A stretch of DNA of 64,000 bases from an uncultured Verrucomicrobiae bacterium (GTDB lineage Bacteria > Verrucomicrobiota > Verrucomicrobiia > Chthoniobacterales > UBA10450): the NCBI GenBank assembly GCA_963815455.1, contig CAWFGO010000001.1:800001-864000 (forward strand). The letters are read 5' to 3'. The number at the start of each line of letters is the position of its first letter. Within the stretch, counting starts at the first letter, position 1. The notes under the pieces are model-generated. The model was not told the origin of the DNA, made no database searches, and saw only the letters and a program-made list of their open reading frames with translations. Made by a program: the position numbers and the translations under genes. This document shows positions 1-64,000 of the stretch, one piece after another.

Positions 1-29
1 CGCCTCACAGAGACGGCCTACAGTTAAAA

Positions 30-1814
30 ATGGTGAATTTCCGGTGTACGCACGGAGAAGATCGACAGGAACGCGATGGCGTTTATTTTGACCCAATGCA
101 TGACGTCGCTTTTAAAAATTCGCCTCTCGTAAATTTCGCCCTCAAAGAGAGCCAGGAAAAAATGCTGGCTGCGTTGCGCGATATGCGTGGCCGCCTTGGC
201 CAAAAATTTCCGCTTGTCATCAATGGCGAAAAAATCTGGACCGATAAACTAACGCCTTCGGTTAACCCGAGCATGCCGGAACAAATTGTCGGGTACGCGG
301 CGGAGGCGGGAATTCCCGAAGCGGAGCGCGCCGTGGGCGCCGCTCGAGCCGCGTTTGCGAAGTGGAGCCGCACCCCAGTCGAAACCCGCGCGAGCTTGCT
401 CGAACGCGTCGCCGCGATTCTCGACCGCCGTCGCTACGAACTTTCCGCGCTCGAAGTATTCGAAGTCGGCAAACCGTGGGGCGAAGCGGATGGCGATATT
501 CGCGAGGCGATCGATTTTTGCAATTTCTATGCGCATCACATGCGCCTGATCGGCCGGCCCCGGCTTACCCAACAGGTTCCCGGCGAAGAAAGTTATCAGC
601 ACTACTGGCCGCGCGGGGTCGCCCTTGTCATCGCGCCCTGGAATTTCCCGATGGCGATCCTGACCGGAATGGTGACCGCCGCGCTGGTCACGGGCAACAC
701 CGTGATCATGAAACCATCCGAGCAATCGCTCTGCATCGGCGGGATGCTCATGGAAATTTTCGAGGAAGCCGGCATACCGCCCGGCGTGTTGAATTTTATC
801 AATGGCCGCGGCTCGATCGTCGGCGCGCACATGGTCGATCATAAAGATGTCGATCTTATTGCCTTCACCGGGTCGCGCGAGGTCGGATTGATGATTTACG
901 AAAGCGCCGGCAAAACGCGCGAGGGTCAGCGCGAGCTGAAGCGCGTCATTTGCGAGATGGGCGGCAAGAACGCCATGATCGTCGATTCCGATGCCGATCT
1001 CGATGAAGCAATCATCGATTCGATTTACTCCGCTTTCGGCTTTCAGGGACAGAAATGCTCCGCGCTTTCGCGACTGATCGTCCTGGAAGAAAACTACGAC
1101 CGTGTAATGGAACGATTGCTTTCCGCGGCGGCTAGTTTGCGCGTTGGCAATCCGGAGGAACCGGGCATCGTCGTTGGCCCGGTCATCGACAAAGCCGCTT
1201 ACAATCGGATCCTGGAGTACATCGACATCGGCAAGAGCGAAGCGACACTCGCTTATCAAGCGAAAGATCTGCCGCCGAAGGGATACTTCATTCCCCCAAC
1301 GATTTTCACAGACGTGAAACCCAACATGCGAATCGCCCGCGAAGAAATCTTCGGTCCGGTGCTGAGCGTCATCAAAGTCCGGGACCTCGACGAAGCGATC
1401 GAAGTCGCCAACGGCACCGATTACGCGTTAACCGGCGGCTTTTTCTCGCGCAGCCCGGCCAACATCGAGCGGGTGAAAGCGCAATTGGAAGCGGGCAACG
1501 TTTACATCAACCGCTCCTGCACCGGCGCAGTCGTCGGACGCCATCCCTTCGGCGGATTCAAGATGAGCGGCGGCGGCACCAAAGCCGGCGGCGTCGATTA
1601 TCTCCTGAATTTCCTCGTCCCGCGCATCGTCACCGAAAACATCATGCGCCACGGCTTCGCCCCGAAGAAACGCCGGAACATGCGCGACCTGGCCAGAACC
1701 GGCACGCACGTGCCTGTGGGGCTGGCGGGCGATTACGCTTCCACAATGAAACGACGGCTGCCGCTTCTGTGGTTTTCGCTTCACAATTCGGCGCGTTTAC
1801 ATCAGAATCTGTAA
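30..1814 (+). CDS. putA: Delta-1-pyrroline-5-carboxylate dehydrogenase domain (C-terminal part of PutA); 5' part probably outside the window, true C-terminus probably near 1670
   Basis: ALDH motifs IAPWNFPMAI, FTGSREVG, EMGGKN, FQGQKCSA, EEIFGPV; ends with the PutA-like TENIMRHGFAP. Confidence 0.85.
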   Translation: MVNFRCTHGEDRQERDGVYFDPMHDVAFKNSPLVNFALKESQEKMLAALRDMRGRLGQKFPLVINGEKIWTDKLTPSVNPSMPEQIVGYAAEAGIPEAERAVGAARAAFAKWSRTPVETRASLLERVAAILDRRRYELSALEVFEVGKPWGEADGDIREAIDFCNFYAHHMRLIGRPRLTQQVPGEESYQHYWPRGVALVIAPWNFPMAILTGMVTAALVTGNTVIMKPSEQSLCIGGMLMEIFEEAGIPPGVLNFINGRGSIVGAHMVDHKDVDLIAFTGSREVGLMIYESAGKTREGQRELKRVICEMGGKNAMIVDSDADLDEAIIDSIYSAFGFQGQKCSALSRLIVLEENYDRVMERLLSAAASLRVGNPEEPGIVVGPVIDKAAYNRILEYIDIGKSEATLAYQAKDLPPKGYFIPPTIFTDVKPNMRIAREEIFGPVLSVIKVRDLDEAIEVANGTDYALTGGFFSRSPANIERVKAQLEAGNVYINRSCTGAVVGRHPFGGFKMSGGGTKAGGVDYLLNFLVPRIVTENIMRHGFAPKKRRNMRDLARTGTHVPVGLAGDYASTMKRRLPLLWFSLHNSARLHQNL

Positions 1815-2583
1815 CTAGCCAAATCTTGTTTACGATGATTGAGCGATTCGTGATTGTAATAATACCACTTTATCCATACGGCTCGCAAAGGCGGCCGAGC
1901 CCAGCAAGGCTGATCTCAGAAAAGCGATTTACCGAACGAATAGTCGATGGCGTAAGCGAGAGGGCGCGCAAACAAATTTATGGGGCGATGTTCTCGTTGC
2001 CGAAGTCCCTACGGGAAGCATGCATCCACCAGCATCTGCTGTTGGCGATTGGCGACTAATTCCTTCAGTTGGGAACACTGTGACAGAAATGATTCAGACT
2101 CCAGCGTCTGCGACGACCGCCTGCACATTTGGCGCTTGAATCAGGATGCGCTGACTCGGTACCAGAGCATTACGCATGCGTTGAGATGAATGGATACAGG
2201 CGGTCAATATATAATGGCATTGATTTCTTTTTGGCCGGGAAAGCCGACAGGGTGGACGAAAATCAGATAGTGCAGTTCACAAAGTTGAGCGCGAAGGCTT
2301 GTCGCTTGCCATCTTGGAAGGAGGATGGCGAAGTAAGGAAACTGGACTTCGCCTCCTCGCGACCGAACTTCCTCGCCGCCGCATCGTACAAAAACATGTC
2401 ATGCTCTTCCCATCGGTGCCGCCGAAGAGCAAACCCGCGACACCGCGCCAAATTTCTTTGGCCAAACTAATCGTAACACAGGATAAACAGGATCGACATC
2501 CGACTCCTTCCCGGTGATCTCAGCGTCCTCAGTGGTCAATCATCTTCCTGTTCGGCTTGATGCGTTCAGCTTCGCTGCATAGA

Positions 2584-2809
2584 ATGCTGCTCGTGAGTGA
2601 TGCAATCCAGAGTCTGAAGCGATTGCCTGTCTCTAGCGGATTCAACTCGTCGAAGATCTGTGGGACAGCATTGCCGAAGATTCCGCGGGAATAGGCCTTA
2701 CTCCGGAGCATATTCCGAACTCGACCGACGATTGGACGCGTTGGAGGCGCAGCCAAGAGCCGGAACTCCCTGGGAAATCGCTCGTGAGCGTATTCTGGCA
2801 AGCCTGTGA
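2584..2809 (+). CDS. Addiction-module antitoxin (TIGR02574-like), frameshifted in this sequence; not in ORF track
   Basis: Manual translation across two indels: MLLVSDAIQSLKRLPVS/RIQLVEDLWDSIAEDSAGIGLTPEH/ELDRRLDALEAQPRAGTPWEIARERILASL*; stop overlaps the toxin start (GTGA). Confidence 0.8.
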
Positions 2810-3107
2810 GCTTGCCGGTAATCACGCGCGCCGAGGCCGAAGCCGACATTGCTGAAGCCGCGATTTGGTATGAGCGTCGCTGCGCCGGCTTGGGCGCCGA
2901 GTTCGTGCGTAGCGTTGATGCTTGCTTTGCTCTTATTTCACGGCAACCGGAAGTCTTCCCGTAGTTTATCGTCAAGCTCGCCTGGGGCTCCTGCGAAAGT
3001 TTCCATACCTCGTAATCTATCGCGTTTTCCCGGACTTTGCTTCTGTCGTCGGCGTCATGCATGAGCGGCGTCATCCACGCCGCTGGAAATCGAGAATCAT
3101 CGAATAA
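2806..3107 (+). CDS. ParE/RelE-family toxin, one frameshift
   Basis: MSLPVITRAEAEADIAEAAIWYERRCAGLGAEFVRSVDACFALISRQPEVFP/VVYRQARLGLLRKFPYLVIYRV...VMHERRHPRRWKSR. Confidence 0.85.
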
Positions 3108-3141
3108 GCGCGGCTCCTGCGCTCGAAGCGAGGCACCGAAA

Positions 3142-3435
3142 CTAATCCAGCGGCCGCCCCTTGATGAGCAACTTCACGACGACGATGAGCATGTAGATCA
3201 CCGGCCAGGCGGCAGCTAGAACGACGAGACCAAACACCCACATCTCCTTGGCTCGTTCGCGGGCGCAGACCGTCATGAATTCCCGGCTGAGACTGTAAAA
3301 GTCGCGCGCTCGGGCTTTGTCTTCGTCATCATCGGGCGAATAGCCTCGCCACGTACCGATCGCCGATTGAAAATAGTAATCCGTCGGCGGGAAATGCCGC
3401 CTTGCATCGGCTGCGGAGTGAAACGTCGGTTTCAT
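3142..3435 (-). CDS. Small hypothetical protein with a C-terminal transmembrane helix
   Basis: ORF MKPTFHS...EMWVFGLVVLAAAWPVIYMLIVVVKLL; start codon uncertain. Confidence 0.6.
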   Translation of the reverse strand: MKPTFHSAADARRHFPPTDYYFQSAIGTWRGYSPDDDEDKARARDFYSLSREFMTVCARERAKEMWVFGLVVLAAAWPVIYMLIVVVKLLIKGRPLD

Positions 3436-3623
3436 CGCCTTGGAGCGACAGCTTGGATCGTGCTCAATCATGCCACAGGAATCGGCATTTGAAAGTCCGA
3501 GCGCGTAGCGTTTGTGCGCTGAGGATAACGCACGCTACAGCCTCGCTCACAACCCGCACCGACTGGCGTTTCCGCCTGATTTAGCGCCCAAAATGGCATC
3601 AGGAGTGCTTTCTAGTAATTATA

Positions 3624-4277
3624 ATGCACCCGCGCAAACTGTTCCTTCCCCTCGCTTTACTCTCCTGCCAGATCCTTAATGCCGCTGACGATTCAGCGCC
3701 GTCCGTTTCGGCCAGTGCAGTTATTGCCGAGATGAATCTTGCCCGGCAAAATCCGGCCCTTTACGCAAATTACGTCGAAGAATTGCGTCCTTATTACAAC
3801 GGCAACCTTCTCGTCCTGCCGGGCCACACGAGGATTTACACCAAGGAAGGCGTAAGAGCATTGAACGACGCTGTGCGCTTTCTTCGCTCCACCAGACCGC
3901 TCCAACCCTTCATTCTCTCCCCCGGGATGTGCAAAAGCGCAGCCGACCATTGCGCAGACCAGGCGAGCGGCCGGTTAGGACACAACGGCACCGACGGCAG
4001 CAGCCCCGGCCGGCGCATGAGTCGCTATGGCGTCTGGGGTTCGAGCTGGGGCGAAAATATTTCCTACGGAAAAACAACTGCGCGCGAGATTGTCCTCCAG
4101 TTGATCATCGACGACGGCCTCCCGGCCAGGAAACACCGGAAGAACATCTTCAACTCGAATTTTAATTACGCGGGCGCGGCTTACGGTCCGCATGCCCGTT
4201 ACCATTGCATTTGCAACATCGACTTCGCCGGCGCGTATGCCGAGCGCGGCCAGCCGCTCGTCGCGCGCAATTATTAA
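3624..4277 (+). CDS. Secreted CAP (SCP/PR-1) domain protein
   Basis: Signal peptide; AADHCADQ...GH, GENISYG, HRKNIFN motifs. Confidence 0.85.
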   Translation: MHPRKLFLPLALLSCQILNAADDSAPSVSASAVIAEMNLARQNPALYANYVEELRPYYNGNLLVLPGHTRIYTKEGVRALNDAVRFLRSTRPLQPFILSPGMCKSAADHCADQASGRLGHNGTDGSSPGRRMSRYGVWGSSWGENISYGKTTAREIVLQLIIDDGLPARKHRKNIFNSNFNYAGAAYGPHARYHCICNIDFAGAYAERGQPLVARNY

Positions 4278-4314
4278 CCCGCAGGTCGGAAACACATTTT
4301 AGCCCCGCGCGTCG

Positions 4315-4368
4315 TGTCATCCTGAGCGCAGCGAAGAACCGAGATCCTTCGCTCCGCTCGGGATGACA
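4315..4368. repeat. GTCATC...GATGAC palindromic repeat, copy 1
   Basis: tgtcatcctgagcgcagcgaag...cttcgctccgctcgggatgaca inverted arms. Confidence 0.85.
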
Positions 4369-4405
4369 GCGCTTGCTCGCCGTTCGAAAATCGAAAATCT
4401 CTGTT

Positions 4406-5988
<1,583 letters not shown>

Positions 5989-6027
5989 GACGTTGTCGAT
6001 GATGCCGCCAAGCGCTAAACTCCCTCT

Positions 6028-6245
6028 GTGAAATTGACGGCAATTTACGAGGAAGTTGCAGGGGGCTACATCGGTTACGTTCAAGAGTTGCCCGGCGCGA
6101 ATACACAAGGTGCGACTCTGGAGGAGACGCGCGCAAACTTGAAGGAGGCAGTGGAATGGTTCTTGATGCCAACCGCGAGCTGGCAGAAAAAGAGATCGCG
6201 GGGCGAAACGTCACCCGTGAACCATTCGAGTTAACCCCCGCGTGA
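6028..6245 (+). CDS. hicB: HicB-family antitoxin (one frameshift)
   Basis: ELPGANTQGATLEETRANLKEAVE/VLDANRELAE. Confidence 0.8.
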
Positions 6246-6428
6246 AACGGCGCGAGCTGTTGCGCCATCTTGAATCACATGGTTGCGGGTTTTTGCGCGA
6301 AGGCGGCAATCACACAATTTATCGTTAATCCCCAGAGCAAGAAAGTCTCTGCAGTTCCGCGACATCGTGAAATCTTCGGGCGGCTCGTGCTCAAGATTTG
6401 CCGAGATTTGGGAATTCCGAAGCCATAG
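6242..6428 (+). CDS. hicA: HicA-family mRNA interferase toxin (one frameshift; not in ORF track)
   Basis: MKRRELLRHLESHGCGFLREGGNHTIY/VNPQSKKVSAVPRHREIFGRLVLKICRDLGIPKP*; GTGA overlap with hicB. Confidence 0.85.
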
Positions 6429-6472
6429 GCGCTGTTGACGGGACAACCGGTGCTGTTTATTCCGCATTGGCC

Positions 6473-6718
6473 GTGGAATTGAAGCTTTATAGCCGCGAAT
6501 GGTGCTCCTGGTGCATTGACGCGAAGGACTATCTCACCGAGAGAGGGTACCGCTTTCAGGAGATCGACGTGGGCCAGGATCGACAAGCGTACGAGGAAAT
6601 GAAGGAGCTTTCAGATCAAACTTACGTGCCGACCTTCGTGGCCGGCGACAAAGTGCTGGCCAATTTCGATACCGATGCGCTGGAGAAATTCCTGCGCGAG
6701 CACGAGATCAATCCCTAA
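6473..6718 (+). CDS. Glutaredoxin-family protein
   Basis: CSWC active site, TYVPTF motif; start codon uncertain. Confidence 0.85.
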   Translation: MELKLYSREWCSWCIDAKDYLTERGYRFQEIDVGQDRQAYEEMKELSDQTYVPTFVAGDKVLANFDTDALEKFLREHEINP

Positions 6719-7533
6719 TGCTCTTTGCCCTTTTCCTCACGCTCGGCGTGGCAGTGCTTAGTGTCGCCCTGCGCAGCTTTGAATCGTCCTTCTCGCAAAA
6801 GGCCGGCGCGCTCGGGATCCTGATCTCGTCATATCTCGCGGTTTTCTTCATCACCGGCAGCCAGGCCCTCGGCGCGGTCGCGGCGTTAAGCTGGCTTTTC
6901 TTGCCCTGGCTGGAAATTCTCACTCGCATCCGCACTCTTCGGTTGCCGAAAGAAAAACAACTCCGCCCCAAAAGTCCGCCCTCGGCCGACACATTTCCTA
7001 CGCTCGACGACATTAGCCGTGAGATCGAAAACGAAGGCTTCGTTCACATCAATGATGCTGGCTGGGACTGGGAAGATTACCGGCAATTTTTCCGCCTGTT
7101 TTACAAGGACGAAGACCGGGCCCAGGCCACGATTTGTCTGAATGAGCAGAACGATCTTTCATTTTATTATTTGCGGATTTCGTCGCGGGCCAAGAGCGGC
7201 ACGATCTGGACGACGTGGAATTATCCGCTCTCCTACGGGTTGAAATTGACGCCGCAATTTCGGATCAATCGACAAGCGCCCGACCAAACGTTCTGGCAGC
7301 TTTACCAGAGCCATCGCGAGTTTCTCCGGACCAACGAGGTTGACGAAGCCGCCATCGAGGCCCTCGACGAAGACCGGATACAAACTGAGATGGAGAAAGA
7401 TTTGCGCGATCAAATCGCGCACAACATCGACAAGGGCGTGCTTCGCCAGACAGCCGAAGGCGAGGTCAAATATTCCTGGCGCGGAATGTTGTATCTCTGG
7501 TGCCAGTTCCTGCTCGATCTGGTGCGGCTGTAG
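6718..7533 (+). CDS. Hypothetical membrane-anchored protein
   Basis: 271-aa ORF with N-terminal hydrophobic helices, translationally coupled to the glutaredoxin (TAATG). Confidence 0.75.
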   Translation: MLFALFLTLGVAVLSVALRSFESSFSQKAGALGILISSYLAVFFITGSQALGAVAALSWLFLPWLEILTRIRTLRLPKEKQLRPKSPPSADTFPTLDDISREIENEGFVHINDAGWDWEDYRQFFRLFYKDEDRAQATICLNEQNDLSFYYLRISSRAKSGTIWTTWNYPLSYGLKLTPQFRINRQAPDQTFWQLYQSHREFLRTNEVDEAAIEALDEDRIQTEMEKDLRDQIAHNIDKGVLRQTAEGEVKYSWRGMLYLWCQFLLDLVRL

Positions 7534-7590
7534 CTCTTGCCCTTAAACCTCGTTTCATTGGAGAGGAGAGGCAGAGGAAGAGCAAGATGC

Positions 7591-8151
7591 CTAAACCTTC
7601 ATGATCTCAGCTTCTTTATGCTTGAGATGATCGTCGATCGATTTGACGAAGCGATCGGTCAGCTTTTGCACTTCATCTTCCGCATCGCGCAAGCCGTCTT
7701 CGGTCAACACACCCGAAGCTTTGAGTTTCTTGGCTTCGTCGAGCCCGGCGCGCCGGTTCGCGCGCACGCGAACACGGGCTTCCTCCGCCATTTTACTTAA
7801 CGATTTCACCAAATCTTTGCGCCGTTCTTCGGACAACTCCGGAATCGGCAGCCGAATTATTTTCCCATCGACAGCGGGCATGATCCCGATCTTCGATTCG
7901 TTCAACGCCCGCTCGATGTCCTGAACGGTGCTGGCGTCGAACGGCTGCACCACCAGCAACCGCGGCTCGGGCGTGGTGATCAAGGCAAGCTGTTTCAGTT
8001 TCATTGTCGATCCGTAAGCTTGCACGTCGATGTTCTCGACCAGCGCGGGCGACGCTTTCCCGGTGCGCACGGAGGAAAATTCGTGAATGAGATAATCGAC
8101 GCTTTTCTCCATCGACATCTCGGCTTCCAAAAGAATGTCGTCTTTGCTCAT
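7591..8151 (-). CDS. frr: Ribosome recycling factor
   Basis: [37 protein letters not shown]. Confidence 0.97.
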
Positions 8152-8903
8152 GTGTTTGATTTTTCCGCCGAACGCGCCTCGTCGCAAACGAGTGTGCCGA
8201 CTTTTTTGCCCAGCACGGCTTCGCGCAGGATGCCGGGTTTATACATGTCGAACACCACGATCGGGATTTTGTTGTCCATGCAAAGACTAAACGCGGTTGA
8301 ATCCATGATTTGCAACCGTTTCGTCAGCGCTTCGGTAAAGGTGATCTGGTCGTAGCGTTTCGCATCGGGATGCTTGGTCGGGTCGCGATCGTAAACGCCG
8401 TCCACTTTCGTCGCTTTAAGGATGACATCGGCCCGGATTTCGCTGGCCCGCAACGCCGCGGTGGTGTCGGTTGAAAAATATGGATTGCCAGTGCCGGCGG
8501 CGAAAATTACCACCCGGCCGACTTCAAGATGTCGAATGGCGCGCCCGAGGATGAATGGCTCGGCCACATTTTTCATTTCGATCGCGGTCTGCACCCGGGT
8601 ATCGACGCTCATCTGGGACAGCGCGCTCCGTAGTGCCAGCGCGTTGATGACCGTGGCGAGCATACCCATGTAATCGGCCGTGGTGCGGTCCATGCCCCGA
8701 TGCGACGCAGAAAGCCCGCGCCAGATGTTTCCGCCGCCGATTACGATCGCAATTTGCACCCCAAGATCGCGCACCTCCTTGATCCGCTCTGCGATCTCCC
8801 GCACCACAGCCGGCGAAATGTTGTCCCGCGCGTCGCGTTCCTGCAGGGATTCGCCGCTCAGTTTCAGCACGATCCGTTTATAAGCCGGCGCTTCCGTCTT
8901 CAT
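8148..8903 (-). CDS. pyrH: UMP kinase
   Basis: [38 protein letters not shown]. Confidence 0.97.
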
Positions 8904-8979
8904 GGGCAGCGCAAATGAAACAGGAGAGACCGATATTTGGAAAGCAAAATGGTGGATCGACATCTGAACGTCGCTCGGG

Positions 8980-9115
8980 TCTGGGGAGCACAGGCTGCCA
9001 GCCTGTCCATCTCGGCAGCTTGCCGAGATGCTTTGTCACTCGCGCGAAATGAATTCCTTCGAATGTTGTCGGCAGGCTGCCGGCAACTACAGGCCAGCGG
9101 CCTGTGCTCCCCAGA
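8980..9115. repeat. Intergenic MITE-like palindromic element with about 27-nt terminal inverted repeats
   Basis: tctggggagcacaggctgccagcctgt ... acaggccagcggcctgtgctccccaga, with an internal hairpin catctcggcagcttgccgagatg. Confidence 0.75.
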
Positions 9116-9116
9116 A

Positions 9117-10034
9117 TCAGCGCGCCGCGTCAATAATCGAAGCGTGCCCGCGCAAGAATTCCACGGCGCTCATTCGCTTTCTTCCTTCCAATTGAACGTC
9201 ACGCAATGACAGAGCGCCTTTTCCGGCCGCGATGATCAACTCGCTTTCGCTTTTCAAAATCTCACCCGGCTTTCCGCCAAGATCGACAATCGACGCGGAA
9301 AAGATTTTCAGATTCCGTCCTTCCAGGTCCATGAACGCCCCGGGCCACGGATCGAACGCGCGAATTTTTCTCTCGATAACTTCCGCCGGTTCCGACCAAT
9401 CGATTCGGCCATGTTCGCGTTCCAATTTGGGCGCGTAAGTGGCGAGCGCTTTGTCCTGCGGAATGCGCGGCGCGTTTCCGCTGGAGAGCATGTCCAAGGA
9501 TTCGAGGCACGCATCCGGAGCGATTTCCCCCAGCCGATCATGGAGCAAGCCGCCAGTGTCATCGGAGCGGATGTCGATCTTGCGCTGTAAGAGTATGTCG
9601 CCGGTATCGAGTCCTTCATCCATGTACATGACGGTAATGCCGGTCTCGCCGTCGCCCGCCGCGATTGCCGCCTGAATCGGCGCCGCGCCGCGCCAACGTG
9701 GCAGAAGCGATGCGTGCAGATTTAAACAAGCCAGCCGGGGAATTTCGAGCACCTCGCGCGGCAGGATTTGCCCATAAGCCACCACCACAATCACCTCCGG
9801 CTTCAGTGCACGCATCTCTTCGATCGACTGTGGATCCTTTATTCGCGCAGGCTGCAAGATCGACATCGTCGTTCCCGCCAATGCTTTCTTGATGGGCGGC
9901 GGCTCGATGCGTTGCTCGCGTCCAACCGGTTTATCCGGTTGCGTCACGACAGCGACAACTTTGTGGTCGGATTTCAGCAAAGCCTGCAGTGCCGGCACGC
10001 CGATCTCGCCCGTGCCAATGAAGACGATGCGCAT
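9117..10034 (-). CDS. fmt: Methionyl-tRNA formyltransferase
   Basis: VVTQPDKPVGR, NLHASLLPRWRGAAPIQ, GLDTGD. Confidence 0.97.
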   Translation of the reverse strand: MRIVFIGTGEIGVPALQALLKSDHKVVAVVTQPDKPVGREQRIEPPPIKKALAGTTMSILQPARIKDPQSIEEMRALKPEVIVVVAYGQILPREVLEIPRLACLNLHASLLPRWRGAAPIQAAIAAGDGETGITVMYMDEGLDTGDILLQRKIDIRSDDTGGLLHDRLGEIAPDACLESLDMLSSGNAPRIPQDKALATYAPKLEREHGRIDWSEPAEVIERKIRAFDPWPGAFMDLEGRNLKIFSASIVDLGGKPGEILKSESELIIAAGKGALSLRDVQLEGRKRMSAVEFLRGHASIIDAAR

Positions 10035-10038
10035 TATC

Positions 10039-10284
10039 CTAACGAAGAGGAATTTTTGCCGGACCCCGACCGGGGCCTCGCCCAGGCATTCCCTGGGCCA
10101 TCAGTTTGTCGCCGGCGGTGATTTCACGCTGGCCGACCGACGATCCGCAGCCGGTGCAGAGGTAATCGAAAATCTCCTTGTCGGGCAGAATCAGGAGCAA
10201 CCGCTCGCGCACCGGCATCGCGGCTTTACATTTTTCGCAATAGAGGCTCGAGGCGGTGAAATTTTCAAACTGCTGCTGCTTCAT
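10039..10284 (-). CDS. Small putative zinc-ribbon protein
   Basis: CEKC...CTGC pair; lies between adk and fmt on the same strand. Confidence 0.7.
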   Translation of the reverse strand: MKQQQFENFTASSLYCEKCKAAMPVRERLLLILPDKEIFDYLCTGCGSSVGQREITAGDKLMAQGMPGRGPGRGPAKIPLR

Positions 10285-10864
10285 ACGCGCCGTTCATGCT
10301 GTGCAAGATGTCCAGCAGAACTTTGGCGGGCGGCTGAGTCGCGTCAATCACCGTGACAGTTTCCTTTGGGTAATAGCCCAGGACCGGTTTCGAATCTCCG
10401 TCGTAGATCTCCAGGCGGCGTTGGATCACTTCTTCATTGGCGTCATCGAGCCGGTTGTCCTTGAGGGCGCGTTTTTTCAATCGATAAAACAGCGTCTCGC
10501 GATTTGGGCAGGACAGGTGAAAAACTTTCTTCACGTCGATCATTTCCTCCATGATTTTCGCCTGACCGACGTTGCGCGGGATGCCATCGAGCACGAGGGC
10601 ATCGATGTCCGGTTTAAACTTGTGCGCCTCCACCGCGGCGTCGATGGCTGCCTTCCAAAGCTCGACCGTGATATCGTCGGGCACCAGCTGGCCTTTGCTT
10701 GAGTATTCGAGGAACGCTCTGCCCACTTTCGTGCGGGTGTCGATAGAGCGAAAAACGTCTCCGCACGGGCAGTGAAAAAAGCGCGGGATCGTGCCGAGCG
10801 TTTTGCCCTGGGTGCCCTTGCCGCTGCCGGGCGCGCCGAAGAGGATGAACGTGTTGTATTTCAT
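10265..10864 (-). CDS. adk: Adenylate kinase family (short-LID type)
   Basis: GAPGSGKGTQ, GQLVPD, LDGIPR, RLDDANEEVIQRRL. Confidence 0.9.
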   Translation of the reverse strand: MKYNTFILFGAPGSGKGTQGKTLGTIPRFFHCPCGDVFRSIDTRTKVGRAFLEYSSKGQLVPDDITVELWKAAIDAAVEAHKFKPDIDALVLDGIPRNVGQAKIMEEMIDVKKVFHLSCPNRETLFYRLKKRALKDNRLDDANEEVIQRRLEIYDGDSKPVLGYYPKETVTVIDATQPPAKVLLDILHSMNGAYEAAAV

Positions 10865-10913
10865 GGACGGAATTCGTTTATACCGCAAAAGGCCTTGGTT
10901 TAACAAGCCTCTC

Positions 10914-11033
10914 GTCATCCCGAGCGAAATCGCCTGCCGCGCCGTAGCTTTTTGCGAAGGCGGGAGGGATCCCGGAGTATTACCTTGAGGCTTACGGGAT
11001 CTTCCGACTTCGCTTCGCTCCGCTCAAGATGAC
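10914..11033. repeat. GTCATC...GATGAC repeat, copy 2, interrupted by a nested 32-nt element (10933-10964)
   Basis: gtcatcccgagcgaaatcg|cctgccgcgccgtagctttttgcgaaggcggg|agggatcccg...cgctcaagatgac. Confidence 0.8.
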
Positions 11034-11035
11034 AA

Positions 11036-11293
11036 TTACTTGCGCGTCGCCGCAGCCTCGACATTCACTCGCCGGCCACCGCGATCGAAACGGACGTTGC
11101 CATCAACCAGCGCGAAAATCGTGTAATCGCGACCGAGCCCGACATTCTTGCCAGGCAAAAACTTCGTCCCGCGCTGCCTGACAATGATGTTGCCGGCGAC
11201 AACCAGCTCGCTGCCGAATTTTTTCACACCGAGGCGTTTGCTGACGCTATCTCGCCCGTTCTTAACGCTGCCCTGTCCTTTTTTATGAGCCAT
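11036..11293 (-). CDS. rpmA: 50S ribosomal protein L27
   Basis: [16 protein letters not shown]...RQRGTKF. Confidence 0.98.
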
Positions 11294-11315
11294 TTGAAAA
11301 ACTTCGAGGTTGAGG

Positions 11316-11651
11316 CTAAGCCTTTTTCGATTTCGATCCGGCGCTGATCGATTTGATTTTCACCCGCGTCAATTTGCGCCGATGTCCGACGGTGCGGTGA
11401 TACCCTTTGCGCCGTCTGTATTTGAACGCGATTACCTTCTTGTCCTTCCGCTGCTCGACGACTTCCGCAGTCACTTTGGCCCCGGAAATAAGCGGATCTC
11501 CATGCGTCATGCTTTTCCCATCGGCAAACATCAGCACGTCGCCGAAGGTCGCGATCTTGCCCGGTTCGACCTCGAGAAGATCGACGTCGAGCGTATCGCC
11601 CTCCGCGACGCGAAATTGCCGCCCGCCAGTCTTAATAATTGCGTAAGCCAT
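11316..11651 (-). CDS. rplU: 50S ribosomal protein L21
   Basis: [28 protein letters not shown]. Confidence 0.97.
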
Positions 11652-11722
11652 AAGCATTTTCCGGGGAGAAAAAGCCGCGCAAATTCACACAGATGGGCAG
11701 GCTTGGCAAGCTCAAAGTCCAA

Positions 11723-11815
11723 GTCATTCCAAGCGAAAGCCGAGGAATCCCGCAGCAAAACGCACAGCAAATTCAACGGGATCCTTCGACTGCGCTTCGC
11801 TCCGCTCAGGATGAC
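11723..11815. repeat. GTCATC...GATGAC repeat, copy 3; overlaps the rsmI stop codon
   Basis: gtcattccaagcgaaagccgaggaatcccg...cgggatccttcgactgcgcttcgctccgctcaggatgac. Confidence 0.8.
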
Positions 11816-12480
11816 AGCGTGTTTTGCGCAATCACGAACACGATTTCACCCTTAGGCGGACGCGCCTCGTAATGAGCGAGAAGTTCGGCCGCGGTGCCCC
11901 GCCGGAATTCTTCGAATTTCTTGGTGAGCTCGCGCGCGACGCAGAGCGAGCGTTCCGGCATGATCTCGCTGCAGGCTGTGAGCGTCTTGACCAGACGATA
12001 AGGCGATTCAAAAAAAACTGTTGTCTCCTCGCGTTCGCCGGCCGCTCGCAATTCGCGTTCGCGCTGCCCACTCTTGACCGGCAGGAAGCCTCGAAAACAG
12101 AATTTCTCCATCGAAAATCCGGAACCGGCCAGGGCAGTGAGGATTGCGGAGGGCCCGGGCAATATCGTGAACGGCAGCTCGCGCCTGATGCATTCGCGAA
12201 TCAAGCGCGCGCCTGGATCGGAAAACCCGGGCATGCCGGCATCGGTGATCAACGCCACGTTTTCGCCGGCCGCGAGACGCTCGACCAACTGCGCCGTTCG
12301 CATCGCTTCGTTGTGCTGGTGATAACTCAGGAACGGTTTCTTGATCCCGAAGTGTTTTAGCAAGATTCCGGAGTGTCGTGTGTCCTCCGCCGCAACAAGA
12401 TCGACATCTTTCAAGACATCGAGCGCACGAAGCGTGATGTCGCCCAGGTTCCCAATCGGCGTGGCGACGACGTAAAGCAT
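11806..12480 (-). CDS. rsmI: 16S rRNA (cytidine1402-2'-O)-methyltransferase
   Basis: LYVVATPIGNLGDITLRA, AEDTR, DAGMPGFSDPG, FESPYR, RELTKKFEE. Confidence 0.96.
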   Translation of the reverse strand: MLYVVATPIGNLGDITLRALDVLKDVDLVAAEDTRHSGILLKHFGIKKPFLSYHQHNEAMRTAQLVERLAAGENVALITDAGMPGFSDPGARLIRECIRRELPFTILPGPSAILTALAGSGFSMEKFCFRGFLPVKSGQRERELRAAGEREETTVFFESPYRLVKTLTACSEIMPERSLCVARELTKKFEEFRRGTAAELLAHYEARPPKGEIVFVIAQNTLSS

Positions 12481-12573
12481 TCTTCATAATGCGACAGAAA
12501 GTGGGCGCGCGCCAAGGCTTCGATCCTCACCCTGTGTTGCCAGCCGATATCTGGGAATCGCGCTCTCAACTAG

Positions 12574-12602
12574 TTGACAGCGCCATGCCTCGCCCGTAGC
12601 TT
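12574..12602 (+). promoter_or_regulatory. Putative sigma70 promoter of rplM-rpsI
   Basis: TTGACA-17nt-TAGCTT. Confidence 0.6.
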
Positions 12603-12620
12603 CCGGGCCTTTTCCGTCCC

Positions 12621-13052
12621 ATGAAAACCTTTTCCGCTAAAGCCAGCGAAGTGTCGCGCAAGTGGTGGCTGATCGATGCCAGGGACCAGATTCTCGGCCA
12701 GGTCGCCGTCAAGGCCGCGACTTTATTGCGTGGAAAAGGGAAACCGATTTTGACGCCTCACGTCGATACCGGCGATTTCGTCATCGTAATTAACGCCGAC
12801 AAAGTTCGAGTCACCGGCAAAAAGGAAGAGCAAAAAAGCTACATGAGCTTTTCCGGATTCGTCGGCGGCCACAAATCCGAAAATGTTCGGGCCCGGCGCG
12901 CCCGGCATCCCGAATTGCTGATCGAACGGGCCGTGCGCGGGATGATTCCGCACAATCGGCTCGGGCGTTCGGTTTATCGCAAACTAAAAGTTTATCGAGG
13001 CGAATCGCATCCGCACACGGCCCAGCAACCCGCTCCGGTTACTTTCAAGTAA
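12621..13052 (+). CDS. rplM: 50S ribosomal protein L13
   Basis: WWLIDA, LRGKGKP, TPHVDTGD, AVRGMIP. Confidence 0.98.
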   Translation: MKTFSAKASEVSRKWWLIDARDQILGQVAVKAATLLRGKGKPILTPHVDTGDFVIVINADKVRVTGKKEEQKSYMSFSGFVGGHKSENVRARRARHPELLIERAVRGMIPHNRLGRSVYRKLKVYRGESHPHTAQQPAPVTFK

Positions 13053-13064
13053 TCCCTTTTTCCA

Positions 13065-13460
13065 ATGGCACGCTCTGAAGAATTCATCGCTACCGGTCGC
13101 CGCAAGAACTCCGTCGCGCGCATTCGCATGACGGCGGGCAGCGGCAAGATCGACATCAACGGCCGCAACTTCGAGGATTATTTCCCCACGGCGCCATTGC
13201 AGAACATCGTTCTTCAGCCGCTTCAGACTGCGAAAGCGGTGAACTCCTATGATCTCTCGATCAATGCCACCGGGGGCGGTTCGAGTGGACAAGCCGGCGC
13301 CGTCCGGTTGGCCATCTCGCGCGCCCTGCTCCAAGTGGATCCCGAGCTACGGACGATCTTGAAGGTGGAAGGTTTGCTCCGGCGCGATCCGCGCATGAAA
13401 GAGCGAAAGAAATCCGGGCAGCCTGGCGCGCGGAAGCGTTTCCAGTTCTCGAAGCGCTAA
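13065..13460 (+). CDS. rpsI: 30S ribosomal protein S9
   Basis: TGRRKNSVAR, GGGSSGQAGA, ERKKSGQPGARKRFQFSKR. Confidence 0.98.
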   Translation: MARSEEFIATGRRKNSVARIRMTAGSGKIDINGRNFEDYFPTAPLQNIVLQPLQTAKAVNSYDLSINATGGGSSGQAGAVRLAISRALLQVDPELRTILKVEGLLRRDPRMKERKKSGQPGARKRFQFSKR

Positions 13461-13467
13461 TTCTTTC

Positions 13468-13534
13468 TGTAGCGGCGGTCTCTGACCGTCGCATATTCAA
13501 CGCCCCTCTTTGCGGCTGACAAGTCGCCCCTACA
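13468..13534. repeat. Pair of GTAG-type REP hairpins (REPIN-like) between convergent genes
   Basis: tgtagcggcggtctctgaccgtcgc ... gcggctgacaagtcgcccctaca. Confidence 0.75.
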
Positions 13535-13535
13535 C

Positions 13536-14273
13536 TTATTTCGGCTTTGCCGTTGGCGCAGCGGCCGGCATTGCCGCGGGCGGCCGAGCCAGCAACGGCG
13601 GGGCCGCGGGCCGGTTGCCCGACGGCGTCGGCACCATTCCCGGCCCGGATTGCGATGCGGCGCTCGGTTTAAGGAAATGCAATTCTTGGGCCGCCTCTCG
13701 CGCCCAAAAACTGTCGCGATACTGAGTCAAAATCATTTCACACGCCAGGCGCGCATCATCGTTCCGATTCTTTGCCTTCAAGATGTGCACCCGCGAAATC
13801 AGCGCCAGCGGAGCGCTGAAGCTAGTCGGATTACTGGTCGCGATCTGCTGATACATCGCCAACGCTTCATCCGTTTTCCCCAACGATTCCAGGTTGGCCG
13901 CCATCGCCATTCGGGCCGTAGTCGCCAATTCGTGCTCGGGGTTCTTGTTCACAAAAGTCTGCAGCGTCGCGTTCGCTTCGGCGAACTTCTTTTCGGCCCG
14001 TTGACGCTCGGCCAGGAATAGATGCGCAGCCGCGCTCGCGGGCGTGTTCGAAAAACGCGCGATCACTTGTTGATAATCCGGGATGCTCTTGGCACTGGCT
14101 AGCAAAGCAGCGGCCGCCGCTTCCCGGCGATCGCTGTAAAAACGGAACCCGGCGAATCCAATGATCGCCAGCAGCGCAATAATCAGCACTGCGAAGATCT
14201 CATTACGGAATCGCAGCCAAAAAACGCGCGTTTCGAGCGCTACATCTCGGGAAGGTGGTGGTGCTGTCGGCAT
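13536..14273 (-). CDS. Membrane-anchored TPR protein (YfgM-like)
   Basis: N-terminal TM helix followed by TPR-like helical repeats and a Pro/Ala-rich tail. Confidence 0.75.
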   Translation of the reverse strand: MPTAPPPSRDVALETRVFWLRFRNEIFAVLIIALLAIIGFAGFRFYSDRREAAAAALLASAKSIPDYQQVIARFSNTPASAAAHLFLAERQRAEKKFAEANATLQTFVNKNPEHELATTARMAMAANLESLGKTDEALAMYQQIATSNPTSFSAPLALISRVHILKAKNRNDDARLACEMILTQYRDSFWAREAAQELHFLKPSAASQSGPGMVPTPSGNRPAAPPLLARPPAAMPAAAPTAKPK

Positions 14274-14422
14274 AAATTCGATCTCGATCCTACGGATGGC
14301 AGTCCCAGCCGCGCGAGCGTGCTCTTATGCCACGCGAAGCTTTTTTGCGCAAGTCCGCCAACCGAATCGCATGGATCGATATACGCTCGCCTCGGGCCCG
14401 TCCGGCGATAAAATTCCGGGAT

Positions 14423-14932
14423 ATGAATTCATTTTACGATCTTGTCGGACCATTGCTCGGTTTGGGCGTCGACCCAAAAGACCTCACCTTCTTTCAAATC
14501 TCATTGCGCGGCGTGATCGTATTTCTAGCCACCTTGATCATGATTCGCCTCGGGCACAAGCGATCGCTCGCCCGTAAGACGGCGTTTGATGCCGTGCTAA
14601 TCGTGATTGTAGCGTCCGTGCTCTCTCGCGCGATCAACGGCACCGCCGCATTTTTCGCTACGCTCGGTGGCGGTTTGGTGCTTGTTTTGGTCCACCGGCT
14701 CCTCGCCTTGATTGCCTACTACTCCCACACCGTTGGGGTGCTGATCAAAGGCAATCCGGAAGTCATTATTGAAAATGGCGACCTGATTTTCAGCACGTTG
14801 CGCCGCAATCACATCTCCCGGCACGATGTCGAAGAAGATCTGCGGCTCTCAGCCAAAACCGAGGACCTCAAGAACATCCGAGTCGGCTACGTCGAGCGCA
14901 GCGGCGACATCAGCTTCGTTGAGAAGAAATAA
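14423..14932 (+). CDS. DUF421 (YetF) family membrane protein
   Basis: RLGHKRSLARKTAFD, LIKGNPEVIIENG, VERSGDISF. Confidence 0.85.
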   Translation: MNSFYDLVGPLLGLGVDPKDLTFFQISLRGVIVFLATLIMIRLGHKRSLARKTAFDAVLIVIVASVLSRAINGTAAFFATLGGGLVLVLVHRLLALIAYYSHTVGVLIKGNPEVIIENGDLIFSTLRRNHISRHDVEEDLRLSAKTEDLKNIRVGYVERSGDISFVEKK

Positions 14933-15013
14933 CACCGATCTTCGTAGAGCCCCGGGCGGCGGCGCCCCAAAAAAAATCTGCGCCAATCTGCGAAATCTGC
15001 GGACAATATCTCC

Positions 15014-16117
15014 GTGCACCCGCACGACAAGCTTTTCACTCCCGGCCCGGTCGAGGTCTCCGCAAAAACGCTGGCGGCATTCTCGCGACCGATGATCGGT
15101 CATCGCGGCGAAGATTTTAAGAATCTTTACCGCGACATTCATCCGAAACTGCAAACGCTCTTCGGCACGAAACAGCCGGTCTTTCTTTCCAGTTCATCGG
15201 CCTGGGGCGTGATGGAAGCATCGATCCGAAATCTGGTCGGCGAGAACGGCCAGTCCGGCTCCGGACTCCTCTGCTGCATGTGCGGCGCGTTCTCCGATAA
15301 ATGGCTCGACGTCGCGAAGCGGTTGCGGCAAAAACGCCGAGCCGCTCCAAGTCGAATGGGGAAAACACATCGATCACAAAGATGTCGATGCAAAACTGGC
15401 GTCAGGAAAGTTCGACACCGTCACATTGATTCATAACGAAACCTCCACCGGCGTGATGAATCCGTTGCCGGAAATTTGCTGCGTCCTCGCCAAATATCCC
15501 GATGTCGCTCTAATCGTGGACACCGTCTCCTCCTTCTCCGCGATGAAGATCGACATGGACGCGCTCGGCATCGACGTCATGCTCACCGGCGCGCAAAAAG
15601 CGCTCGCTCTCCCACCCGGCTTTTCCCTCTTCGCCGTTTCGGAAAAGGCTTTCGCTCGTGCCGAGAAACAGAAAGATCGCGGCTACTATTTCGATTTCTT
15701 CGAGTTCAAAAAACAGCAAGCCAACTGGATGACGCCGACCACACCGAGCATCGGCCACATCTTCGCTTTGCAATCCAAGCTGGAAGAAATCTTCGAAGAA
15801 GGCCTGGAGGCGCGCTATCGATCGTCACGCAAAAACCAACGCCCTCGTCCACGATTGGGTGAAAAGAACGCGGCTTCAATTTCTTCGCCGAAGAAGGCTT
15901 CCGATCAAAAACGCTGACCTGCGTGAAAAATAATCAAGTGGCATCGACATCTTGTCGATGGTCGAAAAAGCTCCGCGAAAAACATCACCTCGTCATCGAC
16001 GCCGGCTACGGCAAACTCAAAGGCCAAACTTTCCGCCTATCCAACATGGGCGACGAAACCGAGGAAACGGTTTCCCATTTGCTCGCTTGCTTGGACGACT
16101 CGCTTTCTGGCGGTTGA
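15014..16117 (+). CDS. Class V PLP aminotransferase (alanine-glyoxylate/serine-pyruvate family), frameshifted
   Basis: KLFTPGPV, HNETSTGV, VDTVSS, TGAQKALALPPG, GYGKLKGQTFRLSNMG. Confidence 0.9.
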
Positions 16118-16168
16118 ATGACTTCGTGCCGCGCGGCAATAGACAAAGCCACCAGCCCGTTTCAAGGA

Positions 16169-19100
16169 TCAAATTTGATGGGCATCGCGCGCGGCCCTCA
16201 GTGCCTCGGAGGCTAATTTGGCGGAGTGTGCTGGATTCTCGCCGGCTGCCCGGATCGTTTCCCGAACGGCAGCTGTTAGGCGGGCCGGCAAGGGATGCTG
16301 ATTAGGTCCGAACAACGCCTTCATCCATTCAATCGCTACGGCGAAATTTCCCTCGGCGTGGGCGACTGCGATAAGTGGCCAGAGCGCCATCCAATCGAAA
16401 CCATACGGGTCCGGCATTGAATGCCAATCTTCGAGCGCTTGGGTCGCCAGCGTTCTACTCTTCGAATGATCGCCATCTTTCCAGGCGACCCAGGCAAGCG
16501 TCGCATTCGCCATCGCGATGTAATGCACCATGTCGAGTTTGGCCGCCAGCAACATCGCCCGCTTCGCGAACTCCTGGGCCGCAGATTTCGAATTCATCCC
16601 GCGATGCGCCACCGCCAGATAAATCAGAGAGCGGACTTGCAAGACAACATCGCCGATCCTCTCGGCCAATTCGAGCGCCTCATTCAGCGCCGCAACTGAC
16701 TCTTCCAGGTCTCCGTGCCAGAGCCGTACAAAACCCAGCGTAAATTTGAGATGAACCCGCTCGGCCGGATTGTCCCGCTCTTTTGCCAATTCGACTGCGC
16801 GTTCTGCGTATTCCACCGCGGTTGGTGGCGGGCTGTAATGATATTCGCTCAAGAGCGAGAGCGCTCGCATCATGAAGAATTTTGCGCGCTGCATGATCGT
16901 GCCGTGTTTTTCCACATTTGGCTCGACCTGCTCTGCCAGGGTGTTGAGCTCGTCGCATTGTCCAAGCCAGTAAAACAAATGCATTCGCTCATGCTGGATC
17001 TGCGCCCATGCATTCCACCAGCCCGTTCCGCGCGTGGGCAAATCTGACTCCAGTTCGAGTTCAGCGCGGTGCAAACCTTCAAGCGCTTTTTCGAAATCGC
17101 GACGATGAATCCAGCTTAAACCGATTTTCAGCTCCAAACGTGAGCGGGCAATTCGATCGGATTCGGCGACGAGCTTCTCTGCCTGCTCGAATTGATCTCG
17201 CGCTGGTGCGAATTCGCCGTTCAAGATCAGCACATCTCCAAGTCCTTCACGCAGAGTCGCCATCAAGGCGTCGAAAGAAGCGCCCGCCTGCGATTCAGCC
17301 TGCGCAAGAGCGGAACGATAAAAACCGATCGCTTCCAAATTTGAAAAGGTTTCGCGAGCGCGGTCGGCCGCCCGGATAAAGTAAGTGATCGCTTTATCGG
17401 GCACACCGGCTAGCTCGAAATGGCGGCCAAGAACTCCGGACAACTCAGCCAGGCGATCGGGTAGCAGCGTTTCAACCGCTTCTCCCACATGCCGGTGCCA
17501 CTCCCGGCGGGTGACCTGGAGTAGACTTTGGTAAGCGACTTCGTGCGTAATTGCGTGTTGAAAGGTGTACGTCTGATCAAACGTGGCCCTCGAACCCGCA
17601 ATTTGCTCCAAGTACACAAGATTTCGCCGACATAACTCTTCAATCGTTTCGGGCAATGCATGCTCACCCTGTTTTTTGCAGAGGTGAGCAAGAATCCCAA
17701 TTTGAAAAGTGCGCCCAATGACGGATGCGCGTTGCAGAACTCTCTTGGCTGCGGCTGGCAATGAATCAATTCGGGCGGCGATAACGGCCTGCAACGTCGG
17801 CGGAATATCCGAAATATCGTGAATCGTCATTACCCTGGCGTCTCTGACCGCCCGAACTAATTCTTCCAAAAAAAATGGGTTCCCTTCCGCCCGATTAAGA
17901 ATGGCCTGGCGCGTTTGAGAATCATCAATCTCACCCGCGGCGGCAATGAGGTCAGCGCTTTCGCGAGCCGTCAGTGCCGCGAGTTCGATGACTTGAACAC
18001 ATTTTTTCGGAAGCTGAGCCGCGAGCCGGTTGAGTCGCTCCCACACGTTGCTTTCCCGGCGATAAGCAACAACCACCAGCACGGGAGCGTTAACGACGAT
18101 CGGGGCCAAATGCTCCAGGGCCTGAAGCGATGACGGGTCCGCCCAATGCACGTCCTCCCAAACCAGAACGAGCTTTTCCCGTTGCGCTCGCGCTTCCACA
18201 TAACCTCGAAACGCCTCCAAAATCCGGGTTTGCAGAACTTCAGCGCTCAGGTGTTCGAGTCTCTCAACCCACGGTTGTTGAAGAGGCGCTTCAAGAATAC
18301 GAGCCAAATAAGGATAAATTCGTTCGACCCGGTCCGGGGCCAGCTCAAGAATATTTTCGTGGAATGTGCTGTTGATTTTGTGCGGATCTCCGCCGGGTGT
18401 TGTAGCAAGCAACGCGTGCAAGAGATCGCGCATCATTCGATAACCCGTCGTTTCTGCGTACGAAAGAGCGCGCGTTTCAGCCCAACCGGCAAATCTGCTC
18501 AGTCCACGCGTTTCTAGAACAAGGCGACTTTTCCCCAAACCAGCTTCTCCGGAAATGCAAAGCAGAGTACCGTTACCAGTCTTTAGTTGGGCAATCGCAG
18601 ACTTAATCTTTTGCAGTTCACGTTCCCGTCCGAAAAACGGCGTGCGCTTCGAGATCAGCTCGGCTGTTTTAGGTTCGACCTTCGATTCCAGTAGACGATA
18701 AACCGGAAGCGGCTCGGATTTGCCCTTGAGTTCGAGAGGCGGCAACGCCTCAAATTCGAATAGCGTAGCACCTCGGCGAAATGTTTCCGGGCCTACCAAG
18801 ATTTCATTTTCTCCACACGCATCTTCCAAACGTGCGGCGACGTTCACGGTATCGCCCATGACCGAATAATCCTGACGGCCTCGCGCGCCAACCGCCCCTG
18901 CAATCACGGCGCCAGTATTGATCCCAACGTGCAATCCGAGGCTCAAACCGCGCTCGCCGTTGAACGTTTCCAGCGCTGCGACTAGTTCGAGCGAAGTGCG
19001 CAAGGCACGCTCCGGATCGTTTTCGTGGGCAACCGGTGCGCCGAACAAAATCATAATCGCGTCGCCTAAAAACTTATCGATTGTGCCGCCGTAGCGTTGA

Positions 19101-19390
19101 ATCACGGGAACGAACCGCTCAAAGCAGGAATTAACCAGATTGCGGGCTTCTTCTGCCTCCATTTGTTCGGCCAATCGAGTAAAGCCGGAAAGATCCGCAA
19201 ACATCACTGTGACGACCTTGCGTTCGTCGTCATCGCCAGTCTCAAGCCTGGTGGAATGAAGCCTGGCCAGTTGCTCGCGTAACGCTGAGATCGCTGGATC
19301 GACGACAAAGTCGCCTAACAGGGAACGTTGCGCCTCCAGATCGGAAATTGCGCGTTCCAACTGTTCTTTTGTTGCCGGCGTGTCGGCCAT
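16169..19390 (-). CDS. Class III adenylate cyclase fused to a STAND/AAA ATPase and TPR repeats
   Basis: FADLSGFT, DKFLGDA, GINTG, DYSVMGDTVNVAARLE; Walker A GEAGLGKS; EDVHWAD; GNPFFLEEL; C-terminal helical repeats. Confidence 0.9.
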   Translation of the reverse strand: MADTPATKEQLERAISDLEAQRSLLGDFVVDPAISALREQLARLHSTRLETGDDDERKVVTVMFADLSGFTRLAEQMEAEEARNLVNSCFERFVPVIQRYGGTIDKFLGDAIMILFGAPVAHENDPERALRTSLELVAALETFNGERGLSLGLHVGINTGAVIAGAVGARGRQDYSVMGDTVNVAARLEDACGENEILVGPETFRRGATLFEFEALPPLELKGKSEPLPVYRLLESKVEPKTAELISKRTPFFGRERELQKIKSAIAQLKTGNGTLLCISGEAGLGKSRLVLETRGLSRFAGWAETRALSYAETTGYRMMRDLLHALLATTPGGDPHKINSTFHENILELAPDRVERIYPYLARILEAPLQQPWVERLEHLSAEVLQTRILEAFRGYVEARAQREKLVLVWEDVHWADPSSLQALEHLAPIVVNAPVLVVVAYRRESNVWERLNRLAAQLPKKCVQVIELAALTARESADLIAAAGEIDDSQTRQAILNRAEGNPFFLEELVRAVRDARVMTIHDISDIPPTLQAVIAARIDSLPAAAKRVLQRASVIGRTFQIGILAHLCKKQGEHALPETIEELCRRNLVYLEQIAGSRATFDQTYTFQHAITHEVAYQSLLQVTRREWHRHVGEAVETLLPDRLAELSGVLGRHFELAGVPDKAITYFIRAADRARETFSNLEAIGFYRSALAQAESQAGASFDALMATLREGLGDVLILNGEFAPARDQFEQAEKLVAESDRIARSRLELKIGLSWIHRRDFEKALEGLHRAELELESDLPTRGTGWWNAWAQIQHERMHLFYWLGQCDELNTLAEQVEPNVEKHGTIMQRAKFFMMRALSLLSEYHYSPPPTAVEYAERAVELAKERDNPAERVHLKFTLGFVRLWHGDLEESVAALNEALELAERIGDVVLQVRSLIYLAVAHRGMNSKSAAQEFAKRAMLLAAKLDMVHYIAMANATLAWVAWKDGDHSKSRTLATQALEDWHSMPDPYGFDWMALWPLIAVAHAEGNFAVAIEWMKALFGPNQHPLPARLTAAVRETIRAAGENPAHSAKLASEALRAARDAHQI

Positions 19391-19513
19391 GTGGCGAGAA
19401 GGTTTGTCGGATGCTACCCGATCCGCGCCTAAGTTTGAATCTCGTTTGTGCTGGTAACGACCGCCAGAAGAAGAGAAGGGCGCCTTCGTTTCCGAAAGCG
19501 CCCTTCATATTTA

Positions 19514-20027
19514 GATGGCGGTAAGCCGAATTCTGTCCTCCGAATTTCTTCGGAGCGATGATCATTTATCTCACCCCGCCGAGGCGGGACGCCCGGCGAA
19601 ACCGTGACCGGCGGTCAGCAGCCTTCGCATAAAGCTACGGCTTGCCAAGTAGACCGCCGCTACAGCATGGCCATGATGCGACGATACCCGAGGATCATGA
19701 CCCCGAATTTCTTCGGGGCAGGCGGACCGGCTGTCCTCCCTCTGTTTTGTCTTGCACCGCATGGGGTTTTTCGTGCCTCGCGAATTACTCCGCGAGCGGT
19801 GAGCTCTTACCTCGCCTTTTCACCCTTGCCGTTTCCCAGACACGGGAAGCTGTCAGCTTCCCCTACAGTTGTAGTTGCCAAAGAACCGGCGGTCTTTTTT
19901 CTGTGACACTTTCCGTCACCGCGATTTTTCAACCGTGATGCCCGCGTATTCTACGCGGCATGCTGCCGTATGGTGTTCGGACTTTCCTCTGGCAAATCTT
20001 GCGATTCACCAGCGATCATCTGCCATC
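19514..20027 (-). ncRNA. rnpB: RNase P RNA (type A), unusually long (about 514 nt)
   Basis: Minus strand: GAGGAAAGTCCG, AGTGTCACAGAAAA, GGGTGAAAAGG, GGTAAGAG, AAACCCC, GCAAG, AGATAAATGA, ACAGAATTCGGCTTA; P1 gatggc/gccatc. Confidence 0.95.
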
Positions 20028-20070
20028 GGCGCATAGTTTAGCACAATCGGTACCGTCGGAAAGGAACAGA

Positions 20071-20712
20071 TCACCCGGCTTTCGAAACACGAGAGGCGCG
20101 CCAGTTGAGTACCGCATAAATGAGATGATAAACGCCGAAGCTAAGGCCCATGAGCGCTGTTGGGACGCCGTCGATCCATTCCTCGATTCTGTTGGCTAGC
20201 ACCGGCACGCTCAGACCGGTTAGAAGGAACGCCCAACCCAGAAGCGCCACTGGTCTCGGAGCGAAAAACGCAGTCGATAGCAGAATCAATCCGTAAAATA
20301 CGATCCAGACTGTGACGAGATCGAGTTCCGTCCCGCCGAGATAGCCGGTAGCAAAGAACCAGCTGGTGAATGCGGCCGGGATCAATGCAAACGGCGCGAC
20401 CGTTCGAAATGTGAGGGTCATCCGCGCCGAGCTGTCGTCGTTCGCGCGGACGGCCCGCTTCAGGAGCCAGGCCGCAATGACAATCGTGAGAAAGAGGACG
20501 TCGAGCCAGGCAAAGGCGAATTCGCGCGGTCGTATGGTCCGATCGAGAAAACGACTGACTTCGTCGTTTACGTAAATCGCACCCGCAGTTAGGATCGACA
20601 GGCCTCCACCGATCAATGCGGCACGGGCAAATATTCCGCGATAAATTTCGCCGCGCGCGACCAATCCACGAATCGTCGCAAGATTTTGCTCAGCCTTTTG
20701 CGTTTCGTTCAT
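20071..20712 (-). CDS. Hypothetical multi-pass membrane protein
   Basis: AEQNLATIRGLV start, about 6 hydrophobic helices, FGVYHLIY end. Confidence 0.7.
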   Translation of the reverse strand: MNETQKAEQNLATIRGLVARGEIYRGIFARAALIGGGLSILTAGAIYVNDEVSRFLDRTIRPREFAFAWLDVLFLTIVIAAWLLKRAVRANDDSSARMTLTFRTVAPFALIPAAFTSWFFATGYLGGTELDLVTVWIVFYGLILLSTAFFAPRPVALLGWAFLLTGLSVPVLANRIEEWIDGVPTALMGLSFGVYHLIYAVLNWRASRVSKAG

Positions 20713-20714
20713 GA

Positions 20715-21203
20715 TTAAAAAGGCGCAGGTGCAGTCATGAGGAAAATGACGATCATGGCAAGCCCGATCAGCAGTTTGCCGACCATCCCGGAGAGATTTC
20801 CAAGTAAACTGCCCCAGCCCGCGCGGCCGGCGTCGATCATTTTTTTTCCGGCAATGAACTCACCGGCGATCGCGCCGATCACCGGCCCAAGGAACAAACC
20901 AATGAGGCCAAAGAACAATCCGACAATCGCGCCAAGGATCGCGCCGAATGTTCCCCATCGGGTGGCCCCGAAATATTTCGCGCCGTAATAACCACCCAAA
21001 AAATCGATCGCATAGGTCACGAGGGTCATCAGAACCAGCACCGCGATCACGCTCCAGCCAATGCTTTTCTCCGGGCCGAGCATTACCCGGTGGATGACCG
21101 CGCCGGCCAGAATGATGGTCGTGCCTGGCAAGAACGGCGCGACAGTGCCGATCAATCCGACGGCAAATAGCACCAGCGTGAAGAACCACCAGAAGAGTTC
21201 CAT
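20715..21203 (-). CDS. DUF456 family membrane protein
   Basis: GLIGTVAPFLPG, GAKYFGATRWG, GPVIGAIAGE. Confidence 0.88.
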   Translation of the reverse strand: MELFWWFFTLVLFAVGLIGTVAPFLPGTTIILAGAVIHRVMLGPEKSIGWSVIAVLVLMTLVTYAIDFLGGYYGAKYFGATRWGTFGAILGAIVGLFFGLIGLFLGPVIGAIAGEFIAGKKMIDAGRAGWGSLLGNLSGMVGKLLIGLAMIVIFLMTAPAPF

Positions 21204-21289
21204 TGGGTCCGTAAATCGTGAATGGTGAATCGAGAATCGACAAGGTTTCGATGCAACGATTCAACGATGTAACGAATTTCGATCTCCCT

Positions 21290-21317
21290 TTGACCCCGCC
21301 GATGTCGATCCTATACT
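21290..21317 (+). promoter_or_regulatory. Putative sigma70 promoter of the peroxiredoxin
   Basis: TTGACC-16nt-TATACT. Confidence 0.55.
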
Positions 21318-21353
21318 GAAAGTCCCCCGTTAAATTCAACCGGAGGATTATTT

Positions 21354-21848
21354 ATGCCCATTGCAGTTGGAACCAAAGCCCCAGATTTTTCCTTACCGAC
21401 CAAGACCGCCGAAGGACCGAAGCAGATCAAACTGAGCGATAATTTCGGGAAGAAGAACACGCTCCTCCTCTTTTTCCCGATGGCGTTCACCGGCGTTTGC
21501 ACGACCGAGATGTGCGAGATTAGCAAGGGCTTGAACGGCTATACCGATCTCAACGCCGCCGTTTACGGGATCAGCGGCGATAACCCGTTCGCGCAGGAAG
21601 CGTGGGCCCAAAAGGAGAAGATCGACGTGTCGCTGCTAAGCGATTACGAACACAAGGTCGCAAGCGCTTACGGCGTCGCATACGACTCGTTCCTGCCTCA
21701 GATAAATCTCGGGATGGGCGGCGTGGCCAAGCGATCCGCGTTCATTATCGACAAGAGCGGCGTGGTTCAATACGCCGAAAGCAACGACGACGCGAAACAG
21801 TTGCCAAATTTCGACAAGATCAAAGCGAAACTGGCGGAGTTGAAATGA
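21354..21848 (+). CDS. Peroxiredoxin (AhpC/TSA family)
   Basis: FFPMAFTGVCTTEMC, KRSAFIID; GGAGG ribosome-binding site. Confidence 0.92.
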   Translation: MPIAVGTKAPDFSLPTKTAEGPKQIKLSDNFGKKNTLLLFFPMAFTGVCTTEMCEISKGLNGYTDLNAAVYGISGDNPFAQEAWAQKEKIDVSLLSDYEHKVASAYGVAYDSFLPQINLGMGGVAKRSAFIIDKSGVVQYAESNDDAKQLPNFDKIKAKLAELK

Positions 21849-21861
21849 TCGCTTCCAGCGT

Positions 21862-21939
21862 TGTCATCCCGAGCAAAGCGAGGGATCTCACGACGTCGGT
21901 GATAATTTGCGAGGTCCTTCGCTTTCGCTCAGGATGACA
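21862..21939. repeat. GTCATC...GATGAC repeat, copy 4
   Basis: tgtcatcccgagcaaagcgagggatctc...gaggtccttcgctttcgctcaggatgaca. Confidence 0.85.
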
Positions 21940-21946
21940 GACGGAT

Positions 21947-24824
21947 ATGAACGACGAATTCAAAACGCTGAAGAAATTCGATGCCGGCAAGGGCCGGGAA
22001 GGATTTCTCCATTCACTGCCCGAGTTGGAGAAACAGGGCATCGGGAAAATTTCGCGGTTGCCGGTTAGCATCCGGATCGTGCTCGAGTCGGTGCTGCGCA
22101 ACTGCGACGGCAAGAAAGTTCGGCGCAAGGATGTCGAGATGCTGGCCAATTGGAACGCGAAGAAGCCGGCGAACGAAGAAATTCCGTTCGTGGTGGCGCG
22201 GATCGTTCTTCAGGATTTTACCGGTGTGCCGCTGGTTGTCGATCTTGCCGCGATGCGCAGCGCGGTGAAACGGGTCGGGGGCGATCCAAAAATCATCGAG
22301 CCGCTGGTGCCGGTCGATCTCGTGGTCGATCACTCGGTCCAGGTGGATTTCTTTGGCTCGGCTCAGGCGTTGCGGCTCAATCTCGACATGGAATTCAAAC
22401 GCAACCGCGAGCGCTATCAGTTTCTCAAGTGGGGCCAGCAGGCATTCCAGACGTTCCAACTCATCCCGCCTGGCATCGGCATCGTTCACCAGGTCAATCT
22501 CGAATACCTCGCGAAAGGAGTGCTTTCGCGAAAAATCGAAAATCGAAATTCGAAATTCGAAATTTTCTTCCCCGATACCCTCGTCGGGACCGATTCGCAC
22601 ACGACCATGATCAACGGGCTCGGCGTGGTCGGTTGGGGCGTCGGTGGAATCGAGGCCGAGGCCGGGATGCTGGGTCAACCGGTTTATATCCTGACTCCCG
22701 AAGTGGTCGGCGTGAATTTGAGCGGACGATTGAAGGAAGGCGTCACCGCGACCGATCTCGTCCTGCACATTACGCAGTTGCTGCGCGCGCAAAAAGTGGT
22801 GGGCAAGTTCGTTGAGTTTTACGGCGAAGGCGCGGCATCGCTGCCGGTGCCGGATCGCGCGACGATCGGGAACATGTCGCCGGAATACGGCGCGACGATG
22901 GGATTTTTCCCGGTCGATGACGAATCGGTTGGCGTATTTGCGCGCGACCGGTCGCACCGATGAGCAATGCGCCGCGTTTGAGAATTATTTCCGCGCCCAA
23001 AAAATGTTCGGCATGCCGGGCAAAGGCGACATCGACTACTCAGTCGACCTCGATGTCGATCTTGCCGATGTGCAGCCGGGCGTGGCCGGCCCGAAGCGTC
23101 CGCAGGACCGAATAAATCTTCCCGACCTCGGCGAAACGTTCCGTTCGCTTTTGCAGAAGCCGGTAAAAGACGGCGGGTACGGGAAGGCCGGTGTGGATCT
23201 TGGCGCGAAACATCTGGTTCAATTGAACGGCACACCGCCAGCCGACGGCGACATGCCATCGACGGATAAGCAAAACCAGGGCCTCGATCCGGGCGAAGAA
23301 CGCAACAAGCTCGAGATGATCTCGAATCGCCCTACGCCGGACACAGCAGAGGAATTGGAGGAATCTTCCGGCGACCCGTTCCACCACGGTCAAAGTCGAA
23401 TTGGTCACGGCAGCGTTTTGATTGCCGCGATCACGAGTTGCACGAACACGAGCAACCCGAGCGTAATGCTCGCGGCCGGGTTACTGGCCAAGAAAGCGGT
23501 CGAACGCGGATTGCGTGTCGATCCGGCGGTCAAGACTTCGCTGGCGCCGGGATCGCGCGTGGTGACCGATTATCTGGCGAAGACGGGATTGCAAACATAT
23601 CTCGATCGCCTCGGCTTCAATCTTGTCGGCTACGGCTGCACAACCTGCATTGGCAATTCCGGTCCGCTGCATCCGAAAATCGAAAAAGCGATTAGCGAAT
23701 ACGATCTGGTCGCGGCCTCGGTGCTTTCGGGAAATCGCAATTTCGAGGCCCGCGTGCATCAGAACATCAAAGCGAACTTCCTCATGTCACCGCCATTGGT
23801 GGTGGCGTTCGCGCTGGCCGGGCGCGTCGATGTCGATCTTACCAGGGAACCGATCGGGAAGGATAAGGACGGGAAGAAAACGTTTTTGCGCGATCTCTGG
23901 CCACAGTTGAAAGAAATCCGCGACGCCATGCAATCGGCGTTGAAGCCGGAGATTTTCCGGAACCTTTATCGCGATTTCGCCGAGCAAAATCCGAAGTGGA
24001 ACGAGATTCCGTCAACCAAAGGCGAGGTTTACGTTTGGGATGAAAAAAGCGATTACATCCACGAGCCGCCGTTCTTTGAGAATTTTTCGATGGAGACCGG
24101 CAAGATCGACAACATTACTGGCGCGCGCGCGCTCGGGATTTTCGGCGATTCGGTAACGACCGATCACATTTCGCCGGCGGGCGCGATCAAGGCCACGTCG
24201 CCGGCTGGACAATATCTGATCTCGCGCGGGATTAAGCCGGAAGATTTCAACAGCTACGGTTCGCGACGCGGAAATGATCTGGTCATGACCCGGGGAACGT
24301 TCGCCAATGTCCGGATCAAGAACCTGATGGTGCCGGGAACGGAAGGAGGCGTGACAAAACATCAACCCGACGGTGAACAGATGTCGATCTTCGATGCGGC
24401 GATGAAATATCAGGCCGCCGGAACGCCGCTCGTAATTCTTGCCGGGCACGAGTACGGCACCGGTTCGTCGCGCGACTGGGCGGCGAAAGGGACCCGCTTG
24501 TTAGGCGTAAAAGCCGTGATCGCGGCCAGCTACGAGCGGATCCATCGTTCGAACCTGGTCGGGATGGGCGTGTTGCCATTGCAATTTCTCGAGGGCACAA
24601 ACGCGCAAACGCTCGGACTCGACGGTTCGGAGACTTTTTCAATTACCGGATTATCCGACGCGATCCAACCAGGGCAGGATTTAAAACTCGAGATCGCGGG
24701 TAAAAATGGACAATCGCGCTCCGTGCCGGTGAAGCTGCGAATCGATACACCGATCGAGGTCGATTACTACAAGCACGGCGGGATCTTGCCGTTCGTGCTT
24801 CGGCAATTGCTCACGGGCAAGTGA
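21947..24824 (+). CDS. acnA: Aconitate hydratase A, one frameshift near 22930
   Basis: [62 protein letters not shown]. Confidence 0.96.
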
Positions 24825-24846
24825 ACAAAACCAGGCGAGCTCACGC

Positions 24847-25974
24847 ATGAAAAAACTGCGCGTAGCGGTGCTGTACGGCGGTCGTTCGGGCGAACATGAA
24901 GTTTCGCTGCAATCGGCTGCATCAGTAATCAATCATCTTGATCGCGATCGCTTTGAAATTGTGCCTGTCGCGATCGACAAGCAGGGTCGCTGGCTTCTCA
25001 ACGACATTTCTTTGCTGGAAGGAAAAAAATCTCTGCCCGTTTTCAAGGACGCGCCGAACGTTGTGCTCCCGCCGAATCCGGCGGGCCCAAACAGTGACAG
25101 CGCGTTAATTCGCCTGGGTGAAAGCGGAGAAGCGAGAAGCATCGACGTGGTCTTCCCAGTTATGCACGGGCCTCTCTGCGAAGACGGGACGATTCAAGGA
25201 TTACTCGAGCTGGCCGATCTTCCCTATGTCGGCTGCGGAGTGCTGGCGTCGGCTGTCGCGATGGATAAGGAGATGGCGAAACGCGTGGCTCGCGACGCCG
25301 GACTTCCGATTGTTCCTTATGTCTCGTCAAAGCATGGAGTTTGGAAAAAAGACACACAGCAGTTCGCGAGCAGAATCGAAAAGGAACTTGGTTATCCCGT
25401 GTTCGTAAAACCGGCGAATCTTGGTTCGAGTGTCGGCGTGCACAAAGTGAAAGAGCCAGGCGACCTGGACGCGGCACTCGAAGATGCGTTCAATTACGAC
25501 ACCAAGATCCTTGTCGAAGTGGCGGTGGATGCGCGCGAGATCGAATTGTCGGTTCTCGAAAGCCCGGGTGCGGGAGCCGATCCGCTGGTAAGCGTTCCGG
25601 GCGAGATCAATCCCGCGCATGAATTTTATTCTTACGAGGCCAAGTATCTGGATGAGAACGGCGCTGAGCTAATAATTCCGGCCAAGCTTGATGCCGATCA
25701 GACCAAACGAGTTCGAAAGATTGCGAGTGAAGCCTTCACCGCGCTCGGGTGCGAAGGGATGGCCCGCGTCGATCTCCTGCTCGACCGAACGAACGGAACG
25801 ATTTTCTTTAACGAAGCAAACACGATCCCGGGGTTCACTTCGATCAGCATGTATCCAAAATTGTGGGAAGCATCGGGGATCGGCTACACGGAGCTTTTGT
25901 CGAGGCTCATCGATCTTGCGATGTTGCGGCACGAACGAAAAACATTATTGGTTCGAGAGTTTCGCTCTCGATGA
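24847..25974 (+). CDS. ddl: D-alanine--D-alanine ligase
   Basis: GGRSGEHEVS, HGPLCEDGTIQG, KPANLGSSVG, YSYEAKY, NEANTIPGFT. Confidence 0.96.
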   Translation: MKKLRVAVLYGGRSGEHEVSLQSAASVINHLDRDRFEIVPVAIDKQGRWLLNDISLLEGKKSLPVFKDAPNVVLPPNPAGPNSDSALIRLGESGEARSIDVVFPVMHGPLCEDGTIQGLLELADLPYVGCGVLASAVAMDKEMAKRVARDAGLPIVPYVSSKHGVWKKDTQQFASRIEKELGYPVFVKPANLGSSVGVHKVKEPGDLDAALEDAFNYDTKILVEVAVDAREIELSVLESPGAGADPLVSVPGEINPAHEFYSYEAKYLDENGAELIIPAKLDADQTKRVRKIASEAFTALGCEGMARVDLLLDRTNGTIFFNEANTIPGFTSISMYPKLWEASGIGYTELLSRLIDLAMLRHERKTLLVREFRSR

Positions 25975-25990
25975 CGACGCGGCTATTGAA

Positions 25991-26702
25991 CTACGGGAGT
26001 CGCTCGCGAAGCAAAACTTGAATCGGCGATCCCTCCGCGATGAAAGCGGAGCGCGGGGGCACGTTCAGCGTTTCGACAAATTGTTCGCCATAGAGGGTGG
26101 CGACGTCGGCACGGAATTCGAAGCGGTCCGCGTTCCAAATTTTCCAGCGCGGATGTTCGACCCGGTATTCGCTGCAACCTTTTCGCAATGAAGTGTAGCC
26201 CCAGTAATGTTCGGTAATGAATTCCTCATGCGATCCTTGCGGGATCGCTTGCGGTTCTCCGGTCGCGCTCATTTTAAGCGATTCCCATTTGTGGCCGCGC
26301 CGCCAGGAATATTCAACTTTCAGGTTACCATCGACATGTTCGATCTCATGTTTCATCGGCACGGCGAGATAGTTCTCGCCGTAACAGGCGCGCGCGATCA
26401 TCGCGATTGCGCGGCGCGGAACCAACTCGCGGACGAAGACGACTCCACGTCGCCAGGTGTCGGCCGATTTTTTGCGCACGTAGAAACGCAGATTCACTTC
26501 TTCGAAATCGCGATGCAGGGGAATTGGCAGGCCGAGAAGTCGGGTATCGAGAAAGAGAAAGCCAACAACACTCACAAATGTTTCGCCGTTTTCGAAATCG
26601 ATTTCGGTGCCGGGCGGGACGAGCGGCGTCAGGATCCGCAGGATCGACAACGTAATTGAGCATGGCGAGATAGCGCCAGTTGGCGGTGAGAAATGGTTGC
26701 AT
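25991..26702 (-). CDS. DUF2071 (YqjF) family protein, frameshift near the 5' end
   Basis: FLTANWRYLAMLNY, FEEVNLRFYVR, FITEHYWGY, YRVEHPRW. Confidence 0.85.
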
Positions 26703-26721
26703 ACGAAGGGATCGCTTCTGC

Positions 26722-26813
26722 TGTAGCGGCGGTCTCCGACCGTCGCAAACGTTGCGAGAAAATCGGCAGGCGAGACGCCTACCGGCCGCCACAGGCAAGA
26801 TGCCTGTGCTACG
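26722..26813. repeat. GTAG-type REP cluster
   Basis: tgtagcggcggtctccgaccgtcgc (near-identical to 13468) and cacaggcaagatgcctgtgctacg. Confidence 0.75.
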
Positions 26814-26814
26814 A

Positions 26815-28983
26815 TTATCGCAGAAGCTTTTCGAGCGAGGTGTCGGGCTCGGCGCCGAGAGCGGTGGCTTTGGCGTAATGCTGCTTGGCCATTTCTCTAG
26901 CCGGCGGCTGGGCCGTGGCGTAAATGACCGCGAGATTAAAATGCGCGTCAGCGTATTGCGGATCGTCGGAGATGGCCTCGAGCAATTCTTTTTCGGCTGC
27001 TTCCTGCCAGCCTTTCTGGCTCGCGGTAATGCCGAGATAATTATGCGCGGTCGCGCTCTTGGGATTGATGGCGAGCGATTTGGTCAACTCGGTGAGGGCG
27101 GCGTCAAATTTGGACTGCCGATAATAAACGATGCCGAGTGTGGTGTGAGCAAACTCGTCCCGGGGCGAGACCGTGACCGCTTTCTTCAACGTCAGCTCGG
27201 CAGCCTTGAATCTCCCGGTGCGGAAGTAAACGACGCCGAGATTCGAGAGCGAATAAAGGTTGTTGGGACTTTTGGTTAGAATTTCCTGATATTGTTTTTC
27301 GGCCGATCGGAATTTTCCGCTCTCGAAATTTTTCTTGGCCGAGCGCGCGACCGGGACCAGCTCGTCCGGAACATCTGGTTTGAAGCCGCTTTGCGCCGTG
27401 GCCGCGCTGGCATTGTCGGTTTCCGCAGACTCGTCGTCGGATGACTCGTCATCGGCGCCATGAGCAGTCATACCCACAGAAGTCGCCGTCGTTTTTTTGG
27501 CGAAAGCAAAACTCGCTTTCATCGTGGCCGGGTTATTGTCCGAGAGAGAAACCACCGGTTGCCGGAGCAAAGCCAGTTCTTCATCGCTCAATTTGGCGAC
27601 CGGCTGAGCCAGGAGCTCGATCTGCTGGTTGAGCGTGTCGGATTTGACTTTGAGCTTGTCAAACTCCGCCAGCATAAGTTTCTTGGCCTGTTCCCGGCGC
27701 GCTTCTTCCTGCCGTTCGCGCATGACGATGTTGCGCAGCATGTCGTTTTCCTTTCGCAGCCGGACCGTTTCTTCGGCGGTCGCGCCGACCAGCTTCGCTT
27801 TTTCGAGCTGCGCCGCGGTGTTATCCAGTTGGGTCCGAAGAGCAACGACTTGCGTTTCGTAATCGCGATTCTGTTTTTGGCTGGCGGCGAGCTGTTGTTG
27901 GAGCTGATCGATCTGCCGTTTTATCTCGGCCAATTCCTGTTCCTTTTTCGGTTTTTCTTCGCTCAAGTCACGGACGGCCTTTTCCGCATCGGCCAGCTTC
28001 TTCTTCAAATCGGAATTTTCGGCCACGAGCACTTCCACCCGCTGCTGCGCTCCCTTCACGCCCTTCAATTGGGTGACAGCGTCATCGCGCTCTTTCGTGA
28101 TACCGGCGATCTGCCGGCTGGTCTCCAGCGCCTTGGCGTTGGATGCATCCCGTTCTTTTTCCGCAGTCGCGCGGGCCCCTTCCGCGGCGATGAGAGCATC
28201 TTTCAAGCGGGTAATCTCCGCGCGCAAAGCTACCTGTGTTTTACCGCCACCATCTCCTGAAGCCTGGATTTTTTTTAGCGACTCTTGAGCTTTGGAAAGC
28301 TGGTCGCGAACCTCTCGCTCCGATCCCTTCGTTTTCTCCAGTTCGCCGTGTGCATTTTCGAGCTTCGAGCTGATCTCTTTAAGCCGACCGTTCAAGGTTT
28401 CTTTTTCCTTTTGAGCAACGCCGAGCTGGCTACGCGACTTGTTCAATTCGGTCTGCAGTTGGTCGATTTCGTCATTTAATTTCTTGGTGGCTTCCTTGAT
28501 CGCGGCATCGCTCCGGGGAGCGGCGGGCGCTGCCGGCGCAGTTGGCTCCTCGGCGGGCGGTTCCGGTGCCCGGTGCGTTGTCACTTCCACACTCGGCTCC
28601 GGCCCTGTCGTCTGCTGGGCCGCTGGAGCCGGCACTGCATCGGTCTCAGTTACCGGAGGGGAGGCGGCGGCGAGATCGCCTTGGGTCGCAAGCTTATCCT
28701 GGAGTCGCAGGATGCTTTCGCTGATTTTGCGGCCGCGATAGTCGACGATGGCCGGTTGCCAGGTGCCGTGAGCCTTGCGCAATTCCTCGATCAGGCTGCC
28801 GGCAAAGCGGTACTTGGCCAATGCGGCTTTGAATTGGTTGTCTTGCTCCAATTTTTCGCCCTGTTGGGCGGTCATGTAAGCCTTGAGAAAAACGTCGCTC
28901 GGATCCTCGGCTTGCGCCGGGAGGCGGCCAGAGGCGACGAGCAGAAAGAAACCGGCCAGCAAAATCGAGCCGATTTTTCTCAT
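26815..28983 (-). CDS. Secreted coiled-coil protein with C-terminal TPR repeats
   Basis: Signal peptide, long heptad-rich region, TPRs (LSNLGVVY, AHNYLG, AHFNLAVIY). Confidence 0.85.
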   Translation of the reverse strand: MRKIGSILLAGFFLLVASGRLPAQAEDPSDVFLKAYMTAQQGEKLEQDNQFKAALAKYRFAGSLIEELRKAHGTWQPAIVDYRGRKISESILRLQDKLATQGDLAAASPPVTETDAVPAPAAQQTTGPEPSVEVTTHRAPEPPAEEPTAPAAPAAPRSDAAIKEATKKLNDEIDQLQTELNKSRSQLGVAQKEKETLNGRLKEISSKLENAHGELEKTKGSEREVRDQLSKAQESLKKIQASGDGGGKTQVALRAEITRLKDALIAAEGARATAEKERDASNAKALETSRQIAGITKERDDAVTQLKGVKGAQQRVEVLVAENSDLKKKLADAEKAVRDLSEEKPKKEQELAEIKRQIDQLQQQLAASQKQNRDYETQVVALRTQLDNTAAQLEKAKLVGATAEETVRLRKENDMLRNIVMRERQEEARREQAKKLMLAEFDKLKVKSDTLNQQIELLAQPVAKLSDEELALLRQPVVSLSDNNPATMKASFAFAKKTTATSVGMTAHGADDESSDDESAETDNASAATAQSGFKPDVPDELVPVARSAKKNFESGKFRSAEKQYQEILTKSPNNLYSLSNLGVVYFRTGRFKAAELTLKKAVTVSPRDEFAHTTLGIVYYRQSKFDAALTELTKSLAINPKSATAHNYLGITASQKGWQEAAEKELLEAISDDPQYADAHFNLAVIYATAQPPAREMAKQHYAKATALGAEPDTSLEKLLR

Positions 28984-29143
28984 GCGATGGCGGGACAAAA
29001 AGGTAGCCCGCCCGGTTCCAGTTACAATCCAGCCTTCCACGCAAATGTGAGAATAAGCGTGGAGCGTGCCAAAGGGAAGCCTGATTGCCTTTGCAAAACA
29101 AGATTCGGAACCTAAAATCCCTATTCCCGGCAGCGGGAGCGTT

Positions 29144-29216
29144 GGTGGCCGTAGCTCAATGGTAGAGCTCCAGATTGTGGTTCTGGCTGTTGCGGGTTCG
29201 AGTCCCGTCGGCCACC
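29144..29216 (+). tRNA. tRNA-His(GTG), with G-1; CCA not encoded
   Basis: GGTGGCCGTAGCTCAATGGTAGAGC, anticodon arm CCAGA-TTGTGGT-TCTGG, GGTTCGAGTCC. Confidence 0.95.
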
Positions 29217-29620
29217 CGCCTTCGCCGAGGCTCCGGCGGGCGGGCCCGCTTCATTTCGATTTTCGATCTCTGCGGCCACCACCTAATCCGGTCGATCCAG
29301 GCGGCATGCTGGTTGCTAAACGGGGTCCCAATGAATTCGAACATCGACTTCAACGAACAATTTGAATCTTTCAAGGCAGCTTCAACTCTTTGGGAACGAA
29401 TCCTGACCGCGGAAGAGCTGCGCAACTGCGACGATCTCAAAAATTGGTGGCCGGGTGTGAGATCATAGCCGCGCTGGACGGCAGAGATCTTCTGGCCGCC
29501 TAGCATCTTGTTGCTCTAGCCAGGTCCAAGAGAGCGGCTTATAGCCGCAGTTGTCGATCTTTGCTTGAGCGAGGTGTGGTCTCGCTTACAATCGCAAATC
29601 GACAATCGAAAATCTTCTCT

Positions 29621-29697
29621 GTGCCTGTAGCTCAACTGGATAGAGCTTCTGACTTCGGATCAGAAGGTTGGGGGTTCGAATCCCTCCAGGCACGCCA
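29621..29697 (+). tRNA. tRNA-Arg(TCG)
   Basis: GTGCCTG acceptor, TCTGA-CTTCGGA-TCAGA anticodon arm, GGTTCGAATCC, encoded CCA. Confidence 0.95.
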
Positions 29698-29811
29698 TTT
29701 CCATTTTGATCTTGGATTGGCAATTTCGGATTGCCGGTTCCCATTCGCACAATCTGCTCGAACAAATCGGATCCACAGATTACTACAATATGGCCGGAGA
29801 AAACGAACCCT

Positions 29812-30408
29812 ATGAATGCAAAGTTCATTATCAGAATCGTCCTTATCTTGTCTTTGGCGTTGGGCTCAGTTGCTCGCGCGACCGCAAATCCCAAAAAGAA
29901 AACCGAGATCGCCGCGGCAATCGAAAATTACATCGACAACACCAGCAAGAGGTCCGCTGACGGACGATTCAATGTGAAATATCAAGGCAGGAACCTGGGA
30001 TTTCCTCCTCCGTTTCTTCCAGTTGTTATGTCTCCAATCGCCAGAATCGGACATCATGTCTTGCATGAATTGACCACGCCAGCCTCTATGGGAGACACCA
30101 CGTCGGCAACCAATGAAACCGCGACCTACATGGTATCTCTGCCTGACGGAAAACTCGTGTGGGCTCGAATAAAAGATGGCACCTTAATACTGGTGCATGA
30201 CGAACGGCTCTTCAGTCTCGGCGGCGGAAGCTATTCTGTTTGCGTGGATATGATAGGCGGTGACGGCCGGGTTTACGACGTTGATTTCGTTTTCAATCGA
30301 TCGCCCGGAAATGTGAGAGTGACCGAAACTTCCATGCATAGGGTCGACCGGAAACCACTTTACGACTGGAGAAAAGAAGGCGGCGTCTGGAAGAAATCCA
30401 AGACTTAG
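29812..30408 (+). CDS. Secreted hypothetical protein
   Basis: Signal peptide; C-terminal VHDERL...CVDM...YDVDF...HRVDRKPLYDW...W. Confidence 0.7.
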   Translation: MNAKFIIRIVLILSLALGSVARATANPKKKTEIAAAIENYIDNTSKRSADGRFNVKYQGRNLGFPPPFLPVVMSPIARIGHHVLHELTTPASMGDTTSATNETATYMVSLPDGKLVWARIKDGTLILVHDERLFSLGGGSYSVCVDMIGGDGRVYDVDFVFNRSPGNVRVTETSMHRVDRKPLYDWRKEGGVWKKSKT

Positions 30409-30481
30409 CATCCTCGGAGGGTACAAAACCCAATCAACAAATCTGCGATTGCGGATTAGCGATTGTCGAGCACCCCATCAA

Positions 30482-31189
30482 ATGAAGAGTCGCGCAGGCC
30501 GCTCCCAGCTTGATTCAACGATCGTCGAGATCGAGCTCACGTTGGTCAGCATCATCCAGGGCGTCGCGCTGATGGTGTTGATCGAAAGTGCCCGCGATAT
30601 CATTTCCGAGCACCGCCTGATTTTTCTCCCTTATGTCTTCAGCGGCTTGTTTATCATTTTTATTTTCTGGTCGCGAGCAGTGCTGCACATCATCACTGTC
30701 ATTCGATGGCCTCTGGAATTTGGGCATAACTTTCTCTACATCGCGTGCGCGCTCGTTGAAGCGATTCTCCTCGCGCAATTAGCGAAACCCCTGACCTGGT
30801 TTGAATTCGGCGCCGTATTTATCGCCACGGGATGGGTCCTGTTCTTTTACGACCTGCGTCTTATTTACGCTCGGATGCGGGACAGCGCGGGCGAAGCGAG
30901 CAACCGCCTTTGCCAGCTAGTCCGGCGCGATCAGTGGCTCAATCTGGCGCTGCTGTTGCCCGGGGTGTTTATCCTAAACGTGGCGTGCACCATCTTTATC
31001 CGGCTGCGACCGGACTTCTTCCTGGCCCGCAACGGCCACATCTGGCTCATAGCGATTCAGCTCGTTTCCTTTGCCGGGTATCTTTTCTACATCGTAAAAT
31101 TTTATACGGGTCTGGCGCCGTTTATAGCGCGGGCCCACGCGGAATGGCGGGCCAAAGGCGACACGGACGATTCTGAAAACGTGGCATAG
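30482..31189 (+). CDS. Hypothetical multi-pass membrane protein
   Basis: About 6 TM helices; IELTLVSIIQGVAL. Confidence 0.75.
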   Translation: MKSRAGRSQLDSTIVEIELTLVSIIQGVALMVLIESARDIISEHRLIFLPYVFSGLFIIFIFWSRAVLHIITVIRWPLEFGHNFLYIACALVEAILLAQLAKPLTWFEFGAVFIATGWVLFFYDLRLIYARMRDSAGEASNRLCQLVRRDQWLNLALLLPGVFILNVACTIFIRLRPDFFLARNGHIWLIAIQLVSFAGYLFYIVKFYTGLAPFIARAHAEWRAKGDTDDSENVA

Positions 31190-31196
31190 GGGCATA

Positions 31197-34043
31197 GTGA
31201 TCTTCGGGCTGGCCGGCATTGTGATGTCGATCCTGGCCTGGCGGTGCGTGCGCGACCCGAAAATTAATTTTTTGGCGGCTGATGACCGGGCGTCGTGGAT
31301 TGTTTTTCCAACCGCCGCTGATGCCACGCTGCATCGCTTTGCCAGCATCGACACGACTTTCCGGCGCGAGTTTATTCTGAATAATTTACCGCCGGCAGCG
31401 CGCCTGAGCATTCGCGCGGCCAGGCGTGCTGAAGTGAAAATCAACGGCCGGCCAGTGGAAATCGACGCAAACCGGAATTGGAAAAATGTTTCGAGCGTTA
31501 ACGTCCAGGCCTTCTTGCAAACGGGCCGGAACCTGATCGAAGCGCGCGTTTTTAACCACACTGGGCCGCCCGCACTGTCGCTCGTTTTCGATTCGAACCA
31601 GCTTACGTTTGGAAGCGACCAAGCCTGGGAAGCCTCCATTGCCGGATCGGCCTGGCGCCACGCCGTTCCCGCCTCGACACCGAAAATTTCGGGCCCGGGA
31701 AATCCGATTGCCGGCGGCGAGCAAACGTTCCGATCTTCGGCAAAGATTTGGCCGATCTGGATTGTGTTCGCCGCGATCGGCGCTGTTACCTGGGTAGCCA
31801 CCGGCTTGGGGCCGATTCGACAACGGTCCACAGCGCCGTGGCTACAGAACGCAGTCCTAGTTTTCGTCGTGGGTGTCTGGCTAATCCTGTTTTGGAACAA
31901 TGCACGACTGTTGCCTTATCATGCCGGGTTCGATTCCCAGGATCACCTTGCCTACATCAAGTATATCCAGGAAAACCGAGCGCTGCCGTTGCCCAACCAG
32001 GGTTACGAAATGTACCAGCCGCCGCTCTATTACGCGATCTCGGCCGCGACGCTTTCGGTGTGCGGTCTCTCCGTTGACGATCCGGCATCGGTCATCGTGT
32101 TGCGCTTTTTGACGACGCTGTTTGCCATCGCGCAATTCACCTTCGTCTTCCTGAGCCTGCGTTTCCTCATTCCGAATCGAATCGGATTGCAACTTGTCGG
32201 GTTAACGCTGGCCGCTTTCCTGCCAATGCAGCTTTATCTCTCGCATTACGTGACCAACGAAATGCTCGCCGCCGCCCTGATGACCGCGGCGATCTATCTC
32301 TGCCTCCGGTTGCTACAGGATGAAAATGCGTCGCTCTTTCATTACGCAGGACTTGGGCTGTGTATTGGCGCGGCCATGCTGACCAAAGCGACCGGAATTC
32401 TGCTGCTCCCGGTCGTTGTCGCAGCCGTGGCCGGACGATTGGTCGCCCAACGAGCAATGCTTCCAACCTGGCTGCGCAATGTTGGCGTGATGCTCGCAGT
32501 TTGTTTCGCGGTTTGCGGTTGGCATTACCTCCGCATCTGGCTGCGGTTCGGAACGCCGCTTCTTGGCAACTGGGACGTGGCCAGCGGTTTTGCCTGGTGG
32601 CAGGAACCCGGCTATCACACGGTGGCGGATTACTTTCGATTTGGCCGCTCACTGGTTAGGCCACTGTTCAGCGGATTCGCCGGAATTGGCGACGGAATCT
32701 ATTCGACCCTATGGGGCGATGGATTGTGCGGGGGCGCGGCTGGTTTGGCGTATCGGCCCCCATGGAATTACCAACTCATGGTCGCCGGATATTTGTTGGG
32801 CCTGGTGCCGGCGGTGGCCATCCTTACCGGCGCAATCACGGCGGCGGCCGGTTATATTCGCAAACCTTCCGCCGAGTTGTTTCTTTTGCTCGGCCTGTCT
32901 TCGGCAGTCGCGTTCGGATTGATCTTCATGACGCTAAGGGTTCCATCGTACGCGCAAGCCAAGGCGTTTTATGGATTGTCGATCCTGGGACCACTCTGTT
33001 TTTTCGGCGTGCTCGGCTGGGAAAGGTTAACCCGAGGCCGCACCATGTTGCGAGTGGGGCTGGGATTATTTCTGGCCGTCTGGGCAATGAATAGCTTCGC
33101 CTCAGTCTGGATGGTTCGTTCGACGCAACAACGACTCTATCTGGTGCGCGGGCTAAGAGCCGACGGCAAGATCGACCTCGCCGCATCCGAAGCGGCCAAA
33201 GCAGTTCAATCCAATCCTTCAAATTCAGAAGCGCGACAAGTGCACGCCTTGATCCTGGATGACGTGAACAAGAACGCTGAAGCGATCATTGAAGCGGAGC
33301 GCGCAGTTGCGCTGAGTCCGGAGGATTCGGCCGCCCATTTGCAATTGGCGATGACGCTAAAGGGGGGCCAGAAGGAACGCGCGATATCCGAGGCGCGCCA
33401 GGCCATCGAGCTGGGCCCTGAGAATTCAGCAGCCTACAAGTTCTTGATGAGCTGCCTGCTTGAAGCGCATCGGAACGAGGAGGCAATCCATCTGGCCGAA
33501 CAATGGCTCACGATAACGCCATTCAACGCCGATGTTCATTATGCCCTGGCGCTCACCCGAGGCGAGAACGGAGATCTGACGCAAGCTGCAAATCAATTTG
33601 GTTATGTCATGGCATTGCGCCCCGATCTCGACGAGGCGCATTCAAAACTTCGCCACACGCTGCTTTTTCTGGCAACGGCGCCTAACGGACCTATGGAACT
33701 TCACGCCGTCGCCGCCCAGGCACCGGATTCGCCGAGAATGTTGGATGAATTAGCGTGGCTATTGGCAACGCATCCCGACCCGAAAGTGCGCGATGGTCAG
33801 GAGGCGACACGGCTGGCAGAGCGAGCGAACGTCCTAACCGACCGGCAGGTCCCTGCCCTGCTCGATACGTTGGCCGCCGCCTACGCCGAAGCAGGGAAAT
33901 TTCCCGCCGCGGTCAGCACTGCGGAGGAAGCGCTCACCCTGGCCCGTTCAACCGGCGACACGGACGGTGGCACTTTGAGCGAGAAAATTCTGGCCACGGT
34001 TCGCCAGCATCAACCGTATCGGGAGGAACCCGTCGGGGAGTAG
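31197..34043 (+). CDS. GT-C type (PMT/GT39-like) membrane glycosyltransferase with C-terminal TPR repeats
   Basis: GFDSQDHLAYI, YQPPLYY, VTNE, AMLTKATG, many TM helices; TPR tail LAWLLAT...LDTLAAAYAEAG. Confidence 0.8.
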   Translation: MIFGLAGIVMSILAWRCVRDPKINFLAADDRASWIVFPTAADATLHRFASIDTTFRREFILNNLPPAARLSIRAARRAEVKINGRPVEIDANRNWKNVSSVNVQAFLQTGRNLIEARVFNHTGPPALSLVFDSNQLTFGSDQAWEASIAGSAWRHAVPASTPKISGPGNPIAGGEQTFRSSAKIWPIWIVFAAIGAVTWVATGLGPIRQRSTAPWLQNAVLVFVVGVWLILFWNNARLLPYHAGFDSQDHLAYIKYIQENRALPLPNQGYEMYQPPLYYAISAATLSVCGLSVDDPASVIVLRFLTTLFAIAQFTFVFLSLRFLIPNRIGLQLVGLTLAAFLPMQLYLSHYVTNEMLAAALMTAAIYLCLRLLQDENASLFHYAGLGLCIGAAMLTKATGILLLPVVVAAVAGRLVAQRAMLPTWLRNVGVMLAVCFAVCGWHYLRIWLRFGTPLLGNWDVASGFAWWQEPGYHTVADYFRFGRSLVRPLFSGFAGIGDGIYSTLWGDGLCGGAAGLAYRPPWNYQLMVAGYLLGLVPAVAILTGAITAAAGYIRKPSAELFLLLGLSSAVAFGLIFMTLRVPSYAQAKAFYGLSILGPLCFFGVLGWERLTRGRTMLRVGLGLFLAVWAMNSFASVWMVRSTQQRLYLVRGLRADGKIDLAASEAAKAVQSNPSNSEARQVHALILDDVNKNAEAIIEAERAVALSPEDSAAHLQLAMTLKGGQKERAISEARQAIELGPENSAAYKFLMSCLLEAHRNEEAIHLAEQWLTITPFNADVHYALALTRGENGDLTQAANQFGYVMALRPDLDEAHSKLRHTLLFLATAPNGPMELHAVAAQAPDSPRMLDELAWLLATHPDPKVRDGQEATRLAERANVLTDRQVPALLDTLAAAYAEAGKFPAAVSTAEEALTLARSTGDTDGGTLSEKILATVRQHQPYREEPVGE

Positions 34044-34216
34044 AAATGATCGTTTGTGTTTTCGCCAAACCAGACGAGAGTCGTCGCTTATTGGATTAGT
34101 TCTGTTCTGTTCGTTGCTTGGTAGATCGTCAGGTGAGGTTCTCCTCAGTGGTGATTTGAAACCCGATTCCCGGGAACGGCTCTGTAGCTGGCAGGTATTT
34201 TCCAAGACAAATCACA

Positions 34217-34528
34217 ATGAAACTGTATGTAGGTAATCTCTCCTTTGAGACCACTGAAAACGATCTTCAGGATCTTTTCGAACAACACGGCAAAGTTGCC
34301 GAAGTCGCGCTGATGATGGATCGCATGACCGGCAAATCGCGCGGTTTTGCGTTCGTCACCATGAACGACGCCACAGAGGCTAACGCAGCCATGGCTGCGC
34401 TCAATGGCAAAGAAGTCAATGGCCGAACATTGAACGTGAACGAAGCGCGCCCGCGTGAAGAGCGGCCGCGTGGCGGCGGTGGCGGTGGCGGCGGTGGAAA
34501 CCGCGGCTATGCCGGTTCTCGCCGATAA
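34217..34528 (+). CDS. RRM RNA-binding protein with a glycine-rich tail
   Basis: RNP2 LYVGNL, RNP1 RGFAFVTM, VNEARPRE. Confidence 0.95.
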   Translation: MKLYVGNLSFETTENDLQDLFEQHGKVAEVALMMDRMTGKSRGFAFVTMNDATEANAAMAALNGKEVNGRTLNVNEARPREERPRGGGGGGGGGNRGYAGSRR

Positions 34529-34543
34529 ATCCGGAGTTTAAAC

Positions 34544-34573
34544 AGCCGGCGCTCACACTAGTGGGCGCCGGCT
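34544..34573 (+). terminator. Strong hairpin downstream of the RRM gene (terminator or stabiliser; no clear U-tract)
   Basis: agccggcgctcac-acta-gtgggcgccggct. Confidence 0.5.
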
Positions 34574-34639
34574 CGTCCGGAAGCTTAGCAACCCATCAGC
34601 GGCGGGCCTGCCCGCTCCACTTTTCCCCCGGAAAACGAA

Positions 34640-34867
34640 TTGAATCGACAAGTGAATTCAGAAAAAGCGATCGAACTGGAAGGCATCATCATGTCGGTGC
34701 TTCCCGGCACGATGTTTCGCGTCGCACTGGCTAATCAACACCTTGTCCTAGCCCACATTTCTGGAAAGATGCGTAAACGCTTTATTCGGCTTACAGTAGG
34801 CGACCGCGTGAAGTTGCAGATGTCTCCCTACGATATCGACAAAGCACGCATTGTTTATCGTCTCTGA
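34640..34867 (+). CDS. infA: Translation initiation factor IF-1
   Basis: [36 protein letters not shown]. Confidence 0.96.
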
Positions 34868-34871
34868 TTAT

Positions 34872-35093
34872 ATGAAATTCTTCGCCGCCAGTGCCCGCCC
34901 AAAAGCCAAGAACGGTCCAGTTATCAAACGCCTTCTGGTTCGTTGCCCTTCGACCTCAAGACTGACCGAGACCGGCCAGACCATTGAAGAACAGCGCTGG
35001 GCCACCGCCAAAGTCAAAAGCCAGAAGTTTAACTGCACCCACTGCGGCCACGTCCATACCTGGACAAAAAAGGACGTCGTCCTGGCTCGCTGA
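34872..35093 (+). CDS. Small putative metal-binding protein
   Basis: VRCPST...CTHCGHVHTW; 4 nt after the infA stop. Confidence 0.65.
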   Translation: MKFFAASARPKAKNGPVIKRLLVRCPSTSRLTETGQTIEEQRWATAKVKSQKFNCTHCGHVHTWTKKDVVLAR

Positions 35094-35180
35094 ACGGTTT
35101 TCGCATCCTCGGGAGTGCAGCGCGTTCTTTCGCCTGTGACAACCGAACCCGCTTAGAGTAAGATCGCGGTCCTTTTCTCA

Positions 35181-36119
35181 ATGAAAACGCTCGCGACAGC
35201 CGGTGGTCACCGGCCCGTTTTCGCCCAGCAAGAGCGATGGGTGGTTCCAACCGTCGACCAAATCATGGCGGAAGAACGCGCCGCCGCGTTTGCTAAACGC
35301 AGTATCAAGACTTCGGCCAAGCTTGAAGGTCTCAAACTCGCCATCTCGATGATGGATTTGACCACGCTCGAAGGAAAAGACACCCCCGGAAAAATCGCGT
35401 TTCTCTGCCGCAAAGCGATACAGCCTCTCGATCCGCGCTACGAAGTGCCGTCTTGCGCCGCCGTCTGTGTTTATTCGAACCTTGTCCGGGTCGCGAAAAA
35501 ATTTCTGGGCAACTCCAAGGTCAAAGTCGCTTCGGTTGCGACTGCATTCCCCACCGGGTTAATGCCGTTAAAATTGAAGCTCGCGGAAGTGCGTAGCGCA
35601 GCGGGGGACGGCGCCGACGAGATCGACATGGTCATCGATCGCGGCGTTTTTCTGGCCGGCGATTACGACCGTGTCTTCGATGAGATCGCCGCGACCAAAG
35701 AAGCGTGCGGCGAAGCGCATCTTAAAGTCATTCTCGAAACCGGCGAACTGCAAACCTACGACAACGTTCGTTTGGCCAGTGAGATCGCCATGCGGGCCGG
35801 GGCGGACTTTATCAAGACATCCACCGGAAAAATTTCGCCGGCAGCCACCATGCCGGTCACTCTGGTAATGCTCGAAGCAATCCGCGATTACTTTTACGAA
35901 ACCGGCATTCGAATCGGAATGAAGCCAGCCGGCGGCATTCGCACCGCCAAACAAGGGCTGGCGTATCTGGTCATGCTCAAGGAGACGCTCGGCGACGATT
36001 GGCTCACACCCGACCTCTTTCGCTTCGGCGCCAGCACGCTCGTTAACGATGTCCTGATGCAGATCGTCAAGAACGTGGACGGAAACTATCAGGGACCGGA
36101 TTATTTTTCGTTGCCGTAG
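35181..36119 (+). CDS. deoC: Deoxyribose-phosphate aldolase
   Basis: DLTTLEG, GADEIDMV, LKVILETGEL, DFIKTSTGK, KPAGGIR, RFGAS. Confidence 0.96.
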   Translation: MKTLATAGGHRPVFAQQERWVVPTVDQIMAEERAAAFAKRSIKTSAKLEGLKLAISMMDLTTLEGKDTPGKIAFLCRKAIQPLDPRYEVPSCAAVCVYSNLVRVAKKFLGNSKVKVASVATAFPTGLMPLKLKLAEVRSAAGDGADEIDMVIDRGVFLAGDYDRVFDEIAATKEACGEAHLKVILETGELQTYDNVRLASEIAMRAGADFIKTSTGKISPAATMPVTLVMLEAIRDYFYETGIRIGMKPAGGIRTAKQGLAYLVMLKETLGDDWLTPDLFRFGASTLVNDVLMQIVKNVDGNYQGPDYFSLP

Positions 36120-36158
36120 GGCAATGCTTTGCTCCGCGAAAAGCGGCGCCACAGGCGT

Positions 36159-36289
36159 GTCATCCTGAGCGAAGCGAAGGACCCCGCGAGCGGGCTGCCA
36201 ACGTCGCAAGCAATCATACGGTCATGCTTTCAGAGTGGCTCGATGCGTTCAATTCCGATCGCGAGATCCCTCTCTACGCTCGGGATGAC
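36159..36289. repeat. GTCATC...GATGAC repeat, copy 5
   Basis: gtcatcctgagcgaagcgaaggaccccgcg...cgcgagatccctctctacgctcgggatgac. Confidence 0.8.
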
Positions 36290-36330
36290 CGAGCTTTATT
36301 CTGCGAGCACCGACCAAAAGCGCACCAGCC

Positions 36331-37698
36331 CTATTTCTTCTTCGGCTCGACCTTGCGGTAAAGTGTCGCCATGCTAATGCCCAGCATGCTGGCGGCTTTT
36401 TCGCGCGAGGCGCCGCAATGAGCAAGCGTCGCCTCGATGTAACCGCGCTCCTGCTGCTGAATGAATTCATCCAGCGTTTGGCCCACCGGCATCGCAGCAA
36501 TAGCATCGTCCGTTTTCTCGCCTTTCGCCTCGCTCACGATGTTTGGCGGCAAATCGCTGGGCAAAATCAGTTCTTCTTCGCATAGGGCGCAGGCGCGCTC
36601 GATTGCATTCTCCAGCTCGCGCACATTGCCGGGGTAGGAGTAGTGGCACAAAATATCGACTGCTTGCGGATCGATCTTTTTCGGCTCGCCCCCGGCCGTA
36701 CCGGCTTGTTTTTGCAAAAAATGATTCACCAGCAATGGCACGTCCTCCAAACGCTCGCGCAATGGAGGAATCTCCACCGGAATGACGGCTAACCGATAAT
36801 ACAAATCTTCGCGAAACGTTCCGTCCTTGAGTTTGGGCACCAGAGCTTCGTTCGTCGCGCCGACGACGCGGACGTTGACGGGCGAGCTCTTGTTGTCGCC
36901 AACACGCCGAACCTCGCGCTCTTGCAAAACCCGCAGCAATTTCGTCTGCAACTGCGGCGCCATGGAATTTACTTCGTCGAGAAAAATCGTGCCGAGGTTC
37001 GCTTCCTCGAATAATCCGCGCTTGTCCGCCACCGCGCCGGTGAACGAGCCCTTCTTGTGTCCGAACAATTCCGATTCGAGCAAGTTTTCCGGCAACGCGC
37101 TGCAGTTGATGGCGACGAACGGATGTTGTTGCCGGTTAGAATTGAAATGCAGACCGCGGGCGACCAGCTCCTTGCCGGTACCGCTTTCACCCACAATTAG
37201 CACGGTGCTGTCGGTATCGGCGACCTTGTTCACGAGATTGTAAACCTGCTGCATTTTGCGGCTCGTCCCGATAATGTTCTCGAACCGGTAACGATTCTTC
37301 AGTTCCTTTCGCAGGTAGGTGTTTTCTCGGACAGCGGCCTGAAAATCGAGCGCCCGCTGGATCGTCATTTGTAGCTCGTCGATCTTGAACGGCTTCGGCA
37401 CATAACCGTAGGCGCCCATTTTCATCGCCTCGACCGCGGTATCGACCGACGCGTAGGCTGTGATTAAGATCACCGAAGTCTGCCGATGATGTTCGCGCAC
37501 GTGCCGCAACACATCGAACCCGCTCATCGTCTCCATCTTGATGTCGGTGATCACAATTTGGGGCTGGATCGTGTCGAGTTGCTCGACCGCTTTCGGCGCC
37601 GCGTTAAATGGAAAAACTTCGTGCCCCTTGTCCCGACAAAGGGTCACGATCACTTCCACCATCGCCGGCTCGTCATCGATAACTATAATTTTGGCCAT
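36331..37698 (-). CDS. Sigma54-dependent response regulator (NtrC family)
   Basis: Receiver domain, GESGTGKE, ESELFGH, GSFTGA, FREDLYYRL, Fis-type HTH. Confidence 0.95.
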   Translation of the reverse strand: MAKIIVIDDEPAMVEVIVTLCRDKGHEVFPFNAAPKAVEQLDTIQPQIVITDIKMETMSGFDVLRHVREHHRQTSVILITAYASVDTAVEAMKMGAYGYVPKPFKIDELQMTIQRALDFQAAVRENTYLRKELKNRYRFENIIGTSRKMQQVYNLVNKVADTDSTVLIVGESGTGKELVARGLHFNSNRQQHPFVAINCSALPENLLESELFGHKKGSFTGAVADKRGLFEEANLGTIFLDEVNSMAPQLQTKLLRVLQEREVRRVGDNKSSPVNVRVVGATNEALVPKLKDGTFREDLYYRLAVIPVEIPPLRERLEDVPLLVNHFLQKQAGTAGGEPKKIDPQAVDILCHYSYPGNVRELENAIERACALCEEELILPSDLPPNIVSEAKGEKTDDAIAAMPVGQTLDEFIQQQERGYIEATLAHCGASREKAASMLGISMATLYRKVEPKKK

Positions 37699-37767
37699 AA
37701 AATCTCAGCGCGGAGAATATTTCAGATTTGAGAAAAAGAAAGCGGAAATGAGAATTTCCTTCGCAGC

Positions 37768-38973
37768 CTACGAATTGAACCCTCCTCGACCCTCGACCAT
37801 CACCCACTCGACTGCGCCGTCGAAGGCCACGATCTCCTCAAAAACAGCTGTCGATTTTGCCACCGGCACGGCGATTAGGTCGGCTTGCGAGCCGGGACGG
37901 ATTCGGCCAATCGCTTCTGTCCGATCCAATGCCCGGCCCGGATTCACCGTCACCATCTCGAGAATTTCCCGGGGCGAACGTTTCGGCCTGCGTCGTTGGA
38001 ATGCGCGCATCTCGGCGAATAAGCTCAGGCTCTCGTTGCTGGCCAGACTGTCCGTGCCGAGGCAGATGTTGAATCCGAGCGTACGAAACTTTCCGTATTT
38101 AAACGGGGAATGCCCAAAATACTCGTGACTACGCGGGCAATGAACGATGTGGGGCTGCGCTTTCGGCCGGAGCAGCACCTCCAAGTCGTCCATGCCGACT
38201 TCATTCAAGTGAACGAGCAGCCAGCGCTCGTCCAGCTCGCAGAATTCCGCGACTTGCTCCACCGGCGTGACACGATGCAAATCCGAATGATTACGACCGA
38301 GCTGAGAAAGAAAATCGAAGAGCGGGCCCCGAGATTCGCGAAACATCGCCGCTTCCTCGCGCGATTCCGCCAGATGCGTGGTCAACAAGATGTTATCGCG
38401 CCGCGCGATTTCCTGGCACCGCCGATACAAGTCCCGCGAAGCAGTGAATGGCGCGTGCGGTCCGAGTCCCCAGTTTGCTGCGCCATGAATTGATTCGACG
38501 GCCAGATCGACAATCTCATTTGCCCGCTGCGGCGAACGCACATCGATCAACTCGGCAAACCACCATGTCCGGATCGGCGGCCTGATTTGCGAAACCAACT
38601 CGGGAAACGCTGTCAGATTCGCGATCGTCGTGGTTCCATACTTCTTCGCCTCGGCAAAACCTTCCTCGATCGAGGCGACGTAATCCCGCGGCGAAAGTTT
38701 TTCCTTTTCCGTAATGATCGCGCGAATCCAATCGGCAAAGGATTCTTGCCGCGGAATCCTGCCGCGCAAGCAAGTGTAGTCGAGGTGGCAATGGGCGTTG
38801 ATCAGCCCGGGCAAGAGCGCGCGCTCGCCAAGATCGACAACGTCGCCGGCATTGCGCGCCCTGATTTCATGGAAGCCGCCAACATCGACAATCCGATCCC
38901 CGTTGATCGCGACCGCGCCGTTTCCGATTGGTGGCCCATCCATTGTGACAACAACCCGCGCCCGGAGAATCAT
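37768..38973 (-). CDS. Metal-dependent amidohydrolase (MTA/SAH- or aminodeoxyfutalosine-deaminase-like)
   Basis: PGLINAHCHL, PHAPFT, HLAES, HCPRSH, GTDSLASN. Confidence 0.85.
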   Translation of the reverse strand: MILRARVVVTMDGPPIGNGAVAINGDRIVDVGGFHEIRARNAGDVVDLGERALLPGLINAHCHLDYTCLRGRIPRQESFADWIRAIITEKEKLSPRDYVASIEEGFAEAKKYGTTTIANLTAFPELVSQIRPPIRTWWFAELIDVRSPQRANEIVDLAVESIHGAANWGLGPHAPFTASRDLYRRCQEIARRDNILLTTHLAESREEAAMFRESRGPLFDFLSQLGRNHSDLHRVTPVEQVAEFCELDERWLLVHLNEVGMDDLEVLLRPKAQPHIVHCPRSHEYFGHSPFKYGKFRTLGFNICLGTDSLASNESLSLFAEMRAFQRRRPKRSPREILEMVTVNPGRALDRTEAIGRIRPGSQADLIAVPVAKSTAVFEEIVAFDGAVEWVMVEGRGGFNS

Positions 38974-38974
38974 G

Positions 38975-39619
38975 CTACTCGCCGCCTTTCACAGCCCGTC
39001 TGCACTCGGCCACGAGCAAATTGCACGCTTCCTGACAAAGCAGCGGAATTGTTCGCCCGCCCTGGCCGGCCTGATCGTAAGTCGAATCGAACTTTTCTTT
39101 TGGCAACTCTAACGATGCCGGCGCCCCGGTCCGATCGCGTTTCCACAAAATTGTTCGCAAACAACCGCCTTCGGACCGGCAAAAATTCCCGGCCACGCCG
39201 TCGATCTGGGCATCGGAAATCTTGGCCGCAACGCGATACATCCCCGATTGTCGATCCAACGTTTCGCGCAGCGCCGTGGTGGCAAGGCGATTTTCCTTCC
39301 ATGCAGCGAAGACAGCGAGTCTGCCCGGATAAAAATAATCCAGGGCGCGCCGCGCTTCGTTAAGATCGACAACCTCCAGTCGCCAGCCGTGCCGCAAATT
39401 GGGCGCGGTCTTTAGCGGACGATAATTTCCCGCGTCGTCATATTTCGCAATTTCTATAGCGTCCTCTGCGTTTCGAAACGTTCTTAGACCGCCTCGCCCT
39501 TCGTCGTCGCGGTGTGAAAGCACGCAACCGCCAGCAGCGGTTCTTGTAAGGAGAATCTGTCCGAAACAAATAGGATCGGCGAGCGCGGCTTCGAGGATTC
39601 GCGCGACAGAATCCGGCAT
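38975..39619 (-). CDS. DR2241-family protein (probable Fe-S cluster)
   Basis: YRPLKTAPNL, YFYPG, RQSGMY, C-x4-C and CQEAC cysteines. Confidence 0.8.
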   Translation of the reverse strand: MPDSVARILEAALADPICFGQILLTRTAAGGCVLSHRDDEGRGGLRTFRNAEDAIEIAKYDDAGNYRPLKTAPNLRHGWRLEVVDLNEARRALDYFYPGRLAVFAAWKENRLATTALRETLDRQSGMYRVAAKISDAQIDGVAGNFCRSEGGCLRTILWKRDRTGAPASLELPKEKFDSTYDQAGQGGRTIPLLCQEACNLLVAECRRAVKGGE

Positions 39620-39633
39620 GGCCGCGCCCGGTG

Positions 39634-40092
39634 TTAGTGCAGGCAATGCGCGATCAAACCACCCGCGCGCTCGAGAAATTGTCGATCTTCCTGGCCGAAA
39701 GCGTTCAACGTTTCGCTCTCGGCATCGATCATCCCAACGATGCGGTGGTGATCGTTCGTCATCGGCACGATGATCTCGGAGCGAGTGGTGTGAAAGGTGG
39801 GCAGGTAGCGGGGGTCGTTCTGCACGTCGCCGACGATAACCGGCTTACCCGATTCCAGCACGGCCGAGCACAGCCCCTGGGTAATGGGAAACCGTGGATA
39901 GGCCGGCGGTTCGTCCCCCGTGCCGGCCATGATCACGAAGTCCTCCTTCACAATCTTATAAACGCCGACCCAGCGATAGCCGCGTGCGGCGCGAATCATC
40001 TCCACCAATTGCTTCATGCGCTTCTTGGTACACCCGCCAGCCAGGGCAAATGCCCCTATCTCTTGTAGCTGCTTGCAGGTCGTGTCTTTCAT
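39634..40092 (-). CDS. Stand-alone GAF-domain protein (fRMsr/YebR-like)
   Basis: YRWVGVY, GLCSAV, VGDV, RSEIIVP, IDAES, F...DRQFLE. Confidence 0.85.
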   Translation of the reverse strand: MKDTTCKQLQEIGAFALAGGCTKKRMKQLVEMIRAARGYRWVGVYKIVKEDFVIMAGTGDEPPAYPRFPITQGLCSAVLESGKPVIVGDVQNDPRYLPTFHTTRSEIIVPMTNDHHRIVGMIDAESETLNAFGQEDRQFLERAGGLIAHCLH

Positions 40093-40152
40093 TCGCGGGA
40101 GAGCAATCTCGTGCAAAAGAAAACAAGCGCGAGCACGATTTCAACCCCTACC

Positions 40153-41022
40153 TCAAGATTTCCCGGCCTGGTCGATAATGATGTCGGCGAAGCCCGGGTC
40201 GGTGCCAATGGCGCTGGCGTAAAACAGGGCACGGTCGTCGATTTTGTAGGGGTTCCTACCGAAGACTGAGCCGTTGCCGTCATCCCGAGCGGAGTCGAGG
40301 GATCCCGGGGAATTACTTAGAAGCTTCGCACCGGGATCCTTCGACCCCGAAAGCTTTCGGGGCTCAGGATGACTGGAAATTCCGAGCAGCTCTGGAATGT
40401 CGTCATAACTGTGAAGCCCGTCCGAGATAAAGAATGGGACCACCACCACGTTCGGCGTTTGCGTCAGTTTTCTCCAATCGGAAACGAGCGGCGCCTCTTC
40501 CATATAAACATTGAGCACCTCAGCGTATTTTCCGATGACCCGGATCTTTTCTGCCTCGCGCTTCGCCGCAGCCGCGCTGTTCTCATTCAAGTCGGTGCCG
40601 TGCGCGACAATCAGCAAACTGGTCATGGCAGGATCGACATCGGGCGCGACGTCGTGCGCCCGTTGCAGCAGCAAATCGGTCATCGACGGGTGATTCCCAA
40701 CCGGCTCGCAATATTTCCAAACTTGTCCGGTCGTCCGTCTCGTGATCGGGCCATCGAGTTCGAGTTCACGGGGAATCACCGTCTGCGTGAAATACCCTTC
40801 GCTAATGAAATTGGGAACGACGTAAACCTTGCGAATCAATTCCGGATCGAACAGGAAAATTGCGTCGCGCAAACTCGGCTCCTCTTTCCAAAAAGCGCAG
40901 CCAACATCGACAAAAACCTTCCGGCGCCGAATTTCGGCTGCTTGCGCCAGCGTCGGCGCGCTCGAATCGGGATTCACCGTCGAACCGTGGCCTACGATAA
41001 GAAGAGCGGAGTCCGGCTTCAC
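40153..41022 (-). CDS. CbiX/SirB-like chelatase-fold protein with an in-frame palindromic repeat
   Basis: VGHGST, FWKEEP, VVPNFISEGYF, AHGT, VVPFFISDGLH. Confidence 0.85.
   Translation of the reverse strand: MKPDSALLIVGHGSTVNPDSSAPTLAQAAEIRRRKVFVDVGCAFWKEEPSLRDAIFLFDPELIRKVYVVPNFISEGYFTQTVIPRELELDGPITRRTTGQVWKYCEPVGNHPSMTDLLLQRAHDVAPDVDPAMTSLLIVAHGTDLNENSAAAAKREAEKIRVIGKYAEVLNVYMEEAPLVSDWRKLTQTPNVVVVPFFISDGLHSYDDIPELLGISSHPEPRKLSGSKDPGAKLLSNSPGSLDSARDDGNGSVFGRNPYKIDDRALFYASAIGTDPGFADIIIDQAGKS
40279..40373. repeat. GTCATC...GATGAC repeat, copy 6, inside the CbiX-like CDS, with a nested 18-nt hairpin (40345-40362)
   Basis: gtcatcccgagcggagtcgagggatcccgg...ccgggatccttcgaccccgaaagctttcggggctcaggatgac. 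Confidence 0.85.
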
Positions 41023-41088
41023 TCAGAAAACGTCCAACGCCCAACGCACAACGTCCAACGCTCAATTTCTATGGACGATCCAATCGCG

Positions 41089-41117
41089 GTCATCCCGAGC
41101 GCTGTCGAGGGATCCCG
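41089..41117. repeat. Left arm of a GTCATC repeat (copy 7, partial)
   Basis: gtcatcccgagcgctgtcgagggatcccg. Confidence 0.7.
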
Positions 41118-41126
41118 TCGGTTCGC

Positions 41127-41726
41127 TCAAGAAGATGGGGTGCGCACCGGACAGAGCGGTAATACGGTTTTGCCGTACAATTCGTTGAGGACCTGGGCGA
41201 GGCCGGTGTAAATGGCGGAAAAGCCGCACAAGATTCCTTCCCAGCCGGTGAAATGTTTAAAGCCTGGGCTTGCGCCGGTGTAATCGCCGTAAGCGAGCAG
41301 GAAAAAAAGAACCGTCAGAGTGAAGAAGACGACCTGGAGGGCGCGGTTGAGCCGCAGGGTCCCGATAAACATGACCGCGGTGAACAGTCCCCACATGGCG
41401 AGATATGCAGCCATGGCGGTGTCGTTAGACGCCGTGCCCCAGCCAAGTTTCGGCAAAACGATCAGCGCGACGAGCGAGAGCCAAAACAAGCCGTAGGAAG
41501 TAAAAGCAGTGGTGGCAAAGGTGTTGCCCTTTTTCCATTCCATGATGCCGGCAATGACCTGGGCGATGCCGCCATAACAAATGCCCATCGCCAGAATCAT
41601 GCTGTTGAGCTCGTAAAAACCGGCATTGTGCAAGTTAAGCAAAACGGTGGTCATACCGAAACCGAGCAGGCCGAGCGGGGCAGGATTGCCGGTCGCATCC
41701 TTGATTTGAGTAAGGGGTTCGTTCAT
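41127..41726 (-). CDS. satP: Acetate uptake transporter (GPR1/FUN34/YaaH family)
   Basis: [40 protein letters not shown]. Confidence 0.92.
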
Positions 41727-41776
41727 GGCGGCAGTGTGTTGAGAAAAACTTTGGAAACGCAATCACAAATCGGCTG

Positions 41777-41801
41777 GCCGGGGTCGGCGACCCCGGCTAC
41801 A
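41777..41801. repeat. GTAG-type REP hairpin
   Basis: gccggggtcggcgaccccggctaca. Confidence 0.7.
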
Positions 41802-41809
41802 GATTACGC

Positions 41810-43147
41810 GTGCTCAATTACATTTGGCTCGCGCTGGTCTTGCTGGCAGTGGCGATTGGCGGCTGGAACGACCGATTCAAGGAGGTCACCGACGGAGCAT
41901 TTGATGGCGCGAAAACGGCGGTGACGATCGCCCTCGGGTTGATCGGGATCATGGCGTTGTGGCTGGGGGTGATGCGCCTGGCCGAGCGCGCCGGCCTGGT
42001 GCAACGGATCGCGCGCGGATTACGCCCCGTAATGCGCCGGCTTTTTCCCGATGTCCCGCCGGCGCACCCAGCCATGGGATCAATGCTCATGAACATGGCC
42101 GCGAACATGCTCGGCCTCGGCAATGCCGCCACTCCGCTCGGGTTGCGCGCGATGCGCGACCTGGAAACACTCAATCCGCGCCCCGGGGTCGCGACCAACG
42201 CGATGTGCACGTTTCTGGCAATCAACACCAGCTCCGTGCAATTGATTCCGGCCACGGCCATTGCCATTCTGGCCGCGGCAGGATCGACAAGGCCGACCGC
42301 GATTGTCGGCACCGCGTTGCTGGCAACGCTTTGCGCGGCGAGCGTGGCTGTTATTTCGGTTAAGCTGCTGGAGAAACTACCGATGTTTCGGCTATCGGAG
42401 CCTCGCACGAATGCCCACATCGAAACGAACAGCAAGGAGGCCGGGATCAACGAGCCCGGCTGCAAGATCGACGAGCCCCCGAAGCGACTGTCGATCCTCG
42501 GTTTGATCGCGCTGATCGCACTCTTCTTTCTCTTTATCGCGATTTTCCTGCGAATGGTGACGCCGAATCTTTTCGGTCTGCCGTTGTCACCCGAAGGGGC
42601 GACTCAGAACATCTTCGTTCGCAGCGTCAACGCATTGTCGATCCTGGCGATCCCGTTTCTCCTCAGTTTTTTTCCGCTGTACGCGACGGCGCGCGGCGTA
42701 AAGGTTTACGAGGAATTTGTCGAGGGCGCGAAAGAGGGCTTCGGAGTGATCCTGAAAATCATTCCGTTTCTGGTCACGATGCTGGTGGCGATCGGGATGT
42801 TCAAAGGCGCCGGTGGGATCGATCTGCTTAGCCGGGCGCTGTCGCCGATCCTGACGCCTTTGCATTTTCCGACCGATCTCCTCCCGTTGGCTTTGATGCG
42901 GCCTTTGAGTGGAAGCGCGACGCTGGCGCTTCTAACCGACATCGTTCATCGTCTCGGGCCGGATAACATCGTGAGTCTGACCGCGGCGACGATCTACGGC
43001 AGCACCGAGACGACCTTTTACGTGGCGGCGGTTTATTTCGGCGCAGTGGGTGTGAAGCAGACGCGTCATGCGATCCCAGCCGGGTTGCTGGCCGATCTCA
43101 CCGGTGTCGTTGCGTCGGTGATCGTTTGCCGGGCTGTTCTGGGCTGA
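41810..43147 (+). CDS. Fused SpmA/SpmB nucleoside-recognition (Gate) domain membrane protein
   Basis: ANMLGLGNAATPLG, FLAINTSS, YEEFVEGAKEG, MRPLSGS, GSTETTFY. Confidence 0.9.
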   Translation: MLNYIWLALVLLAVAIGGWNDRFKEVTDGAFDGAKTAVTIALGLIGIMALWLGVMRLAERAGLVQRIARGLRPVMRRLFPDVPPAHPAMGSMLMNMAANMLGLGNAATPLGLRAMRDLETLNPRPGVATNAMCTFLAINTSSVQLIPATAIAILAAAGSTRPTAIVGTALLATLCAASVAVISVKLLEKLPMFRLSEPRTNAHIETNSKEAGINEPGCKIDEPPKRLSILGLIALIALFFLFIAIFLRMVTPNLFGLPLSPEGATQNIFVRSVNALSILAIPFLLSFFPLYATARGVKVYEEFVEGAKEGFGVILKIIPFLVTMLVAIGMFKGAGGIDLLSRALSPILTPLHFPTDLLPLALMRPLSGSATLALLTDIVHRLGPDNIVSLTAATIYGSTETTFYVAAVYFGAVGVKQTRHAIPAGLLADLTGVVASVIVCRAVLG

Positions 43148-43235
43148 ACGAGGGGTTCTAGGGGATAATCGGGCCGTATTAAAATTTTTGCCTCGCCATC
43201 CGGCGAGCGGTTTCTCTATCGTCCATCTTTTCGCA

Positions 43236-44417
43236 ATGATTCATCGCGACTACCTGATTATTGGCAGCGGCATTGGCGGCTTAAGCGCCTGCGAAGGAAT
43301 TCGGCGCCATGACAAGCGCGGTAGCATCACGCTGGTGGGCGCCGAGGCTTTTCATCCCTACAAGCGCTGGATTTTATCAAAGAGTTTTTTGCGCGAGAAA
43401 GTCGCGCCGGTCAAAAAGCTAAATGTTGCCGATCCCAGCTGGTACAAATCGCGCAAGATCGAGACCCGGCTCGGCACGATGGTGACCCAGTTCAATATTG
43501 AGCGCCGCCTGGCTGTGCTCGGCAACGGCGAAAGCATAGAGTTCAAGAAAGCCTGTTTGGCCATGGGGAGCAGACCGGTGCGGCCGCCTGTCGCCGGCGT
43601 CGGCCTGGGCAACGTGATTTACCTGCGCACCATGCGCGATGCCCTCGCATTAAGGGAAATGGCCGACGTGGAAAAAACCGTCGTGGTTGTCGGCGGCGGA
43701 TTGCTCGCCTGCGAGACGGCGGCGAGCCTTCGGCGCATGAAAATGAAGGTGAGCATGATGCACCGCAATTCTGCTCTGCTTAACCGCTATGTGGACCCCG
43801 AAACGGGGACCTGGTTGACCGAGTATTTCGCGAAGCACGGAGTAACGCTGTTAATGGGCGAGAGTCTCAATGGTTTTGAAGGCAAGACTGTGCTTCGCAA
43901 CATTCAAACGAAGAGTGGCAACCGGGTCCCGGCGGGACTGGCGGTGGTGGCCTGCGGAGGCGAGCCGAATCTCGACCTGGTGCGTGGCACTCCTCTTTCG
44001 GGACCGCACGGGTCACCGGTCACCGAGTTTCTCGAGACCGAGGAAAAAGGAATCTTTGCCGTGGGCGATCTGGCCTTTTATCCCGACCGAATGATGGGCG
44101 GCATGCGGCGGCAGACGCACTGGGAAAGCGCGCGCGAACAGGGCTTGATCGCGGGGGCAAACATGACCGGGAAAAAGCGGATACGCTACGAGCAGATTCC
44201 GTATTTCTGGACCGAGATGTTTGATTTGCGGATGAATTTCGTCGGCGACTTTAGCCTGCCTCCCACTCGAATCGACATCACCGGCCCGCGGACGAAAAAG
44301 AAATTCACCGCGCGATATTATCAAGGCGATAAGTTGCGTGCAATTTTGTTGTGCCAGCAAAAGCCACGCGACGTGGAATCCGCCAGGACCCAGCTGCGTC
44401 ACGCGCTCGGCAAGTAG
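43236..44417 (+). CDS. FAD/NAD(P)-dependent oxidoreductase (ferredoxin-reductase-like)
   Basis: IIGSGIGG, VVGGG, IFAVGD, HWESA, PYFWT. Confidence 0.88.
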   Translation: MIHRDYLIIGSGIGGLSACEGIRRHDKRGSITLVGAEAFHPYKRWILSKSFLREKVAPVKKLNVADPSWYKSRKIETRLGTMVTQFNIERRLAVLGNGESIEFKKACLAMGSRPVRPPVAGVGLGNVIYLRTMRDALALREMADVEKTVVVVGGGLLACETAASLRRMKMKVSMMHRNSALLNRYVDPETGTWLTEYFAKHGVTLLMGESLNGFEGKTVLRNIQTKSGNRVPAGLAVVACGGEPNLDLVRGTPLSGPHGSPVTEFLETEEKGIFAVGDLAFYPDRMMGGMRRQTHWESAREQGLIAGANMTGKKRIRYEQIPYFWTEMFDLRMNFVGDFSLPPTRIDITGPRTKKKFTARYYQGDKLRAILLCQQKPRDVESARTQLRHALGK

Positions 44418-44432
44418 GCATAGATCGGTATT

Positions 44433-44927
44433 TCAATAGGCCGCGGCCGGGATCTCGAGCCCCGGGTTGCTGACGCGCACCAGTTTCCAATCCCACGGTT
44501 TTCCAGAGGCATGGCGCCATTCCAACTCGAAAAGAGTGGCCAGCGAATTGACCCGTTCGTTCAGGACGCTTGCGAGCTCGCCCGGACCGGCGTCGATGTC
44601 GATCTTTCCGGTCCACCGCGCGGTGCCCTTGTCGATTTGGACCGTGACGGAAGAGGAAATGATGCGCGTTTCGCGCAGGTAGCGAAACATCTCGCGGGTG
44701 CGTTTCAGTACGCGGGTGCGATCATGACCCCACTGGTCCTGATAATCGGCAGCAATCAAATTGTCGAGGCGATCCCAGTTCTTCCGCTCAATGGCTTGGA
44801 AAAGATTCTCCACATGCTTTCTGATCTGGCGTTCCGGCTGCCAAAGCCAAAGCAAGAAGATTCCCGAGAAAAGGGCGATGCCTAGGCCGCAATAGAGTCC
44901 ACCCCGAAATCCGGCCGGCATGACCAC
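44433..44927 (-). CDS. Hypothetical membrane-anchored protein (possible NTF2/SnoaL-like fold)
   Basis: N-terminal TM helix; WQPERQ, DYQDQWGHDR, KPWDWKL. Confidence 0.65.
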   Translation of the reverse strand: MVMPAGFRGGLYCGLGIALFSGIFLLWLWQPERQIRKHVENLFQAIERKNWDRLDNLIAADYQDQWGHDRTRVLKRTREMFRYLRETRIISSSVTVQIDKGTARWTGKIDIDAGPGELASVLNERVNSLATLFELEWRHASGKPWDWKLVRVSNPGLEIPAAAY

Positions 44928-45163
44928 AAGCCTAGCTTAATCTTTGGCAGAAGCTTGGGTATTTCTCCGCACCCAAGGGACCGGCCAAGTTGTCGATTCT
45001 GACCGGGGTAAAAGCCCTCACTTAGGGGCACGGAGAGTGCTGATCAGAGCGTTGCCACGGTATGCTTGCTCTTGTCTCGTTCGCGCTCATCTCACTGTCG
45101 ATGCTGGTCTGTCTTTGCTGGGGAAGCAGGAACGATAGCGGGCAATCGTAACCAAACATATTT

Positions 45164-45970
45164 ATGCTGGACCACGAAGATTTGAAATGGATCGCGAGCA
45201 CATCCACGAGCTTGAATTCCATTCTGCAGCAAATTGCTCGTTACGGGGACCTGGCCCAGCGCCACAAAGGCGAACACCATTATCTCGATCTGTTAGGCGA
45301 GCGAATCGAGCTTGGATCGAAAACTGCGCAGGCACTTTTTGACAGGGTGACCTCAAAGATCCTCGCCCAGACGGCTGCTAAATCCGCCGCGCCCACCGGG
45401 CCGCATCCGACGTTCAGCGTCGTGCCGCCTCCGATCGCCACGGTTCCGCCACGGCCATCCGGAAGCGGCGCTGTCATGTTTCCGGGCGAGACAAAAAGAG
45501 ACCCCGCCGCGGCGGGCTCGTCACGATCAGCAGTTGTCGAAGCGAGCGTCTCGCAGGAAATCAAAGTCCGAAATCCTAAGGGCAATCGCGAGTACATCCT
45601 CATCGTGGAGGACAATATCGACGTCGCCGAGCTCGCGGTCGAGATGCTGGCGGCGGAAGGATACAAATTGATCGTGGCCCACGATGGGTTTGAGGCATTG
45701 GAAATTTATCAAAAAATGGGCAAGCAGATCGGCCTCGTCATTCTCGATTTCTTTCTTCCGGTCATGGATGGCGACGCGGTATTCGACGAGCTGCGCGCGC
45801 TGAATCCAAATATTAACGTGGTATTGAGCAGTGGCTTCGCCGAGCAGGAGAAAATCAGCGCGATGCTGGCGAAAGGGCTGCGCGGCTTTATTCCCAAGCC
45901 CTATTCGACCGAGAAACTGCTGACCCAGGTGCGCTCCACGCTGGATGCGCCCCGGCAGGCACTGCGTTGA
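45164..45970 (+). CDS. Protein with a C-terminal response-regulator receiver domain
   Basis: ILIVEDN, VILDFFLPVMDG, SSGF, FIPKPY. Confidence 0.88.
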   Translation: MLDHEDLKWIASTSTSLNSILQQIARYGDLAQRHKGEHHYLDLLGERIELGSKTAQALFDRVTSKILAQTAAKSAAPTGPHPTFSVVPPPIATVPPRPSGSGAVMFPGETKRDPAAAGSSRSAVVEASVSQEIKVRNPKGNREYILIVEDNIDVAELAVEMLAAEGYKLIVAHDGFEALEIYQKMGKQIGLVILDFFLPVMDGDAVFDELRALNPNINVVLSSGFAEQEKISAMLAKGLRGFIPKPYSTEKLLTQVRSTLDAPRQALR

Positions 45971-46067
45971 AAACCGGCGGAGCATTGCCGGCCGGCCGGC
46001 CCGGTTACGGCCGGCTCCGAATCGGTCACTTTGGCATCGATTTAGCTTTAAAAGCACACGGAACTCC

Positions 46068-47150
46068 ATGTCTCGCATTGACGCCTTTTTCAAATTGATG
46101 GCCGAGCAGAAGGCCTCCGATCTGCATCTGTCCACTGGCAATCCGCCAATGCTCCGCATCAATGGCGACCTCGTCCGGGTGGATTTTCCCCCTCTGAACA
46201 ACGACGAACTCAAGGCGATGGTTTACGAGATCGCCCCCGAGGGAAAAATAAAAGTCTTCGAGGAGACCTCGGATGTCGATTTTGGATACGAAGTGCCCGG
46301 CGTCGCCCGTTATCGCGCGAATTTCTTCCAGCAAAAATACGGCATCTCCGCTTGCTTCCGCGCCATTCCGTCCAACGTCCAAACGGTCGAGGAATTGGGA
46401 CTGCCACCCGTCTTGAAAAAATTCCCGATGCTCAAAAAGGGGCTCATTCTTGTGACCGGACCGACCGGTTCTGGCAAATCGACCACCCTGGCGGCAATGG
46501 TCGATTACGCCAACTTGAAACGACAGGATCACATCATCACGGTTGAAGATCCAATCGAATTCGTTCATCGCAGCCAGAATTGCCTGGTCCAGCACCGCGA
46601 AGTGGGCGTTCACACCCGGTCTTTCGCCTCGGCCTTGCGCGGGGCATTGCGCGAGGACCCCGATATTCTCCTCGTCGGCGAATTGCGCGATCTGGAAACG
46701 ATCGAACTCGCACTTACCGCAGCGGCCACCGGTCATCTTGTTTTCGGGACGCTGCATACTTCCAGCGCTTCCAAGGCGGTGGACCGCGTCATCGACGTTT
46801 TCCCGACCAACCAGCAAAACCAAATCCGCGCCACGCTGGCTGAATCGCTCAAAGGCGTGATCGCTCAAAATTTATTCAAACGCATCGACAAACCGGGTCG
46901 GACCGCGGCCCTGGAAATTCTGGTTGTCGATATGGCCATCGCCAACCTCGTTCGGGAAGGAAAAACGCACCAAATCCCTGGCATGATCCAGGTCGGCAAG
47001 AAAAAGGGAAATCAACCGCTCGACGACGCGATCATGGACCACCTGCGCAATATGCGGATCACGCCCGAAGAAGCCTACGACAAGTCGATCGACAAGAAAA
47101 AGTTCCGCCAGTTTTTGAAAGAACCTCCATTGGATGCCTCCGAAGAATAA
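46068..47150 (+). CDS. pilT: Type IV pilus retraction ATPase
   Basis: ASDLHL, GPTGSGKSTT, EDPIE, ALREDPD, TGHLVFGTLHT, AIANLVRE. Confidence 0.93.
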   Translation: MSRIDAFFKLMAEQKASDLHLSTGNPPMLRINGDLVRVDFPPLNNDELKAMVYEIAPEGKIKVFEETSDVDFGYEVPGVARYRANFFQQKYGISACFRAIPSNVQTVEELGLPPVLKKFPMLKKGLILVTGPTGSGKSTTLAAMVDYANLKRQDHIITVEDPIEFVHRSQNCLVQHREVGVHTRSFASALRGALREDPDILLVGELRDLETIELALTAAATGHLVFGTLHTSSASKAVDRVIDVFPTNQQNQIRATLAESLKGVIAQNLFKRIDKPGRTAALEILVVDMAIANLVREGKTHQIPGMIQVGKKKGNQPLDDAIMDHLRNMRITPEEAYDKSIDKKKFRQFLKEPPLDASEE

Positions 47151-47159
47151 AGCAACACC

Positions 47160-48326
47160 ATGAGAATACCGGACCTGGACAAAATCCTATCGGCGATGCT
47201 GAAAACGTACGACGGCATCTCGGATCTCAATTTTTCGGTAGGCCGGCCGCTTCAAGTCGAAGATTTCGGCGAACTGAAACAGGTCTTTGTCGATCCTCCC
47301 ATCGAGGCGCTCACGCCCTATCAGACGGAGCAGATCGCCCTCACGCTCATGCGCGGGAATCGCCGTTTGATTTACGATTATCTCACCGGTGGCTCATGCG
47401 ATTGCAGTTACTCGCTCAATGACGAGGCCCGTTTTCGTATCAGTATTTTCCGTCAACAAGGACACTTTTCCATCGTGCTTCGAAAATTGTACGGAGAGGT
47501 CCCGAGCGTTCAGAGCCTGGGACTTCCTTCCATTTTCCATGAAGTAGCCAAGGAGAGAACCGGACTCGTCCTCGTGACTGGCTCGACCGGAAGCGGCAAG
47601 ACGACCACCCTGGCCGCGGTGCTCAACGAGATCAACGAAACGCAGCCGGTCCACGTCATTACCCTTGAGGATCCGATCGAGTTTGTTCACCCGAGGCGCG
47701 TCGCTACTTTTAACCAGCGAGAGCTCGGACACGATTTTAACAATTATCCAAACGGATTGCGCGCCGCGTTGCGCCAGGCGCCCAAGGTTATTCTTGTGGG
47801 CGAAATGCGCGACCGGGCCACGGTCGAAGTCGCGCTCATGGCAGCGGAAACGGGTCATCTGGTTCTCAGCACGTTGCACACGATTGACGCCGGCCAGTCA
47901 ATTAACCGTATCCTTGGTCTCTTTTCCGTAGGCGAAGAAAAGCAGTTGCGGATCCGCTTGGCCGATACGCTGCGCTACATTATCAGCCAGCGGCTGGCCC
48001 CCAAGGTCGGCGGGGGCCGGCATCTACTAACGGAAGTCCTCGGGCACAACTTGCGCACCCAGGAAGCGATTGCGCTCGGCGAAGGCGAGCACCGCAGTTT
48101 TTATGAGATCATCGAGGCGAGTTCGCCGTTTGGCTGGATGACGTTCGACCAATCGATTCTCAATGCCTACGAAAACGATCTGATTAGCGAAGAGACGGCA
48201 AGATTGTTTGCTACACGCAAAGGCCGCATCGCCCGCGGCATCGATCTGATCCAGAAAGCCCGCGGAATGGACACCGATATCGATTCGGGCCTGCGACTCG
48301 ATTTACCGGAGAACGCTTTTTTGTAA
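47160..48326 (+). CDS. Second PilT/PilU-family ATPase
   Basis: GSTGSGKTTT, EDPIE, ALRQAPKVILVGEMRD, TGHLVLSTLHT. Confidence 0.9.
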   Translation: MRIPDLDKILSAMLKTYDGISDLNFSVGRPLQVEDFGELKQVFVDPPIEALTPYQTEQIALTLMRGNRRLIYDYLTGGSCDCSYSLNDEARFRISIFRQQGHFSIVLRKLYGEVPSVQSLGLPSIFHEVAKERTGLVLVTGSTGSGKTTTLAAVLNEINETQPVHVITLEDPIEFVHPRRVATFNQRELGHDFNNYPNGLRAALRQAPKVILVGEMRDRATVEVALMAAETGHLVLSTLHTIDAGQSINRILGLFSVGEEKQLRIRLADTLRYIISQRLAPKVGGGRHLLTEVLGHNLRTQEAIALGEGEHRSFYEIIEASSPFGWMTFDQSILNAYENDLISEETARLFATRKGRIARGIDLIQKARGMDTDIDSGLRLDLPENAFL

Positions 48327-48337
48327 ACGCTTACGAC

Positions 48338-48805
48338 ATGGAACAAGAATCCGAATCAACGTTTCTCGATCTCGGCGACCACACCGCGCTGGTCTGCATC
48401 GATCACCAGCAATACCAGAAGATCATCGTCCCGCAGCTCATTGATCTCACCTACAAGGTGCATCTGGGCCTGTTTGAAGAGGACGTAGTTCTCAAGCTCC
48501 AGACCTATAGTTACGACATCGTTGTGGTTTACGAGAATTTCAAAAATTCCACTCTCGAGACCAACCCTCTTCTCCGCGAGATCCGTCGGCAGCCGGACCT
48601 GCAGCGCCGCGAACATTTTGTTATCCTGCTTAGCCACCGCTTTGCCACTAACGACGCCATGAGCGCGTTCGTCCAAAGTGTCGATCAGATCATTAACGTC
48701 GCCGATCTGGCCAATTTCAAGCCCGTCGTCCGACGCGGAATCGCCCAGCATCGGGAGCTGTATCAGTCGTTTAACGAGATGTTGAAGAGCGTTCAAGCGC
48801 TCTAA
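48338..48805 (+). CDS. Hypothetical protein (receiver-like alpha/beta fold) in the pilT operon
   Basis: 155-aa ORF 11 nt downstream of the second ATPase. Confidence 0.7.
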   Translation: MEQESESTFLDLGDHTALVCIDHQQYQKIIVPQLIDLTYKVHLGLFEEDVVLKLQTYSYDIVVVYENFKNSTLETNPLLREIRRQPDLQRREHFVILLSHRFATNDAMSAFVQSVDQIINVADLANFKPVVRRGIAQHRELYQSFNEMLKSVQAL

Positions 48806-48814
48806 ATTTCAGCC

Positions 48815-50212
48815 TTACCCCGCATCACGCGCGTACCAGTCCACCCGGCGGGTGACATACATCACCACCGCCAGCACGATGAAAAGGGCGATCGCGCCCA
48901 TCAACAGAGCATAATCCTGTTGCCGCAGCGTGATGTAGAGAAACGTGTAAACACCCGCCAGACCCGCGCCGATCACCAAAGTTCGGGCGCCGCCACCGAG
49001 GAAAAATCGGCAATACCACGTGATCAGAATTGTCGATGCAACTGCCGCGATCAGGTAAGCCCAGCCGAATCCGATAAACTCGGAGATCGACAACAGCAGT
49101 AGATAAAACAGGCACAGGGCGGCGCCGACCATCAGGTATTGGAACGGATGAATTTTCTGCCGGGCCGTGACTTCGAACAGGAAGAATGTCGTAAAAACAA
49201 GCACCAGAAAGAGCACGCCGTATTTGATCGAGCGCTCGACATAACGATAAGCGTCGAGGATCGACAAGAACTGGGCGCCGAAAAACGATTCCGAAACCGC
49301 GCTGGTGGTGAACCGCTCGTTGCCGGCGCGGCTCGTCCACGATTGCGGATAATTGCGCCCGTAATAGGAAACTTTCCACTTGGCATCGAACCCATCCGAA
49401 CGAACCGAGCGTTCGGCCGGCAGAAACGCGCCCCGAAATCCGGGATCGGGCCAGTTCGATTTTAGCGTCGCCTCATTTTGCACGCCGAACGGCGCGAAGA
49501 AAATCCCGTCGCTCCCATTGAAATCGAGTGGAATCGAAAATTGAATCTCGCTCGTTATCGGCCCGGCGCCGGCAAGGGACGCGGTCGCACCGGTCGTATA
49601 TCCGGGAACCTGCGAGCCGGGCAGCAGCGGACGCTTGGTGCCGCCCCAATCGAGCACGATGGCGTCGCGGGTGCCGCGCAAATCGTTGATCGCAATCGTG
49701 ACAAAGGCGTCTTTCCATTGCACATCCTTGATGTCGATCTTGAGCGAACCGAAATCGGGCGGAACAAACTTGCCCGAAAGCGTAACCTGCGCGCGAAACA
49801 CAGCTGCTTCGTAAATCCCCCGATACAAGGTTTGGGTCTGGGCGTCGCCGGTGATGCTGAGGGTTTCCGGAAGAAAATATGCGTTTGCTGTCGCGGTCTC
49901 CTCCACTTCGCGCCGTTCCATTTTTCCATCCGGCCCGGCCATTTCCTTCACGGCTTTAAACTTGTACTGATACGGAATCCCTAGCACCGGCCCGATGACA
50001 TTTTGCTCTCGTCCCCACGACGCCGTGATATCGGTGACCGCTTCGTTGCGCCGCTGCAACCGGTCGCTCAACACGCCGGTGATTAGACCAAGCGGAATCA
50101 ATAACACCAGAACAAGCACGCCGACCCCGAGCAACTTGATAATGGTGCTATTGCGCTTCCCAAATGACGGCTGCGATTTCGGTAACGGCGGCGGAGCTTG
50201 CGTTTCGGCCAT
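48815..50212 (-). CDS. creD: Inner-membrane protein CreD
   Basis: RGIYEA, WPDPGFRGAFLP, ERSIKYG, IHPFQYLMVG, MYVTRRVDWY. Confidence 0.93.
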   Translation of the reverse strand: MAETQAPPPLPKSQPSFGKRNSTIIKLLGVGVLVLVLLIPLGLITGVLSDRLQRRNEAVTDITASWGREQNVIGPVLGIPYQYKFKAVKEMAGPDGKMERREVEETATANAYFLPETLSITGDAQTQTLYRGIYEAAVFRAQVTLSGKFVPPDFGSLKIDIKDVQWKDAFVTIAINDLRGTRDAIVLDWGGTKRPLLPGSQVPGYTTGATASLAGAGPITSEIQFSIPLDFNGSDGIFFAPFGVQNEATLKSNWPDPGFRGAFLPAERSVRSDGFDAKWKVSYYGRNYPQSWTSRAGNERFTTSAVSESFFGAQFLSILDAYRYVERSIKYGVLFLVLVFTTFFLFEVTARQKIHPFQYLMVGAALCLFYLLLLSISEFIGFGWAYLIAAVASTILITWYCRFFLGGGARTLVIGAGLAGVYTFLYITLRQQDYALLMGAIALFIVLAVVMYVTRRVDWYARDAG

Positions 50213-50247
50213 GCGCGGAGTTTGAATGAATCAACGCGCTACAATCA

Positions 50248-51095
50248 ATGAAACTTCTTAGCCTCCACCCGACTCGCACAGGATCGACATCCGGCGTGGC
50301 ATTTTTCTTTCTCGTCACTTGTCACTGGCACTGGTCACTGTTTTTGCCGCCGAGCCGATGGCGAAAGGCATTCAGGACAACTCGTTCCTGGTCGAAGAGG
50401 CCTACAATCAGGAGGCGGGCGTCGTTCAGCACATCATTAACGTGCCGATCTCCTTCACGCGCGGGCACGCTGAAACTAGCCCGAGTTTCACCCAGGAGTG
50501 GCCCGTATTCGGTCAGACACACCAACTTTCCTACACGCTCCCATATGTTTTTAACGGAGATGACGATGGATTCGCCGATATCCGGCTCAATTACCGATTG
50601 CAGGCCCTGATGGAAGACGAACGTATTCCGGCATTCGCACCGCGCTTTTCCTGGTGCTTCCTGCCGGCGACGAGGACAAAGGGTTCGGTCCCGGCCGGGT
50701 CGGCTACGAAATCAATCTCCCGTTTAGCAAAATCATAAGCGATCGCTGGACGGTCCATTTCAATGCCGGCGATGTCGATCTTCCCGGATGTGCGCGGCCA
50801 CGATCTGCTGAACTACAATCTCGGCGCCAGCGCGATCTACGCCGTTAGCCGCGATTTCAATCTCATGCTCGAGACCGTTGCCGGCTGGGAAGAAGATGTC
50901 GATCCTGCGCGCCGCCTCACCCGGACAACGGCCGCGCTCATTTCGCCGGGCGCGCGATACGCCTTTAATCGCCCGGGCCAATTGCAAATCGTGGCCGGCG
51001 TCGCCGTGCCTCTGGGTCTCACCTCCGATTCGCCCGACTGGGGATTGTTCTTTTATCTGTCGTTCGAGCACCCATTCGTGGGCAGCTCCAGATAG
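50248..51095 (+). CDS. Secreted or outer-membrane 'transporter'-type beta-strand protein, frameshifted
   Basis: IQDNSFLVEEAYNQEAGVVQH, FTQEWP, NLPFSK, terminal YLSFEHPF. Confidence 0.7.
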
Positions 51096-51165
51096 AGGCA
51101 CGAAACGATTTCTGAATCCAAATCGACCCGTTCCCGCATCTTAATGAAAACAAACCGAGGTTTTC

Positions 51166-53719
51166 ATGATTCAAGATTTCAAGTTTGCGGTCCGGCAGCT
51201 GGTCAAGGCGCCGGGATTCACGGCGGTGGCGGTGTTAACGCTGGCTCTGGCGATCGGGGTTAATTCGGCGATTTTCGCGCTGATCAATGGAGTGGTGTTG
51301 CGGCCGATGGTGCCGTTGCGGCCACAGGAGGTGGTGAACGTTTTCAATTGCCGCCAAAACGCGAACCACGATTATCGCCAGTTCTCGTACAACGAATATC
51401 GCGAGCTGCGGGAAAGCGGCCGCGATGTTTTCGCCGATGTTGCCGCGCTCGAGTTCGCGGTCGCGGGGATCGGGCGCGATCATGAGATGCGGCGCAGCTT
51501 CGCGTTTCTGACTTCGGAAAATTTCTTTCTCGTTGATGGGGGTGCAGCCGTTTCGCGGCCGATTTTACAGCGCGGAAGAATGCCGGCCGAACGCGAATGT
51601 TCCCGTGGTGGTGGCGAGCTACGGATTTTGGAAACGCATGGGCGGCCGCGAAGATTTTGTCGGCAGCACTCTTCACATCAATGGTCAGCCTTACACGGTG
51701 ATTGGCATCACGCCGGATGGATTCAGCGGCGCGAGCGCGCTGATCGCGCCCGATATCTGGCTTCCGCTCGGCATGCATTCGCAGCTCGGCTCGGCTTTTG
51801 GCGACTCCGAAAGCTATGCACGATCTGGCGAACCCGAAAAATTATGCGCTGAATCTCACCGGCCCGATTGCGGCCCGGCCTGACGATTGGAATCCGCGAA
51901 GGCGCGCCTGCCGGTTTTATCGCAAAGATTCAATGCCATTCAACCGACCGATGCCGAGTTTGCGCGCGAAGTGCAAATTCAAAAGCCGTCGCGATTCAGC
52001 TTGAGCACGTCGCCCGAAGACGACGGCCCGATCACGCTGATCGGCACGCTGCTGATGTGCATGGCCGGCGCCGTTCTGCTCATCGCTTGTCTGAATCTCG
52101 CCAACATGCTGCTGGCCCGCGGCACCGCGCGCGTCGAAGGAAATCGCGCTGCGTCTCGCCCTCGGCGCATCGCGCTGGCGAATCGTGCGGCAATTGCTCG
52201 CCGAAGGTTTGTTGCTCGCGATCTGCGGCGGCGTGGTCGGACTCATTCTCAGCGTCTGGTGCAACAATCTTCTGCTGCATTCGCTGGCACGCTTGCTCAG
52301 TTCGGTGAATTTTTCATTCGTTGTCGATCTTACGCCGGATGCACGCCGTTCTCGCGGTGACATTCCTGTTTTGCCTGCTGGCGACCGCTGCTGTTCAGTC
52401 TCGGCCCCGCGCTCAAGGCGACCAGGGCCGATCTGGTCAACGATCTCAAACAACAGGTTGGCGAACCGGCGCGCGTCGGGCGCTTCAGCCGTTTCTTTGC
52501 GCCGCGCCACATCTCGGTCATGGCGCAAATCGCGCTTTCGCTCATGCTGCTTTTCGCCGCCGGATTATTTTTCCGCGGCGCGCTCAAGGCCGCCGGGCTC
52601 AATCCCGGATTCGTGGCCGCGGGCGATCTGGTGACCGAAATGGATTTCTCGCTTGTCAAAAAAGATCCGGCCGATGCGCGACGGTTGATTTTCGACATCG
52701 TGCAACGCGTGCGAGAGAACTGCCAGGCGTTAAGGCAGTCGGCCGTCGGAACAATGTTGCCCTACGGAAACTTCACCAACACTCGCCGCATCATGTCGAC
52801 ACGCGAGACGCTTTCAACCGATCCGAAAGCGCCGGATCCGGGCGCGAGCGCTCTCTACACCGCAATCACGCCCGGATATTTCGATGCTATCGGCGTAAAA
52901 CTCCTGCGCGGCCGCGATTTCACTCAGGCTGAATGCGAAAACAAAGATGGCCGTCGCGTTGCCATCATCGACGAAGAAATGGCCAAAAAACTTTTTCCGA
53001 AAGAGGACGCGATCGGTCAGCACGTTCGCTATACCATCCCGCCTCGGGACGGTTCGCCTAACGACATCGAAATCGTCGGCGTGGTCGGCACGCATCGCCA
53101 CGATGTCCAAAACGATACGACTCTTCGCCGCGTGTTTGTGCCGTTCGCGCAGGGCTACACCGGCAACATTTTCCTGCATGTTCGCCTCGACACCCAGGAT
53201 CGACAGGCGTTGCCGGCCTGATTCCCGCGATCCGGCAAACATTGCGCGAGATCGATCCCGATCTTCCCATTCTCAGCATCGCGCCATTTGTCGATCTTAT
53301 GCAGAAAAGCGTCGGGCTTTGGGTCGTCAAGCTCGGGGCAACCCTCTTTGGCGCGTTCGGTGGAATCGCGCTCCTCCTCGCCGTCGTCGGCGTTTACGGG
53401 GTGAAAGCGTATGCCGTTGCCTGCCGCACCCGCGAGATCGGCATTCGCATGGCGCTCGGCGCGCATCGTAGCGACGTTTTCGCGTTGATCATGCGTCAAG
53501 GCGCCATGCAGACGGCGCTCGCAGTGAGCGTGGGACTTCTCCTTTCGCTGGCGGCCGGTCGCGTCCTCTCGCAAATCTTGTATGAAGTAAGCCCGACTGA
53601 TCCGCTTCGCCCTGATCACTTCGACCGCTCTGCTCGCCGCTGCCGCGCTCCTGGCCTGTTTTCTTCCCGCGCGCCGCGCGACGCACGTGAACCCGATCAC
53701 AGCTTTGCGGACGGAATAG
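51166..53719 (+). CDS. MacB-like (ADOP-type) ABC transporter permease, many frameshifts
   Basis: PGFTAVAVLTLALAIG, LLIACLNLANMLLAR, QIALSLMLL, RTREIGIRMALGA, PARRATHVNP. Confidence 0.88.
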
Positions 53720-54441
53720 AACGGCGAATTTTCGCGGCCTCTCGCATAAAGCCCGGATTCCGGATTATCTTCGTCTTTGTTTGCTGTGATGCATCGCGGA
53801 CGAACAGAGAAAAGCAGTCGATCAAGCTTCGACTGCGCCAGTTGATCAGTTCCTGATTGAGACAATGCAGGCCGTTCTGTGCGCACAAAGTGCGAAACAA
53901 GTCGGCGGTCATGCTCGGATTACGATGATGGTCCCAGTCGAGGACCTGGCTTTTCTGTAGCAGTTTGACGACGAAGGCCGGGAGGCGGTTGCGCGGTGAA
54001 TTCGCATAGGCGCCGAGATTCGAATGATGGAAGAAACCTTTTCCGCCAGTCTTCAATTTCGATCCCAGTTGATGAAGATAAGCTTCGATGAACTCCGCGC
54101 CTGACGTGAACGAGCGAATCAAAGCTGAAAACGAAATCGACTGAGTTGTCCGGCAACATCGACAATGAGCGGCCGTCGTTGTGGTAAATCTTGATGCGCG
54201 GATCGCTACCGAAACGCCGCTGGCAGGCTTGGAAGCATTGCTCGGATTTCTCAACGAGCCATAAGTTATCGCAGTGATCCTTGAGATAATGCGTCCACCG
54301 ACCAAACCCAGGGGCGATTTCGAGAATCGTGCCGGCAGGCAAACAATCGCGGATCCGCGGAAAAATCGCGCCAGCCCATTGCGCGGCGGAGTTTCCCCAC
54401 GGTTTCGACCACTCCTCGCCGCCGTCTTTCCAATACTTCAT
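53697..54441 (-). CDS. Class I SAM-dependent methyltransferase, frameshifted
   Basis: LEIAPGFGRWT, NDGRSL, DFVFSFDSLVH, GFFHHSN. Confidence 0.85.
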
Positions 54442-54465
54442 GAATTTTGGGATGCCCGGAAAATG

Positions 54466-54539
54466 TGGCTGGGGGCGAGAATCGAACCGCCGACACGTGG
54501 ATTTTCAGTCCACTGCTCTGCCAACTGAGCTACCCAGCC
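54466..54539 (-). tRNA. tRNA-Phe(GAA)
   Basis: Minus strand: GGCTGGGTAGCTCAGTTGGCAGAGC, GTGGA-CTGAAAA-TCCAC, GGTTCGATTC. Confidence 0.93.
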
Positions 54540-54625
54540 GTTGAAACCTTGCACCGTTTCGGATCGCGGGCTCTCATTAAAGCAGAAAACACCAAACGCT
54601 CAACGCCCAACATCCAACACCGAAA

Positions 54626-55193
54626 TTAGAATTTTCGCGGCAATTCGATCGCTCTTCGCAACATGCCCAGATAATGAGCCCGCGAAATTTCGACGGCGCC
54701 AAATTGTTTTAGATGGGGCGTGATCCACTGGGTATCGAGCAAGGCGAACTTTTTCGCGCGCAAATGTTCCACCAGCGCCACCAGCGCGACCTTCGATGCA
54801 TTCGTCTCTCGATGAAACATCGATTCGCCAAAAAAGGCGCCGCCGATGGCGACGCCATATAGGCCGCCTGCCAGCTTGTTCTTGCTCCACGCTTCCACCG
54901 AATGCGCGTAACCGAGTTCGTGCAACGCCTCGTAACTCTCAATGATCTCGCGATTAATCCAGGTGTCCTTGCGCTTGGCACAAGCCCGAATCACTTCGCC
55001 AAATCGATTGTCGATCCTGATCTCGAAAACTTTTTTGCGCACGATCCGCCTCAGCGCATGCGGGACGATGGAAATCGTCCAGCGGCAAAATTGCGCGCGG
55101 ATCGGGCGAGAACCACTCGATCGCGCCATCGTCCATCGCCATCGGGAAAAACCCCGAGTCGATAGCCTTGTAGTAAAAGCTCGGCGGAATCAT
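54626..55193 (-). CDS. aat: Leucyl/phenylalanyl-tRNA--protein transferase, frameshifted
   Basis: GFFPMA, WFSPDPRAILPL, AHSVEAW, GGLYGV, FFGESMF, ASKVAL, LLDTQ. Confidence 0.93.
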
Positions 55194-55311
55194 CGATTCA
55201 TTCAGTTGTAGAGGGCTTGTGCCAAGCGCCTGTTTAATTACGGTTCCGGCGCTCGATACAAGCGCCGCTACAACTCTTGCAATGCTATGCCACGCTTCAT
55301 AAAATGCACCG

Positions 55312-55511
55312 ATGAAGAGCCTGTCGATCCTGTTCGCGATCGCATGGACGCTGCTGCGATCGGTTGCGCCGATCCGCTGGAACAGCGCACCGGCACCGAA
55401 GTGCAGGACCAAATCGGGCGCGGCATTCGAGGAGAAGGGCAGATCGGGCCGATTGAACGGGCGCCCGACGATCCGGCCGGGGAACATGGCGTTCCGCAAA
55501 CTCATCCGTAG
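55312..55511 (+). CDS. Small lipoprotein (frameshift in the signal peptide)
   Basis: MKSLSILFAIAWTLL/AIGCADPLEQRTGTEVQDQIGRGIRGEG...; lipobox-like AIGC. Confidence 0.55.
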
Positions 55512-55514
55512 CGC

Positions 55515-57120
55515 GTGAAAACGGCCCCCGCTCACTCAAGAATTCTCATCCTCGATTTCGGTTCGCAGTACACCCAGGTCATCGCCCGCCGAATCCGCGA
55601 ATGCCAGGTCTATTCCGAAATTGTGCGCCTGCGACATTCGGCGGCCGAGATCGCCAGGTTAAAACCAAAAGGGATCATCCTTTCCGGCGGGCCGGCCAGC
55701 GTTTACGATAAGGGCGCTCCGCTCGGCGATCCGGAAATTTTTTCGCTTGGAATTCCGGTGCTCGGCATTTGCTACGGAATGCAATTGATGGCCCACCATC
55801 TGGGCGGCGAGGTCGAGTTCAGCGCCCGGCGCGAATACGGCCCGGGAATTTTGCACGTAAAAAAATCATCGCCCTTGCTGGATGGCCTCGGCCAACAGAT
55901 CGACATCTGGAGCAGTCACGGCGATAAACTGACCGCGCTTCCGCCCGGGTTCGAAACGATGGCGACCACGGAGAATTCGAACTTTCGCCGCCATCGAACA
56001 TTCCGAGAGCAAACTTTACGGATTGCAATTTCATCCCGAAGTCGCGCACACGCCCCGCGGCAAGGAGATTCTGCAAAACTTCGTTTATCACATTTGCCAT
56101 TGCACGATGGATTGGACGATGGGCTCGTTTATCGAGGAGGCTTGCGAGCGGGTCCGGCAACAGGTCGGCGATGAGAAAGTCGTGCTCGGTTTGAGCGGCG
56201 GCGTTGATTCATCGGTCACCGCTGCGCTGTTGCACAAAGCAATTGGCGACCAGCTCACCTGCATCTTCGTTAACAACGGCCTGCTTCGCGCCCGCGAGGA
56301 GGAAATGGTGCAGCGCGTTTTCGGCGAAAATTTTCATGTTCGCTTGAAGTATGTCGATGCCAGCGACCGGTTTCTTCGCGCGCTCAATGGCGTGACCTGA
56401 TCCGGAGCAGAAACGAAAGATTATCGGCAACGAATTCATCGAGGTATTCCAGCACGCCGACCGAGGAATTGCTCGAAGGAGATCCAGATCGCGCAGAACG
56501 CGCGCCGGTCGCAAACACGGCGGCTATAAGTTTCTCGCCCAGGGCACGCTTTATCCGGATGTGATCGAGAGCGTTTCAATCGAAGGCAATCCCGCTCAAG
56601 TCATCAAGAGTCATCACAACGTCGGCGGGTTGCCCGAGAAAATGCATTTCGAGCTGGTCGAACCGGTGCGCGCAATTGTTCAAAGACGAAGTGCGCCAGG
56701 CTGGATTACAGCTCGGTCTTGCCGAAGGAAATTGTTTATCGGCAGCCATTTCCCGGGCCCGGCCTGGCCGTGCGCATTCTGGGCGAAGTCACGCCGGAGC
56801 GATTGTCGATCCTGCGCGAGGCCGACACCATCGTTCAAAGCGAAATGGAAGCAGCCGATTGGTATTACAAGGTCTGGCAATCGTTCGCCGTCCTGCTGCC
56901 AGTCCAATCGGTCGGCGTGATGGGCGATCAGCGCACTTACGAAAACACTGTCGCGCTGCGCATCGTGGAAAGCCAGGACGGCATGACGGCCGATTGGGTG
57001 CGGATTCCCTACGAACTGCTCGCCCGCATCTCCAATCGCATCTGCAACGAAGTGAAAGGCGTTAACCGGGTCGTGTTCGATATCTCCAGCAAACCGCCGA
57101 GCACGATCGAGTGGGAGTGA
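55515..57120 (+). CDS. guaA: GMP synthase (glutamine-hydrolysing), several frameshifts
   Basis: [64 protein letters not shown]. Confidence 0.97.
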
Positions 57121-57255
57121 ATTGTCAGAGGTCAGAATTCGGGTGGATGGCAGTTCGCCGAGAAAGTCCGCGCGCAGCGAAGCGCTAGCCAGCACCCATT
57201 AACCGCTCCATCGAGGCCGTCTGCGTGTTTAGCGCAGACGGCCTCATGGAAAGAA

Positions 57256-60200
57256 CTAAGGCAACCCGTGGCCGATGTTCGATTTGACTGAGGAGGCGTC
57301 GGTGCCGTTTATGGCGCCGTTGGCGTTCACGTCGGAGCGGAAGTTTGCGCTGGTGACCGCTTGGCCAATTCGCCCCTTGGTCTGCGACACATCGGTGGAA
57401 TTGACCGTTGCCATTGTTGTTGGTGTCGCCCAGTAGCCGGCTCATCGGTATCACTACGTTGGCCAAAGGCTCATCCGCGGTATTCACTCCATTGAGCGTG
57501 ACGTTGATGGTCTGCACATCGGCTACGTTGGTGAGCGGGATCGTGACCATGTTTCCGGACACGGTTACCATCCCGCCATTGCTGACGCCACCGGTCCCGA
57601 TGGTTGCTGTGCCCAACGTGACCTGCGCCTGCGGGCTTCCCGTCACGGTCACATTGCCTGAGAACGTGACCACCATCGTGTAATCGTTGGTCCCGCCGCC
57701 GCTACGGCATTCGATTCCGGGCGTGCCGGTAAGCGGCAGATCGATGTCGAAGTCGCCTGCGCCGCCGTGGGTCTTTCGTGATACCGCGCCAGTCACGCTG
57801 GCCGGGCACGGCTCGTAGATGGCGGCGCTGTCCACTCGCCACCCAGCGTGCGAGACGGAGTTGTCCGAACACATCCGCCAGCGCAGCGTCACCGGCTGGC
57901 CAACAGCGGCACCCGGAAGGGTCACCGTAGAGGTTTCGAACCCACCAGAACCCCCATTGGAGATTCCGCTCCAGCCGCCGGTGGTGGTGTGGATAGGCGC
58001 CGTTACGGTGCACGGATTGGCGAACCCGGTGCTGATCGACGTGTGGTTATAGCCCCCGCTAACAAAGCTGCCTCCTGCAGCGATGATGTCCTGATAGGCG
58101 CCGCCGTTAATGCTGATCTCTAAGACCCCTACGTCGTAGGCAATGGCGGCGGACGACTGTTCCAAGTCGTAGTTCTGCCTGAAAGTCAGCTGCGCCGAGG
58201 CCGAGTTGACCGTAAGCGTTGGCGTGTCCAGCCGGTTATCCAGGAGGTTAGCCGGATCTTGCGAGAAAACGGCGTTAGGCAGGCTATCCGCCACCGGGGC
58301 GGGAGTTCCTGAATTGGAGGTAACCCACAATGGGAATCCGCCTCCATTTACACCCTGCGTGGCCACCCATCCCGTGGGCAGCATCGGCGGAGTGACTCCA
58401 TCAAAGTTCTGAGTGAATGTTGGACAGAAATTACCGGTGTAATTGTAATTCCCCGAGAAGGCGAGGTTCGGATTTCCAAACGAATCCGGTGACTGCGCCG
58501 GCGCCAATGCTCGCTGTCACCATGCCCGAGAAAATACTCGTGAAGTTCAACGTAAACCGCGCGGTCGTGTTCCCGTTGATCAGGGTAACCATTGTCACGG
58601 TGCCGGGAATGCCGCTCAGCGTCAGATCGCTCGTTTGCACCGAGGCCGGATCGACGGCTTCATTGAAGTTCACGTCGTACATCGACGACCCCGGCCCCGA
58701 GAAGTTGCCGCCCACCGGCGGATTAGTCGTAGTCACCTGAAGCGCCAGAGCATCGTACCGGAACGTGCACGTGAAATCCAAAATTCCCTGGCCATCCGAA
58801 ATGCGGTTCATGGCGCCAGCCGCAATATGCATTGTCTGGATACCCTGAGTTGTGACCGGCGAGGCGTTAAAGTGGAACGTTATTGTGGTGTCGCCATTCG
58901 ACAGGAGAAAGCTGTTTGCCGGATTCCCGTTCACAGTGAAATCGGCGCCCTGAACAGTCGCCGCATTCACCGCGTCGGTGAGGTTGACAACAAAGTCATT
59001 TGGCTGAATCGAGATGATGCTGCCGCAGGCGGGGGTGGCGGTGGTCACGCTAAAACCCACCAGATCCCTATCGGTGAAGGCGTCCTGCTGGGATGCGCCG
59101 GCAATGGCCACGCGACCGTCCGTCCACGAAGTGACGTGCTTCGCAGCTATCGCAGAACCGTAGTCGTAATCGCCCGCATAAGTCGCTTGAATGCCGGGAT
59201 CGTTTTGAGCCGGGAGCGGGGTGACAACGTCCGACAACGCCATATCAGGCAGCCAGCTTACGCCGTTGTCGTTGGACCTTCGCGAATACATCTTGTAACA
59301 CGGAACGGCTGGGTTACCCGCGGTGCAGCTGGCACTGTCGCGCCCGTCATACCAAGTCGCGAACACGGTGCCAGTCGGGCTAACTGAAAGGTTAGGCTGC
59401 CATTGAGGACGGGCGGTCGCATCGGTGTTCAGCTTGAACGGCGGCGCAAAGGTCAGACCGCCATCGGTGGAACGGATGTAATAGACGTCGCCAGCATCAC
59501 CGGCGGTGCCCTGCTGGGCATAGACCAGGTGAACGACGTTGTTGAAGGCAGCGGGCTCACCCCAGCCTTCGTGCCGCCAATAGGCTGGGCTAAACATGCA
59601 GGCAAAGTAACCCGAAGCCGTTACGCCCGGTCCGGGGAACGCTGGGCCGGTGTAGGGATGACTCCACGTATTACCGCCGTCGGTTGACTTGAAAATATGG
59701 TTGAAGTCGTTGTGGGGGAAGCCGCCACCGCCTTCGTCCATGCCCGCCAGGTACACTATGCCGTTGCCTATAAGGTCGCCGGTGATCTGCACATCGCGGA
59801 TGAAGGGGCTGGCAGGGGCAACAGTTATCGGAGCGTGCCAAGTGGCGCCGTTATCAGAGGAATAGGTTACGGTGAGGGCACTGCTTTGGCCCCAGGAAAT
59901 ATACATTCGCCCATAGAATGGCGAGGCAGGGTTGTTATCAGCCCAACCAGATTCGCGGTCGGCTGAACCGGTGCTGAAAACGCAAAAATGGGTCCAGCTA
60001 GCGGGATCCGCGGGAGTGGCCGACTTGTATCCGCCGAGGCCCTGAGCGCCGCAGCGCCGTGTCGAGCCAGACGGTGAACCAGGTGCCGGTTGGTTTGTTG
60101 TACAGAGCAACAGGGTCGCCCACGTGCCGGCGAAGGGGCTTTGACCGCTGGCAGTGGTGATGCGGGTGAACGTCGTGCCGCCATCGGTGGAAATCGACGC

Positions 60201-60700
60201 GCCGGAGATGTTGATTGGGCTGGCGTTGCGGCCTCGCGAATCGTTGTAGGCGACGAAAATCTGGTTGGGGTTATCCGGATTAACCGCAGTGTACGTCTCC
60301 GACTGGGTAACATTGGGAGAGGTCTCGGTGCCGGTGACCAGGTTGACGTCGGCCGCCGCCAAATACGCAGTGGCGCAAACAGCTTTTTGACGGCTTGGAC
60401 GAACTTGCCAAACGGAAGAGCTGAGCCCCCCTCTGCCTGGCCGCACGCAATCATGATCGCCTGGGCTCGGAAGTTTTCCTGCCTGTCGATGCCCAGTTCG
60501 CGAATCTTGGAACAGTCAAACCCGACAGGCACGAGTGGGTCCGTGGACTTGGTGATGATGGTAGTTTTCTTCCCCTGTGCGAGTGCAGAGAACCCGCCAA
60601 AGCCAGCCAGCGCGAGGAACACACCGACCAGGACTATGGACAGGCCGAATAAGACACGGAGATTAAAGAAGGCGGATTGTGAGGCGGATTTCTTTTTCAT
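57256..60700 (-). CDS. Large secreted protein: Asp-box/BNR (sialidase-like) propeller, Ig-like domains and C-terminal dockerin-like domain; frameshifted
   Basis: Signal SAFFNLRVL; STDGGTTF, SSDNGATW, STDGGNTW, STDGGLTF, SNDNGVSW; VSRKTHG...ECRSGG; GDTNNNG...DVNANGAINGTD...GHGLP*. Confidence 0.8.
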
Positions 60701-60900
60701 AAGATGTGAATGATCGAGGTGCAGACTAAAGCATATGCGTTTTGTGCTCTTAGCTGAAACGCGGGGAATGCGGGAAAAAGCATCAAAACGTTTCTATTTA
60801 GAATCGACCCCGTTTATCGAATCGCGGAAAAAATAGCAAGCTTTTTAATTTCTTTCGCCGGATTTAGTAATGATCGGTGATTGCCATGGCGGCAAGTTCC

Positions 60901-61471
60901 TTACGGATCTGTCCCTGCACAGCGTGGAGTGCGAGGGCACCGCAATCGTTCGGACGCGCTGGCGTTATCAACCCCGGTACGAATCGCTTTGAACGTGCCG
61001 CTCTTTGATGCTTTGGCTTTGGGGTCATTCGGGTTCTGACCGAGAGGAAAGAACACGGCCTCTCCCGCCATCGCGCCCTCTGTTCCAAATTTCCCTTTCA
61101 ACACCAATGTTCCCGCGTCGCGCCCGACATTGCCGATTGGGAATTCCACCGTGCCAGAGACCGTCACGGAGCCGTCATCGCTCTGGGTCCACTTCGCCTC
61201 CCAGGCCCGGCGCCCCCCCAGTGCGTGCGCTCTTGGACCAACGAGTTGGAAAGAGCCTTTCCCGGAATCTCGGGCCTCAAAACGCAACTGAACGGCTCTC
61301 GCCATTCCCGAACGTGATCTCTACTTCCCAACTGCCGATGATGTTCGCGGACTGCGCCTGGAACAAGCCGGCGCCGAACATTTGGGCGAATACCATCAAA
61401 ATCAATGCCGGTCTTGCTGTCACAATTACCGCCTTCTTATTTGTATTGTCATGTCCGCTCTGGCCATCCAT
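60901..61471 (-). CDS. Secreted hypothetical protein, frameshifted
   Basis: Hydrophobic leader, then IIGSWEVEITF.../RFEARDSGKGSF...SGTVEFPIGNVGRDAGTL. Confidence 0.6.
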
Positions 61472-61565
61472 TGGACTCCAAGAGTGATCACTGCGGGATT
61501 CGAAAAATCAGCCTTGCCGAAATACGGACACAGGGGACTTCCTCCAATGACAGCACTTTTCGATT

Positions 61566-63124
61566 TCAATCCACTCGCGATCGCACTCATGAATTCGCCG
61601 AAATCTTTGCCATTGCGGGCGGCCTGATTGAGCGCGGCCAGCCGAGCATCGATAGCGGCTTCGGGAAAAGCGACCCGACGGGAGCTGCGATTCGTTCGCG
61701 AAAACAATTTCGTCCCATTGGATTGACGAAATCTCGTCGTTGAACCGTGCCACCGCCCGGCCGCGGAAGAATGCGCGCGTCGTTTCCGGCGGGTTGAAGA
61801 TCGACAATTTAATGTCGTCTTCGGTCGGTGAACCGGCGCATGGAGTCCTTGATGCACAAGCTCGTAATATAGGCCGCGATCAAGATCGATATTGTGATAT
61901 TCCAGATCGATCGATTGCAGCCACGGATCGGTCCAGGACAGCTTTTCTTCCTCCTGCAAGGCGTTGAGCAGAAATTTCTTGGCCGCCCAATCGACCCGGT
62001 CGCGCGCCGACATCGGCATCGCGCTCGAGATCGTTGAGAACGTTTTCCCATTCCCGCAAAATCCATTGTCGATCTTCGTCCGCGACGATGCTTGCCGCGC
62101 CGTAGGTCGGCGGCGACCGAAGCGGGTCGATCTTGCTCGCGGCCCGCAAATAAATTCGCTGCACATCGATGGCCGAAATTTTTCGACCATCTTTCAGTTC
62201 GATGATCCAATCGTAAGTTTGATCGCGGCTGATCGATTTGTTGGCATCGATCGGCTGGGCGATTTCGAGCTGTGGCGCTTCGCCGCGTTCGATCAGATCG
62301 AGCACGATCGCGGTGGTCCCGATTTTCATGGCGGTGGCCCATTCGCTCATATTCGAATCGCCCAGAATGACATGGAACCGCCGGTAGCGACTGGCGTCGG
62401 CATGCGGTTCATCGCGGGTATTGACCAGCGGCCGGCGATTCATGGTGTCGATGCTCACCAGTACGCTGAAAAAATCCGCCCGCTGGGAGATTTGATAAAC
62501 GCCCGGCTGGCTCGCGGCGCTCTCCGCTTCGATGCCCATCTTGCCGGCGCCTCCGAAGATTTGGCGCGTGATCAGAAAGGGAAGAATGCCGTTGACGATT
62601 CGGTCCCAGGGCAAATCGCGACGCATCAGGTAATTGTCGTGGCAGCCGTAACTGTGTCCGGCAAAATCGGTGTTGTTCTTGTAAAGACGAATCTCCTGGC
62701 CAGGCGGCAATTTCAAGTTTCGGCGGCGGGCGCATTCGGCCAAAATGCGTTCACCGGCCTTATCCTGGGCCACGATTTGCGGCAGCGTCGTGCATTCCGG
62801 CGTGGAATATTCCGGATGCGCATGATCGTTATAAAAACGGGCGCCGTTGGAAAGAACGAGGTCGCTCTTGATCTCCTCGAAACTCAATCGGCGGCTTTTA
62901 TCGATCTCATAATAGGCCGATTCGTCTGTGTCCTGGAGCAATTCGCGGGCACGAAAACCGCGCGCGTCGAGATGAGGATCCTCCAGCTCGTAATCCCATT
63001 TCATGTGCGCCCCGTGCTCGGTGTAACGCCGCACCAGCTCGATCGATTCCGACACCACATCGACAATCTCCGCGCCGGTCACGGTGATTCCGTATTCGGT
63101 CTCCAGCCCGAAGACACGTTTCAT
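61566..63124 (-). CDS. dop: Pup deamidase/depupylase Dop (PafA2); frameshifted, 3' end approximate
   Basis: GLETEYG, Dop-loop WDYELEDPHLDARGF, NGARFYNDHAHPEYSTPEC, KNNTD, GCHDNY, SQRADF, NTRDEPHAD, RFHVILGD, DWAAK, DLEYH, PPETTRA. Confidence 0.9.
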
Positions 63125-63159
63125 AGCCTACCGACGCCTCGCGTGCGTCGCCCGATCGT

Positions 63160-63699
63160 CTGTAGGGGAAGCTGACAGCTTACCCCCGCTGGTCTATTCT
63201 CTGTAAGGGAAGCCGACGGTTTCCCCGGCCCGTTAATCAAGTCCAGGTAGTACGGCCAATCTTCGGCATTCTGCACGAATCGTGCCGCACTGGATTGTCT
63301 TTCACATAAATCCATTTGCTCCACAAATTTTCATCCGAGCGCAGCAGGCGATCAAAACAGCCACGCTGCCATTCCCGTGACTGAGGTCCGAGCCGCTCCC
63401 GCAATGCCCGTTTGAATCCGTGCGAAAAATCTCCAAACGACAGATTCCGATCCTCAATTGGCGCCACGATCCAATGCGCGTGATCCGGCATCACAACGCC
63501 CGCCAAAACCTGCCATTTCAGCAATTGTGCGATCGTCGTTTTGATGGCATCGAACACTTCACGGTTCGCCAAAACGGCGCGCCGATCCCTCACGCAAATA
63601 GTCACGAAACAAATAATCGATTTCTCCCAGGGAAGAAGAATCGCTGGCAATCTCGGCGGCTCGGCCATAGGCACGGGAAGCTGTCAGCTTCCCCTACAG
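63160..63699 (-). mobile_element. REPtron: RAYT gene flanked by inverted GTAG-type REPs (63160-63186, 63201-63226, 63672-63699)
   Basis: ctgtaggggaagctgacagcttaccc, ctgtaagggaagccgacggtttcccc and cacgggaagctgtcagcttcccctacag. Confidence 0.85.
63237..63668 (-). CDS. REP-associated tyrosine (HUH/Y1) transposase; probable frameshift before the C-terminal EDWPY
   Basis: FVTIC, MPDHAH (HUH), WQRGCFDRLLR, YVKDNPVR; EDWPYY in the adjacent frame. Confidence 0.88.
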   Translation of the reverse strand: MAEPPRLPAILLPWEKSIICFVTICVRDRRAVLANREVFDAIKTTIAQLLKWQVLAGVVMPDHAHWIVAPIEDRNLSFGDFSHGFKRALRERLGPQSREWQRGCFDRLLRSDENLWSKWIYVKDNPVRHDSCRMPKIGRTTWT

Positions 63700-63735
63700 G
63701 GATCGCGCAGCAAAGTCGTTGAGAACGTGTGCTCA

Positions 63736-64000
63736 TTAAATCACGCCCGAAGACGGTTGGGCCGATTCCTTCCCGGGCCGGATCGGCGCGATCTTGACCA
63801 CGTTCTCCGGATCGTAATCGATCAACTTTAACCAATCCTCGGTGACATCGCTCGGCGGGAAAATATCGTTCTCGATATATTCGGCATCAAAGGCCACACG
63901 CAAATCGTTTTCGGTAATGCCTTCCTCCATTCCGCTGGCGATCGAGCGCTTAATCGCCGCCGCTTTTGCCCGTTCCACAATCGAGGCGATGATCGCGCCG
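63736..64000 (-). CDS. arc: Proteasome-associated AAA ATPase ARC/Mpa, C-terminal fragment
   Basis: GAIIASIVERAKAAAIKR...EYIENDIFP...EDW; upstream of dop; only the last 88 residues or so are visible. Confidence 0.7.
   Translation of the reverse strand, partial: GAIIASIVERAKAAAIKRSIASGMEEGITENDLRVAFDAEYIENDIFPPSDVTEDWLKLIDYDPENVVKIAPIRPGKESAQPSSGVI

Follow-up and report, generated by a model that had tools for sequence, protein, structure and literature searches.

How does a short repeat that accompanies a transposase gene come to lie within the gene of an essential ribozyme, and how is it kept and spread there? The question is raised by a stretch of 64,000 nts (hereafter the window) from a Chthoniobacterales genome, referred to as G000, of 3.62 Mb and 90% completeness. 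In this window, 28 nts of rnpB, encoding the RNase P RNA, are identical to a repetitive extragenic palindrome (REP) located beside a RAYT gene. The origin of this insert and the distribution of filled and empty alleles were followed through the family of G000, which is probably, judging from sequence, the Ca. Udaeobacter family.

A GTAG-type REP at the tip of P12

The rnpB gene occupies 518 nts of the minus strand (19510..20027) and is the sole match to the covariance model RF00010 in the genome. Its membership in the type A RNase P RNAs is established by a full-length match (cmscan, 196.5 bits, E 4.4e-62, model positions 1-367 of 367, gathering threshold 100) together with the conserved regions. 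A single rnpB and a single rnpA are present, and a profile search of the 90% complete genome gave no PF08745 protein-only RNase P. The RF00010 alignment places the 28-mer (19841-19868) as an insertion between ACAGAAA and AAGGGUGAAA, at the tip of helix P12 (19824..19892, minus strand), in agreement with an earlier note on this DNA, which had assigned it to this variable helix. The cmscan alignment and the constrained and free folds agree that the base of the stem is intact, while the tip is predicted to form a three-way junction. Compared with the short alleles of relatives, a foreign segment of 43 nts (19831..19873, minus strand) stands in place of the about 8 nts that form the 3′ strand of P12 where the tip is empty. 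This segment contains the repeat, named REP-A (19844..19866, minus strand), which is 23 nts long and is preceded by CT (19867-19868). Read on the RNA strand, the 28-mer consists of CT, GTAG, a perfect stem of 8 bp closed by a 3-nt loop, and 3 further letters.

REP-A has the features of the GTAG-type REPs, as the earlier note had recognised. The GTAG lies directly 5′ of a short palindrome, the repeat is dispersed in many copies above chance (29 sites within 4 substitutions of the 24-nt core, 11 of them exact, against none in three block shuffles) and the gene of a cognate Y1 HUH transposase (63237-63668) is surrounded by inverted copies, one on the left and two on the right. At the 4-substitution threshold, the sites form 24 clusters, of which 19 are singles and 5 are pairs. 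Inverted doublets, the main form of REPINs, are hence not the main form of REP-A, and the P12 copy is a single, although decayed partners may be missed. Nor does it resemble the RPE or MITE elements, of 100-150 bp with terminal inverted repeats, REP-A being 23 nts long within a foreign segment of 43 nts. A CT precedes the GTAG in 57 of 78 ordinary copies and at 11 of 18 P12 junctions, some junctions having T instead of CT.

The copies at 19841-19868 and 63672-63699 are identical over 28 of 28 nts, as first reported, with no exact extension on either side. These are the only two exact copies in the genome, which contains 5 copies at no more than 1 mismatch and 24 at no more than 5. However, 25 of the 28 letters belong to the core of the family, a 24-nt part of which is exact at 11 sites. 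Taken alone, the exact match is therefore a poor guide to the donor copy.

All 19 REP-A alleles that were folded keep the base of P12, with the REP hairpin folding on itself. In G000, the imported flank is predicted to pair with the 5′ strand of the host. The predicted folds also show another small hairpin 5′ of the REP, in many cases closed by a GNRA-like loop. Whole-gene MFE folding misses the pseudoknots of RNase P and was therefore set aside. The insert is also covered by metatranscriptome contigs from three studies, all derived from relatives and not from the strain of G000. One contig (X16, record 1) covers 19801-19903, differing at 5 positions and by 1 gap, two others (X17, records 9 and 10) run across the insert from about 19803 to 19893 and a fourth (X8, record 25) is exact over 19836-19893. 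At least 31 letters on both sides of the insert are present in the X16 contig only, and carry-over of DNA is possible in RNA libraries. Among public sequencing runs, none contained more than 0.25 of the words of the G000 strain, and four runs compared with the whole rnpB gave only pieces from relatives. Misassembly, which had been named as a way for the claim to fail, was consequently judged from other assemblies and from the RNA-library contigs, and it is not borne out, since both carry the insert.

The RAYT-A gene at arc-dop and a likely donor of the insert

RAYT-A (63237..63668, minus strand) has as its neighbours arc, which encodes the proteasome ATPase, on one side and dop on the other. 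It contains the HUH motif HAH and a tyrosine in WIYVKDNP, and its likely start is the ATG at 63668. Between the left REP-A (63672..63699, minus strand) and this ATG lies a leader of 6 nts with CT at its end, whereas the two right-hand copies (63160..63225, plus strand; 1 and 4 substitutions) are inverted. The open reading frame (63237-63674, minus strand) matches the RAYT model NF047646 with an E value of 1.1e-17 and 64.3 bits, under the curated cut-off of 80, with the HUH and tyrosine motifs present; a Pfam search with it gave no match. Its conserved C-terminal motif runs on in another frame, which is due to a genuine frameshift or to an error of long-read sequencing. In the window, from 61880 to 64000, the flanking genes are those of the Pup-proteasome system (arc ATPase and dop), and dop also seems frameshifted near its 3′ end, possibly by long-read error.

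The genome contains 18 RAYT-like matches, of which RAYT-A alone is flanked by REP-A, which upholds the assignment of the P12 repeat to the RAYT of the window. The RAYT at C3:533987 is flanked instead by doublets of a second GTAG family, REP-B. Four RAYT-like domains lie in frame within long housekeeping reading frames that look like carB, alaS, metH and recG (C1:1471007, C2:124529, C3:170821 and C5:91207).

The REP-A core occurs in 92 of 201 family genomes, with a reversed control near 0, and the oriented REP-A pattern was found in 5 of 15 genomes of the family of G000 against 0 of 136 others of the order. Orthologues of RAYT-A, at 60% identity or more, are present in 21 of 50 chosen family genomes and in none of the 18 among them without the REP-A core. 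G001, G016, G036 and G061 contain REP-A copies and have no RAYT-A match at this identity. Among the 13 orthologue loci listed with their neighbours, 12 are at the arc-dop site with the same flanking layout as in G000 (for G011 on the upstream side only), the exception being G079, and all five other genomes looked at show remnants or empty sites at arc-dop.

The case for a RAYT end as the donor comes from the flanks of the insert and not from the identity of the 28-mer. A stretch of 35 nts (19838..19872, minus strand), comprising the REP with its 5′ and 3′ flanks and a CT at the end, is exactly that found at the left end of the RAYT orthologue of G013, a member of the sister genus, while the match to the RAYT left end of G000 itself is exact over 28 nts. 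Among all fetched loci, the 35-nt stretch was found only in the rnpB locus of G000 and in L328. The first 6 nts 3′ of the P12 hairpin match at 5 or more positions in 5 of the 20 left ends of RAYTs, but in only 1 of the 101 other copies compared (from G000 and a partial sample of ten genomes and other loci). Both the RAYT left ends and the P12 alleles are related by descent, so this contrast amounts to evidence for about one event. Within G000, the left copy of RAYT-A is the best of 16, and it matches at 30 of 31 nts. The shared flank has its CT end just before the ATG of RAYT, and CT stands before the GTAG as well. The tie to the RAYT-adjacent copy is thus stronger than had been claimed from the 28-mer, as the 3′ flank too resembles RAYT left ends, although pairing in the RNA may have shaped that flank. 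As described in the parts of two reports consulted, the TnpA-REP enzymes of E. coli and S. maltophilia cut between C and T on the 5′ or the 3′ side of the REP and also transfer strands (PMC3333891, PMC8266576). This activity makes a CT-bounded piece of a RAYT left end a plausible donor.

Distribution and probable spread of the filled P12 alleles

The P12 anchor was common to at least 116 stretches, the named records being mostly Chthoniobacterales, Ca. Udaeobacter and Spartobacteria MAGs. In 355 family genomes, P12 was long in 27 and short in 160, with G333 and G342 holding both forms, giving 185 readable genomes, while 170 fitted neither pattern. The short count takes in the unpublished genomes G015 and G235; the unpublished G003 was scanned too, and none of the three was used otherwise. 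The 27 long alleles comprise 16 with REP-A in forward and 2 in reverse orientation (G198 and G099), 3 with a different GTAG hairpin at the P12 tip (G257, G261 and G087; L179, L180 and L182), which has no match in G000, 5 with a short non-REP extension and 1 other. REP-A is therefore present in P12 of 18 of the 185 readable genomes, in addition to G012, which lies outside both patterns, and about nine in ten are without it. The short non-REP extension (L172, L173, L178, L187 and L189, from G184, G220, G066, G342 and G365) has an AACU-type loop, as in the junction hairpin of G000, and adjoins carriers on the tree; it may represent either a precursor or a remnant.

The carriers are spread over nine genera. 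In the comparison with sister genomes that had been proposed, G001, the sole other species of the genus of G000, has a short P12 without the 28-mer. Short alleles are near-identical across genera and the basal genera sampled have a short P12. The left junction of G000 is common to G331, G373 and G376, which are about 80% identical to it in rpoB. This distribution, together with the longer match to the G013 end (35 versus 28 nts), does not support the view that colonisation was recent, and the recurrence in nine genera and in two orientations likewise speaks against a one-off event.

The distribution was compared with a tree built from rpoB, in which carriers were over-represented among the 77 rows (there was no rpoB match for G198, G257, G261 and G363, and G340 was not included). 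On this one-gene species tree, reduced to 74 rows by leaving out G333, G342 and the outgroup, the 16 forward carriers require at least 10 changes versus 14.7 in shuffles, and 1 of 500 shuffles was as low. The forward carriers hence keep some phylogenetic signal. However, their monophyly is rejected on rpoB in a 32-row subset (p-AU 3.5e-6), as is the grouping of G000 with G331, G373 and G376 (p-AU 3e-53). Two different rnpB copies occur in some MAGs, including G333 and G342, so contamination of MAGs does exist. Udaeobacter-type rnpB contigs also sit in records named for other phyla, likely by misbinning (G333, G342 and G303; L051, L093, L106 and L124).

A RAYT-A match was found in 11 of 18 P12 carriers searched and was missing in 7. 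Four carriers were inspected: G012, G175 and G376 retain an internally deleted remnant of RAYT-A, and the arc-dop site of G142 is empty. The P12 copy thus outlives its enzyme. The earlier note had named, as evidence against its reading, a 28-mer that is conserved P12 sequence in relatives lacking this RAYT and REP family. This is partly the case, as the insert persists in three genomes where the gene is a deleted remnant and in one where it is absent from its site.

These observations are probably best explained if the P12 REP is a tolerated passenger, copied by RAYT from its own left end in an earlier lineage and then spread between genera by recombination. RAYT would nick single-stranded DNA at the two CTs that bound its left REP and, like TnpA-REP in vitro, join the resulting piece into rnpB. 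The insert would be retained because the REP folds on itself and the imported leader pairs with the 5′ strand of the host P12. A few insertions, at least one forward, at least one reverse and at least one by another GTAG family, would have given rise to alleles that were then moved by recombination over short patches, with the conserved parts of rnpB to the left and right as anchors. The ribozyme would work unchanged.

Alternatively, in an extension of the view of the earlier note, P12 could be a hot spot into which the RAYT of each lineage inserted REP-A independently, recently so in G000, the same target and the same donor giving the same junction. Such a history appears unlikely, although the polyphyly of the carriers on rpoB, the several junction types, the two orientations and the use of the same tip by a second GTAG family would all agree with it. 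G078 and G095, which are very close relatives, differ in their P12 junctions, and the RAYT copy of G000 itself matches 30 of 31 nts, both of which also favour repeated local insertion. The loop of the P12 REP is often that of the RAYT REP of the same host (GAC in G000, G217, G373 and G067; GTT in G095), though not in G028, G072 and G319, and this agreement fits local re-insertion or conversion equally. Independent insertion accounts poorly for the g10 carriers, in which the flanks of the insert do not match the RAYT leaders of the host, and for the better fit of the G000 insert to the RAYT end of G013 than to its own. Moreover, 5′ and 3′ junction letters are both common across genera, the insert is found with a dead or absent RAYT, and the RAYT of G000 may itself be frameshifted.

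A role for the hairpins in the ribozyme is less probable still. Selection would then keep or spread REP-derived hairpins that make the fold more stable or provide a tertiary contact or a site of processing. The pairing of the flanks with the host strand and the second small hairpin 5′ of the REP are in line with such co-option, as is the P12 expansion of Thermodesulfatator, which affects processing and complementation according to the part of the report available (PMC9945441). It is hard to reconcile, however, with the absence of the insert from about nine in ten readable genomes, the variation in orientation, family and junction, and the decayed REP-A copy in P12 of G142.

A history in which one old insertion, present in the ancestor of the family, was lost many times over is very doubtful. 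RAYT-A is apparently ancestral at arc-dop and often lost, the flanks are related across genera, and the short ACAACTGT-type extensions that adjoin carriers on the tree could be remnants. But in filled alleles the 3′ strand of the empty tip has been lost, so that simple excision cannot restore the short allele, and the non-carriers seen nested among carriers have an intact short allele, near-identical to that of other genera. The reverse and other-family inserts would in addition need separate events, and the basal genera sampled are short. Finally, an assembly artefact or chance similarity is extremely improbable despite the frameshifts typical of long-read assemblies in G000 and the lack of its strain in public runs, given 18 other assemblies with REP-A at the P12 tip, three of them with the same left junction, and the RNA-library contigs from three studies, which together refute it at the level of the family.

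Hairpin modules of rnpB and comparison with known systems

Other peripheral helices of the G000 rnpB carry repeats as well. REP-B forms the tip of the first P18 hairpin (19609..19665, minus strand), with its loop replaced by a nested repeat, C (19617..19651, minus strand). At up to 2 substitutions, repeat C occurs at 24 sites of the genome, most of which lie inside other hairpin repeats. A palindrome like repeat D forms the tip of P17 (19701..19718, minus strand), a near copy of which forms P19 (19538-19555). Repeats C and D (24 sites and, with a loose pattern, 99 strand matches, respectively) are mostly found within the loops of other hairpin repeats, for example at C1:472778, C1:840346 and C1:971313, as if they targeted hairpin loops. 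At C1:173895-174350 of G000, two partial copies of tRNA-Met, in which repeat D takes the place of the anticodon arm, flank the intact gene and a short reading frame; the short reading frame presumably encodes a GIY-YIG nuclease. P18 is absent and replaced by 3 nts in G031, G012, G024, G118, G072 and G066 (L001, L003, L012, L169, L170 and L178).

REP-B is present in P18 of 21 of 71 tree genomes, requiring 18 changes versus 18.2 in shuffles, hence without phylogenetic signal. A donor signature for it was sought among 59 copies in G000 and none was seen. Pairs of near-identical modules from different genera number 27 for P19, 14 for P18b, 10 for P9 and 33 for P3, whereas for the P12 tip, P14 and P17 the clustering of modules on the tree was chained and uninformative. 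Some of this likeness can be ancestral conservation, yet several alternative types are each scattered, and near-identical modules scattered in this way may be read as exchange of alleles at the level of single helices. A large recent transfer of rnpB can be dismissed, as the core is not nearer to that of the junction-sharers, whose upstream gene has an identity of no more than about 75-77%. Outside the P12 tip, the rnpB of G000 is no closer to the junction-sharers than to others. A broader proposal, offered tentatively, is that the outer helices of RNase P RNA draw on a pool of swappable hairpin modules shared in this abundant soil family, which domesticated RAYTs would feed, P12 specifically from the CT-bounded left end of the RAYT gene itself, and whose modules would cross genera by short-patch recombination.

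Repeats in RNase P RNA genes are already known and the insert itself is no surprise. STRR repeats in P12 of rnpB were reportedly described by Vioque in 1997 in heterocyst-forming cyanobacteria. They resemble the present case in being genomic repeats inside rnpB and differ in being short tandem repeats with no hairpin REP and no HUH transposase. In Rickettsia, palindromic elements (RPE) of 105-146 bp occur in the genes of tmRNA and of the M1 (RNase P) RNA and were read as neutral (PMC2229807, on Ogata et al. 2002, consulted in part). As in G000, a genome-wide palindromic repeat lies inside the gene for RNase P RNA, but the Rickettsia elements are longer and their transposase is not named in the consulted part of that source, whereas G000 has a 23-nt GTAG REP, an identified RAYT, family-wide polymorphism and apparent exchange.

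P12 is sometimes dispensable (PMC2858038, in part), and its expansions can be tolerated and even processed (PMC9945441, in part). Thermodesulfatator indicus has a type A RNA that works and in which, as in G000, the tip of P12 carries additional sequence, but there the segment is cut out in vivo and a repeat origin is not given in the part consulted (PMC9945441), whereas the RNA-library contig of a relative of G000 runs through the insert. Insertions at the P12 tip are also noted, with no repeats named, in the consulted part of PMC12974513. GTAG REPs inside genes were described in Opitutus terrae, of the same phylum, Verrucomicrobiota (PMC3733652). These lie in protein-coding genes, and the terms ‘RNase P’ and ‘RNA gene’ have no occurrence in that article.

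The Group 3 REPtrons, including REP-Sm of S. maltophilia and TnpA-REP of E. coli, are also among the closest systems. REP-Sm, as given in extracts of three reports, has GTAG, 23 nts, an 8-bp perfect stem and a 3-nt loop, like REP-A (PMC8266576, PMC3333891, 10.1101/2021.07.10.451892). Their RAYTs are located at a fixed site with inverted REPs on the flanks, as RAYT-A apparently is, a likeness drawn from the REP and the layout. RAYTs at fixed sites and singlets as remnants of REPINs have both been described (10.1101/2021.07.10.451892, PMC3116915, each in part). In contrast to those systems, REP-A is mostly single (19 of 24 clusters), one copy lies in the gene of a catalytic RNA, and the 18 RAYT-like genes of G000 have different repeats. 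A literature search, with thin coverage of subscription journals, turned up neither a REP associated with a RAYT in rnpB nor the swapping of helices in the Ca. Udaeobacter family.

Beyond the known cases, the enzyme can here be named, there is a candidate for the donor site, and alleles with and without the insert form a series across the family. Two points thereby become testable, namely the unit moved by RAYT with its targets and the origin of expansion segments in structured RNAs. The case also cautions that the peripheral helices of rnpB are poor phylogenetic markers in this family. If the proposal of a shared module pool holds true, the mobile unit of a RAYT can be its own left end and not a REPIN doublet, and there would be a traceable mechanism by which an essential ribozyme gains expansion segments.
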